In this document: positions 1 through 37,777 of the stretch, piece by piece | How positions within the stretch are numbered: the stretch's first letter is position 1 | Layout of the letters: every line of letters begins with the position of its first letter | IMG/VR virus record: IMGVR_UViG_2869924733_000005 | Coordinates: 1-37,777 of that record | Strand: one strand, 5' to 3' | Length of the DNA stretch: 37,777 bases | DNA from: a virus | Taxonomy: Duplodnaviria > Heunggongvirae > Uroviricota > Caudoviricetes | The notes under the pieces: generated by a model | Told to the model about the DNA's origin: nothing | What the model saw: the letters and a program-made list of their open reading frames with translations, nothing else | The model's database searches: none | Translations under genes and position numbers: made by a program

Positions 1-180
1 ATGAAAAACGCATTGCAGTTTTTGTTTGTTGCGTTCTGGTTGTTCGTATCATGTATGCCCATCATCTTCACAGCAAGGTATATGGAAAAAGTTGATGTTT
101 TGATATTAATATTTGGATATATAAATGCCCTTTTTTTAGGGGTGTTCATGGCGGTCATGTGCATTGAATACTGGCGGTAA
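1..180 (+). CDS. small hydrophobic protein, hypothetical (begins at window edge; may be partial or spurious)
   Basis: ATG at 1 to TAA at 178-180; 59 aa, predicted 2 hydrophobic segments; no recognisable family. Confidence 0.2.
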   Translation: MKNALQFLFVAFWLFVSCMPIIFTARYMEKVDVLILIFGYINALFLGVFMAVMCIEYWR

Positions 181-437
181 ATACAGCGAACTCCATTGGT
201 TTAGTTGGATATTTATTGTGCTGGACAAAAACGGTTTGCGGGGAAATCTTAGTTAAGTAGAATGACTGCGGGTGCTTGAGGCTATCTGCCTCGGGCATGA
301 ACACCAACGGCAGATAGAGAAAAGCCCCAGGTAACATTACGCGTCCTGCAAGACGTTTAACATTAATCTGAGGCCATATCTATGCGACACATAGAGATTA
401 GCCTCTTACGGACCGAAAGGTCAAGGAGAAGCAGGCT

Positions 438-593
438 ATGAAGCAGCAAAAGGCGATGTTAATCGCCCTGATCGTCATCTGTTTAACCGTCATAGTGACG
501 GCACTGGTAACGAGGAAAGACCTCTGCGAGGTACGAATCCGAACCGGCCAGACGGAGGTCGCTGTCTTCACAGTTTACGAACCTGAGGAGTAA
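438..593 (+). CDS. hok: Hok/Gef family type I toxin (51 aa)
   Basis: Translation MKQQKAMLIALIVICLTVIVTALVTRKDLCEVRIRTGQTEVAVFTVYEPEE matches remembered Hok/RelF family; SD-like aggag upstream. Confidence 0.85.
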   Translation: MKQQKAMLIALIVICLTVIVTALVTRKDLCEVRIRTGQTEVAVFTVYEPEE

Positions 594-661
594 GAGACCC
601 GGCGAGGGAGAAATCCCTCGCCACCTCTGATGTGTCAGGCATCCTCAATGCACCCGCACTT

Positions 662-688
662 AACCCGCTTCGGCGGGTTTATTTTATC
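662..688 (+). terminator. rho-independent terminator / hok mRNA 3' stem-loop
   Basis: aacccgcttcggcgggtt stem followed by T-tract. Confidence 0.5.
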
Positions 689-1050
689 TGTAAATATTTT
701 ATAAAAATAATGCCCACACACAGCATAAAACAAAAAGTATCACAGATAAAAAAGGAGCGTAATGTGCAGATTTGTTGTTTTCCATATTTACTCACTTTAA
801 CATAATCAATATTGATATGGTTGTTGTTTCGGTGGTTTCAAACGAGATGTTATGGTGATCTGGTAAAATTGCATAACATTAAAATTTAATTTATCTAATC
901 GCTTTTAATAATAAGCGTTGTGTTTATCCCAACAATCTGTTGTTTGACTTTTATTCCATTAATGTAGGGGCTTTACACTGGAACCAGTTTATTTATACTT
1001 TATACGCCAGCCTGAACAACTGGCACCTGCTGCGCCAGCAGAGACAACCG

Positions 1051-1329
1051 ATGGCGCACGATACCAAATTACACAATTCTGATGATTCTGCCGTCTTTGC
1101 CAGCAGGTGCGGACGGCGTTTTCATGCATTCAAATCGGACTGGTTCCAGCATCCACCATGCACTGAAGAGCAGGCTGAATGGATAATTCAGTGTTACCGC
1201 AGGCGCGGATACGAGGTTAAAAAAGCCCTTAGCCTCGACTACCGTCACTGGATAATCTCAGTCAGATTGCCTTACTCCGAACGCCCACCGCGTCCGTCCC
1301 GCACATTCCAGCAACGCATCTGGAGGTAA
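1051..1329 (+). CDS. hypothetical phage protein (start uncertain; ORF track extends to 940 via TTG)
   Basis: ORF abutting next gene (stop 1327-1329, next start 1331); ATG at 1051 in frame. Confidence 0.35.
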   Translation: MAHDTKLHNSDDSAVFASRCGRRFHAFKSDWFQHPPCTEEQAEWIIQCYRRRGYEVKKALSLDYRHWIISVRLPYSERPPRPSRTFQQRIWR

Positions 1330-1330
1330 C

Positions 1331-2380
1331 GTGCGGGTATTACTTCGACCTGTTCTGGTACCGGAACTCGGGCTGGTGATCGTTAAGCCGGGCCGTGAAT
1401 CCATGCCGGTATTCCACAATACCCGGTTACTGGTGGAGCCGGAACCGAAAAGCATGCGTAATCTGCCGTCCGGGGTCGTTCCTGCCGCTCGCCAGCCGCT
1501 GGTGGAAGACAAAACATTGCTGCCGTTTTTCAGTAACGCACGGGTGATTCGTGCTGCTGGTGGTGCTGGTGCATTGTCTGACTGGCTGTTGCGCCATATT
1601 AAATCCTGCCAGTGGCCACACGGCGATTATCATCACAGCGAAACCGTCATTCACCGTTATGGTACCGGCGCAATGGTGTTGTGCTGGCACTGCGACAACC
1701 AGCTGCGTGACCAGACATCCGAATCACTCGAGCAACTTGCTCATCAAAACCTGTCAGCATGGATGATTGACGTCATCGGTCACGCAATAAGCGGTACGCA
1801 GGAGCGTGAATTATCTCTGGCTGAATTATCCTGGTGGGCGGTCCGCAATCAGGTGGCGGACGCGCTACCGGAAGCGGTATTACGTCGTTCGCTTGGGTTG
1901 CGTGCGGAAAAAATCCGCTCAATGTACCGTGAAAGCGACATCGTACCGGGAGAGCAGACCGCCACCAGCATACTGAAACAGCGCACAAAAAATCTTGCGC
2001 CGCTGCCTCACGCCCACCAGCAACAGAACCCACCACAGGAAAAGACGGTGGTCAGCATTGCCGTTGATCCTGAGTCTCCGGAATCTTTCATGAAACGACC
2101 TAAACGTCGCCGCTGGGTTAACGAGAAATACACACGCTGGGTGAAGACACAGCCGTGTGCGTGTTGTGGTAAGCCAGCCGACGATCCCCATCACCTGATT
2201 GGTCATGGTCAGGGCGGAATGGGGACAAAATCTCACGATATTTTCACGCTACCGCTGTGTCGGGAGCATCACAACGAGCTTCATGCGGATCCGCTGGCGT
2301 TCGAAGAAAAGCATGGTTCTCAGGTTGATTTAATTTTTCGTTTTCTTGATCACGCCTTTGCAACTGGCGTGCTTGGGTAA
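1331..2380 (+). CDS. DUF968 (YdfU-like) nin-region protein with C-terminal HNH-like Cys/His motif
   Basis: 349 aa; C-terminus CACCGKPADDPHHLIGHG...LCREHHNELH; resembles Qin prophage YdfU family. Confidence 0.6.
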   Translation: MRVLLRPVLVPELGLVIVKPGRESMPVFHNTRLLVEPEPKSMRNLPSGVVPAARQPLVEDKTLLPFFSNARVIRAAGGAGALSDWLLRHIKSCQWPHGDYHHSETVIHRYGTGAMVLCWHCDNQLRDQTSESLEQLAHQNLSAWMIDVIGHAISGTQERELSLAELSWWAVRNQVADALPEAVLRRSLGLRAEKIRSMYRESDIVPGEQTATSILKQRTKNLAPLPHAHQQQNPPQEKTVVSIAVDPESPESFMKRPKRRRWVNEKYTRWVKTQPCACCGKPADDPHHLIGHGQGGMGTKSHDIFTLPLCREHHNELHADPLAFEEKHGSQVDLIFRFLDHAFATGVLG

Positions 2381-2392
2381 AAGAGGTGACTG

Positions 2393-2767
2393 ATGCTCAT
2401 AGATTTGGTTTTACCTTACCCGCCGACGGTGAACACTTACTGGCGACGCCGTGGCAGCACATATTTTATCTCGGAGGAGGGAAAGCGTTATCGCCGGGCT
2501 GTGGCGCTTATTGTTCGCCAGCAGCGGCTGAAATTAAGCCTGTCCGGAAGGCTGGCGATAAAGGTGATTGCAGAGCCACCGGATAAGCGTCGTCGCGACC
2601 TGGACAATATCCTGAAAGCACCGCTGGATGCGCTGACGCATGCGGGAGTGTTAATGGACGATGAGCAGTTTGATGAAATCAATATCGTTCGTGGTCAGCC
2701 AGTATCTGGTGGACGTATGGGGGTGAAGATTTACCCCATAATGCATGAAGAGCAGGTCAAAAAATGA
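2393..2767 (+). CDS. rusA: RusA Holliday junction resolvase
   Basis: Motif DKRRRDLDNILKAPLDALTHAGVLMDDEQ matches RusA catalytic region. Confidence 0.85.
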   Translation: MLIDLVLPYPPTVNTYWRRRGSTYFISEEGKRYRRAVALIVRQQRLKLSLSGRLAIKVIAEPPDKRRRDLDNILKAPLDALTHAGVLMDDEQFDEINIVRGQPVSGGRMGVKIYPIMHEEQVKK

Positions 2768-3585
2768 AACTGGAAGATTTACCGAAATACTACTCCCCAA
2801 AATCCCCTGGCCTGACCGATGCATCGGCCTCAACGTCAAAAGATGCGCTGAGTATCACTGATGTGATGGCCGCGCAGGGCATGACACAGAATCGGGCTGA
2901 GATGGGGTTTTCTGCGTTCCTGGGGAAAATGGGCATCAGTATGAATGACAGGGCGCGGGCAACAGAATTACTGGCAGATTATGCACTCAGTCGGTGCGAT
3001 CGTGTGGCGGCGTTGAGAAAACTTCCGGCAGAAATAAAACCGGTAGTGATGCGCATTATGGCTTCGTACGCTTTTGAGGATTATGCCCGCAGCGCAGCGA
3101 GTAAAAAGCAGTGCCCTTGTTGCTATGGGGAAAAATTTATTGAAAGCGTAGTTTTTACAAACAAGGTCCAGTATCCGGATGGTAAGCCGCCGGTATGGGC
3201 AAAGTGTACGAAAGGTGTGTATCCGTCTTACTGGGAAGAATGGAAAAAAGTCAGGGAGGTGGTAAAAGTTGCCTGTCCGGAGTGTGGCGGAAAGGGTGAG
3301 GTTTCCACCGCCTGTAAGGATTGCCGTGGGCGTGGTGTCGCCATTCACCGTGAAGAGTCGGTAAAACGTGGTATGCCTGTTATCAGAGACTGCCAGCGTT
3401 GTGGTGGTCGTGGCTATGAAAGACTACCATCAACGGAGGTATTTAATGCTATATGCGAGGTGACAAACCAGATAACACGCGCGTCATGGGAAAAAACAGT
3501 TAAGAAATTCTATGATGCGCTGGTGACCCGGTTTGATATTGAAGAAGCATGGGCTGAGCGGCAGTTAAAAAAGGTAACTAGGTAA
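2764..3585 (+). CDS. Q: late antiterminator Q (long, zinc-finger-rich type)
   Basis: 273 aa with repeated CxxC/CxxCGG motifs; position immediately upstream of pR'/tR' and lysis genes; overlaps rusA stop (ATGA). Confidence 0.75.
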   Translation: MKLEDLPKYYSPKSPGLTDASASTSKDALSITDVMAAQGMTQNRAEMGFSAFLGKMGISMNDRARATELLADYALSRCDRVAALRKLPAEIKPVVMRIMASYAFEDYARSAASKKQCPCCYGEKFIESVVFTNKVQYPDGKPPVWAKCTKGVYPSYWEEWKKVREVVKVACPECGGKGEVSTACKDCRGRGVAIHREESVKRGMPVIRDCQRCGGRGYERLPSTEVFNAICEVTNQITRASWEKTVKKFYDALVTRFDIEEAWAERQLKKVTR

Positions 3586-3590
3586 CAAGG

Positions 3591-3618
3591 TTGATTTTTC
3601 CGGAATCTGTGGTAAATT
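3591..3618 (+). promoter_or_regulatory. late promoter pR' (-35 TTGATT, 16-bp spacer, -10 TAAATT) with overlapping qut region
   Basis: Sigma70-like hexamers just after Q stop; -10 identical to lambda pR' TAAATT. Confidence 0.45.
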
Positions 3619-3663
3619 CGTCATAACGATGGGCTTTTTATGCCTGACGTTAGAAGAGTTTCT

Positions 3664-3692
3664 ACAACCCGCCGCCGAGCGGGTTTTTTATT
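3664..3692 (+). terminator. tR' terminator (target of Q antitermination)
   Basis: acccgccgccgagcgggt hairpin followed by TTTTTTATT. Confidence 0.5.
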
Positions 3693-3728
3693 GCGGAATT
3701 AATTACGGACCGTTATTATTCTGCTCCC

Positions 3729-3804
3729 GGCCCTTTAGCTCAGTGGTGAGAGCGAGCGACTCATAATCGCCAGGTCGCTGGTTCAAATCCAGCAAGGGCC
3801 ACCA
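3729..3804 (+). tRNA. tRNA-Ile2 (anticodon CAU, lysidine type, reads AUA)
   Basis: Cloverleaf with acceptor GGCCCTT/AAGGGCC, anticodon loop CTCATAA, T-loop GGTTCAAATCC, 3' CCA; closely resembles E. coli ileX. Confidence 0.85.
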
Positions 3805-3904
3805 TCACAAACCGCCATTAGCTTATCAGGAAGAGCAGACGACACGATAACAGGGTTGTTGGTGCGGGGGCGGGTCCCCGATGGCGGTCCATTATCGGTA
3901 TTCA

Positions 3905-3981
3905 GCGTTGTTAGCTCAGCCGGACAGAGCAATTGCCTTCTAAGCAATCGGTCACTGGTTCGAATCCAGTACAGCGCGCCA
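3905..3981 (+). tRNA. tRNA-Arg (anticodon UCU, reads AGA)
   Basis: Acceptor GCGTTGT/ACAGCGC, anticodon loop CTTCTAA, T-loop GGTTCGAATCC, 3' GCCA. Confidence 0.85.
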
Positions 3982-4091
3982 TATTCATTCTTCCAGATTC
4001 CTTCCGGCAGAGCCTTATACTGGAATATACCTGGCTCAGGATATTGTTGAAAATATTATATGTTTGTCAAAAATAAAAGTTCTGTTAAGTA

Positions 4092-4436
4092 TTGATTGAG
4101 TGTTTGTTATACGGTCTAATGGTTTTTTCAGCATTAAATATTTATCATTCATATGGTGTGGGTAGAGTGCATATTGATGAGGCGTCGGGGTGTTTCATCC
4201 TTAGGCAGCGTATTGATATAGTCAATGCAGCACGAGCAAAGGCCTTCAGCCGTTTGACAGTTTTGTTCTGTACTCCTGATCGTCTTTCGGGAAGAGACGT
4301 TATTATTCTGAATAGTGATGCTATTCAGAGGGTTTGCGATGAGTTCATGGTTTCTAATTCAGAATTATTTGCTCTTGTTCAGGAGTACAACAGAATAGCC
4401 AGGACCTGTGGTATGGATTATCACCTGTTACGGTAA
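4092..4436 (+). CDS. hypothetical protein in AT-rich cargo region
   Basis: 114-aa ORF; AT-rich; no recognised family. Confidence 0.35.
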   Translation: MIECLLYGLMVFSALNIYHSYGVGRVHIDEASGCFILRQRIDIVNAARAKAFSRLTVLFCTPDRLSGRDVIILNSDAIQRVCDEFMVSNSELFALVQEYNRIARTCGMDYHLLR

Positions 4437-4937
4437 AAAGTGATTGCTTACTGTTTTTGTGAATGGCATTGCAGCAGCCGGATAATGTCAGTGCTGGCTG
4501 ACGGTGTGCTGGTGGCGGGTGTGGTGGTTGTTGCTTTCCCGTTGCTGAAAAAGAAAACGCCAGACTGTTAGCCGGGTATCAGTTAGCGGGAAAAATTTTT
4601 AAATACTTCACAATTCAGGCGGTTGACTGTTGTCTGGTTTGCGGGGAGTTTGTTAAAAGAAACTGGCATGGTGAATCCCCCTGTGCGGAGGGGCAATCAG
4701 CGAGTAGGTATATGGGATAATCGCGGATTCAGGTGCTGGTACTGAATTCACCGGGAGGCACCCGGCACCATGCACTTCAATAGATTTTCTCCACATTATG
4801 GATATTCTTTCAGAATATCCCACGCAGACTTTGTGTAAATGTTAACAAATGTGCGTTTTATTTGATCTGATTCGCTGTTTGAGCGTCCAAAACAACGGTA
4901 TATATAATCCTTTACTATATGACATATGTGAGGAAAA

Positions 4938-5366
4938 ATGGGTTTTCGTAGCGCATCAATTCTTACGTTGATTATTAGTGGGATTATTATCGGGTGCACT
5001 GATGCTGTATCGACAAATTATCATGACCGTACATCATATTACTCCGATAAAGCAATAGAGACACAGTATGTGAGTTCATCTGAACGTACTTCTGATGTTA
5101 GTGAGGATATCCGTCTGTATGCCCATCAAATCAAGAGCGCCATCGAAAAACAGTTCGGGGATGCGAGTAAGTATTCAGGAAAAGAGTGTACACTGAGAAT
5201 GCATATGGCCCCGAATGGCCTTCTACTGGAGGTTAAAAGAGAAAGTGGAGACCTCGATTTATGTCGTGAAGCGATGAATGCGATAAAGAATGCTGATATA
5301 CCTGCCCCCCCTTCGCCGGAAGTATATAAAGTATTTCAAAATGGGGTGCTGGATTTTAAACCCTGA
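4938..5366 (+). CDS. lipoprotein with TolA C-terminal (domain III)-like fold
   Basis: Lipobox IIGC; C-terminal HQIKSAIEKQFGDASKYSGKECTLRMHMAPNGLLLEVKRESGDLDLCREAMNAIKNADIPAPPSPEVYKVFQNGVLDFKP aligns with remembered E. coli TolA C-terminus. Confidence 0.7.
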   Translation: MGFRSASILTLIISGIIIGCTDAVSTNYHDRTSYYSDKAIETQYVSSSERTSDVSEDIRLYAHQIKSAIEKQFGDASKYSGKECTLRMHMAPNGLLLEVKRESGDLDLCREAMNAIKNADIPAPPSPEVYKVFQNGVLDFKP

Positions 5367-5516
5367 TATTTATTGTTTTGTAATAAACGGTTTCGGCTTA
5401 GGTTTGTTCTGACACAACTACGGCACTGAGCTAAATTTAGCGGATAGTCAGCTCTGAGCCAGTGGCGGACGTAACAACTACTATTGCTGAGATTTTAATG
5501 GATTGAGGAGCAAGAA

Positions 5517-5912
5517 GTGGGATTAAAGAAAATCGTTATGTTGACTTTTTGGGTCGGTTTTGTTGCGGGATGCACACCTTTACACCCTTCAGATTGCCAC
5601 AAAACTACTGCTACAGGTAGTTGCAGTTCAGGACGCTGGGATGATCAGGATGAATGGGGGGCGCAAGCGCGGGGAATCAGAGCTGCAATTAATGCCAAAC
5701 TTGATGAGCCGCATAACTGGAAAGGGAAAAAATGCAGGTTGCATATGGAATTCTCTCAGGATGGCACGGCGTTAAAAATATCTACCAGTAACGGTGATAA
5801 AGCCTATTGCGAAGCGATAAAGTCCGCAGCTCATAAAGCCAAATTTCCGGCCTTCAACAATCCGGAAGTCTACAGAGATTTTCAGAAATCTGGCTTTGAC
5901 ATGCGAGGTTAG
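5517..5912 (+). CDS. lipoprotein, divergent TolA domain III-like paralog
   Basis: GTG start with gaggag RBS; lipobox VAGC; ...GKKCRLHMEFSQDGTALKISTSNGDKAYCEAIKSAAHKAKFPAFNNPEVYRDFQKSGFD shares the same motif pattern as the upstream gene. Confidence 0.65.
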   Translation: MGLKKIVMLTFWVGFVAGCTPLHPSDCHKTTATGSCSSGRWDDQDEWGAQARGIRAAINAKLDEPHNWKGKKCRLHMEFSQDGTALKISTSNGDKAYCEAIKSAAHKAKFPAFNNPEVYRDFQKSGFDMRG

Positions 5913-6163
5913 CTCTTCAATTACTATATCTCATTCATAGCAAACTGACAGATTTGATGATGTTCTATATACGAAACCTGTGATGTCAAGTCTGAGCTAA
6001 TACAAATAAACATAATATCAGAGAAATACATTTTATTAGCTGGCTACGGCGAGCTTTTTATATTGCATCGTCTCCAGCATATATATCAATTAAGGCTCTG
6101 ATTGATGTGTCTGAAAGCCTACACATAATAACTATGCCATCCGTTCCGTGCGGAGGTGAGGCT

Positions 6164-6379
6164 ATGAAATCCATGGACAAAATTTCAACAGGCATTGCCT
6201 ACGGCACCTCCGCAGGCAGTGCTGGCTACTGGTTTTTACAACTGCTCGATAAAGTCACGCCCTCACAGTGGGCAGCAATAGGTGTGCTGGGTAGCCTGGT
6301 ATTTGGCCTGCTGACGTACCTGACAAACCTTTATTTCAAGATTAAAGAAGACAAGCGTAAGGCTGCACGGGGAGAGTAA
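6164..6379 (+). CDS. S: class II holin, phage 21 S-type pinholin with dual-start MKSM
   Basis: [31 protein letters not shown]...[14 protein letters not shown] matches S21; ggaggtgag RBS. Confidence 0.85.
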
Positions 6380-6383
6380 TTCA

Positions 6384-6698
6384 ATGACTCAAAAATATGA
6401 ACTGATTGTGAAAGGGATCCGCAATTTTGAGAATAAAGTTACGGTAACTTTAGCGTTACGGGACAAAAAACGCTTTGACGGTGAAATTTTTGGCCTGGAC
6501 ATCTCGCTGGACCGTGTTGAAGGTGCCGCGCTGGAGTTTTATGAGGCAGCAGCCAGAAGGAGCATCAGACAGGTCTTCCTGGATGTTGCTGCCGGGTTAT
6601 GTGAAGGGGACGAGCTGTTGCCACAAACGCGCCCCTGTTCAGAGGCGCGGTATACCATAAAAATTAACAGTTCTGATAACTCGATTACGGGTTGTTAG
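6384..6698 (+). CDS. hypothetical protein inserted between holin and endolysin
   Basis: 104-aa ORF with ggagag RBS 7 nt upstream; no TM segment; unrecognised. Confidence 0.5.
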   Translation: MTQKYELIVKGIRNFENKVTVTLALRDKKRFDGEIFGLDISLDRVEGAALEFYEAAARRSIRQVFLDVAAGLCEGDELLPQTRPCSEARYTIKINSSDNSITGC

Positions 6699-6753
6699 CT
6701 TTTTGCAGTTGGCTTTCCAGTATCTTTCATTGGTAGCATCCTGATAAATATCC

Positions 6754-7287
6754 ATGAGCGCAAAAATCAAATACGGCCTGTCAGCTGCTGTTCTGGCGCT
6801 GATTGCTGCAGGCGCGTCTGCTCCTCAAATACTTGACCAGTTTCTGGATGAAAAAGAGGGTAACCACACTACGGCATACCGCGATGGTTCCGGCATATGG
6901 ACCATTTGCCGCGGTGCAACGATGGTGGACGGTAAGCCAGTCGTACCAGGAATGAAACTGTCGAAGGAAAAATGCGCTCAGGTTAATGCCATTGAGCGTG
7001 ATAAGGCGCTGGCATGGGTGGAGCGCAATATAAAAGTTCCACTGACCGAGCCACAGAAAGCCGGTATCGCATCATTCTGTCCCTATAACATTGGCCCCGG
7101 TAAGTGTTTCCCGTCGACGTTTTATAAGCGGCTGAATGCCGGTGATCGTAAGGGCGCATGCGAGGCGATTCGCTGGTGGATAAAAGATGGTGGGCGCGAT
7201 TGCCGCATACGTTCAAATAACTGCTATGGACAGGTTATTCGTCGTGACCAGGAAAGCGCATTAGCCTGTTGGGGGATAGATCAGTGA
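6754..7287 (+). CDS. R: SAR endolysin (phage lysozyme, R21-like)
   Basis: N-terminal Gly/Ala-rich SAR segment [17 protein letters not shown]; catalytic E..D..T spacing ([16 protein letters not shown]). Confidence 0.85.
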
Positions 7288-7748
7288 GCAGAGTCGCCGC
7301 GATTATTTATGCTCTGGTTATTTGCATCATCGTCTGCCTGTCGTGGGCGGTCAATCATTACCGTGATAACGCCATCGCCTACAAAGAACAGCGTGATAAA
7401 AAAGTCAGTGAGCTGAAGCAGGCGATCGCCACCATCGCTGACATGCAGCAGCGTCAGCGTGATGTTGCTGCGCTCGATGCAAAGTACTCGAGAGAATTAG
7501 CCAATGCGAAAGCTGAAAATGAAACTCTGCGCGCTGATGTTGCCGCTGGTCGTCGTCGGTTGCACATCAAAGCAGTCTGTCAGTCAGTGCGTGAAGCCAC
7601 CACCGCCTCCGGCGTGGATAATGCAACCAGCCCCCGACTGGCAGACACCGCTGAACGGGATTATTTCACCCTCAGAGAGCGGCTGATGACGATGCAGATG
7701 CAACTGGAAGGGGCACAGGAGTATATCCGCACTCAGTGCATTAAGTAG
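7284..7748 (+). CDS. Rz: Rz i-spanin
   Basis: GTG start overlapping R stop; [34 protein letters not shown]... matches lambda Rz. Confidence 0.8.
7504..7686 (+). CDS. Rz1: Rz1 o-spanin lipoprotein embedded in Rz (+1 frame)
   Basis: [42 protein letters not shown]... matches lambda Rz1. Confidence 0.8.
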
Positions 7749-7790
7749 CCTTTTTATCGTGGTAAACATTTCGCAGGGTATGAGGTATTT

Positions 7791-8141
7791 ATGCCATCAC
7801 GAATCCTACGCGCCTGCCGTAAGCGTGGATGTGCAGGTACAACCACAGACAGTTCTGGTTACTGCGATAAACATCGTGGCGAAGGATGGGTACAGCATCA
7901 ACGCGGACTGAGCCGCCACCAGCGTGGCTATGGCTCGAAATGGGATGCCATACGTGCGCGCATACTGAAGCGTGATAATCATCTGTGTCAGAACTGCCTG
8001 CGCAATGGGAGAGCCGTTGAAGCCAGAACTGTGGACCACATCATTCCGAAAGCTCATGGTGGCACGGATGCAGACAGTAACCTGCAGAGTCTGTGCTGGC
8101 CCTGTCATAAAGCAAAAACAGCGCGCGAACGCATCAATTGA
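7791..8141 (+). CDS. HNH endonuclease (terminase-associated)
   Basis: CxxC...HH...CxxCH motifs; sits immediately upstream of terminase as in HK97-like cos phages. Confidence 0.8.
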   Translation: MPSRILRACRKRGCAGTTTDSSGYCDKHRGEGWVQHQRGLSRHQRGYGSKWDAIRARILKRDNHLCQNCLRNGRAVEARTVDHIIPKAHGGTDADSNLQSLCWPCHKAKTARERIN

Positions 8142-8287
8142 TAACAGTTCCCATCTGTAGGGGAGGGGCGGGTCAAATCTCTGCAACCCTGGCTGCTCAG
8201 TACCGCCGCCTGACCTTTCCTCGCATCGCCGCAGGTTCGAAAACTTTTTTTGGAATGTGATTTAATGATTGATAGGTAAAATCGATT

Positions 8288-8770
8288 ATGTCTGGACCCC
8301 CGAAAACCCCGCCACGCCTGCATTTGATACGAGGCAACCCCTCAAAGCGCCCCGTTAAAGACCTCAAAAAAACCGCTAAAAAGGATGAAAAAGGTCTCCC
8401 TAAAATTCCGCAACATTTAGGGGCACAGGGGAAGTACTGGTTCAGGCGAATGGCGGAAGAGTTGAATGCGGAAGGGATCATTTCTCAGCTCGATGCACGT
8501 GCGCTCGAGTTACTGGTGGAAGCCTACACCGAATACCGGCATCACTGCGAAATACTCGATGTTGAGGGTTATACCTACCGCACGGAAACGCAGAATGGCG
8601 ATGTGCTGATCAAGGCACACCCGGCTGCTGCGATGAAGGCTGATGCCTGGAAGCGGATCCGGGCGATGCTTGCAGAGTTTGGTATGTCACCGGCAAGCCG
8701 GGCGAAAGTAAATACCGCCGGACCGGATGATGTTGATCCGCTGGCAGAGCTTTTAAAAGCGAGAGACTGA
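8288..8770 (+). CDS. terminase small subunit
   Basis: 160 aa, basic N-terminus, position directly before TerL with ATGA overlap. Confidence 0.75.
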   Translation: MSGPPKTPPRLHLIRGNPSKRPVKDLKKTAKKDEKGLPKIPQHLGAQGKYWFRRMAEELNAEGIISQLDARALELLVEAYTEYRHHCEILDVEGYTYRTETQNGDVLIKAHPAAAMKADAWKRIRAMLAEFGMSPASRAKVNTAGPDDVDPLAELLKARD

Positions 8771-10527
8771 TGGCAAAAGTGGCTGACGGGATCCGCTACG
8801 CCGAACGTGTTGTTGCAGGAGAAATTGTCGCTGGCGAATTTGTCCGTCTGGCCTGCCAGCGTTTTCTTGATGATCTGAAGTACGGCGAAGAGCGGGGGAT
8901 TTATTTCAGTGAACCCCGTGCGCAGCACATCCTGAATTTCTACAAATTTGTGCCCCATGTGAAAGGGGCGCTGGCAGGCCAGCCCATTGAGTTGATGGAC
9001 TGGCATGTATTTATCCTTATTAATATTTTTGGTTTTGTCATTCCGCTGGTGAATGAATAGACCGGGGAAGTTGTCATGCGCAGCGATGGCAGCGGACGCC
9101 CGGTGATGGTGCGCCGGTTCCGGACGGCGTACAACGAAGTCGCCCGTAAAAACGCAAAATCAACCCTGTCATCGGGTATCGGTCTGTATATGACGGGGGC
9201 AGATGGTGAAGGCGGGGCTGAGGTGTATTCAGCCGCAACCACGCGTGACCAGGCCAGAATCGTGTTTGAAGACGCCAAAAATATGGTCAGAAAAGCCCGG
9301 TCGACACTCGGGCGGTTGTTTGATTTCAACAAGCTGGCGATTTACCAGGAGCAGAGCGCATCAAAATTTGAACCGCTTTCCTCGGATGCAAACAACCTGG
9401 ACGGTCTGAACATCCACTGCGCCATTATTGATGAGCTGCATGCTCATAAAACCCGTGACGTGTGGGACGTTCTGGAAACGGCAACCGGTGCCCGTCTGCA
9501 GTCCCTTTTATTTGGCATCACCACGGCTGGCTTTAACAAGGAAGGGATTTGTTACGAGCAGCGCGATTACGCCATCAAGGTATTACGAGGCTATAACAGC
9601 GACGTGGAGGGGGCGGTAAAAGACGACTCCTACTTTGCGATTATTTACACGCTCGATGAGGGAGATGATCCGTTTGATGAGACGGTCTGGCAGAAAGCGA
9701 ATCCCGGCCTGGGCATCTGTAAACGCTGGGATGATCTGCGTCGTCTGGCGAAAAAAGCGAAAGAACAGGTCTCTGCGCGGGTGAATTTTTTTACCAAACA
9801 CATGAATGTGTGGGTAACAGCAGAGTCTGCCTGGATGGACATGATTAAGTGGGAGAAGTGCGAATACATTGCCCCACGACATGAGCTGAAAACGTATCCC
9901 ATGTGGGTCGGCGTTGACCTTGCTCATAAGATTGATATCTGCGCGGCGGCAAAACTCTGGCGAACCGATAACGGGCATGTTCATGCCGATTTTAAATTCT
10001 GGCTTCCGGAAGGACGGCTGGAACGATGCTCGCGGCAGCAGGCAGAACTTTACCGGAAGTGGGCGGAGATGGATAAGCTGATTCTGACGGATGGTGATGT
10101 TATCGATCATGCTCAGATAAAAAGTGACTTACTGGAATGGATTGGTGGTGAAAACCTCAGGGAACTGGGATTTGACCCGTGGAGCGCGATGCAGTTCAGC
10201 CTGGCACTGGCTGAAGAAGGGATACCGCTGGTGGAGGTTCCGCAGACGGTCCGCAATCTGTCAGAGGCCATGAAGGAAACGGAATCACTGGTTTATGCCG
10301 GACGTTTCCACCACAGCAATCATCCGGTCATGAACTGGATGATGTCTAACGTTACGGTAAAACCGGACAAAAACGACAATATCTTCCCGAATAAATCCAC
10401 TCCGGAAGCCAAAATCGACGGCCCTGTTGCGCTTTTTACGGCCATGAGCCGCTTTCTGGTAAATGGCGGGGACGTGAATGACTTTCTGTCCACGCTTGAT
10501 CCTGATGAGGACCTGTTAATTCTGTGA
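8770..10527 (+). pseudogene. terminase large subunit interrupted by in-frame TAG at 9058-9060
   Basis: ORFs 8770..9060 and 9076..10527 are in the same frame, separated only by TAG; Walker A-like ARKNAKST just downstream of the stop. Confidence 0.55.
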
Positions 10528-10674
10528 AACAGCTTATTACTGATATGACCGGGCTGATCGGTTTCGGTCTGCTCACTGCTGGCGTTTATCTGTATGCAGG
10601 TCTGCCAGCGTCTCTGATGTTGTCTGGCTGTTTGTTGCTGCTTTATGCACTGGTGGTGTCCATGAGGAGAAAAC

Positions 10675-11901
10675 ATGCTTCTTGATGCTCTGTTTCGCAG
10701 TGAGCCTCTGGAAAATCCCTCGATTCCGGTAACCGGAGAGGCCGCTGAGACGGATAATATTTTTGCCCGGGAAGTGTATGTCAGTCCGGAAACATCCATG
10801 AAGCTGGCTGCTGTCTATGCCTGTATTTATGTTATTTCATCCAGTGTGGCTCAGATGCCCCTGCATGTGATGCGAAAAACGAATGAGCATGTTCAGCCGG
10901 CACGCGATCATCCGTTGTTCTGGCTCGTTCATGATGAACCTAATGCCTGGCAGACCAGCTATAAGTGGCGGGAACTGAAGCAGCGTCATGTGCTGGGGTG
11001 GGGCAATGGTTATACGTGGGTAAAACGCAATCGTCGTGGCGAGGTTACCAGCCTTGAATGCTGTATGCCATGGGAAACCACGTTACTTAACACCGGTGGG
11101 CGTCATACTTACGGGGTGTATAACGAAGAGGGTGCATTTGCGGTAAGTCCGGACGACATGATCCATATCAGGGCGCTGGGAAACAATCAGAAAATGGGAC
11201 TGAGCCCGATCATGCAGCATGCTGAAACCATTGGTATGGGAATGAGTGGCCAGCAGTATACCAGCGCCTTTTTTAACGGTAATGCCCGTCCTGCCGGTAT
11301 TATTTCTGTGAAAAATGAACTGAACGAACAGAGCTGGGGCAGGCTTAAAAATATGTGGCAGCGGGCGGTGACAGCGCTTCGCAGCCAGGAAAATAAAACC
11401 ATGCTGCTGCCTGCGCAACTGGATTACCGCGCTCTGACAGTTTCTCCGGTGGATGCTCAGATCATTGATATGACCAAGCTGAACAGGTCGATGATTGCCG
11501 GGATTTTTAATGTCCCGGCGCACATGATTAATGACCTGGAAAAAGCCACATTTTCGAATATTACGCAGCAGGCGATTCAGTTTGTTCGCTACACGATGAT
11601 GCCCTGGGTTGCGAACTGGGAGCAGGAGCTTAACCGTCGCCTGTTTACCCGTACAGAACGGGCTGCCGGGTATTACGTTCGTTTCAACCTCACGGGGTTG
11701 CTCCGTGGGACCCCACAGGAGCGTGCGCAGTTCTATCACTTTGCCATTACAGATGGCTGGATGAGCCGGAATGAAGCCAGGGCATTTGAGGATATGAACC
11801 CGGTTGACGGTCTGGATGAAATGCTGGTCAGCGTAAATGCAGCAAATCCGTTGAATAACTTTAAAGATACAAAAGGCAAAGAGGAAAAGAACGATGAATG
11901 A
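10675..11901 (+). CDS. portal protein (HK97 family)
   Basis: 408 aa; position and sequence character typical of HK97-type portal. Confidence 0.8.
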   Translation: MLLDALFRSEPLENPSIPVTGEAAETDNIFAREVYVSPETSMKLAAVYACIYVISSSVAQMPLHVMRKTNEHVQPARDHPLFWLVHDEPNAWQTSYKWRELKQRHVLGWGNGYTWVKRNRRGEVTSLECCMPWETTLLNTGGRHTYGVYNEEGAFAVSPDDMIHIRALGNNQKMGLSPIMQHAETIGMGMSGQQYTSAFFNGNARPAGIISVKNELNEQSWGRLKNMWQRAVTALRSQENKTMLLPAQLDYRALTVSPVDAQIIDMTKLNRSMIAGIFNVPAHMINDLEKATFSNITQQAIQFVRYTMMPWVANWEQELNRRLFTRTERAAGYYVRFNLTGLLRGTPQERAQFYHFAITDGWMSRNEARAFEDMNPVDGLDEMLVSVNAANPLNNFKDTKGKEEKNDE

Positions 11902-12493
11902 CCGTGAAACGCGCTGTTACAGCGGGGAGGTGCGGGCGGAACAATATGATAATGCCCCGACCCACATTCTGGGGTATGGCTCGGTATTTAACAGTCGTTC
12001 AGAACCTCTGTGGGGATTTCGTGAAATCATCAAGCCGGGGGCTTTTGACGATGTACTGAATGATGATGTACGTGGCTTGTTTAATCATGATCCTAATTTC
12101 ATTCTCGGACGAAGTTCTGCCGGCACGTTGTCATTGTCGGTGGATGAACGCGGTTTACGTTATGACATTGTTGCACCGGATACTCCGACTATTTGTGACC
12201 TGGTGCTGTCTCCAATGTTGCGTGGTGACATTAATCAGTCCTCATTCGCGTTTCGTGTCGCCCGTGATGGAGAGAGCTGGTATGAAGACGACGAGGGGAT
12301 TGTTATCCGGGAAATCACGCGCATTTCCCGTCTGTATGACGTCAGCCCGGTGACATATCCGGCCTATCAGGACGCAGACTCTGGTGTCCGCTCAATGAAA
12401 GCCTGGCAGGAAGCGCGGGCGAGTGGTGCGCTGAAGAAAGCTGTTAATGAACGAATGGCGCGTGAGCGCCTTTTGACCCTTCTGAATGCATAA
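11894..12493 (+). CDS. prohead maturation protease (HK97 family)
   Basis: 199 aa between portal and capsid; overlaps portal end. Confidence 0.8.
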   Translation: MNDRETRCYSGEVRAEQYDNAPTHILGYGSVFNSRSEPLWGFREIIKPGAFDDVLNDDVRGLFNHDPNFILGRSSAGTLSLSVDERGLRYDIVAPDTPTICDLVLSPMLRGDINQSSFAFRVARDGESWYEDDEGIVIREITRISRLYDVSPVTYPAYQDADSGVRSMKAWQEARASGALKKAVNERMARERLLTLLNA

Positions 12494-12507
12494 GGATACT
12501 ACTGACG

Positions 12508-13725
12508 ATGAAACTTCATGAGATGAAGCAAAAACGAAACACCATTGCAAAGGATATGCGTGCACTGCATGAAAAAATTGGTGATAACGCATGGACTGAT
12601 GAGCAACGGGCAGAGTGGAACAGGGCGAAAGCTGAGCTAGATGCGCTGGATGAGCAAATCGCCCGTGAAGAAGAGTTGCGCCGTCAGGATCAGGCATATG
12701 TGGATGAGTCCGGGCCGGAAGAGCGCCAGAATAATGAGGCGGAGAACGGGAAAAAGGCGGTGGAAGAGAAGCGCGCTGCGGCATTTAACCGTTTTCTGCG
12801 TGCCGGATTTGCAGAACTGAATGCTGAAGAGCGTAATCTGATGCGTGAACTGCGAGCTCAGAGTGTAACAACGGATTCTCAGGGCGGATATACGGTGCCC
12901 ACGCAGATGCGTAACAAAATCATTGACACCATGAAGGCTTATGGCGGGATTGCCAGTGTGGCGCAACTTCTGACCACGTCAACCGGGCAGGATATCACCT
13001 GGTCAACGTCTGACGGCACGACTGAAGAGGGCGAACTGCTGGCGGAAAATACAGCCGCAACGGAACAGGATGTGACGTTCGGGACTGCTATTCTGGGGGC
13101 TAAAAAGCTGTCATCAAAAATAATTCGTGTGTCCAATGAGCTGCTCCAGGACAGTGGGGTAGATATTGAATCTTATCTGGCAAACCGTATTGCCCAGCGT
13201 ATTGGTCGTGGAGAGGCAAAATATCTGGTTCAGGGGACCGGAACGGGATCACCGTTACAGCCAAAAGGGCTGGCAGCGTCGGTGACGGGAACTATCCAGA
13301 CTGCAGCCTCTGCCGCTTTCACCTGGAAAGAAATGAATGCCCTGAAACATGCCATTGATCCGGCATATCGTGGTGGGCCGAAATACCGCTGGGCATTCAA
13401 TGATGCCACATTGCAGACTATTGAAGAGATGGAGGATGGACAGAAACGCCCGTTATGGCTGCCGGATATTGCAGGCGGTACGCCGGCTACTGTGCTGGGG
13501 ATCCCTTATGTTATTGATCAGGCTATTGACGGGATTGGTACCGGGAAAAAATTCATTTTCCTGGGGGATTTCAACCGCTTTATCATTCGCCGCGTTACTT
13601 ATATGGAACTGAAACGTCTGGTTGAGCGTTATGCTGAGTTTGATCAGGTGGCATTTCTGGCTTTCCATCGTTTTGACTGTGTGCTGGAAGATGTGGCAGC
13701 CATTAAGGCGCTTACTGGCAAATAA
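12508..13725 (+). CDS. major capsid protein (HK97 fold) with N-terminal coiled-coil delta domain
   Basis: 405 aa; Glu/Arg-rich coiled-coil N-terminus followed by capsid domain. Confidence 0.85.
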   Translation: MKLHEMKQKRNTIAKDMRALHEKIGDNAWTDEQRAEWNRAKAELDALDEQIAREEELRRQDQAYVDESGPEERQNNEAENGKKAVEEKRAAAFNRFLRAGFAELNAEERNLMRELRAQSVTTDSQGGYTVPTQMRNKIIDTMKAYGGIASVAQLLTTSTGQDITWSTSDGTTEEGELLAENTAATEQDVTFGTAILGAKKLSSKIIRVSNELLQDSGVDIESYLANRIAQRIGRGEAKYLVQGTGTGSPLQPKGLAASVTGTIQTAASAAFTWKEMNALKHAIDPAYRGGPKYRWAFNDATLQTIEEMEDGQKRPLWLPDIAGGTPATVLGIPYVIDQAIDGIGTGKKFIFLGDFNRFIIRRVTYMELKRLVERYAEFDQVAFLAFHRFDCVLEDVAAIKALTGK

Positions 13726-13744
13726 CCACACGTTGTTCTGTTAC

Positions 13745-13769
13745 AGACCGCGCCGACGCGGTTTTTTTA
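13745..13769 (+). terminator. rho-independent terminator after capsid gene
   Basis: gaccgcgccgacgcggt hairpin then TTTTTTTAT. Confidence 0.5.
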
Positions 13770-13801
13770 TGCCCGCATAGTGTTGCGGGCAGGAGTTTCT
13801 G

Positions 13802-14119
13802 ATGGCAGCAATAGTTGAAAAACTCAGGGCGCAGTGCCGTATTGATACAGATGATGCAACTGATGATGAGTTACTGATGCTGTATTTCCGGGCGGCCTGC
13901 CGCAAGGCAGAAAATTTTATCAACCGTAAGCTTTATGAGGAGACGGTGCCGGAAGGTGATCCTGAAGGGGTGCTTATAGCTGATGATGTTTTGCTGGCGC
14001 TCATGTTGCTGGTCGGACACTGGTACGAAAACCGGGAAAATTCCTCAGATGTCAGCAAGGCACCAGTCCCGTTTGGTTTTTCTTCTCTGCTGGAGCCTTA
14101 TCGTTTTATTCCTTTGTAG
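13802..14119 (+). CDS. head-tail connector protein
   Basis: 105-aa ORF at conserved position after capsid. Confidence 0.7.
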   Translation: MAAIVEKLRAQCRIDTDDATDDELLMLYFRAACRKAENFINRKLYEETVPEGDPEGVLIADDVLLALMLLVGHWYENRENSSDVSKAPVPFGFSSLLEPYRFIPL

Positions 14120-14127
14120 GAGGAACC

Positions 14128-14466
14128 ATGCAGGCGGGCAGATTACGTGATCGTGTGGTTATTCTGAATGCCACCACCGTTCGGTCTCCGTCAGGGCACC
14201 CTGTGGAAACAATGACGGAGGGGGCAACCATATGGGCAGAAGTTAAGGGGATCAGTGGCAGGGAGAGAATATCCGGAGGCGCAGAAACAGCTCAGGCTAC
14301 AGTGAGGGTCTGGATGAGATTCCGGCGCGATGTGACAGCGACTTCACGTCTGAAAGTGCTGACCGGTGCATTTAAAGAGGCCATTCTGGGTATAGAAGGT
14401 CCACCAATACCGGATGCACGCGCCACCCGGCTTGAAATACTCTGCAGCCTGACGGGGAATGTGTGA
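14128..14466 (+). CDS. head closure / head-tail adaptor protein
   Basis: 112-aa ORF, conserved order. Confidence 0.7.
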   Translation: MQAGRLRDRVVILNATTVRSPSGHPVETMTEGATIWAEVKGISGRERISGGAETAQATVRVWMRFRRDVTATSRLKVLTGAFKEAILGIEGPPIPDARATRLEILCSLTGNV

Positions 14467-14912
14467 TGGATTTCAGTCTTGATTTTTCCGGCCTGGCGGA
14501 TATTGCACGGGATCTGGAGACGCTCAGCAGGGCAGAAAACAATAAGGTTCTGCGCGATGCCACCCGTGCCGGTGCTGAAGTTATGCGGGATGCAGTTGTT
14601 GAACGTGCGCCGGAGCGAACCGGGAAACTGAAGAAAAATGTGGTTGTTCTGACTCAGCGATCAAAACGTCGGGGGGAAATTATCTCGGGAGTCCACATTC
14701 GTGGACGAAATCTGCGAACCGGAAACAGTGATAACAGCATGAAAGCCAGCGATCCCCGAAATGCGTTTTACTGGCGCTTTGTCGAACTGGGAACGGTAAA
14801 CATGCCTGCGCATCCATTCATTCGCCCGGCTTTCGATACGACAGAGGAGCTGGCGGCGCAGGTTGCCATACAGCGAATGAATCAGGCTATTGATGAGGTC
14901 TTAAGTAAATGA
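14463..14912 (+). CDS. HK97 gp10-like neck/tail component
   Basis: 149-aa ORF overlapping neighbours by 4 nt. Confidence 0.7.
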   Translation: MMDFSLDFSGLADIARDLETLSRAENNKVLRDATRAGAEVMRDAVVERAPERTGKLKKNVVVLTQRSKRRGEIISGVHIRGRNLRTGNSDNSMKASDPRNAFYWRFVELGTVNMPAHPFIRPAFDTTEELAAQVAIQRMNQAIDEVLSK

Positions 14913-15253
14913 GGGAGGCCACACTGTATTCCCTGCTGTCTCAGCTGGCCGGAGGACAGGTATATCCTTATGTGGTCCCGCTGACGGAGGGAAAGCCTGC
15001 GGTATCTCCGCCGTGGCTGGTGTTTTCTGTGGTGTCTGACACGGCGTCTGATGTGCTTGATGGTCAGGCTGAATCCAGAATTACCGTGCAGATCGATGTC
15101 TGGGCAACGGTGCCTGATGACGCAGATGATATCCGAGAACAGGCGCTTGATGCAGTAAGGAAACTGGCACCCTCCGTTATTTCTAAAACTCAGGGTTATG
15201 ATCCTGATTCCCGTCTGAGCAGAGCCACGCTTGAATTTCAGGTAATAGCCTGA
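14909..15253 (+). CDS. tail completion protein (DUF3168-like)
   Basis: 114-aa ORF preceding major tail gene. Confidence 0.65.
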   Translation: MREATLYSLLSQLAGGQVYPYVVPLTEGKPAVSPPWLVFSVVSDTASDVLDGQAESRITVQIDVWATVPDDADDIREQALDAVRKLAPSVISKTQGYDPDSRLSRATLEFQVIA

Positions 15254-15273
15254 GGTCGTTAATGATTTTACAC

Positions 15274-15297
15274 ACCCGCCGCTGGCGGGTTTTTTAT
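15274..15297 (+). terminator. intrinsic terminator/attenuator upstream of major tail gene
   Basis: acccgccgctggcgggt hairpin followed by TTTTTTATTTT. Confidence 0.5.
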
Positions 15298-15312
15298 TTT
15301 CAGGAGACGAGT

Positions 15313-16017
15313 ATGTCCTCTAATTTTGAGCGTTCGCAACTGACGAAAATTATGATTTCGTCTGCACCGGTAACAGCAGAAACCCTGGATTCTGCCAGCT
15401 ATCTTGGCCTGAGCTGTACAATCAAAGAGGTGCAGTTTACCGCAGGACAAAAGCAGGATATTGATGTCACCACGCTGTGTTCTGTTGAGCAGGAAAATAT
15501 TAACGGCCTTGGTGCCGCGTCAGAGATTTCCATGTCAGGCAACTTTTACCTCAATGCTGCCCAGAACGCGTTGCGCAGTGCCTATGACAATGACACCACG
15601 TATGGCTTTAAAGTTATTTTTCCGTCAGGCAATGGATTTACCTTTATGGCAGAGGTGCGTCAGCATACCTGGTCTGCAGGAACCAATGGTGTTGTGGCTG
15701 CAACGTTTTCCCTGCGTCTGAAAGGTAAACCTGTGCTGACGACAGAGCCGCTGAAAGTGAAAGTCGATTTAAACAGCACGCTGCAGGTTTCTGCCGGAGC
15801 GAAACTCGAAATGGTGGTTGAGGCTGCGGGTGGTGTGCCGCCTTATTCTTATGCCTGGAAAAAAGGTGGTTCTCCTGTTTCCGGACAGACGGCGGCAACG
15901 TTCAGTAAGGCATCGGCAGTATCCGGTGATGCTGGTGCGTATACCTGCGAGATTTCTGATTCAGCAAGCCCGGTTAACAAAGTGACCTCCACTTCCTGCA
16001 CTGTTACCGTCAGTTAA
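15313..16017 (+). CDS. major tail protein with C-terminal Ig-like domain
   Basis: ATG at 15313 after caggagacgag RBS; C-terminal Ig-like segment (GGVPPYSYAWKKGG...AYTCEISD). Confidence 0.85.
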   Translation: MSSNFERSQLTKIMISSAPVTAETLDSASYLGLSCTIKEVQFTAGQKQDIDVTTLCSVEQENINGLGAASEISMSGNFYLNAAQNALRSAYDNDTTYGFKVIFPSGNGFTFMAEVRQHTWSAGTNGVVAATFSLRLKGKPVLTTEPLKVKVDLNSTLQVSAGAKLEMVVEAAGGVPPYSYAWKKGGSPVSGQTAATFSKASAVSGDAGAYTCEISDSASPVNKVTSTSCTVTVS

Positions 16018-16403
16018 TGAGGATGGGTGTGATGACTAAAAATATCCGTAATCTGGCACTGGCAACGATGTCGGGGTTTCGCCATAAAACCGTTGATGTG
16101 CCTGAATGGGAGGGAGCAACGGTTGTGTTACGGGAACCTTCTGCAGAAGCCTGGTTGCGCTGGCAGGAGATCGTTAAAGCAAAAGATGATGAGACACCGT
16201 TATCCGTTGCGGAGCGCGCCCGCCGAAATCTGGAAGCGGATGTTGAACTGTTCATCGATGTTCTGTGTGATACCGGACTGCAACCTGTATTTTCAGAGGA
16301 TGATCGTGAACAGGTGATTGCCGTGTATGGCCCGGTGCATGCGCGGCTTCTTCGGCAGTCTCTGGAACTGATCAGTGATGCCGGCGAGGTTAAAAAAAAG
16401 TAG
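16017..16403 (+). CDS. G: tail assembly chaperone G
   Basis: 128-aa ORF ending ...GEVKKK at slippery A-run. Confidence 0.75.
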   Translation: MRMGVMTKNIRNLALATMSGFRHKTVDVPEWEGATVVLREPSAEAWLRWQEIVKAKDDETPLSVAERARRNLEADVELFIDVLCDTGLQPVFSEDDREQVIAVYGPVHARLLRQSLELISDAGEVKKK

Positions 16404-16705
16404 CGCTTCCGGGGATGCGTTTTCTGATGATGCTGGCGCTCAGGATGGGGCGCACATTGTCAGAGTTACGCCGGGAAATGTCAGCATCAGAAATCATGAT
16501 GTGGGCAGAATTTGACAGGTTCAGCCCGCTGGGTGACGAGCGGGCTGATATCCGGGCTGCCCAGATTGTTTCAGTTGTTTACGGTGCGCAGGGGGTCAAA
16601 GTGCCACTGAATGATGCGCTTCTTCAGTGGGAGAAGGAGCAGACAGAAGGCGTATCAGATCCATTTGCCGGACTGGAAAACGCGCTTTTAATAGTGTCTC
16701 AGTGA
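16017..16705 (+). CDS. tail assembly chaperone G-T fusion via programmed -1 frameshift
   Basis: Downstream ORF (16415..16705) is in the -1 frame relative to G; slippery A AAA AAG at the end of G. Confidence 0.65.
16394..16400 (+). other. slippery heptamer A_AAA_AAG for G/G-T -1 ribosomal frameshift
   Basis: ggttaaaaaaaagtag at 3' end of G; frame arithmetic consistent. Confidence 0.6.
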
Positions 16706-16712
16706 GTCAACA

Positions 16713-16736
16713 TAACCGCTTCGGCGGTTTTTTTTC
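16713..16736 (+). terminator. hairpin + T-tract between T and tape measure gene (possible attenuator)
   Basis: taaccgcttcggcggtt followed by TTTTTTTT. Confidence 0.4.
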
Positions 16737-16745
16737 GTCCGGAGA

Positions 16746-19700
16746 ATGAGTGTGGCGACATTACGTGAACTGATTATTAAAATCTCGGCAAATTCCCGGT
16801 CATTCCAGTCAGAGATCTCCCGGGCTTCGCGTATGGGGCAGGATTACTACCGTACCATGCAGAACGGAGGCCGGCAGTCCGCTGCTGCATCCCGTGAAAT
16901 GCGGCGTGCACTGGCAGAAGTGACGGATCAGATAAATACAGCTAAATCTTCGGCACTGAATATGGCGGGGGCATTTGCCGGGGCTTTTGCTACCGGTCAT
17001 CTTATTTCTCTCGCCGATGAGTGGAATTCAGTAAATGCCCGTCTGAAGCAGGCCTCACAGTCCAGTGATGATTTTCAGGCATCACAGCGTGAATTAATGG
17101 CGATTAGCCAGAGAACGGGGACGGCGTTTTCTGATAACGCCAGCCTTTTTGCCCGTTCTGCAGCTTCCATGCGGGAGTATGGTTACAGTTCTGAGGAGGT
17201 ACTGAAAGTCACCGAGGCGATCTCCACGGGCCTGAAATTATCCGGTGCCAGTACAGCAGAAGCCAGTTCGGTGATCACGCAGTTCAGTCAGGCACTGGCG
17301 CAGGGAGTGCTGCGCGGTGAAGAGTTTAACTCGGTGAATGAGAACGGCGATCGTGTTATTCGTGCGCTGGCTGCGGGAATGGGGGTTGCCCGTAAGGATC
17401 TGAAGGCCATGGCGGATAACGGAAAACTGACCGCCGATAAGGTTGTTCCTGCACTGATTAGTCAGCTTGGGGCATTACGTGATGAATATGCGGCAATGCC
17501 TGATACGGTTTCATCCTCTGCAACCAAAGTTGAAAACGCCTTTATGGCCTGGGTTGGTGGTGCGAACGAGGCAAGCGGAGTGACGAAGACGCTCTCCGGT
17601 ATGCTGAATGGTATTGCAGGCAATATTGACACTGTGGCAACCGCTGCCGGTGCTCTGGTTGCCGTCGGGGTAGCCCGATATTTTGGCAATATGGCGTCTT
17701 CTGCTGGATCTGCAACTGCCGGATTAATTACTGCAGCCAGAAACGAAGTGGCTCTTGCGGAAGCGCAGCTCCGGGGGACACAGATAGCAACAGCCAGGGC
17801 GCGTGCGGCGGTTTATTGTGCGCAACAGGCGGTTGTTGCTGCTCGCGGTACCGAAAGGCAGGCAGCCGCAGAAGCGAAACTGGCTGCTGCCCAGGCCTCA
17901 CTTACCCGTAATATTGCGGCCAGAACAGCAGCACAGACAACGCTGAATACTGTCACGTCAGTGGGAAGTCGTCTGTTAAGTGGAGCACTGGGACTGGTTG
18001 GTGGGGTGCCGGGGCTTGTCATGCTGGGGGCCGCGGCCTGGTACACGATGTATCAGAATCAGGAGCAGGCCAGAGAATCTGCACGCCAGTATGCCGCAAC
18101 AATCGACGAAATTCGCCAGAAAACGTCGGCAATGTCGCTTCCTGAAGCGTCAGATAATGAGGAAAAGACGCGGCAGGCACTGGAGGAACAAAATCGCCTG
18201 ATTAGCGAACAGGAAGGAAAAATTCGCGGACTGAAAAATCAAATTGCTGATTATCAACGTTGGCTTGATGAAAGTTCGCAGAGTGGTTCGGGTGCTGAAA
18301 TCATCCTTAAAGGGCTTGCCGAAGCAACAAATCAACTGGCAGTTGAACAATCCCGTCTCACTCAAATGCAGGGCAAAGCGCAATCCATTCAGGATGTGCT
18401 TGCCGGGCTGGAGGAGCGACGGGTGGCGTTGATCCGTCAACAGGCGGCGGAACAAAACAAAGCGTATCAGTCCCTGTTGATCATGAATGGGCAGCATACC
18501 GAGTTTAATCGCCTTCTTGGGCTTGGTAATGAATTACTTCAGCAGCGACAGGGGCTGGTGAATGTACCGTTACGGCTACCACAGGCAACCCTGGATGATA
18601 AACAGCAGACCGCACTGAATAACAGCAAGCGCGAACTGGCTCTGTCCCGCCTTAAGGGGGAAGCGCGTGAGCGTGCCCGACTGGGCTATGCTGCGGATGA
18701 TCTCGGCTTTGTGGGAGAGGCGTATCAGACAGCCAGACAGAATTATATCAATAACTCACTGGATGCCTGGCGAAATAACCAGGCAAATAAACCCAAAGCG
18801 CATAAAAAGACCGAAGCGGAAAAAACAGAAGATATTTATAAACGGCTGATTAAACAGCAAAAAGAACAGATAGCACTGGCAGGGCAGAATACTGAACTGG
18901 CTAAGATGAAATATCAGGTCAGTCAGGGCGAATTATCAACCCTGTCAGAAGCGCAGAAAAAAACGCTTTTGCAGAATGCAGCACTCATCGACCAGAAAAA
19001 GATTCGTGAGCAGCTTGCTGCGTATGAGAGCAGTCTGGCGGACAGTAATGCCAGTGCCCGGGCATCTGACGACGCGCAGTTGCTGGGATATGGTGAAGGC
19101 TCACGGATGCGTGAACGACTCCAGGAAATGTGGAGTATCCGGCAGACGTTTGAGCAGAAAAATAACGAGCTGCTGAGACAGTATCAGGCCGGAGAAATTG
19201 AAGAAGCCCTGTGGAAACAGGAGAAAGAACTGAATAAAAAATATCTGGAAGAGCGTCTCAGCGATCAGCAGGATTATTATGCAAAGGCCGATGCTTTACG
19301 TAATAACTGGAATGCCGGACTCCAGGAGGGACTGACCAACTGGGCAGACAGTGCCACCGATTATGCTTCACAGGCGGCAGATGCTGTCGTTTCCACGATG
19401 GACGGGCTGGTATCAAATATTTCCGATGCACTGGCCGGGAATGTTGTGGACTGGCGAAACTGGGGGAGTTCAATTCTCCAGGAAGTTTCAAAAATTCTGA
19501 TGAACGCTGCCATCGTTAACGGGCTGAAGTCACTTTCCAAAAGCATGTCCGGTGCCGGAGGATGGCTTGGTACGGTCGGCGACTGGCTTTCCGGTGCAGT
19601 GGCAAACGCAAAAGGTGGTGTTTATACATCGGCAAATCTGAGTGCTTACAGTAACACCATTGTGGATACCCCGACGTATTTTGCTTTTGCGAAAGGTGCC

Positions 19701-19898
19701 GGGCTGATGGGCGAGGCCGGGCCTGAAGCTATCATGCCACTGACCCGGGCAGCGGACGGCTCTCTTGGTGTCAGATCCATTGGCAATGTGAATGGTGGCG
19801 GGGGATTTGTTTATTCTCCCGTGTATCACATCAGTATTCAGAATAAAGGGAGCAATGGCGAGATAGATACGCAGTCAGCCAGGGGCTGGTGGATCTGA
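16746..19898 (+). CDS. tail tape measure protein
   Basis: 1050 aa, Ala/Gln-rich coiled-coil, position after G/G-T. Confidence 0.9.
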   Translation: MSVATLRELIIKISANSRSFQSEISRASRMGQDYYRTMQNGGRQSAAASREMRRALAEVTDQINTAKSSALNMAGAFAGAFATGHLISLADEWNSVNARLKQASQSSDDFQASQRELMAISQRTGTAFSDNASLFARSAASMREYGYSSEEVLKVTEAISTGLKLSGASTAEASSVITQFSQALAQGVLRGEEFNSVNENGDRVIRALAAGMGVARKDLKAMADNGKLTADKVVPALISQLGALRDEYAAMPDTVSSSATKVENAFMAWVGGANEASGVTKTLSGMLNGIAGNIDTVATAAGALVAVGVARYFGNMASSAGSATAGLITAARNEVALAEAQLRGTQIATARARAAVYCAQQAVVAARGTERQAAAEAKLAAAQASLTRNIAARTAAQTTLNTVTSVGSRLLSGALGLVGGVPGLVMLGAAAWYTMYQNQEQARESARQYAATIDEIRQKTSAMSLPEASDNEEKTRQALEEQNRLISEQEGKIRGLKNQIADYQRWLDESSQSGSGAEIILKGLAEATNQLAVEQSRLTQMQGKAQSIQDVLAGLEERRVALIRQQAAEQNKAYQSLLIMNGQHTEFNRLLGLGNELLQQRQGLVNVPLRLPQATLDDKQQTALNNSKRELALSRLKGEARERARLGYAADDLGFVGEAYQTARQNYINNSLDAWRNNQANKPKAHKKTEAEKTEDIYKRLIKQQKEQIALAGQNTELAKMKYQVSQGELSTLSEAQKKTLLQNAALIDQKKIREQLAAYESSLADSNASARASDDAQLLGYGEGSRMRERLQEMWSIRQTFEQKNNELLRQYQAGEIEEALWKQEKELNKKYLEERLSDQQDYYAKADALRNNWNAGLQEGLTNWADSATDYASQAADAVVSTMDGLVSNISDALAGNVVDWRNWGSSILQEVSKILMNAAIVNGLKSLSKSMSGAGGWLGTVGDWLSGAVANAKGGVYTSANLSAYSNTIVDTPTYFAFAKGAGLMGEAGPEAIMPLTRAADGSLGVRSIGNVNGGGGFVYSPVYHISIQNKGSNGEIDTQSARGWWI

Positions 19899-20384
19899 AC
19901 GACAGCAGGGTTGTGTCAATTATGCAGTCATCACGTCGGGACGGAGGATTATACAGTGCCTGAGCCTGAAGTTTTTAACTGGATCCCCCGCGAGGGGATG
20001 GAGACGACACGAAAGCCATCTGTTATTACGGTAAAGTTCGGTGACGGATATGAACAGTGAGGTAGCCTGAGTTTAACGGACACTCCTTCCTGAAATAGAA
20101 TGGCATCAGAAGGAGCTAATAATGAGCAGAAAAACCCAACGTTACTCTAAAGAGTTCAAAGCCGAAGCTGTCAGAACGGTTCTTGAAAATCAACTTTCGA
20201 TCAGTGAAGGCGCTTCCCGATTATCCCTTCCTGAAGGCACTTTAGGACAATGGGTTACCGCCGCCAGAAAAGGGCTCGGTACTCCTGGCTCCCGCACGGT
20301 GGCTGAACTGGAATCTGAAATTCTGCAACTGCGTAAGGCGTTAAATGAAGCTCGCCTTGAGCGAGATATATTAAAAAAAGCAAC

Positions 20385-21605
20385 TGTAGATTCAATTGGT
20401 CAACGCAACAGTTATGTGAAAACATGGGGTTGCGGAGGTTTTTTGAATGAGACGAACATTTACAGCAGAGGAAAAAGCCTCTGTTTTTGAACTATGGAAG
20501 AACGGAACAGGCTTCAGTGAAATAGCGAATATCCTGGGTTCAAAACCCGGAACGATCTTCACTATGTTAAGGGATACTGGCGGCATAAAACCCCATGAGC
20601 GTAAGCGGGCTGTAGCTCACCTGACACTGTCTGAGCGCGAGGAGATACGAGCTGGTTTGTCAGCCAAAATGAGCATTCGTGCGATAGCTACTGCGCTGAA
20701 TCGCAGTCCTTCGACGATCTCACGTGAAGTTCAGCGTAATCGGGGCAGACGCTATTACAAAGCTGTTGATGCTAATAACCGAGCCAACAGAATGGCGAAA
20801 AGGCCAAAACCGTGCTTACTGGATCAAAATTTACCATTGCGAAAGCTTGTTCTGGAAAAGCTGGAGATGAAATGGTCTCCAGAGCAAATATCAGGATGGT
20901 TAAGGCGAACAAAACCACGTCAAAAAACGCTGCGAATATCACCTGAGACAATTTATAAAACGCTGTACTTTCGTAGCCGTGAAGCGCTACACCACCTGAA
21001 TATACAGCATCTGCGACGGTCGCATAGCCTTCGCCATGGCAGGCGTCATACCCGCAAAGGCGAAAGAGGTACGATTAACATAGTGAACGGAACACCAATT
21101 CACGAACGTTCCCGAAATATCGATAACAGACGCTCTCTGGGGCATTGGGAGGGCGATTTAGTCTCAGGTACAAAAAACTCTCATATAGCCACACTTGTAG
21201 ACCGAAAATCACGTTATACGATCATCCTTAGACTCAGGGGCAAAGATTCTGTCTCAGTAAATCAGGCTCTTACCGACAAATTCCTGAGTTTACCGTCAGA
21301 ACTCAGAAAATCACTGACATGGGACAGAGGAATGGAACTGGCCAGACATCTAGAATTTACTGTCAGCACCGGCGTTAAAGTTTACTTCTGCGATCCTCAG
21401 AGTCCTTGGCAGCGGGGAACAAATGAGAACACAAATGGGCTAATTCGGCAGTACTTTCCTAAAAAGACATGTCTTGCCCAATATACTCAACATGAACTAG
21501 ATCTGGTTGCTGCTCAGCTAAACAACAGACCGAGAAAGACACTGAAGTTCAAAACACCGAAAGAGATAATTGAAAGGGGTGTTGCATTGACAGATTGAAT
21601 CTACA
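20385..21605 (+). mobile_element. IS30 (1221 bp), 2-bp TSD AC, inserted inside IS600-like orfA
   Basis: Ends TGTAGATTCAATTGGTCAACG...GTTGCATTGACAGATTGAATCTACA; length exactly 1221 bp. Confidence 0.9.
20447..21598 (+). CDS. insI: IS30 transposase
   Basis: 383-aa ORF MRRTFTAEEKASVFELWKNGTGFSEIANILG... with DDE region; matches remembered IS30 transposase. Confidence 0.9.
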   Translation: MRRTFTAEEKASVFELWKNGTGFSEIANILGSKPGTIFTMLRDTGGIKPHERKRAVAHLTLSEREEIRAGLSAKMSIRAIATALNRSPSTISREVQRNRGRRYYKAVDANNRANRMAKRPKPCLLDQNLPLRKLVLEKLEMKWSPEQISGWLRRTKPRQKTLRISPETIYKTLYFRSREALHHLNIQHLRRSHSLRHGRRHTRKGERGTINIVNGTPIHERSRNIDNRRSLGHWEGDLVSGTKNSHIATLVDRKSRYTIILRLRGKDSVSVNQALTDKFLSLPSELRKSLTWDRGMELARHLEFTVSTGVKVYFCDPQSPWQRGTNENTNGLIRQYFPKKTCLAQYTQHELDLVAAQLNNRPRKTLKFKTPKEIIERGVALTD

Positions 21606-21682
21606 ACAGCGTATTTTGCACAGGAGTCGCTGAAAAATACGCGTTAATCGAACAATGGCGACAACAATTTCCCATTGAAGCG

Positions 21683-22501
21683 ATGTGTCAGGTATTTGGT
21701 GTATCCAGGAGCGGTTATTACAACCGGGTACAGCATGAACCCTCAGACAGAAAACAAAGTGATGAGCGGCTAAAACTGGAGATTAAGGTGGCACATATCC
21801 GCACTCGCGAAACATATGGAACCCGGCGGCTCCAGACGGAGCTGGCAGAGAATGGCATCATCGTTGGTCGTGACCGACTGGCACGTCTTCGTAAGGAGCT
21901 AAGGCTACGCTGTAAGCAGAAACGCAAGTTCAGAGCGACTACGAACCCGAACCACAATCTGCCAGTTGCGCCAAATCTGTTGAACCAGACGTTCGCTCCT
22001 ACAGCACCAAATCAGGTCTGGGTGGCGGACCTGACGTATGTTGCCACACAGGAGGGATGGTTGTACCTCGCTGGCATCAAAGATGTTTATACGTGCGAAA
22101 TTGTCGGCTACGCCATGGGAGAGCGCATGACAAAAGAGCTGACAGGTAAAGCCCTGTTTATGGCGCTCAGGAGCCAGCGCCCACCTGCCGGGCTAATCCA
22201 CCACTCTGATCGAGGTTCACAGTACTGCGCATACGATTACCGGGTCATACAGGAGCAGTCTGGTCTGAAAACATCAATGTCGCGTAAAGGTAACTGTTAC
22301 GACAACGCTCCGATGGAAAGCTTCTGGGGAACGCTGAAAAATGAGAGCCTGAGCCACTATCGTTTTAATAACCGGGATGAAGCCATCTCAGTAATACGGG
22401 AATACATTGAGATTTTCTACAATCGTCAGCGTCGTCACTCTCGTCTGGGGAATATCTCCCCGGCAGCCTTCAGGGAGAAATATCATCAGATGGCTGCTTA
22501 A
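21683..22501 (+). CDS. IS600-like orfB (DDE transposase domain; normally made as orfAB fusion)
   Basis: IS3-family integrase core (HSDRGSQY...); -1 frame relative to orfA. Confidence 0.75.
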   Translation: MCQVFGVSRSGYYNRVQHEPSDRKQSDERLKLEIKVAHIRTRETYGTRRLQTELAENGIIVGRDRLARLRKELRLRCKQKRKFRATTNPNHNLPVAPNLLNQTFAPTAPNQVWVADLTYVATQEGWLYLAGIKDVYTCEIVGYAMGERMTKELTGKALFMALRSQRPPAGLIHHSDRGSQYCAYDYRVIQEQSGLKTSMSRKGNCYDNAPMESFWGTLKNESLSHYRFNNRDEAISVIREYIEIFYNRQRRHSRLGNISPAAFREKYHQMAA

Positions 22502-22786
22502 AAAAAGAACAAATGGTAGTGTCCGCTATTGCCAGTACACCTCACAGCGACGGGCTGGTGGTCTGAATGCGGATCTGAAAACGTTTAAACCGGTGTTTCG
22601 TGTCACAGATGAATATTCCCGTGCTGCGCTGGACAGTTTTTTATCCCGTCATGCCGGGATACGTGCTTTTTTGTGGCGTCCGCCAAAACACAACAGAATC
22701 GTCCGGGTTGTCTGCAGGGAGTGGAGTATTTCGGATAATGCCATGTATACCGATTTTAACTGTACCTTTGAAGAGGTCACTCACTG

Positions 22787-23485
22787 ATGCAGGATATACA
22801 GCAGGAAACACTGAATGAGTGTACAAAAGCGGAGCAATCCGCGCTGGTCGTGCTCTGGGAAGTCGATCTGACAGAAGTCGGCGGAGAGCGTTATTTTTTC
22901 TGTAATGAGCAGAACGAAAAAGGTGAGCCGGTCACCTGGCAGGGGCGACAGTATCAGGCGTACCCCATCCAGGGGAGCGGATTTGAGATGAACGGTAAAG
23001 GAGCCAGCGCCAGGCCAACTCTGAAAGTCTCTAATCTGCACGGCATGGTCACCGGGATGGTGGAAGATTTGCAGAGTCTGGTCGGCGGAATGGTGGTCAG
23101 GCGTAAGGTTTACGCCCGTTTTCTGGATGCGGTGAACTTCGTCAACGGAAACAGCGACGCCGATCCGGAGCAGGAGGTGATCAGCCGCTGGCGCATCGAG
23201 CAGTGCAGCGAACTGAGCGCGGTCAGTGCCTCCTTTGTGTTCTCCACGCCGACGGAAACGGACGGCGCTGTTTTTCCGGGACGTATCATGCTGGCCAACA
23301 CCTGCACCTGGACCTATCGCGGCGATGAGTGCGGTTATAGTGGTCCGGCGGTCGCGGATGAATATGACCAGCCGACGTCCGATATCACGAAGGATAAATG
23401 CAGCAAATGCCTGAGCGGTTGTAAGTTCCGCAATAACGTCGGCAACTTTGGCGGCTTCCTTTCCATTAACAAACTTTCGCAGTAA
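22787..23485 (+). CDS. L: minor tail protein L
   Basis: 232 aa; matches lambda L; C-terminal Cys cluster. Confidence 0.85.
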   Translation: MQDIQQETLNECTKAEQSALVVLWEVDLTEVGGERYFFCNEQNEKGEPVTWQGRQYQAYPIQGSGFEMNGKGASARPTLKVSNLHGMVTGMVEDLQSLVGGMVVRRKVYARFLDAVNFVNGNSDADPEQEVISRWRIEQCSELSAVSASFVFSTPTETDGAVFPGRIMLANTCTWTYRGDECGYSGPAVADEYDQPTSDITKDKCSKCLSGCKFRNNVGNFGGFLSINKLSQ

Positions 23486-23490
23486 ATCCC

Positions 23491-24233
23491 ATGACAGAAA
23501 CAGAATCAGCGATTCTGGCGCACGCCCGGCGATGTGCGCCAGCGGAGTCGTGCGGCTTCGTGGTGAGAACGCCGGAGGGAGAAAAATATTTTCCCTGCGT
23601 GAATATCTCCGGTGAGCCGGAGGAGTATTTCCGGATGTCGCCGGAGGACTGGCTGCGGGCAGAAATGCAGGGTGAGATTGTGGCGCTGGTCCACAGTCAT
23701 CCCGGTGGTCTGCCCTGGCTGAGTGAGGCTGACCGGCGGCTGCAGGTGCAGAGTGATTTGCCGTGGTGGCTGGTCTGCCGGGGGCGATTCATAAGTTCCG
23801 CTGTGTGCCGCATCTCACCGGGCGGCGCTTTGAGCACGGGGTGACGGACTGTTACACACTGTTCCGGGATGCTTACCATCTGGCGGGGATTGAGATGCCG
23901 GATTTTCATCGCGGGGATGACTGGTGGCGTAACGGCCAGAATCTCTATCTGGATAATCTGGAGGCCACAGGTCTGCATCAGGTGCCGTTGTCATCAGCAC
24001 AACCGGGCGATGTGCTGCTGTGCTGTTTTGGTTCATCGGTGCCGAATCATGCCGCCATTTACTGTGGTGACGGCGAGCTGCTGCACCATATTCCTGAACA
24101 ACTGAGCAAACGAGAGAGGTACACCGACAAATGGCAGCGACGCACACACTCCCTCTGGCGTCACCGGGCATGGCATGCATCTGCCTTTACGGGGATTTAC
24201 AACGATTTGGCCGCCGCATCGACCTTCGTGTAA
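23491..24233 (+). pseudogene. K: tail assembly protein K (MPN/JAMM + NlpC/P60) with frameshift near 23785
   Basis: K homology continues from frame 1 (…DLPWWLVCRG) into frame 0 (…IHKFRCVPHLTGRRFEH…); consistent with 1-bp deletion after G-run. Confidence 0.6.
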
Positions 24234-24778
24234 AAACGGGGGCTGAAGCCATCCGGGCGCTGTCCACACAGGTCCCGGCATTTCGTCAGAAACTGAGTGA
24301 CGGCTGGTATCAGGTACGGATTGCCGGGCGTGATGCAGGTGAAACCGAATTGTCTGCCCGTCTTAATGAGCCGCTGGCAAATGGTGCCGTGATCCACATC
24401 GTGCCGCGTCTGGCGGGAGCTAAAAGCGGCGGTGTGCTTCAGGTGGTGCTGGGGGCGGCGCTGATTGCGGTGGCATGGTGGAACCCTGTGGGCTGGCTGG
24501 GTGCCGCGGCTGTATCGGGCATGTATGCGGCAGGGGCCAGTATGATCCTGGGCGGAGTGGCGCAGATGCTGGCACCGAAAGCCAGGACGCCCACGGCAGC
24601 AAGTACAGATAACGGCAAACAGAACACCTGTTTCTCCTCACTGGATAACATGGTTGCCCAGGGCAATGTTCTGCCTGTTCTGTACGGTGAAATGCGCGTG
24701 GGGTCACGCGTGGTTTCTCAGGAGATCAGCACGGCAGATGAAGGGGATGGTGGTCAGGTTGTGGTGATTGGTCGCTGA
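24131..24778 (+). CDS. I: tail assembly protein I
   Basis: MAATHTLPLASPGMA...GEMRVGSRVVSQEISTADEGDGGQVVVIGR matches lambda I. Confidence 0.8.
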   Translation: MAATHTLPLASPGMACICLYGDLQRFGRRIDLRVKTGAEAIRALSTQVPAFRQKLSDGWYQVRIAGRDAGETELSARLNEPLANGAVIHIVPRLAGAKSGGVLQVVLGAALIAVAWWNPVGWLGAAAVSGMYAAGASMILGGVAQMLAPKARTPTAASTDNGKQNTCFSSLDNMVAQGNVLPVLYGEMRVGSRVVSQEISTADEGDGGQVVVIGR

Positions 24779-24795
24779 TGCAAAATGTTTTATGT

Positions 24796-24824
24796 GAAAC
24801 CGCCTGCGGGCGGTTTTGTCGTTT
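24796..24824 (+). terminator. hairpin between I and J (possible attenuator)
   Basis: gaaaccgcctgcgggcggttt followed by TGTCGTTT. Confidence 0.35.
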
Positions 24825-24835
24825 ATGGAGCGTGA

Positions 24836-28251
<3,416 letters not shown>

Positions 28252-28288
28252 AATTGTTATAACACATATAAGGGCACCAGAAATGGTG

Positions 28289-29713
28289 TAATGCCGTTCA
28301 GTTAAGGATCAGTTGACCGATCCAGTGGCTGTGTAAGAATCCGGAAACGCTCACTTGTTTCCGGATTTTTTTATGCACATTGGACAGGCTCTTGATCTGG
28401 TATCCCGTTACGATTCTCTGCGTAACCCACTGACTTCTCTGGGGATTACCTCGACCCCGAACTCATCTCTCGTTGCCTTGCCGAATCAGGTACTGTAACG
28501 CTACGCAAGCGCCGTCTTCCCCTCGAAATGATGGTCTGGTGTATTGTTGGCATGGCGCTTGAGCGTAAAGAACCTCTTCACCAGATTGTGAATCGCCTGG
28601 ACATCATGCTGCCGGGCAATCGCCCCTTCGTTGCCCCCAGTGCCGTTATTCAGGCCCGCCAGCGCCTGGGAAGTGAGGCTGTCCGCCGCGTGTTCACGAA
28701 AACAGCGCAGCTCTGGCATAACGCCACGCCGCATCCGCACTGGTGCGGCCTGACCCTGCTGGCCATCGATGGTGTGTTCTGGCGCACACCGGATACACCA
28801 GAGAACGATGCAGCCTTCCCCCGCCAGACACATGCCGGGAACCCGGCGCTCTACCCGCAGGTCAAAATGGTCTGCCAGATGGAACTGACCAGCCATCTGC
28901 TGACGGCTGCAGCCTTCGGCACGATGAAGAACAGCGAAAATGAGCTTGCTGAGCAACTTATAGAACAAACCGGCGATAACACTCTGACGTTAATGGATAA
29001 AGGTTATTACTCACTGGGACTGTTAAATGCCTGGAGCCTGGCGGGAGAACACCGCCACTGGATGATACCTCTCAGAAAGGGAGCGCAATATGAAGAGCTC
29101 AGAAAACTGGGTAAAGGCGATCATCTGGTGAAGCTGAAAACCAGCCCGCAGGCACGAAAAAAGTGGCCGGGACTGGGAAATGAAGTGACAGCCCGCCTGC
29201 TGACCGTGACGCGCAAAGGAAAAGTCTGCCATCTGCTGACGTCGATGACGGACGCCATGCGCTTCCCCGGAGGAGAAATGGCGGATCTGTACAGTCATCG
29301 CTGGGAAATCGAACTGGGATACAGGGAGATAAAACAGACGATGCAACTGAGCAGGCTGACGCTGAGAAGTAAAAAGCCGGAGCTTGTGGAGCAAGAGCTG
29401 TGGGGTGTCTTACTGGCTTATAATCTGGTGAGATATCAGATGATTAAAATGGCGGAACATCTGAAAGGTTACTGGCCGAATCAACTGAGTTTCTCAGAAT
29501 CATGCGGAATGGTGATGAGAATGCTGATGACATTGCAGGGCGCTTCACCGGGACGTATACCGGAGCTGATGCGCGATCTTGCAAGTATGGGACAACTTGT
29601 GAAATTACCGACGAGAAGGGGAAGGGCCTTCCCGAGAGTGGTAAAGGAGAGGCCCTGGAAATACCCCACAGCCCCGAAAAAGAGCCAGTCAGTTGCTTAA
29701 CTGACTGGCATTA
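28289..29713 (+). mobile_element. IS4 (1425 bp; one base short of canonical), flanked by direct repeat CACCAGAAATGGTG
   Basis: Terminal IRs TAATGCCGTTCAGTTAAGG.../...CTTAACTGACTGGCATTA; 14-bp direct repeat 28275-28288 and 29714-29727. Confidence 0.85.
28377..29700 (+). pseudogene. insG: IS4 transposase with frameshift in G-run near 28441
   Basis: N-terminus [24 protein letters not shown] then out of frame; remainder from [17 protein letters not shown]... matches IS4 transposase in another frame. Confidence 0.65.
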
Positions 29714-29759
29714 CACCAGAAATGGTGCCTTTTTTATTGCAGAAAAGCGAGAGGTAATT

Positions 29760-30359
29760 ATGCGTAAACTTTATGCCGCCATTTTGTCCGCAGCCATTTG
29801 TCTGGCCGTATCCGGTGCGCCTGCATGGGCGTCTGAACATCAGTCCACGCTGAGCTCGGGGTATCTTCATGCCCGGACCAACGTTCCCGGCAGTGATGAT
29901 CTGAACGGGATTAACGTGAAATACCGTTATGAGTTTACGGACACACTGGGGATGGTGACGTCTTTCAGCTATGCAGGAGACAAGAATCGCCAGTTGACCC
30001 ATTACAGCGATACCCGCTGGCATGAAGATTCCGTTCGTAACCGCTGGTTCAGCGTAATGGCGGGGCCGTCTGTGCGCGTGAATGAATGGTTCAGCGCGTA
30101 TGCGATGGCGGGTGTGGCTTACAGCCGTGTGTCGACTTTCTCCGGGGATTATCTCCGCGTAACTGACAACAAGGGGAAAACGCACGACGTGCTGACCGGA
30201 AGTGATGACGGTCGCCACAGCAACACGTCTCTGGCGTGGGGAGCTGGCGTGCAGTTTAACCCGACCGAATCCGTGGCCATTGATATTGCTTATGAAGGCT
30301 CCGGCAGTGGCGACTGGCGTACTGACGGTTTCATCGTGGGTGTCGGTTATAAGTTCTGA
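29760..30359 (+). CDS. lom: Lom outer membrane protein (Ail/Lom family)
   Basis: MRKLYAAILSAAICLAVSGAPAWASEHQ... with C-terminal beta-barrel ending YKF; matches lambda Lom. Confidence 0.85.
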   Translation: MRKLYAAILSAAICLAVSGAPAWASEHQSTLSSGYLHARTNVPGSDDLNGINVKYRYEFTDTLGMVTSFSYAGDKNRQLTHYSDTRWHEDSVRNRWFSVMAGPSVRVNEWFSAYAMAGVAYSRVSTFSGDYLRVTDNKGKTHDVLTGSDDGRHSNTSLAWGAGVQFNPTESVAIDIAYEGSGSGDWRTDGFIVGVGYKF

Positions 30360-30385
30360 TTAGCCAGGTAACACAGTGTTATGAC

Positions 30386-30412
30386 AGCCCGCCGGTTCAG
30401 GCGGGCTTATTT
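30386..30412 (+). terminator. hairpin after lom
   Basis: agcccgccggttcaggcgggct followed by TATTTGT. Confidence 0.4.
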
Positions 30413-31157
30413 GTGGGGTGAATATGGCAGTAAAGATTTCAGGTGTACTGAAAGACGGCACAGGAAAACCGGTACAGAACTGCACAATCCAGCTGAAAGC
30501 AAAACGTAACAGCACCACGGTGGTGGTGAACACGCTGGCCTCAGAAAATCCGGATGAAGCCGGGCGTTACAGCATGGACGTTGAGTACGGTCAGTACAGC
30601 GTTATTCTGTTGGTGGAAGGATTCCCGCCGTCACATGCCGGGACCATCACCGTGTATGAAGATTCCCGACCCGGTACGCTGAATGATTTTCTCGGTGCCA
30701 TGACGGAGGATGATGCCCGTCCGGAGGCTCTGCGCCGTTTTGAACTGATGGTGGAAGAGGTGGCGCGTAACGCGTCCGCGGTGGCACAGAACACGGCAGC
30801 CGCGGAGAAGTCAGCCGGCAATGCCGGCACATCTGCCCGTGAGGCGGCAATCCATGCGACTGATGCTGCAGGCTCAGCACGCGCAGCCAGCACGTCAGCC
30901 GGACAGGCCGCTTCGTCGGCTCAGTCAGCGTCTTCCAGCGCAGGAACGGCATCAACAAAGGCCACTGAAGCGGAAAAAAGTGCTGCCGCTGCAGAGTCCT
31001 CAAAAAGTGCGGCGGCCACCAGTGCCGGTGCGGCGAAAACGTCAGAAACGAATGCCGCAGCGTCACTAGACTGGCCCCCTGAATCTCCAGACAACCAGTA
31101 TCACTTAAATAAGTGATAGTCTTAATACTAGTTTTTAGACTAGTCATTGGAGTACAG

Positions 31158-31523
31158 ATGATTGATGTCTTAGGGCCGGAGAAACGCAGACGGCGTACCA
31201 CACAGGAAAAGATCGCAATTGTTCAGCAGAGCTTTGAACCGGGGATGACGGTCTCCCTCGTTGCCCGGCAACATGGTGTAGCAGCCAGCCAGTTATTTCT
31301 CTGGCGTAAGCAATACCAGGAAGGAAGTCTTACTGCTGTGGCCGCCGGAGAACAGGTTGTTCCTGCCTCTGAACTTGCTGCCGCCATGAAGCAGATTAAA
31401 GAACTCCAGCGCCTGCTCGGCAAGAAAACGATGGAAAATGAACTCCTCAAAGAAGCCGTTGAATATGGACGGGCAAAAAAGTGGATAGCGCACGCGCCCT
31501 TATTGCCCGGGGATGGGGAGTAA
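31158..31523 (+). CDS. insC: IS2 InsC (orfA)
   Basis: [41 protein letters not shown]... matches IS2 orfA. Confidence 0.85.
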
Positions 31524-32386
31524 GCTTAGTCAGCCGTTGTCTCCGGGTGTCGCGTGCGCAGTTGCACGTCATTCTCAGACGAACCGATGACTGGATGGAT
31601 GGCCGCCGCAGTCGTCACACTGATGATACGGATGTGCTTCTCCGTATACACCATGTTATCGGAGAGCTGCCCACGTATGGTTATCGTCGGGTATGGGCGC
31701 TGCTTCGCAGACAGGCAGAACTTGATGGTATGCCTGCGAACAATGCCAAACGTGTTTACCGGATCATGCGCCAGAATGCGCTGTTGCTTGAGCGAAAACC
31801 TGCTGTACCGCCATCGAAACGGGCACATACAGGCAGAGTGGCCGTGAAAGAAAGCAATCAGCGATGGTGCTCTGACGGGTTCGAGTTCTGCTGTGATAAC
31901 GGAGAGAGACTGCGTGTCACGTTCGCGCTGGACTGCTGTGATCGTGAGGCACTGCACTGGGCGGTGACTACCGGCGGCTTCAACAGTGAAACAGTACAGG
32001 ACGTCATGCTGGGAGCGGTGGAACGCCGCTTCGGCAACGATCTTCCGTCGTCTCCAGTGGAGTGGCTGACGGATAATGGTTCATGCTACCGGGCTAATGA
32101 AACACGCCAGTTCGCCCGGATGTTGGGACTTGAACCGAAGAACACGGCGGTGCGGAGTCCGGAGAGTAACGGAATAGCAGAGAGCTTCGTGAAAACGATA
32201 AAGCGTGACTACATCAGTATCATGCCCAAACCAGACGGGTTAACGGCAGCAAAGAACCTTGCAGAGGCGTTCGAGCATTATAACGAATGGCATCCGCATA
32301 GTGCGCTGGGTTATCGCTCGCCACGGGAATATCTGCGGCAGCGGGCTTGTAATGGGTTAAGTGATAACAGATGTCTGGAAATATAG
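31481..32386 (+). CDS. insD: IS2 InsD (orfB transposase)
   Basis: 301-aa DDE transposase ORF overlapping insC. Confidence 0.85.
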
Positions 32387-32896
32387 GGGCAAATCCAGTC
32401 ACAACAATCAGCAGCCACTTCTGCATCCACCGCGACTACGAAAGCGTCAGAAGCTGCCACCTCAGCCCGGGATGCGGCGGCCTCAAAAGAGGCAGCGAAA
32501 TCATCAGAAACGAACGCATCCTCGAGCGCCAGTAGCGCAGCTTCCTCGGCAACGGCGGCAGGAAATTCCGCGAAGGCGGCAAAAACGTCCGAGACGAACG
32601 CTAAGTCTTCTGAGACGGCAGCGGGACAGAGCGCCTCAGCTGCGGCAGGCTCAAAAACAGCGGCTGCGTCGTCTGCCAGTGCCGCGTCAACAAGTGCCGG
32701 GCAGGCCTCAGCCAGTGCCACCGCCGCCGGAAAATCGGCAGAAAGCGCCGCATCATCCGCTTCAACAGCCACAACAAAGGCTGGCGAAGCCACTGAGCAG
32801 GCCACGGCAGCAGCGAGGTCAGCTTCCGCAGCGAAGACATCCGAAACGAACGCGAAAGCGTCGGAAACCCGTGCAGAATCCTCAAAAACGGCAGCG

Positions 32897-32938
32897 GCAT
32901 CGTCCGCCAGTTCGGCGGCATCGTCCGCCAGTTCGGCG
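32897..32938 (+). repeat. perfect 21-bp tandem duplication (gcatcgtccgccagttcggcg x2) in Ala/Ser-rich stf segment
   Basis: Direct reading of sequence; encodes [14 protein letters not shown]. Confidence 0.7.

Positions 32939-37777: not shown

Follow-up and report, generated by a model that had tools for sequence, protein, structure and literature searches.

The tip domain of TolA, domain III (TolAIII), is the handle seized by many colicins and filamentous phages on entering the cell. In E. coli, it belongs to a protein encoded in the tol-pal operon that has a transmembrane anchor coupled to TolQR and a helical domain II, and its structure has been solved several times (PDB 1S62, 3QDP, 1TOL and 2X9A, the last of which is the complex of the If1 g3p with TolAIII). 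In work by Levengood-Freyermuth from 1993, periplasmic TolAIII reportedly gives tolerance to Tol-dependent colicins. Outer-membrane exclusion lipoproteins are encoded by other mobile elements, including Cor of phages phi80 and N15 and TraT of F. Llp of phage T5 is similarly a small outer-membrane lipoprotein that guards its carrier cell at the envelope. What Cor, Llp and TraT obstruct is a receptor in the outer membrane (FhuA) or the contact between mating cells. According to PMC6195910, which cites Levengood-Freyermuth 1993 and Wan & Baneyx 1998, cells are permeabilised when TolAIII is exported to their periplasm, and this effect is exploited as a laboratory tool. Finally, PMC12952977 describes phage FimU-like pilins, i.e., diverged phage copies of a host envelope part needed by other phages, in this case with the mimic built into the type IV pilus machine.

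Here we describe two tandem genes, P1 and P2, in a lambda-like prophage of the tailed phages (IMG/VR record IMGVR_UViG_2869924733_000005; the whole 37,777-nucleotide stretch analysed is hereafter called the window). Sequence comparisons and structure models confirm that their products, lipoproteins by their signal peptides, have a complete, bona fide TolA domain III, a likeness far above chance. We see about an even chance that the two genes belong to the prophage cargo ('morons') and specify unenergised TolAIII decoys, which would intercept Tol-dependent colicins and filamentous phages. Recombinant periplasmic TolAIII, which is also exported without a link to the motor, provides a laboratory precedent for such a decoy working, but it is artificial, soluble, overproduced and of wild-type sequence, whereas P1 and P2 are natural, predicted to be lipid-anchored, and diverged. 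Like Llp, they would be small outer-membrane lipoproteins of a mobile element, but unlike Cor, Llp and TraT they would mimic a periplasmic hub and act after outer-membrane passage. Like the FimU-like pilins they are diverged copies of a host envelope component on which other phages rely, although they would compete as free decoys.

The sequence-only reading had called two adjacent lipoproteins of 142 and 131 residues, located between Q/tRNAs and the lysis cassette. Both open reading frames are indeed present there on the + strand, each with a lipobox Cys, and the annotation of the window confirmed the gene order, namely Q, two tRNAs, P1, P2, a P21-type holin, DUF1327, lysozyme and Rz/Rz1. P1 and P2 occupy the cargo slot between Q and the holin gene. 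The features of this region are as follows:

2764-3585, + strand: Q-type antiterminator (Pfam Antiterm, E 8.5e-55)
3666-3685, + strand: hairpin resembling a terminator, with a T-run behind it, immediately 3' of Q, in the tR' position
3729-3804, + strand: tRNA with anticodon CAU, tRNA-Ile according to PGAP
3905-3981, + strand: tRNA Arg-UCU
4637-4827, + strand: homologue of the STnc100 sRNA family (RF02076; 114.5 bits vs a gathering cut-off of 47, E 1.3e-25), directly 5' of the P1/P2 module
4879-4908, + strand: sigma-70 promoter-like site TTGAGC-18-TATAAT, ~30 nt 5' of the P1 ATG (10/12, a match to the consensus only)
4938-5366, + strand: P1 gene, ATG start, coding for a 142-aa lipoprotein precursor
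5505-5510, + strand: P2 Shine-Dalgarno GAGGAG, read from the sequence, 6 nt 5' of the GTG start
5517-5912, + strand: P2 gene, GTG start, coding for a 131-aa lipoprotein precursor
6107-6379, + strand: P21-S-type holin gene (Pfam Phage_holin_2_1, E 1.8e-35), which opens the lysis cassette directly 3' of P2

The P1 gene also has a ribosome-binding site, and its product a lipoprotein signal peptide. For P2, the residues KKIV encoded 5' of the start chosen by PGAP are kept from genus to genus, in support of the longer reading adopted here. The two precursors are organized as follows:

P1, aa 1-20: signal peptide (MGFR...GIIIGC, followed by TD) with lipobox IIGC, Cys20 and Thr at +2
P1, aa 21-53: weakly conserved linker
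P1, aa 54-142: TolA domain III, with C-terminus ...GVLDFKP (...APLDFKP in TolA)
P2, aa 1-19: signal peptide (MGLKK...FVAGC, followed by TP) with lipobox VAGC, Cys19 and Thr at +2
P2, aa 20-44: highly conserved linker with Cys, Trp and acidic residues (PLHPSxCHKTTATGSCSSGRWDDQ)
P2, aa 45-131: TolA domain III, with C-terminus ...SGFDMRG

A resemblance of both C-terminal domains to that of TolA had been proposed from a motif string. This string is found in P1 (…QIKSAIE…LCREA…PPSPEVYKVFQNGVLDFKP), and Pfam, phmmer and the predicted fold all agree with the proposal, with both proteins matching the TolA C-terminal domain by sequence and by AF2 model. Thus, the Pfam profile TolA_C (PF06519, gathering cut-off 25) gave 82.6 bits for P1 (E 2e-23) and 54.6 bits for P2 (E 1e-14), and phmmer searches against the TolAIII chains of the PDB (1s62, 3qdp, 2x9a and 1tol) yielded E-values of ~1e-27 and 5e-9, respectively, with alignments that run to the last residue of TolA. 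P1 is 60.5% and P2 33.8% identical to residues 334-421 of TolA. The cysteines that form the C363-C388 disulfide of TolA are kept (C84/C109 in P1, C73/C98 in P2), and both columns are invariant in an alignment of 26 sequences. The cores of the AF2 models have pLDDT values >90, and their alpha/beta fold, a1-b1-b2-a2-a3-b3, superposes on solved TolAIII (TM 0.96 and rmsd 0.6 Å for P1 with 2x9a_B, its best structural match; TM 0.92 and rmsd 1.0 Å for P2 with 3qdp). P1 and P2 have the fold, the disulfide and the C-terminal edge strand in common with the E. coli domain. Pfam and PHROGs scans of the two proteins returned only TolA/TonB-type families; PHROG 5772 is listed as 'unknown function'. The likeness to Cor and Llp, drawn from their descriptions, is functional at most. 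PADLOC gave no match for P1 or P2, and no BFVD viral structure matched the fold at E <= 1e-3.

That P1 and P2 might be bona fide TolA proteins was considered and rejected, as their N-termini are lipoprotein signals and their loci lie outside the tol-pal operon, with Q of the phage on one side and the holin gene on the other. With no membrane anchor and no domain II, neither of them is TolA, and the names 'TolA' and 'cell envelope integrity protein TolA' given to P1 by PGAP represent an over-call. P1 scores below the cut-off of NCBIfam NF007065 (107.8 vs 213, over positions 293-386 of 387 only), but it passes that of TIGR02794 (75.6 vs 59.45) through the C-terminal part alone (positions 265-362 of 362), which may be the origin of the name. 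P2 reaches neither cut-off. As it stands, the automatic label of P1 is misleading, and it could be put right.

The plain 'TolA' name might also be taken to mean that P1 and P2 are non-functional debris, i.e., tolA fragments generated by illegitimate recombination and annotated only for their domain, and a C7 tract at 5305-5311 in P1, where some database copies are frameshifted, is in line with such decay. We nevertheless regard this explanation as highly improbable, because selection and distribution data largely refute it. Both proteins have gained lipoprotein signal peptides and ribosome-binding sites, dozens of family clusters at 50% identity carry lipoboxes, and 726 of the 791 complete genomes with P1 are identical across a 92-base probe that spans the C7 tract. 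Overall, dN/dS values range between 0.04 and 0.25. For P1, compared with a variant at 66% identity, they are 0.25 in the domain and 0.57 in the linker. Purifying selection on P2 is strong (dN/dS 0.04-0.11, linker included, at dS 0.5-1.1), and its linker is as constrained as its domain (0.01-0.08). The latter linker harbours two extra cysteines and an acidic W-x5-W motif, and it bears some likeness to the TolB boxes of colicins; as its Trp residues are spaced one position differently, we do not claim it as a TolB box. Phase variation at the C7 tract was envisaged as well and found to be unsupported, given the proportion of identical genomes and the absence of any length change in the three 98.9% matches sampled.

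As a criterion for outer-membrane lipoproteins, we used the lipobox pattern [LVI][ASTVI][GAS]C combined with a residue other than Asp at +2. P1 and P2 conform to both, and by the +2 rule their Thr residues speak against retention of either protein in the inner membrane. Similarly, Asp at +2 is found in none of the 43 short homologue clusters that have a lipobox. P1 and P2 are thus predicted from their sequences to sit in the outer membrane, facing the periplasm.

We then looked at the surfaces by which TolAIII binds its ligands. The replacement of D418 or K420 of TolA by Pro abolishes binding of ColN, g3p and TolB (PMC4339652), and we drew from that study our criterion for a ligand-competent beta3 edge, the absence of Pro at these two positions. 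The edge strand reads GVLDFKP in P1, SGFDMRG in P2 and APLDFKP in TolA, and there is no Pro at the equivalent positions of P1 (L138-D139-F140-K141) or P2 (F127-D128-M129-R130). P1 keeps LDFKP, the strand bound in TolA by g3p, colicin N and TolB, and both its beta3 and beta2 strands are near-identical to those of TolAIII. The colicin A site is mostly kept in P1, whereas all three cation-pi lysines are lost in P2; going by these residues, the two proteins are unlikely to be equivalent. In a comparison of 67 short exported homologues with 58 full-length-type TolAs, biased in that both sets were picked by similarity to P1, the conservation scores were 0.59 vs 0.55 for beta3 and 0.64 vs 0.34 for D418, while the KFY motif (351-353) appeared relaxed in the short forms (0.22/0.40/0.27 vs 0.74/0.84/0.71). 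The tyrosine of this motif (Y353 in our numbering, 'Y352' in the papers), for which there is genetic evidence of a role in TolB binding, is present in E. coli TolA but replaced by Gly in P1 and by Asp in P2. The published affinities of TolA, ~1 µM for ColN and 1.3 µM for ColA as against, in PMC4339652, ~40 µM for TolB, favour invaders over TolB.

The proposed decoy mechanism could operate as follows. Judging from the lipobox and the non-Asp residue at +2, P1 and P2 would be exported by Sec, lipidated and sorted by Lol to the outer membrane. Each TolAIII domain would then hang by a linker of 25-35 residues from the inner leaflet of this membrane, where native TolAIII meets its ligands. The translocation domains of group A colicins and the N1 domain of g3p that reach the periplasm would require TolAIII coupled to the TolQR motor; by docking through the same beta-strand augmentation on the commoner, motor-less copies, they would be stalled in their import, making the lysogen tolerant to Tol-dependent bacteriocins and/or to Ff/If1-type phages. 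The two proteins would probably cover different ligands, P1 with its E. coli-like beta3 and largely preserved colicin A site, P2 with only a beta3-type edge and, in addition, its conserved disulfide-loop linker. The complete TolAIII fold with its disulfide, the retained beta3 edge, the predicted outer-membrane location and the purifying selection on P2 all argue for the decoy explanation, and the loss of the three lysines in P2 argues against it. Two further considerations count against it. A single colicin molecule suffices for killing, so that the decoy must be abundant to matter, and as the N-terminus of TolB uses the same beta3 site, it might disturb Tol-Pal too.

Among 5426 complete E. 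coli genomes, 791 contain P1, and 773 (~14% of the total, roughly one in seven) have the full P1-P2 stretch. P2 relatives are also found as orphans in Enterobacter, Citrobacter and Klebsiella, and on many plasmids of the IncI complex, where in the instances inspected the gene lies 67 nt after that of the nikB relaxase, within the transfer region. Another relative is found beside toxB on the O157:H7 plasmid pO157 that was inspected. On pESBL, the P2 gene is absent and trbC directly follows nikB, which indicates that the P2 gene is accessory; we therefore discarded the idea that it belongs to the core IncI1 backbone, and its absence from this backbone speaks against the decoy explanation. TraDIS papers on I-complex plasmids made no mention of it. 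In Serratia, a P2 relative adjoins a GmrSD_N and HEPN pair, which we read as defence-like. Finally, two different TolAIII homologues with only a signal peptide adjoin inovirus genes, in each case one for a pIV-type secretin and once also the Zot assembly gene; 13-14 of their last 17 residues are those of TolA, compared with 44-51% identity elsewhere. P1 and P2 are more than a curiosity of phages: they form a single branch of a large family whose members are exported, stand-alone TolAIII proteins. Their distribution over E. coli genomes, plasmids and orphan genes looks like that of a host-protective accessory gene, and the inovirus neighbours of related genes link the family to filamentous phages, both in support of the decoy explanation. 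IncI plasmids encode pili that are used by phage If1, whose g3p is the partner of TolAIII in 2x9a, the structure closest to P1; we count this in favour of the decoy as well.

The same data bear on whether the TolAIII fold was re-used for another partner, the resemblance to TolA ligand sites being merely ancestral. Such proteins might block the envelope route of tailed phages, conjugation or contact-dependent toxins, or modulate envelope physiology or virulence. The low identity of P2 to TolA (34%), the loss of its ColA-site lysines, a linker constrained like the domain, which a pure tether would not need, and the location of its relatives in a plasmid transfer region and next to toxB are compatible with this possibility. 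We consider it unlikely, given the 60% identity of P1 to TolAIII, with beta3 and beta2 strands that are nearly the same. Moreover, the C-terminus of TolA is almost unchanged in the relatives adjoining inovirus genes, and no search pointed to another partner.

The genetic context of P1 and P2 raises the question of when they are expressed. The module has a local GC content of 0.38-0.43, compared with ~0.50 in its flanks. The promoter-like site at 4879-4908 is the best match within positions 3500-6500, and by its sequence it is a possible moron promoter active in the lysogen. By analogy with stx phages, late transcription starting 3' of Q would be expected to run on across P1, P2 and the lysis genes. 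A P1 variant is found in related prophages 5' of a gene for a SASA, DUF1737 and DUF6645 protein followed by DUF1378; the former protein is presumably NanS-p-like and typical of the region 3' of stx in Stx phages. The late-operon location directly 5' of the holin gene counts against the decoy explanation, since expression may be mainly lytic, when cell protection matters little. So do the facts that the promoter call is a consensus match only and that no terminator was found flanking the module.

Instead, P1 and P2 might serve the lytic cycle by sabotaging Tol-Pal. Made in bulk in a Q-dependent manner, they would titrate the N-terminus of TolB or another TolAIII partner, uncouple Tol-Pal and loosen the outer membrane, to the benefit of lysis by spanins or of the release of vesicles or virions. 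Consistent with this scenario, both genes are on the same strand between Q and the holin gene with no terminator detected in between, the order P1, P2, holin is found in 38 IMG/VR loci wherever the sequence reaches far enough, periplasmic TolAIII makes cells leaky, and TolB also binds the beta3 site. However, P2 relatives are under strong purifying selection as orphans, on conjugative plasmids and on pO157, without lysis genes nearby, and the phage already possesses a holin, an endolysin and Rz/Rz1. In addition, neither protein retains the tyrosine implicated in TolB binding, which belongs to a motif relaxed family-wide, and the affinity of TolAIII for TolB is weak, ~40 µM. We thus hold a lytic role to be rather improbable, on a par with re-use of the fold for another partner.

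The sequence-only reading knew of no characterised phage-encoded TolAIII decoy, and full-text literature searches likewise gave no report of one. Two published leads were discarded: a ciprofloxacin-induced EDL933 gene discussed as 'TolA' (PMC11125564) appears there as a tail fibre protein, with no tie to the P1/P2 family in the supplement; the 'tolA' of a soil study on O157:H7 is the host gene. The two proteins thus constitute a real, uncharacterised finding, for which sequences and models lead us to propose envelope-level exclusion as the function.

More tentatively, the exported, motor-less TolAIII copies of lambdoid prophages, IncI-complex plasmids, pO157 and inoviruses may represent a widespread, unrecognised form of envelope immunity of mobile elements, with decoys for Tol-parasitising colicins and filamentous phages. 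The tandem paralogues described here would broaden the ligand range, and the loss of KFY would spare the TolA-TolB cycle of the host. If true, this would be a new mechanism of envelope defence, in which a periplasmic hub domain is imitated by a decoy instead of an outer-membrane receptor being masked. Given the presence of P1-P2 in about one-seventh of complete E. coli genomes and of P2 relatives on plasmids, it could shape colicin-mediated competition in the gut. It could also alter the susceptibility of plasmid-bearing strains to pilus-specific filamentous phages, and affect the success of colicin- or phage-based therapeutics. As natural TolAIII variants, P1 and P2 may separate the binding of invaders from that of TolB, which would make them useful probes of Tol-Pal.

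Two adjacent genes encode short predicted lipoproteins, P1 and P2. Both ORFs proposed in the sequence-only reading are real, and the lipobox Cys it ascribed to each product is found in both signal peptides.

4938-5366, + strand: P1, 142 residues, ATG start
5505-5510, + strand: GAGGAG ahead of the P2 start codon, read from the sequence
5517-5912, + strand: P2, 131 residues, GTG start

The lipoprotein signals are MGFRSASILTLIISGIIIGC followed by TD in P1 and MGLKKIVMLTFWVGFVAGC followed by TP in P2. As Thr follows the lipobox Cys at position +2 in both cases, the +2 rule predicts outer-membrane sorting of P1 and P2. PGAP starts P2 at Met8, yielding a shorter form, but the KKIV residues ahead of Met8 are kept across genera, which supports the longer form.

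The proposed likeness of both C-terminal domains to domain III of TolA (TolAIII) was borne out by profile, sequence and structure comparisons. P1 and P2 score 82.6 and 54.6 bits, respectively, with the Pfam TolA C-terminal model (cut-off 25), and phmmer searches against all PDB sequences returned only E. coli TolA domain III entries as top matches (E values ~1e-27 and 5e-9), with alignments reaching the very last residue of TolA. Identities to TolA 334-421 are 60.5% for P1 and 33.8% for P2, and the TolA disulfide cysteines are present in both. In AlphaFold2 models, cores with pLDDT >90 (residues 54-142 of P1 and 45-131 of P2) follow disordered N-terminal regions, and Foldseek superposed P1 on 2x9a_B (TM 0.96, 0.6 Å) and P2 on 3qdp (TM 0.92, 1.0 Å), both solved TolAIII structures. 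Neither protein is a true TolA, as equivalog profiles were matched over the last ~25% only, and both are devoid of a TolQR-coupled anchor and of domain II and are encoded outside any tol-pal operon. P1 exceeds the TIGR02794 cut-off by its C-terminal part alone, which may account for its RefSeq/PGAP name, 'tolA: cell envelope integrity protein TolA' (window 4938-5366; database locus L001, 6139-6567). This label is a misleading over-call that has spread to hundreds of genomes.

The beta3 edge strand of TolAIII (A415-K420) binds g3p-N1, colicin N and the TolB N-terminus by strand augmentation, and the D418P or K420P substitutions abolish binding (PMC4339652; PMC7391070). The colicin A site comprises strand beta2 (L375-P380) and K368, K379 and K396 (PMC3365938).

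Ligand-binding positions in TolA, P1 and P2
beta3 strand: TolA APLDFKP; P1 GVLDFKP; P2 SGFDMRG (strand-compatible, no proline)
beta2 strand: TolA LLDIKP; P1 LLEVKR; P2 ALKIST
K368: TolA K; P1 H; P2 E
K379: TolA K; P1 K; P2 S
K396: TolA K; P1 K; P2 H

Judging from these residues, P1 could plausibly bind both ligand classes, of the beta3 and colicin A types, and P2 could bind beta3-using ligands only. Genetic screens tied a TolA tyrosine, the 'Y352' of papers, to TolB binding, and the Y352H/V407E double mutant has a ~six-fold lower affinity for TolB. This residue is Y353 in the numbering used here (the same one-residue shift also fits V407), and it is replaced by Gly in P1 and by Asp in P2.

The best-supported reading, to which we give an even chance, is that P1 and P2 are candidate TolAIII decoys. 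Tethered beneath the outer membrane, motor-less TolAIII would trap g3p-N1 and the translocation domains of colicins ahead of TolQR-coupled TolA. TolAIII binds colicins N and A with affinities of ~1 µM (PMC4339652; PMC3365938) and TolB with ~40 µM (PMC4339652), so that a moderate level of decoy could intercept invaders without stalling Tol-Pal, and loss of the KFY tyrosine may weaken TolB binding further and so spare Tol-Pal. The beta3 site, common to TolB and the invaders, counts against decoys. Export of TolAIII to the periplasm leaves E. coli cells leaky, an effect exploited when the domain serves as a secretion tool; in the 1993 work of Levengood-Freyermuth, colicin tolerance reportedly accompanies this leakiness. 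We would regard exported TolAIII as an experimental precedent in favour of decoys. Leakiness may also be set beside a rival account, which we consider rather unlikely, that P1 and P2 sabotage Tol-Pal for lysis or vesicle release.

The genomic context agrees with the position between Q/tRNAs and the lysis cassette first assigned to the pair. The gene order is DUF968, RusA, Q antiterminator, terminator-like hairpin, tRNA(CAU), tRNA-Arg(UCU), the ORF at 4092-4436, an STnc100-family sRNA, P1, P2, P21-type holin, DUF1327, lysozyme and Rz/Rz1. This location is a late-operon cargo slot, which counts against the decoy reading.

2764-3585: Q antiterminator
3666-3685: terminator-like hairpin
3729-3804: tRNA, anticodon CAT; Met according to ARAGORN, tRNA-Ile according to PGAP for an identical gene
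4092-4436, + strand: 114-residue ORF, TTG start, PHROG 2873 (unknown function; E 4.6e-64)
4637-4827, + strand: strong match to the STnc100 sRNA family (RF02076; 114.5 bits, gathering score 47)
4879-4908: sigma-70-like site TTGAGC-18-TATAAT, the best in 3 kb, ~30 nt ahead of P1

A sequence scan found no terminator flanking the P1-P2 module. Given the late-operon slot and the promoter-like site, expression probably has two sources, the late transcript and perhaps the module's own promoter. The GC content of the P1-P2 region is 0.38-0.43, versus ~0.50 in the flanks. The conflicting tRNA assignments fit a lysidine-modified Ile2 tRNA, of the kind present in the ileZ-argN-argO sets that Stx phages carry. 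Related prophages have a P1 variant upstream of DUF1378 and of a SASA/DUF1737/DUF6645 protein; we take this protein to be NanS-p-like, a type that Stx phages encode downstream of stx. The STnc100 match, between the tRNAs and P1, ends ~50 nt ahead of the promoter-like site. In several IMG/VR prophages the PHROG 2873 ORF accompanies the Q-P1-P2 region; where prophages have the P1 variant, a copy of the ORF with 59% identity sits downstream of P1 instead. A 14-nt direct repeat (4912-4925, TTACTATATGACAT; 5921-5934, TTACTATATCTCAT; 86% identical) brackets the module, 12 nt ahead of the P1 ATG and 9 nt past the P2 stop, and may mark its boundaries or be due to chance.

Of 5426 complete E. coli genomes, 791 carry P1 and 773, including strain 55989, have the 1.2-kb P1-P2 stretch at ≥99% identity. 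Among the 50,697 phage genomes deposited, mEp460_ev081 alone harbours this stretch. Among 38 IMG/VR loci with 99-100% identical P1, P2 and then the holin follow wherever the sequence reaches far enough, and the endolysins downstream are of two different types, indicating that the module moves between mosaic lambdoid phages. Another 23 IMG/VR loci have P1 variants (65-74% identical) in the same Q-to-holin slot, without P2. Relatives of P2 are found on ~600 plasmids (~87% nucleotide identity). In the two IncI-complex plasmids inspected (L002, L014; IncI1/B/O, IncK2/Z), the start of the annotated gene is 67 nt past the nikB relaxase gene, and in the IncK2/Z plasmid the gene lies ahead of trbC. 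Upstream of the start codon, homology with the prophage gene covers just 30 nt, so that no promoter is common to the two. The classical IncI1 plasmid pESBL lacks the gene, which is therefore accessory. On a pO157 virulence plasmid of O157:H7 (L013, 5995-6426), a relative with 88% amino-acid identity lies between hok/psiAB and toxB. P2 homologues stand as orphans at differing sites on the chromosomes of Enterobacter kobei, Citrobacter and Klebsiella oxytoca. The gene is also found bordering a prophage remnant, beside umuDC-like genes, and in Serratia marcescens (L007, 8957-10736) an orphan homologue lies next to a GmrSD_N (DUF262-type) and HEPN gene pair, a neighbourhood that we read as defence-like.

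P1 and P2 are part of a family rather than an oddity. A phmmer search of 1.84 billion cluster representatives yielded 333 P1 relatives. The 146 top-ranking new clusters include 88 with fewer than 200 residues; a lipobox is present in 43 short clusters of at least 100 residues, none of which has Asp at +2, and several other short clusters have plain Sec signal peptides, implying soluble periplasmic TolAIII. A column-by-column comparison was made of 67 short and 58 long, TolA-type forms, both sets being chosen by similarity to P1. Conservation of KFY 351-353 is 0.74/0.84/0.71 in the long and 0.22/0.40/0.27 in the short forms; for beta3 it is 0.59 in the short versus 0.55 in the long forms, and for D418 0.64 versus 0.34. 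We rate it as rather unlikely that the TolAIII fold was re-purposed for another partner.

Three homologues with non-lipoprotein signal peptides were looked up; two of them, P0191 and P0273, come from separate 50% clusters and flank inovirus gene sets on the host-proximal side, and the third contig is too short to judge. P0191 (L021, 6001-6333) directly adjoins a pIV-type secretin (phrog_1012, E 6.5e-101), and P0273 (L023, 7001-7345) has host yadGH-like ABC transporter genes on one side and a secretin, Zot and a small ORF on the other. Their C-terminus, Y[ED]VFKNAPL[DY]FKP, shares 13-14 of the last 17 residues with TolA, the remainder is 44-51% identical, and the KFY motif is replaced. Inoviruses, too, thus seem to carry copies of TolAIII. 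Phage If1 uses pili that are made by IncI plasmids, and PDB 2x9a, the best structural match of P1, is the If1 g3p-TolAIII complex.

Relative to plasmid, Enterobacter and Serratia homologues, P2 has dS values of 0.5-1.1, dN of 0.03-0.08 and dN/dS of 0.04-0.11; that the proteins are non-functional debris is highly improbable. The P2 linker, PLHPSxCHKTTATGSCSSGRWDDQ (window 5574-5648; residues 20-44), in which there are two extra cysteines and a W-x5-W acidic motif, is itself conserved in different genera and is modelled by AlphaFold2 with low confidence. Its constraint equals that on the domain (dN/dS 0.01-0.08), indicating that it is more than a tether. P1 evolves faster than P2, its domain and linker having dN/dS values of 0.25 and 0.57, respectively, relative to a 66%-identical variant. 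P1 also contains a C7 homopolymer (window 5305-5311; codons PAPPSP). The database homologues P0010-P0017 and P0036 are frameshifted exactly there and lose the last ~17 residues, including the beta3 ligand strand. A 92-base probe over the tract is identical in 726 of the 791 genomes and the sampled variants are substitutions, which argues against phase variation; the frameshifts are probably assembly errors or rare events.

The first reading knew of no characterised phage-encoded TolAIII decoy, and full-text literature searches likewise found no description of a phage- or plasmid-encoded one. PHROG 5772, which contains both P1 and P2, is labelled 'unknown function', PADLOC has no model for them, and BFVD no viral structure with the TolAIII fold. 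As the domain likeness is already visible in automatic annotation, the novelty lies in how the proteins are read functionally and in how broad their family is. As decoys, P1 and P2 would resemble Cor, Llp and TraT, mobile-element lipoproteins that protect their carrier at the envelope, but would act as decoys of a periplasmic hub rather than block an outer-membrane receptor. The P1-P2 pair is common in E. coli and bears on the mechanism of Tol-Pal.

Follow-up and report, generated by a model that had tools for sequence, protein, structure and literature searches.

What is a gene of 104 codons doing between the pinholin and the endolysin of a lambdoid phage, in a type of lysis cassette that normally has no gene in that place? 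The question is raised by a stretch of 37,777 nucleotides (nt) from a virus of the class Caudoviricetes (IMG/VR record IMGVR_UViG_2869924733_000005), the whole of which we refer to as the window. The window includes the late region of a lambdoid prophage, with genes for DUF968 and RusA proteins, a Q antiterminator, two tRNAs, two open reading frames (ORFs) with TolA C-terminal domains, the lysis cassette, an HNH protein and the terminase. An earlier note, made from the sequence alone, had described the intervening ORF as unrecognised and proposed that it was either a modulator of lysis timing or a cargo gene riding on late transcription. Here we place the ORF in a named family and describe a regularity of that family: a core of 72 amino acids (aa), tails that can be swapped, distant members beyond lysis cassettes and a small convergent ORF that has left no more than a scar in the window.

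The lysis cassette of the window

The cassette begins with the gene for an S21-type pinholin, or class II holin (6164..6379, plus strand), which was assigned by PF04971 (E = 8.7e-36) and by the holin families phrog_9876 and phrog_20 and has an M-K-S-M dual start; a GTG further upstream, at 6107, is an alternative start. Four nucleotides (TTCA) after the holin stop at 6379, the ORF under study opens with an ATG at 6384 and runs on the same strand to 6698, encoding 104 aa. A Shine–Dalgarno sequence, GGGAGAG at 6370–6376, lies 7–8 nt 5′ of this ATG and makes a strong ribosome-binding site. The product is soluble and mildly acidic (pI 5.5); a transmembrane segment was sought and not found in it, the top Kyte–Doolittle 19-residue mean being 0.75, and it carries no export signal or signal peptide. 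Further downstream lies the gene for an RrrQ-type SAR endolysin of 177 aa (6754..7287, plus strand), a member of the Phage_lysozyme family (PF00959, E = 1.7e-24) that is called rrrQ or lysozyme in RefSeq relatives and has a Gly/Ala-rich, SAR-like N terminus. A Shine–Dalgarno sequence of its own is not obvious for this gene, which is preceded by a leader, TCCTGATAAATATCC (6739..6753, plus strand), that alignments show to be kept in all cassette variants. The cassette ends with the Rz i-spanin (7269..7748, plus strand; PF03245, E = 2.4e-49) and the Rz1 o-spanin embedded in it (7504–7686, plus strand; PF06085, E = 6.4e-20). The layout from which the earlier note had argued (an ORF with a good ribosome-binding site, a 4-nt gap after the holin, no transmembrane segment and a SAR endolysin next) is present in every detail, and ORF 6384–6698 is a genuine gene.

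No promoter-like site was found between S and this gene, its GC content resembles that of the neighbouring genes, and Rfam returned no RNA family within or near it. The sole terminator-like hairpin, at 6673–6698, is weak; its folding is no better than that of shuffled sequence (z-score −1.4), and we rejected it as a terminator.

A member of the YdfR family

The 104-aa product matched PF07041 (DUF1327; cut-off 25 bits) with a score of 128.7 bits (E = 9.7e-38; profile positions 1–90 of 93) and phrog_2735 over its full length (E = 1.6e-54), and it is 99% identical to a RefSeq entry named ‘YdfR family protein’. It carries the signature of the conserved core (Y5, G47, (F/Y)52-Y53-E54 and A57) within a three-stranded fold with one helix, about 72 residues in length, and its gene is placed like that of the type member, with an S21-type holin gene 4 nt before ydfR and the genes for an RrrQ-type lysozyme and Rz/Rz1 after it, an order shared by the Qin prophage of Escherichia coli K-12, 17 IMG/VR loci and RefSeq relatives. 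ORF 6384–6698 has each defining feature of the YdfR/DUF1327 family that could be tested, and on these sequence comparisons it is almost certainly an ordinary member of the family, the gene known from K-12 Qin as ydfR in an identical slot.

K-12 YdfR (b1555, UniProt P76160) is assigned to the same Pfam family and to PHROG 2735/406/2091. The order in Qin is essQ, a 4-nt gap, ydfR, an ATGA overlap, rrrQ and rzpQ/rzoQ; an S21-type holin gene (essQ) therefore stands 4 nt before ydfR and an RrrQ-type lysozyme gene after it, which is the position seen in the window. The window and K-12 proteins are 66% identical overall and share 58 of the first 72 residues (81%), and the C-terminal 30 residues of the window protein are unrelated to those of K-12 YdfR. 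The two loci also differ at the 3′ end of the gene: K-12 ydfR overlaps rrrQ by ATGA, whereas the window copy is followed by 55 nt that we read, as set out below, as the scar of a lost convergent ORF.

The gene is widespread. Of 5426 complete E. coli genomes, 4247 (78%) contain similar DNA according to a megablast search with its 315 bp; up to 8 copies occur per genome, and the matches carry the RefSeq labels ‘YdfR family protein’ or ‘DUF1327 domain-containing protein’. The whole cassette has RefSeq counterparts that are 98% identical (class II holin, DUF1327 protein, lysozyme (rrrQ), lysis protein and HNH), and the same gene order is found in the cultured phages mEp460, Perceval and vB_EcoM-606R7. 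As a protein family it is very narrow, because only 80 clusters emerged when 1.84 billion representative proteins were searched exhaustively with a profile. With strong Pfam and PHROG matches, a RefSeq name and the essQ–ydfR–rrrQ order of K-12, the ORF is neither unrecognised nor unusual in its slot. The finding as first put forward is already known: it is ydfR found again, a named gene of prophage lysis cassettes in most E. coli genomes. The gene is a common, annotated component of such cassettes, and its annotation comes without a known function.

Two forms of the S21 cassette

We then asked how often S21-type cassettes carry the gene, using 80 IMG/VR loci with a holin 94–100% identical to that of the window. 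The survey, which the earlier note had proposed, revealed two forms. In 56 loci the stop of S overlaps the start of R21 (TAATG), the endolysin is an R21-type SAR protein of 165 aa and no gene lies between them; in 17, S and YdfR are followed by an RrrQ-type endolysin of 177 aa. The other 7 loci were truncated or not classifiable. The premise that a phage-21 cassette normally has no intervening gene is borne out by the majority form, and the YdfR cassette is a common alternative block to this classical cassette without insert. Within the sample, YdfR is tied to the allele of R: the endolysin is of the RrrQ type in 17/17 YdfR cassettes, and YdfR is present in 0/56 cassettes of the R21 type. A second set of 80 loci, gathered with a YdfR profile, contains one exception, a YdfR locus with an R only 40% identical. 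The junction between S and ydfR measures 4 nt in every E. coli locus examined. That E. coli ydfR adjoins an RrrQ-type endolysin and follows S by 4 nt, with this single exception, leaves room for a role linked to lysis.

A conserved core with alternative tails

Alignments divide the family into a conserved N-terminal region of 72–78 residues and alternative tails, with observed lengths of 103, 104, 114, 116, 161, 176 and 287 aa. We took residues 1–72 as the core, which corresponds to 6384..6599 (plus strand) in the window. This boundary is marked by the alignments, by the AlphaFold2 (AF2) core model and by homologues that end there: the remotest members are stand-alone proteins of 72–76 aa that stop exactly at the end of the core, and the core is kept in such 72-aa genes at identities as low as 26%. 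The core is predicted with confidence (pLDDT 86) to form antiparallel strands at residues 5–14, 18–27 and 34–43 and a long helix at 50–71. Residues 73–104 (CEGDELLPQTRPCSEARYTIKINSSDNSITGC; 6600..6695, plus strand) form a lineage-specific hinge and tail that is unlike the K-12 tail and that is predicted to be poorly ordered in the full-length AF2 model (pLDDT <55). Foldseek returned nothing at E ≤0.001 among solved or predicted viral structures, and a sequence-profile search of the PDB gave 0 matches at E up to 1. Of the homology and structure searches suggested in the earlier note, the first thus led to a family (PF07041, phrog_2735) and the second to no significant fold neighbour.

Selection acts on the gene. 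All 83 recovered copies of the 104-aa type are intact (83/83), and the core has a dN/dS of 0.24–0.29 among the window, K-12 and Stx-phage alleles, at a dS of 0.37–1.65; the ydfR-family gene is under purifying selection. The pN/pS of the tail within the 104-aa type is about 0.06–0.13, a value based on few sites. We gave no weight to the within-type core pN/pS of 0.61, which comes from very shallow diversity among loci that had been chosen for similarity. Family members are acidic (pI 4.6–5.6), which fits a protein-binding modulator better than a generic RNA binder.

The 55-nt spacer as a deletion scar

In the 80 loci gathered with the YdfR profile, nearly all of which are of the window's 104-aa type, the gap between ydfR and R is 55 nt in 64 and 370 nt in 7; 6 are truncated. 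The longer gap, found in L132-type loci, holds a convergent ORF of 79 aa (phrog_21218, E = 1.9e-57), the TAA stop of which overlaps the TAG of ydfR. In the window, the 40 nt at 6699–6738 align to the 3′ end of this ORF, and the minus strand still reads LPMKDTGKPTAKS followed by a stop; the remnant, as delimited by comparison with the L132-type loci, comprises the last 13 codons (LPMKDTGKPTAKS) and the TAA at 6695..6738 (minus strand). A short TCCNGAT repeat flanks the breakpoint, beyond which the remainder of the 79-aa ORF, as far as the TCCTGATAAATATCC leader of R, has been lost. Judging from these alignments, the 55-nt spacer is a deletion scar of the convergent ORF. The 40 nt that remain code for part of the reverse ORF, which makes a deletion in the lineage of the window more parsimonious than an insertion. 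A further reverse ORF at 6639..6770 (43 aa, TTG start) was considered and rejected as a gene; its frame differs from that of the real 79-aa ORF.

The lost ORF has relatives elsewhere in the family. By hhalign (probability 77%, E = 2e-5), phrog_21218 is a relative of phrog_6806, the partner of distant DUF1327 members of 94 aa, and the tails of these 94-aa proteins loosely resemble the tail of the window protein in an xxEAxxxIxxNxSS pattern. The two resemblances are suggestive of a core, tail and partner that have long travelled together.

Distant homologues and their convergent partners

Single distant proteins used as queries recovered no loci in genome contigs and none or one in viral contigs. 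By exact sequence look-up, we located 12 distant family members. None of them (0/12) lies between a holin and an endolysin; most are at junctions of the tail-gene cluster, and several are on short contigs with limited context. They occupy the H|M (L185-187), M|L (L007, L008), L|K (L009-L012) and I|J (L003, L013, L188) junctions, and one (L005) lies just upstream of holins. In DNA sequence, the tail genes that flank them share about 66–68% identity with tail genes of phi80, mEp213 and Aeromonas lambdoid phages, and the I|J junction is the site of morF in phi80. Because these remote members of 72–94 aa sit in tail clusters, the function of the core domain would not be specific to lysis.

All 12 distant DUF1327 genes are sense to the late operon and are followed immediately by an ORF of 58–186 aa on the reverse strand (12/12). 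The final four look-ups served to test the prediction of such an ORF, which held in each case (4/4). The 3′ end of the convergent ORF falls −17 to +49 nt from the DUF1327 stop in the distant members, and about −53 to +49 nt from it when three tail types of E. coli are included. The partners of the distant members belong to PHROG 25324, 10490, 18578 and 6806, families that recur, with one orphan. Among the E. coli tail types, the 114-aa YdfR gene overlaps a convergent 90-aa ORF (phrog_2411; in vB_EcoS-783R2, Chlobot and IMG/VR loci) with a pN/pS of about 0.3, and the 176-aa type overlaps a convergent 86-aa ORF (phrog_2572). Pfam and PADLOC searches of the partner ORFs gave no significant match; the partner in L003 had marginal, sub-threshold PADLOC hits to LmuB (E = 0.001, 15.7 bits) and PDC-M40C (E = 0.01). 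The pairing of DUF1327 genes with a convergent ORF is consistent. Together with the core and tail architecture and the location of distant members outside lysis cassettes, this pairing and its scar seem to be undescribed in the literature searched.

Possible roles of YdfR

Experimental data come from the K-12 protein. In a two-hybrid screen with RNase G as bait, ydfR codons 1–72 were recovered three times (Gopel et al. 2026, RNA Biol, PMC13232886). In the same study the only two-hybrid signal of full-length K-12 YdfR was with Rne(1-597), Strep-YdfR co-eluted Rne(1-598)-FLAG, and DNase-resistant nucleic acid co-purified with YdfR, for which the authors consider a contaminant source possible. 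Overexpression of K-12 ydfR caused no growth defect and altered very few transcripts, and ydfR reads were almost absent without induction (PMC13232886). The interacting fragment, residues 1–72, coincides exactly with the core that we defined independently by comparison. A ydfR Keio mutant is among the supplementary hits of an envelope-integrity screen (Paradis-Bleau 2014, cited in PMC13232886); as the kan cassette of such a mutant would lie immediately before the rrrQ lysozyme gene, a polar effect on rrrQ is a plausible cause of that score. A search for DUF1327 by its Pfam name found one genomics paper only, and nothing relevant was found in the literature on insertions in pinholin/SAR cassettes and on essQ/rrrQ. 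A paper on lysis timing by BSPM4 ORF52 was rejected as a precedent, the protein being unrelated.

The best overall explanation, to which we give a probability of roughly 0.4, is that YdfR is a late, cytoplasmic accessory protein that targets RNase E/G and is not part of the lysis machinery proper. It would be translated from the Q-dependent late transcript right after the pinholin; its core would bind a host target in the cytoplasm, most likely RNase E (and RNase G), whose catalytic N-terminal half is the one target with experimental support, and RNA turnover would be modulated through it late in infection. On the same reading, ydfR is in its evolution the constant, late-sense half of a two-gene unit that has a variable, convergent small ORF as its other half; the window has lost this partner but for a 40-nt scar. 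The parts of this reading differ in strength. Our comparisons show directly the family, the synteny, the coding constraint, the division into core and tail, and the association with a convergent ORF and its scar. YdfR probably is not a dedicated lysis factor; because the pinholin, SAR endolysin and spanins work without it in the phage-21 cassette, it would stand outside the lysis machinery proper. That modulation of RNase E is its actual function is a tentative proposal that we hold to be somewhat unlikely as it stands, and the binding data bear on the window protein by analogy with a K-12 core that is 81% identical. We infer RNase E binding as the biological function, and likewise the direction of any effect on RNA decay. 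Against the RNase E reading can be set the origin of the data in the K-12 homologue, their partial dependence on the construct, the small effect on the transcriptome and the acidity of the family.

The main alternative within the cassette is that YdfR tunes the timing or output of lysis, acting at the cytoplasmic face of the pinholin or SAR endolysin, or that it is a translated spacer that sets the translation of RrrQ-type endolysins relative to S. The invariance of the 4-nt S–ydfR junction in every locus examined speaks for such a role, as does the ATGA overlap of the ydfR stop with the rrrQ start in K-12, which implies translational coupling to an endolysin gene that has no obvious Shine–Dalgarno sequence of its own. 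Coupling is not general, however, because 55–370 nt separate ydfR from R in the window and most of its relatives. The strict association with RrrQ-type endolysins (17/17, against 0/56 for R21) also points towards lysis, but can be explained by simple inheritance of the block, and the envelope-leakiness score of the mutant (Paradis-Bleau 2014) has to be weighed against the absence of any growth or lysis phenotype on overexpression in K-12 (PMC13232886). YdfR has no transmembrane segment or export signal with which to reach the periplasm, the role of antiholin is already filled by the dual start of S21, R21-type cassettes (the majority of those with S21) lyse by pinholin and SAR endolysin without YdfR, and its distant homologues are found among tail genes, far from holins. 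We therefore regard a modulator of lysis as unlikely, and of the two ideas in the earlier note it is the less supported. The other, a cargo gene riding on late transcription, is nearer to the evidence. A product without any function, whether a chance ORF or a decaying remnant that persists at a recombination junction, would be in keeping with the variable tails and frequent downstream indels of a mosaic junction, with the lack of a known function and with the narrowness of the family (80 clusters among 1.84 billion representatives). It is very improbable and is effectively refuted by the selection and conservation data: all 83 copies are intact, dN/dS is 0.24–0.29 across alleles with dS up to about 1.6, the predicted fold is confident, the core is conserved to 26% identity in stand-alone 72-aa genes and the ribosome-binding site is strong.

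The convergent ORFs suggest another kind of role, in which the late DUF1327 protein neutralises or regulates the product or transcript of an antisense cargo gene expressed in the lysogen; the tail would be matched to the cargo, and the window copy would be an orphan. In support of this, a convergent ORF accompanies 12/12 distant members and three E. coli tail types, and it is essentially the sole reverse-strand gene within the tail blocks. Individual cargo families recur beside more than one DUF1327 subtype and at more than one insertion site, the phrog_21218 ORF lost from the window is related to the phrog_6806 partner of the distant 94-aa members, whose tails resemble that of the window protein, and the cargo shows coding constraint (pN/pS ~0.3). 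Yet the cargo has been lost in 64 of 71 complete loci of the 104-aa type and is absent in K-12, while ydfR is intact and constrained, so the function of ydfR cannot depend on the cargo. Moreover, most cargo families are not detectably related to one another, none matches known toxin–antitoxin or defence models, and adjacency alone can explain their co-inheritance; all in all, we doubt this role. A wider proposal would combine the two lines of evidence. The two-gene unit, a late-sense DUF1327 gene set tail to tail with a variable antisense small ORF, would be mobile and would insert at lambdoid late junctions (S|R, H|M, M|L, L|K, I|J); the window copy would be a derivative that has lost its cargo. 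By way of RNase E/G and its catalytic half, DUF1327 would either shield the long late transcript from decay set off by the overlapping antisense RNA or silence the cargo during lytic growth. The association of the two genes is observed; the mechanistic link is speculative, and we consider the combined proposal a long shot.

Discussion

ydfR is widespread and, in lambdoid phages including Stx-converting ones, is expressed together with the lysis genes, yet it is functionally uncharacterised. The 2026 interaction study makes the hypothesis that YdfR acts on RNase E directly testable. Our comparison shifts the question from the effect of ydfR on lysis to the role of the dyad of DUF1327 gene and convergent ORF in late operons, which would be of moderate interest if the pairing proved to be a functional two-gene unit linked to RNase E.

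Phage modulators of RNase E include T4 Srd, T7 gp0.7 and phiKZ Dip. T4 Srd is the closest functional precedent for YdfR, with no known sequence or fold relationship between the two; the likeness is that of a small cytoplasmic phage protein for which binding to the catalytic half of RNase E is reported, a functional analogy that runs through the K-12 homologue only. As described in PMC13232886, Srd stimulates the decay of host mRNA, and the part of RNase E to which it binds is the N-terminal half (Qi et al. 2015, cited in PMC13232886). In that account the protein of the virulent phage has a clear effect on mRNA decay, whereas overexpression of K-12 YdfR altered few transcripts.

As a small gene beside the holin in a lysis cassette, ydfR also resembles accessory lysis regulators and antiholins such as S21-71, T4 RI/RIII, P1 LydB and P2 LysA/LysB. 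These proteins act at the membrane, in the periplasm or directly on the holin. YdfR differs from them in having no transmembrane segment or signal peptide and in having homologues outside lysis cassettes. An antiholin would be expected in the membrane or periplasm, and YdfR is soluble and acidic with a maximum hydropathy of 0.75; it would also be expected to co-occur with its holin type and to be restricted to lysis cassettes, and 56 of the 80 S21 loci have no YdfR. Nor does YdfR look like a component of a toxin–antitoxin or defence system: scans of the ORF with NCBIfam and PADLOC gave no match, and overexpression in K-12 was not toxic (PMC13232886).

With the lambdoid morons, such as lambda bor and lom and the mor genes of phi80, the family shares a preference for variable junctions between modules of the late operon, and the I|J position of some distant members is that of phi80 morF. 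Morons have their own promoter and terminator, expression in the lysogen and atypical composition. ydfR, in contrast, is sense-oriented, follows the preceding gene by 4 nt, has no promoter of its own and is unremarkable in composition, and K-12 lysogens yield almost no ydfR reads (PMC13232886). It is the convergent partner ORFs that look like classical, reverse-oriented morons.

Alternative endolysin blocks behind one holin type

One holin type, the S21-type pinholin, precedes two alternative blocks, with an R21-type endolysin in canonical phage-21 cassettes and an RrrQ-type endolysin in those that contain YdfR. In the canonical arrangement, the start of R21 is overlapped by the stop of the holin gene S (GAATAATGCC; comparison locus L023, about 2713–2719, and 55 similar loci). 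In the sampled loci, the YdfR-containing cassettes always carry the RrrQ-type SAR endolysin in place of the R21 type, and the two alleles are 34% identical.

Convergent partners and fusions of DUF1327 genes

Behind each DUF1327 (ydfR-family) gene examined lies a small reverse-strand ORF, arranged tail-to-tail, except in the K-12 type (Qin essQ–ydfR–rrrQ) and in the scarred, window-like type, from which this ORF has been deleted. Such partners were found in the metagenomic and genomic loci L003–L013 and L183–L190, as well as in L015 (828–1100), L132 (about 2815–3186) and L177 (3479–3739). They belong to recurring PHROG families without known function (2411, 21218, 2572, 10490, 25324, 18578 and 6806), among which phrog_21218 and phrog_6806 seem to be distant relatives by profile comparison (hhalign probability 77%). 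L132 also has a candidate stretch resembling a tRNA (GGGGTAGCTCAGCCAGCATCCCC…CCAGAGCGCCAGTG; about 3060–3130) between the start of its 79-aa reverse ORF and the endolysin gene, and this stretch belongs to the insert that bears the ORF.

The DUF1327 core also occurs in a long variant of YdfR, P0131 (287 aa; L180, 718–1581), as a forward fusion with further modules. Because those modules are known separately as PHROG families 36381 and 26186, P0131 indicates recurrent gene fusion and fission at the junction between S and the endolysin gene R.

Other features of the window

Directly 5′ of the holin, two tandem ORFs (4938–5366 and 5517–5912) encode TolA C-terminal domains (PF06519; E values of 2e-23 and 1e-14, respectively) behind lipoprotein-like N-termini (…IIGC and …VAGC). 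Their products may be TolA mimics that exclude, for example, colicins or filamentous phages. Elsewhere, an in-frame stop splits the large terminase gene (8770–10527) into a 96-aa N-terminal ORF (8770–9060, ending in …PLVNE*) and a 483-aa ORF that starts in the same frame at the first ATG past the stop (9076). Both the ATPase and the nuclease domain of TerL lie in the longer ORF. The split may reflect a defective prophage or a sequencing error.

Immediately 3′ of the Q antiterminator gene, a terminator-like hairpin (3666–3685) is a candidate tR′; it is followed by tRNA-Met(CAT) (3729–3804), annotated as tRNA-Ile in a relative, and then by tRNA-Arg(TCT) (3905–3981). Three further RNAs matched Rfam, all at the gathering level: the sRNA STnc100 5′ of the TolA-like ORFs (4637–4827), IS009 close to the tail-fibre end (34955–35153) and the antitoxin RNA sok (270–440), part of a hok/sok module as in Qin.

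Follow-up and report, generated by a model that had tools for sequence, protein, structure and literature searches.

In the window, i.e. the entire 37,777-nucleotide stretch of viral DNA analysed here, the gene for the terminase large subunit (terL) is listed as two open reading frames (ORFs) with a TAG codon between them. This raises the question of whether the gene is broken, misread in one record, naturally split or rescued by readthrough, and whether the P-loop of its product, which the first-pass annotation had singled out as atypical, represents a second defect. Our analyses indicate with high confidence that terL of this HK97-like, cos-type lambdoid prophage was made a pseudogene by one nonsense substitution, that this substitution is one of several lesions in a Shigella/E. 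coli remnant, and that the P-loop is normal.

The terL frame and its packaging module

Translation of positions 8770-10527 (1,758 nt) in a single frame yielded 585 codons, the lone internal stop being the TAG at codon 97 (9058-9060); the terminal stop is a TGA (10525-10527). The program-listed ORFs 8770..9060 and 9076..10527, of 96 and 483 aa, share one frame, in agreement with the earlier description of two terL ORFs parted by this TAG alone. The Walker A segment had likewise been read correctly as ARKNAKST, which corresponds to residues 125-132 (9142-9165). The ATG that opens the 483-aa ORF is located 15 nt downstream of the TAG, with a weak Shine-Dalgarno-like GGGGA 7 nt upstream of it, and a consensus scan of the region 8700-9300 around the TAG revealed no promoter or terminator. 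The features of the locus are as follows:

7791..8141, + strand: HNH endonuclease upstream of terS, HK97-type packaging accessory (annotation, profile match)
8288..8770, + strand: terminase small subunit (terS), P27 family (NCBIfam TIGR01558, 107.6 bits)
8770..9057, + strand: terL codons 1-96, N-terminal fragment upstream of the nonsense mutation (translation, alignment, AF2 model)
9058..9060, + strand: in-frame amber codon TAG, codon 97; Glu (GAG/GAA) in intact relatives (comparison with relatives)
9061..10527, + strand: remainder of terL, codons 98-585 and TGA, with the ATPase core and the nuclease domain (Pfam TerL_ATPase and TerL_nuclease; HK97 TerL 6Z6D)
9076..9078, + strand: ATG, Met103 of the intact protein and gene-caller start of the 483-aa ORF (sequence, ORF list)
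9142..9165, + strand: Walker A motif (P-loop), A125-R-K-N-A-K-S-T132 (alignment; HK97 K57/K60)
9430..9435, + strand: Walker B catalytic pair D221-E222, GAT GAG (invariant alignment columns; HK97 D153/E154)

The terS stop codon overlaps the terL start (ATGA), and the gene order from 5' to 3' is HNH, TerS-P27, TerL, a 53-aa ORF, portal, HK97-type prohead protease and major capsid protein. This is an HK97-type cos packaging module, in which the HNH protein (GP74 in HK97) stimulates cleavage by TerL (PMC9410871).

We relied on Pfam and the PDB to identify TerL because the intact protein matched no NCBIfam family above threshold. The 483-aa part scored 96.8 bits against the Pfam TerL_ATPase profile (PF03354, cutoff 23.7), as expected of the N-terminal ASCE ATPase domain, and 178.5 bits against TerL_nuclease (PF20441, cutoff 24), the RNase H-like nuclease at the C-terminus, and a phmmer comparison of the repaired TerL with the crystal structure of HK97 TerL (6Z6D) gave an E-value of 2.5e-36. 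For structural analyses, an intact homologue 99% identical to the window protein (P0001) was used as a stand-in for the repaired protein. Its AF2 model, generated with 122 homologues as input, has a mean pLDDT of 92.7, and Foldseek returned HK97 TerL 6Z6D as its best solved-structure match (E = 1.3e-37), followed by the D6E, T4 gp17 and Sf6 gp2 proteins. In an alignment of 122 TerL sequences, reaching down to about 38% identity, the nuclease residues D383, D469 and D550 are invariant, as are the columns of the Walker B pair D221-E222, which is intact in the window and corresponds to D153/E154 of HK97 TerL (PMC9410871).

The window protein and HK97 TerL (gp2; 6Z6D) thus share the same two-domain architecture and fold, the double-lysine Walker A motif R-K-N-x-K-[ST] (K57/K60 in HK97), the Walker B D-E pair and the placement of the gene in an HNH, TerS, TerL, portal, protease and capsid module. 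In contrast, the two proteins are only about 25% identical, the N-terminus of the window TerL is longer by about 60 residues, two short insertions (92-103 and 108-113) lie ahead of its P-loop strand, the residue preceding the catalytic Lys is Ala rather than Gly, and the gene is broken by an amber codon. The ATPase and nuclease domains, both Walker motifs, the fold and the packaging-module context all place the protein in the TerL family; it departs from the family by the TAG at codon 97, since all compared homologues are uninterrupted.

Intact relatives and distribution of the amber allele

Of 5,426 complete E. coli genomes searched by megablast, 937 contain terL, with identities of 95-99%; 12 records of deposited phages contain it as well. 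In the records that we inspected, those of phages Evi, phi467 and Fraca and of E. coli QA-1986 630, terL forms one CDS of 1,737-1,758 nt with no interruption. The intact genes of E. coli prophages and of deposited phages, among them the Escherichia phages Evi (LR597642), phi467 (LN997803) and vB_EcoS-813R8, are 97-98% identical to the window copy at the nucleotide level and about 99% at the amino-acid level, with equal lengths, P-loops and neighbours. They differ from it in having 585 unbroken codons with GAG or GAA (Glu97) at codon 97, where the window copy has TAG; differences over the rest of the gene are conservative only. By comparison with these relatives, the lesion is a single G-to-T transversion at position 9058, which converts the Glu97 codon GAG into an amber TAG.

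The proposal of a nonsense lesion rather than a frameshift is therefore borne out by the homologues, with their uninterrupted 585-codon genes and GAG or GAA at codon 97. A natural stop and restart at this position, which the first-pass annotation had named as the observation that would speak against a lesion, was found in none of the intact homologues. Annotations of E. coli hits that name a 'hypothetical protein' together with 'terminase large subunit' and 'terminase small subunit' did at first suggest a conserved arrangement of this kind, but the 'hypothetical protein' turned out to be the 53-aa ORF downstream of terL, the relatives' terL being one 585-codon CDS.

A 60-nt probe centred on the TAG matched 919 E. 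coli complete-genome records, with 59 of 60 positions at best, and none of them has the TAG. The exact 36-mer with the TAG had no match among GTDB species representatives, a search that is uninformative, Shigella being merged into E. coli in that collection. CP027027.1 matches the window over 20.5 kb with 100% identity. The exact 96-aa product was recorded in 77 assembly-collection blocks and the exact 483-aa product in 27, and the carriers of these exact fragments include three complete genomes, CP027027, CP026836 and CP026824. We read the TAG directly in the first two; CP026824, which has indels, encodes the exact 96-aa fragment. At least six contigs, obtained in five different short-read sequencing runs, have the identical TAG as well, and both of two haplotypes that differ at 3-4 downstream sites harbour it. 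Carriers of the allele all belong to one near-identical lineage, of which CP026836 has been cited as Shigella boydii (PMC12817139); other carriers bear the NCBI label E. coli.

A sequencing or assembly error in one record might be envisaged, since this long-read record lacks a single G at two sites where short-read assemblies have it, both apparently homopolymer errors. However, the TAG is a substitution and not an indel, and it is present in independent assemblies and complete genomes as well as in both haplotypes. It is therefore an inherited allele of the Shigella/E. coli lineage, and the probability of an error is essentially nil, this explanation being already refuted by these occurrences.

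The Walker A motif

The P-loop had been considered atypical and a possible second inactivating change on the basis that related terminases have Gly directly before the Lys. This is true of HK97 TerL, whose aligned segment reads ARKNGKT, and of the majority of the family, but the conclusion drawn from it does not hold. In the 122-sequence alignment, K130 is invariant, residue 131 is Ser or Thr in all sequences, and R126, K127 and N128 are nearly invariant. K130 and K127 of the window protein correspond to K60 and K57 of HK97 TerL, described as the classical and the second lysine, respectively (PMC9410871). The residue that precedes the catalytic Lys is variable: it is Gly in 80 and Ala in 37 of the 122 sequences.

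Among representatives of the 120 closest clusters at 90% identity, which are 72-99% identical to the window protein, EVARKNAKST is identical in all but one, and the whole motif is deleted in that lone exception. The deposited phages Evi, phi467 and Fraca share the motif. The genera with ARKNAKST include Escherichia, Salmonella, Serratia, Yersinia, Proteus, Xenorhabdus, Hamiltonella and Klebsiella, among others. To a wider radius, the counts for the pre-lysine residue in 148 representatives of clusters at 50% identity are 99 Gly, 43 Ala, 3 Ser, 2 Thr and 1 Val. A common occurrence of Ala here is what the first-pass annotation had named as an observation that would refute its reading. On these alignments, Gly before the Walker A Lys is not a defining feature of the family, and in this TerL clade ARKNAKST is the wild-type P-loop. 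Ala129 is a normal clade character rather than a lesion, and the catalytic Lys130, Lys127 and both Walker B residues, D221 and E222, are intact. That Ala129 inactivates the ATPase as a second, independent mutation, as the Gly of HK97 TerL and of the family majority might suggest, is refuted by the identity of the motif in the nearest representatives, across many genera and in deposited phages, and by the occurrence of Ala, and even of Ser or Thr, in distant ones; we assign it virtually no likelihood. These counts provide a calibration for HK97-like TerL proteins, with Gly before the lysine in about two thirds of diverse representatives and Ala in about one third, and an Ala at this position should not be scored as a defect.

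Consequences of the stop codon and state of the prophage

We used an intact E. coli prophage (L015) as the reference for calling other lesions. The window is collinear with it from the lysis genes to the tail fibre, apart from the following:

20058..22543, + strand: composite insertion sequence (IS) of about 2.5 kb splitting the tail gene gpM; right boundary approximate (collinearity, domain matches)
24839..28251, + strand: tail tip gene J, with a frameshift near 27203 that gives 791-aa and 346-aa ORFs (comparison with L015)
28528..29697, + strand: IS4-family transposase gene between J and lom (domain match, collinearity)
31066..32397, + strand: IS2 (TnpA/TnpB) in the tail-fibre gene; boundaries approximate, from the collinearity break (comparison with L015)

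The composite in gpM consists of an IS3-family element (orfA, 20122-20490; orfB, 21683-22501) into which an IS30-family transposase gene (20447-21598) is nested. Breaks in short-read contigs coincide exactly with the gpM insertion, indicating that the lesion is common to the lineage, and a 791-aa J product identical to that of the window was called in an independent draft assembly. The tape measure gene and gpK also look frameshifted, after 19881 and 23779, respectively, but each site has one more G in short-read assemblies. The missing bases may be homopolymer errors of the long-read record, and we do not count them as lesions. In CP027027, a transposase with a DDE_3 domain is encoded immediately upstream of the start of the window.

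The head genes from terS to the tail tube, terL aside, are intact, with 93-100% protein identity to their counterparts in the reference prophage and at least 98% for all but one. This suggests that the decay of the prophage is recent and not uniform, the head module apart from terL being still intact. The genes cdtABC are retained as open frames. Multiple IS elements and point lesions in prophages are typical of Shigella genomes. The prophage of the window resembles such defective, IS-riddled Shigella prophages in its multiple IS (IS3-, IS30- and IS4-family elements and IS2), in the point lesions of its morphogenesis genes and in the maintenance of cargo genes, here cdtABC, as open frames. There is no difference in kind from them, the intactness of the head module apart from terL being what sets the window apart. 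The independent lesions, i.e. the IS in gpM and in the tail-fibre gene and the frameshift in J, would mark the prophage as a non-inducible remnant that still harbours cdtABC, and this CDT-encoding prophage should be regarded as non-inducible and as non-transmissible by its own packaging machinery.

We then considered what the stop codon does to TerL itself. Residues 92-103 form a 12-residue, clade-specific insertion that is absent from 108 of the 122 aligned relatives, and a second small clade insertion spans residues 108-113. Within the first one, residue 97 is variable among close relatives (E, N, Q, T, M, I, L, K, R, A or S), and the TAG does not replace a conserved residue, a possibility that the first-pass annotation had proposed to check by alignment. 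Because the position is variable, any harm would come from truncation alone and not from the loss of this residue. Translation from the normal start would end after 96 residues. This part of the protein holds nine nearly invariant positions (Y10, R31, D35, H63, G66, L75, W78, F81 and G88), and in the AF2 model it comprises four helices and a strand (89-92) with pLDDT values above 94, the strand leading into the P-loop region. If translation resumed at Met103, the conserved helices of the N-terminus would be missing from the product, and among them the L-x-x-W-[QH]-x-F segment ahead of the P-loop strand. Judging from the loss of these helices, such a product is expected not to be a competent packaging ATPase/nuclease motor.

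The single G-to-T substitution has in this manner turned Glu97 into an amber codon and terL into a pseudogene, the mutation being passed on in the Shigella/E. coli lineage, and no competent packaging ATPase/nuclease would be expected from the mutated gene. The window terL is an ordinary, recently acquired nonsense pseudogene, and its significance extends little beyond annotation. In CP027027-like Shigella/E. coli genomes, terL should be annotated as a pseudogene and not as a 'hypothetical protein' followed by a 'terminase large subunit'.

Two alternatives would preserve a functional terminase. In the first, ribosomes would resume translation at the ATG at 9076, and DNA would still be packaged by the 483-aa ATPase-nuclease, either by itself or complemented in trans by the 96-aa fragment. 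The ATG and the GGGGA upstream of it are close to the stop, the 483-aa ORF keeps full matches to TerL_ATPase and TerL_nuclease together with Walker A and Walker B, and the break occurs in a loop insertion of surface type, the kind of site at which a protein best tolerates being split. However, Met103 is Leu in most close relatives and is therefore not a conserved or evolved internal start; the missing 96 residues hold the nine nearly invariant positions, including W78-[QH]79-x-F81 and G88 directly before the P-loop strand; the two-gene arrangement is found in none of about 920 E. coli records or of the relatives from protein searches; and the allele travels with other inactivating lesions. We consider a split or truncated terminase very unlikely. 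The other alternative is that a host suppressor or natural, low-level UAG readthrough yields a full-length, functional TerL. Residue 97 is variable and part of an insertion that most relatives lack, so that Gln, Ser or Tyr is probably tolerated there, and the rest of terL differs only conservatively from intact copies; a suppressor insertion or rare readthrough at codon 97 would probably give an active protein.

Against readthrough, the window encodes no suppressor tRNA, its tRNAs being Met (CAT) and Arg (TCT) only. TAG is the ordinary stop of at least four other window genes (ydfR, Rz, the head-tail connector and the tail chaperone), at the ends expected from homologues. This stop-codon usage rules out a reassignment of TAG within the window, and general suppression would be costly. 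The stop codon is not conserved in homologues, being found in 0 of 919 E. coli records, with GAG or GAA at codon 97 in the relatives, and there is no sign of programmed recoding. Furthermore, gpM, J and the tail-fibre gene would be disrupted even with TerL restored. A full-length TerL made by suppression or readthrough appears extremely improbable. The first-pass annotation had stated that either the amber codon or the P-loop change would be expected to abolish packaging unless a suppressor is present. The P-loop part of this statement falls away, the motif being the normal sequence of the clade, and the matter of an amber suppressor is largely moot because the tail genes are destroyed by IS elements and a frameshift. 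More broadly, it is most doubtful that terminase activity survives through a two-piece TerL (96 + 483 aa) or leaky UAG readthrough, or that the loss of terL was selected, locking the cdtABC prophage into the chromosome.

We retain the interpretation of terL as a nonsense pseudogene, which is akin to laboratory amber mutants such as lambda Aam or the HK97 ambers on supF/supE hosts in having an in-frame UAG in a packaging gene that would be rescuable by a suppressor in principle. An HK97 amber mutant was propagated on LE392 (PMC9410871). In contrast with these laboratory mutants, and with no suppressor host in evidence, the window allele is inherited chromosomally and occurs in natural clinical and environmental isolates.

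Variant and atypical terminase sequences

In the second haplotype of the large terminase gene (terL) that carries the TAG codon (loci L005, L009 and L010), codon 348 specifies Arg in place of Trp (W348R), at a position occupied by a nearly invariant Trp across the family. This substitution is consistent with relaxed constraint following the nonsense mutation, although it represents a single event.

Many distant TerL representatives are approximately 900 residues long or more and were matched in two stretches (P0175, P0181, P0184, P0190, P0207 and others). In two full-length alignments of these long homologues, the KNGK or KNAK segment is followed by ALALDTPI after the P-loop lysine, a pattern that looks like inteins inserted within the Walker A motif. 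In four other homologues of 747 to 859 residues (P0002, P0069, P0077 and P0086), a TerL portion with 99-100% identity is fused to gpJ domains (FNIII-A_GpJ, Phage_Tail_Tip and Ig_GpJ_C), which suggests either deletion derivatives of this prophage family in which terL was joined to J, or misassemblies. Finally, P0051 (555 residues) harbours an internal deletion that removes the entire P-loop segment, RRFR...ARKNAKST. It appears to be a further copy of this terL clade that was inactivated independently.

Insertions and apparent frameshifts in the tail region

Four IS elements in total are found in the tail region of the window:

20058-22543, IS3-family element with an IS30-family element nested inside, in gpM
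28528-29697, IS4-family element, after J
31066-32397, IS2 element, in the tail-fibre gene

Compared with short-read assemblies of this prophage, the window lacks one G at each of positions 19881 and 23779, which shifts the reading frame in the C-terminus of the tape measure protein and in gpK, respectively. Both deletions probably stem from homopolymer errors in the long-read sequence, or else are strain-specific changes.

tRNA, TolA-domain and toxin genes

Downstream of the Q antiterminator gene, the prophage carries two tRNA genes. Two adjoining ORFs for TolA-domain proteins separate these tRNA genes from the holin gene:

3729-3981, tRNA-Met (CAT) and tRNA-Arg (TCT)
4938-5366, ORF of 142 residues, TolA C-terminal domain (Pfam PF06519)
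5517-5912, ORF of 131 residues, TolA C-terminal domain (Pfam PF06519)

At the same site, the intact E. coli relative harbours a different tRNA set (Ile, Lys, Thr and Gly), in contrast with the Met and Arg tRNAs of the window.

At its distal end, the defective prophage encodes a cytolethal distending toxin operon composed of three overlapping ORFs (35569-37777), whose reading frames are all open:

within 35569-37777, + strand, cdtA, 273 residues, Pfam CDtoxinA match
within 35569-37777, + strand, cdtB, 273 residues, NCBIfam NF011787 (398.8 bits)
within 35569-37777, + strand, cdtC, 190 residues, CDtoxinA match

Follow-up and report, generated by a model that had tools for sequence, protein, structure and literature searches.

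Nested insertion of IS30 and IS600 at tail gene M of a decaying lambdoid prophage

When one mobile element lies inside another, and both lie inside a gene, the nesting tells which element entered which. The site of the inner event does not follow from it, as an element that has been disrupted but keeps its ends may yet be mobilised. This question is raised by the minor tail gene M in the stretch of viral DNA analysed here (37,777 nucleotides, referred to as the window), where the gene is split by an IS3-family element that is itself split by an IS30. It is very probable that M was inactivated by an IS600 inserted at codon 34 with a CAG duplication, that this IS600 is itself split by an IS30 with an AC duplication, and that both lie in a decaying prophage; the nesting by itself does not give the order of the events.

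The 5' fragment of M (19956-20057, on the plus strand, as are all the gene parts and elements given with coordinates here) has a GTG start and holds codons 1-34, ending ...GDGYEQ, whilst the 3' fragment (22548-22787) holds codons 35-113 plus the stop and overlaps the ATG of L at 22787. In window coordinates the reading frame is interrupted after codon 34 of 113 by the outer element, which is flanked by a 3-bp target duplication, CAG, at 20055-20057 (codon 34, Gln, of M) and 22545-22547. Excision in silico of the whole insert and one CAG restores a 113-aa gpM that scores 109 bits against Pfam Phage_min_tail PF05939 (cut-off 39), the match beginning at residue 5 and covering profile positions 1-107 of 108; none of the NCBIfam models matched M. 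The restored product resembles lambda gpM in spanning the whole profile and in the gene order H-M-L, with M between the tape-measure gene H (TIGR01541) and L (TIGR01600), but the window's M is broken after residue 34 and the adjacent H, K and J are frameshifted too. Intact M homologues between a tape-measure gene and L are annotated 'phage tail protein', and the reconstructed empty site (911 nt) gave a single unbroken alignment to each of 891 E. coli genomes, at up to 99.1%, covering the tape-measure, tail-protein and L regions of an intact H-M-L. Since its product stops after 34 of 113 residues, the prophage would, from this anatomy, be unable to make gpM.

The outer element, including IS30, occupies 2487 bp (20058-22544). 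Subtraction of IS30 and one AC leaves 1264 bp, which align end to end (1-1264) at 99.5-99.8% identity with plasmid copies from Shigella and EIEC that bear the annotation 'IS3-like element IS600 family transposase'; a full-length IS600 copy was found in 247 plasmid records. IS600 belongs to the IS3 family and was first described in Shigella sonnei. The left arm (nt 1-327; 20058-20384) carries the left inverted repeat, a truncated orfA from 20122 and an A7G run at 20373-20380. The right arm (nt 328-1264; 21608-22544) carries the right inverted repeat and orfB, a 272-aa ORF (21683-22501) that scores 331 bits against the IS3-family transposase model NF033516 (cut-off 160). The terminal repeats, which start TGAGGT..., are imperfect and match at about 20 of 29 positions. 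Removal of IS30 and one AC restores a 100-aa orfA with orfB in the -1 phase, an arrangement that the restored element shares with IS600, as it does the A7G slippery run, the length and the 3-bp duplication; where an IS600 has no IS30 in it, the annotation reads 'programmed frameshift'. The window copy differs from other IS600 in its interruption, in a rare allele, 445C, that gives Arg15 in the orfB product, and in the private SNPs 700T and 1197G.

The inner element is a complete IS30 of 1221 bp (20385-21605), with inverted repeats at 20385-20410 and 21580-21605 that match at 23 of 26 positions, and it lies between the two copies of a 2-bp target duplication, AC (20383-20384 and 21606-21607). 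Its intact 383-aa transposase gene (20447-21598) scores 276 bits against the NCBIfam IS30-family model NF033563 (cut-off 80), matches Pfam HTH_38 and rve, and is identical in DNA to the CDS encoding WP_001254932.1. Across the element, DNA identity is 99.9-100% with copies that carry the label 'IS30-like element IS30 family transposase', one of them in a K-12 derivative. The likeness to the IS30 of E. coli K-12 (insI) extends from length, repeats, transposase and 2-bp duplication to the near-palindromic insertion site, as in the known hot-spot targeting of IS30 (PMC9333248); the two differ in location alone. As read from its DNA, this IS30 is intact and potentially active.

These boundaries agree with the initial annotation, which had placed a 1221-bp IS30 with an AC duplication in orfA of an 'IS600-like' IS3-family element with a CAG duplication, and that element in M after ...GDGYEQ. 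All were reproduced to the base, both the orfA and the M frames return on excision and re-translation, and the outer element can be named more sharply as IS600 itself, from its identity over nt 1-1264.

IS600 is split by IS30 at nt 327/328, 4 nt beyond its A7G run. The junction creates a chimeric 122-aa ORF (20122-20490; Pfam HTH_Tnp_1), in which the first 87-88 codons of IS600 orfA run on into the left end of IS30; 14,496 index blocks from public assemblies list the identical ORF. Frameshifting by -1 at the A7G run is predicted to be the route to the IS600 OrfAB transposase, and the split of the orfA/orfB region would therefore leave this copy unable to produce OrfAB. With both ends retained, it would be non-autonomous and mobile only with the transposase of another IS600.

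The window is identical (100%) to part of CP027027.1, which we take to be 'Shigella dysenteriae', and the nested structure is also found, at 99.8%, in CP026824.1, giving two complete genome records. Four independent draft contigs begin at the right-hand junction, with the IS600 right end followed by CAG and the 3' fragment of M. The exact 34-nt M-IS600 junction had no match in genome, metagenome or viral contig collections, and the nested insert in M was absent from the complete E. coli genomes and phage records searched. Because it is found only in the CP027027.1 and CP026824.1 group, the junction could be used as a lineage marker. Insertion elements are classic sites of misassembly, and the window has one or more probable homopolymer indels, among them the K frameshift at about 23779, which might suggest that repeated IS copies were mis-joined and that the nesting in M is unreal. 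This was rejected as scarcely credible: the structure is present in two independent complete assemblies, the four draft contigs open with the right-hand junction, the duplications at both nesting levels are perfect, and the composite itself occurs in more than 1000 genomes.

M is carried by a lambdoid prophage in decay, which also carries cdt and whose source is probably a Shigella. Counting the insertion in M, it has at least four insertion elements, together with three frameshifts; these lesions mark it as defective, and phage functions would have been lost with them; the inactivation of M by insertion, and this load of lesions, are typical of Shigella-type genome decay. Short-read drafts lack the frameshift in K, a probable homopolymer indel. 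In a search for identical proteins the tape-measure product of 1050 aa had no record; the public gene call is 1048 aa.

The pairing of IS30 with IS600 is ordinary. IS600::IS30 or IS911::IS30 composites occur in K-12, where IS30D lies beside an IS600 fragment, and on pO157-like plasmids, the sat island and prophages, and an IS911 interrupted by IS30A has been described in E. coli (PMC9333248). A literature search for IS600::IS30 and for a hot-spot consensus of IS30 returned general statements only. Of 5426 complete E. coli genomes, 1276 (about a quarter) have the junction of the window with nucleotide and orientation unchanged, and 330 have IS30 inverted at the identical IS600 nucleotides; in 1638 the site is uninterrupted. 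On these counts the IS600::IS30 junction is widespread and no local accident. The composites of E. coli share with the window copy the insertion nucleotide, the AC duplication, the orientation and the 2487-bp length; the window copy differs in its position in M, seen only in the CP027027.1 and CP026824.1 lineage, and in IS600 arms that are of the Shigella-type allele, not the E. coli type.

The site itself may help to account for this abundance. A 24-mer centred on AC is self-complementary at 14 of 24 positions and ranks 16th of the 1241 24-mers of IS600 (top 1.3%), and IS30 is found at the homologous site (ATATTAAAAA(AA)G plus 4 nt) in an IS3-family element of BL21 and in the flank of K-12 IS30D. 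Targeting of near-palindromic hot spots with a 2-bp duplication is a published property of IS30 (PMC9333248), and the IS600 site fits it, in a comparison that covers palindromy and recurrence. Judged from its use in both orientations and from IS30 at the homologous position of other IS3-family members, IS600 nt 327/328 is probably a near-palindromic hot spot for IS30. Where such a target is strong, identical nested structures can arise repeatedly.

The order given in the initial annotation was that M was hit first by the IS600-like element and that IS30 then hit the latter. The entry of IS30 into an existing IS600 is proved by the nesting, which does not place that IS600 in M at the time. Full 2487-bp composites with identical IS30 junctions are found at at least eight unrelated loci, each with its own 3-4 bp duplication (CAG, CGC, AAC, GGA, GGT, CAC, CTAC or GTA), several of them in one Shigella genome, and the same composite could therefore have entered M as a unit. 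On that explanation, IS30 entered IS600 elsewhere and the 2487-bp composite was copied into M by the OrfAB of another IS600. Such transposase could be supplied by the many IS600 copies of Shigella-type hosts, with 9-15 IS600 places per pINV plasmid, and in GCA_000815495.1 a single rare IS600 allele is present four times with IS30 inside, whilst no IS30-free copy of that allele was seen in the assembly. Each of these loci is, however, equally well explained by two sequential events and a hot spot, and the M copy differs from every other sampled composite at three positions; a second composite with the haplotype of the M copy was not found among the copies sampled. In addition, IS3-family transposases act preferentially in cis, as learnt from work on IS911, which disfavours the movement of a non-autonomous composite. 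We would put the transposition of the composite as a unit at somewhat short of an even chance.

The alternative that follows the order of the initial annotation is that IS600 alone entered M, with duplication of CAG, and that IS30 later entered the resident IS600 at its hot spot, with duplication of AC. The recurrence of the hot spot, in both orientations and at the homologous site of other IS3-family elements, argues for it, as do three E. coli loci that are seen in two states, with IS600 alone and with IS30 inside it, sharing a flank, a duplication or a locus-specific SNP. At the exoribonuclease locus the CGC duplication is the same with and without IS30 (L001 and L046), at the sat locus both states have marker 1238T (L020 and L045), and at the KpLE2 locus both have marker 95A (L008 and L041). 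IS30 can thus be gained or lost in place at these three loci, although IS600 alone need not be the ancestral state there and could reflect a secondary loss of IS30.

The IS600 arms bear on the same point. In E. coli and in Shigella the arms of composites resemble local IS30-free IS600 alleles, as would be expected if IS30 had joined resident elements. Among the sampled copies, 700T and 1197G are found in the M copy only and 232C is unique to it among composites, whilst its IS30 has no private SNP, being the common IS30 and 100% identical to that of copies L001, L003 and L032-L040. The asymmetry of three SNPs in the IS600 arms to none in IS30 is a weak one (at equal rates, about p=0.13). Two other alleles, 169T and 980T, might have been read as marks of one composite lineage, which would have favoured transposition as a unit; that reading was rejected, as IS30-free E. 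coli IS600 carry both alleles.

Against a separate, later entry of IS30 at M stands the failure to find IS600 alone in M in any genome or relative searched. Also, in the Shigella sub-lineage that has the rare OrfB allele of the M copy, IS30 is present at 8 of 10 places and in the same orientation at 7 of the 8, so that independent insertions would have to be many and biased in orientation. The order of the initial annotation is nevertheless plausible, given the recurrent hot spot, the three two-state loci and the private SNPs in the arms with none in IS30, and we give it a probability that falls just short of even.

A resident IS600 could in theory also acquire IS30 without a fresh transposition, by homologous recombination with an IS600::IS30 copy in the same genome. 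Gene conversion of this kind would leave every locus with the same junctions and the same orientation, and would explain the loci seen in both states and the identity of the IS30 parts beside variable arms. At M, however, the private markers 232C and 700T flank the junction, the former 95 nt to its left and the latter 372 nt to its right, so that the converted tract would have to be tight; we regard this route as improbable. Taken together, gain of IS30 by an IS600 already resident in M, whether by transposition into the hot spot or by gene conversion, is slightly favoured over transposition of the composite as a unit.

The position of the hot spot may have a wider meaning. We lean towards the proposal that IS30 systematically targets the near-palindrome just downstream of the frameshift A-run in IS3-family elements (IS600, an IS911-like element and a third, the BL21 element), disabling their transposase and leaving non-autonomous composites that may spread. 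If so, systematic targeting would account for the presence of IS30 inside IS600 in about 30% of complete E. coli genomes, and the insertion at the M locus would be a further instance of IS30 targeting the frameshift site. The repeated landing of IS30 beside the frameshift site of IS3-family elements is also an example of interaction between mobile elements.

Reading of the region 19800-22950, combined with a scripted check of boundaries, repeats, duplications and frames, reproduced each boundary of the initial annotation, which had described an IS30 within an IS600-like element within tail gene M. IS30 occupies 20385-21605 (1221 bp) with AC on either flank, and its termini (TGTAGATTCAAT... and ...ATTGAATCTACA) agree in 23 of 26 positions. 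Around it, the outer element runs from 20058 to 22544 (2487 bp including IS30) with CAG on either flank, and measures 1264 bp without IS30 and one AC copy. In silico excision of IS30 and one AC brings back a 100-aa orfA, with orfB in the -1 frame and an A7G run (20373-20380) upstream of it. Excision of the full insert and one CAG joins ...GDGYEQ to RRAGGLNADL..., yielding a 113-aa M protein that aligns over profile positions 1-107 of 108 of Pfam Phage_min_tail (109 bits). Since the protein first matches this profile at its residue 5, the GTG start at 19956 is favoured over the ATG at 19998, from the equivalent of which an intact M homologue is annotated. A search of the whole window found no further IS600 or IS30 copies.

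The outer element is indeed of the IS3 family, and its name can be sharpened to IS600 itself, since, once restored, its 1264 bp align over their full length (99.5-99.8% identity) with copies on Shigella and EIEC plasmids annotated as 'IS3-like element IS600 family transposase'. The IS30 matches annotated E. coli copies at 100% identity, and the 383-aa protein that it encodes scores above the cut-off of the NCBIfam IS30 model. The in silico empty site (911 nt) aligns in one piece, at up to 99.1%, to 891 E. coli genomes; the matches are tape-measure, tail-protein and L regions, and the sole indel is a single-nucleotide deletion within the tape-measure gene.

Window positions 17787-27787 match CP027027.1 at 100% and CP026824.1 at 99.8% identity, and four draft contigs open within the right end of IS600, which runs on into CAG and the 3' fragment of M. 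The nested structure in M is therefore real and lineage-specific, and an origin by assembly artefact is very improbable. A nested insert in M was not found in 5426 complete E. coli genomes, the phage collection or three contig collections. Judged from the reading frames, M would be truncated at residue 34 and IS600 orfA would lose its final 12 codons; as orfA could then not fuse to orfB, IS600 would be non-autonomous. Both IS600 ends are still intact, as is IS30.

Unexpectedly, many E. coli genomes gave BLAST matches to the whole 2487-bp composite in one piece (99.6-99.7% identity), in contexts unrelated to one another: a prophage exoribonuclease gene, pO157-like plasmids, the neighbourhood of an STY4851/ECs_5259 gene and that of a type VI secretion sheath gene. 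All composites compared are equal in length and in their IS30 junctions. With a 200-nt junction probe against the 5426 complete E. coli genomes, the IS600 site was found occupied by IS30 in the window's orientation in 1276, occupied by inverted IS30 at the same nucleotide in 330, and uninterrupted in 1638. For the chimeric 122-aa junction ORF, the index of public assemblies lists 14,496 blocks, and the left junction is present in K-12 derivatives. More than a thousand genomes already contain, with annotation, both elements and this exact nested pairing, so the finding is an ordinary one. E. coli FORC 064 (NZ_CP022664.1) carries both orientations at different loci (2418046-2420533 and 2027813-2028012). 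Three loci (L024, L025 and L037) show a third level of nesting, with more insertion elements within the IS30 or the IS600 arms (totals of 3801, 3740 and 3405 bp) and outer 3-bp duplications that are still perfect.

IS30 lies 4 nt past the A7G run of IS600, and the 24-mer around the duplicated AC (TAAAAAAAGCAACAGCGTATTTTG) is self-complementary at 14 of 24 positions, ranking 16 of 1241 in IS600. Two more IS3-family elements have IS30 at the homologous position, 4 nt past the frameshift motif (an A-run plus G): one in BL21(DE3), whose flank reads ...ATATTAAAAAAAGCCGT then IS30 (locus L009, 2982-3041), and one at the right flank of IS30D in a K-12 derivative (...ATATTAAAAAGGCTAC then IS30; locus L008, 5322-5366). 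K-12 IS30D lies between the left arm of an IS600 and an inverted left arm of an IS911-like element, which suggests recombination of two IS30 copies, each in such a site. Published dual targeting of IS30 includes near-palindromic hot spots, where 2 bp are duplicated, and K-12 IS911 is interrupted by IS30A (PMC9333248). By its palindromy and recurrence the IS600 site would fit this hot-spot targeting; recurrent targeting of the IS3-family frameshift region by IS30 is the one by-product of mild interest. An IS30-free IS600, still 1264 bp, at a K-12 KpLE2-type locus (L041, NZ_CP069996.1) has TGTAG in place of AGCGT at locus positions 1701-1705 (IS600 nt 328-332), directly past the IS30 target. The left end of IS30 itself opens with the 5 nt TGTAG, and the change resembles a footprint left by excision or conversion of IS30, or else a variant mimicking the IS30 end.

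The nesting establishes that IS30 entered IS600 but is silent on whether IS600 was by then in M, so that the initial annotation was right on anatomy and unproven on chronology. Entry of IS600 into M followed by IS30 is somewhat favoured. The hot spot, if real, supports gain of IS30 in place, and three E. coli loci are known both with and without IS30: at the exoribonuclease locus the CGC duplication is identical with IS30 (L001) and without it (L046), while the two states share IS600 marker 1238T at the sat locus (L020 and L045) and 95A at the KpLE2 locus (L008 and L041), although the IS30-free states could be secondary losses. The arms of composites also resemble local IS30-free alleles in E. 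coli (169T, 445T, 667T, 980T) and Shigella (169C, 445C, 667C, 980C) alike. The arms of the M copy carry 700T and 1197G, found in no other copy compared, and 232C, found in no other composite compared, whilst its IS30 has no private change, but this asymmetry is weak (about p=0.13). For the later arrival of IS30, transposition is a plausible route without being a probable one, and gene conversion from another composite copy, which would retain the same order, is unlikely. Movement of a ready-made composite into M is a serious contender that falls short of probable: composites have their own duplications (CAG in M, and CGC, AAC, GGA, GGT, CAC, CTAC and GTA), and exact-protein look-up located the window's rare orfB allele in 10 places, of which eight have IS30; one assembly accounts for four of the eight and showed no IS30-free copy.

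The surrounding lambdoid prophage is about 97.5% similar to E. coli prophages. It is decaying, as is usual for Shigella-type genomes, given its IS4-family and IS2 insertions and frameshifts in H, K and J. In the tape-measure gene H, a 1-nt deletion leaves GGGG in place of the GGGGG of the closest intact homologue (19872-19898), swapping the final ~22 residues for WWI*; this deletion is probably real because CP027027.1 and CP026824.1 both have it. A break at 27211-27214 divides tail-tip gene J (24839-28251) into an ORF of 791 aa (lambda_TipJ profile positions 1-788) and one of 346 aa (positions 792-1163), a split that is probably real since draft contig L015 has the same 791-aa call. Tail gene K (23491-24233; JAB and NlpC/P60 domains) lacks a G near 23779, giving 117-aa and 156-aa ORFs. 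Same-lineage short-read drafts (L013, L014) retain this G, with K intact at 247 aa, and the missing base may be either an assembly error in a homopolymer or a mutation specific to the strain. The IS4-family element (~28270-29732, 37-nt inverted ends) lies between J and lom and has a 390-aa ORF with Nterm_IS4 and DDE_Tnp_1 domains; L013 and L014 stop at 28296, as expected at a repeat. The IS2-like IS3-family element (~31076-32389, 33-nt inverted ends; orfA 31113-31523, orfB 31481-32386) interrupts the tail-fibre gene, leaving an N-terminal domain (30418-31116) and a C-terminal part (33146-34612). The genes cdtA, cdtB and cdtC (35569-37777), the last of them truncated where the window stops, come after the tail-fibre assembly gene at the right end of the prophage, which makes this a lambdoid prophage carrying cytolethal distending toxin (CDT).
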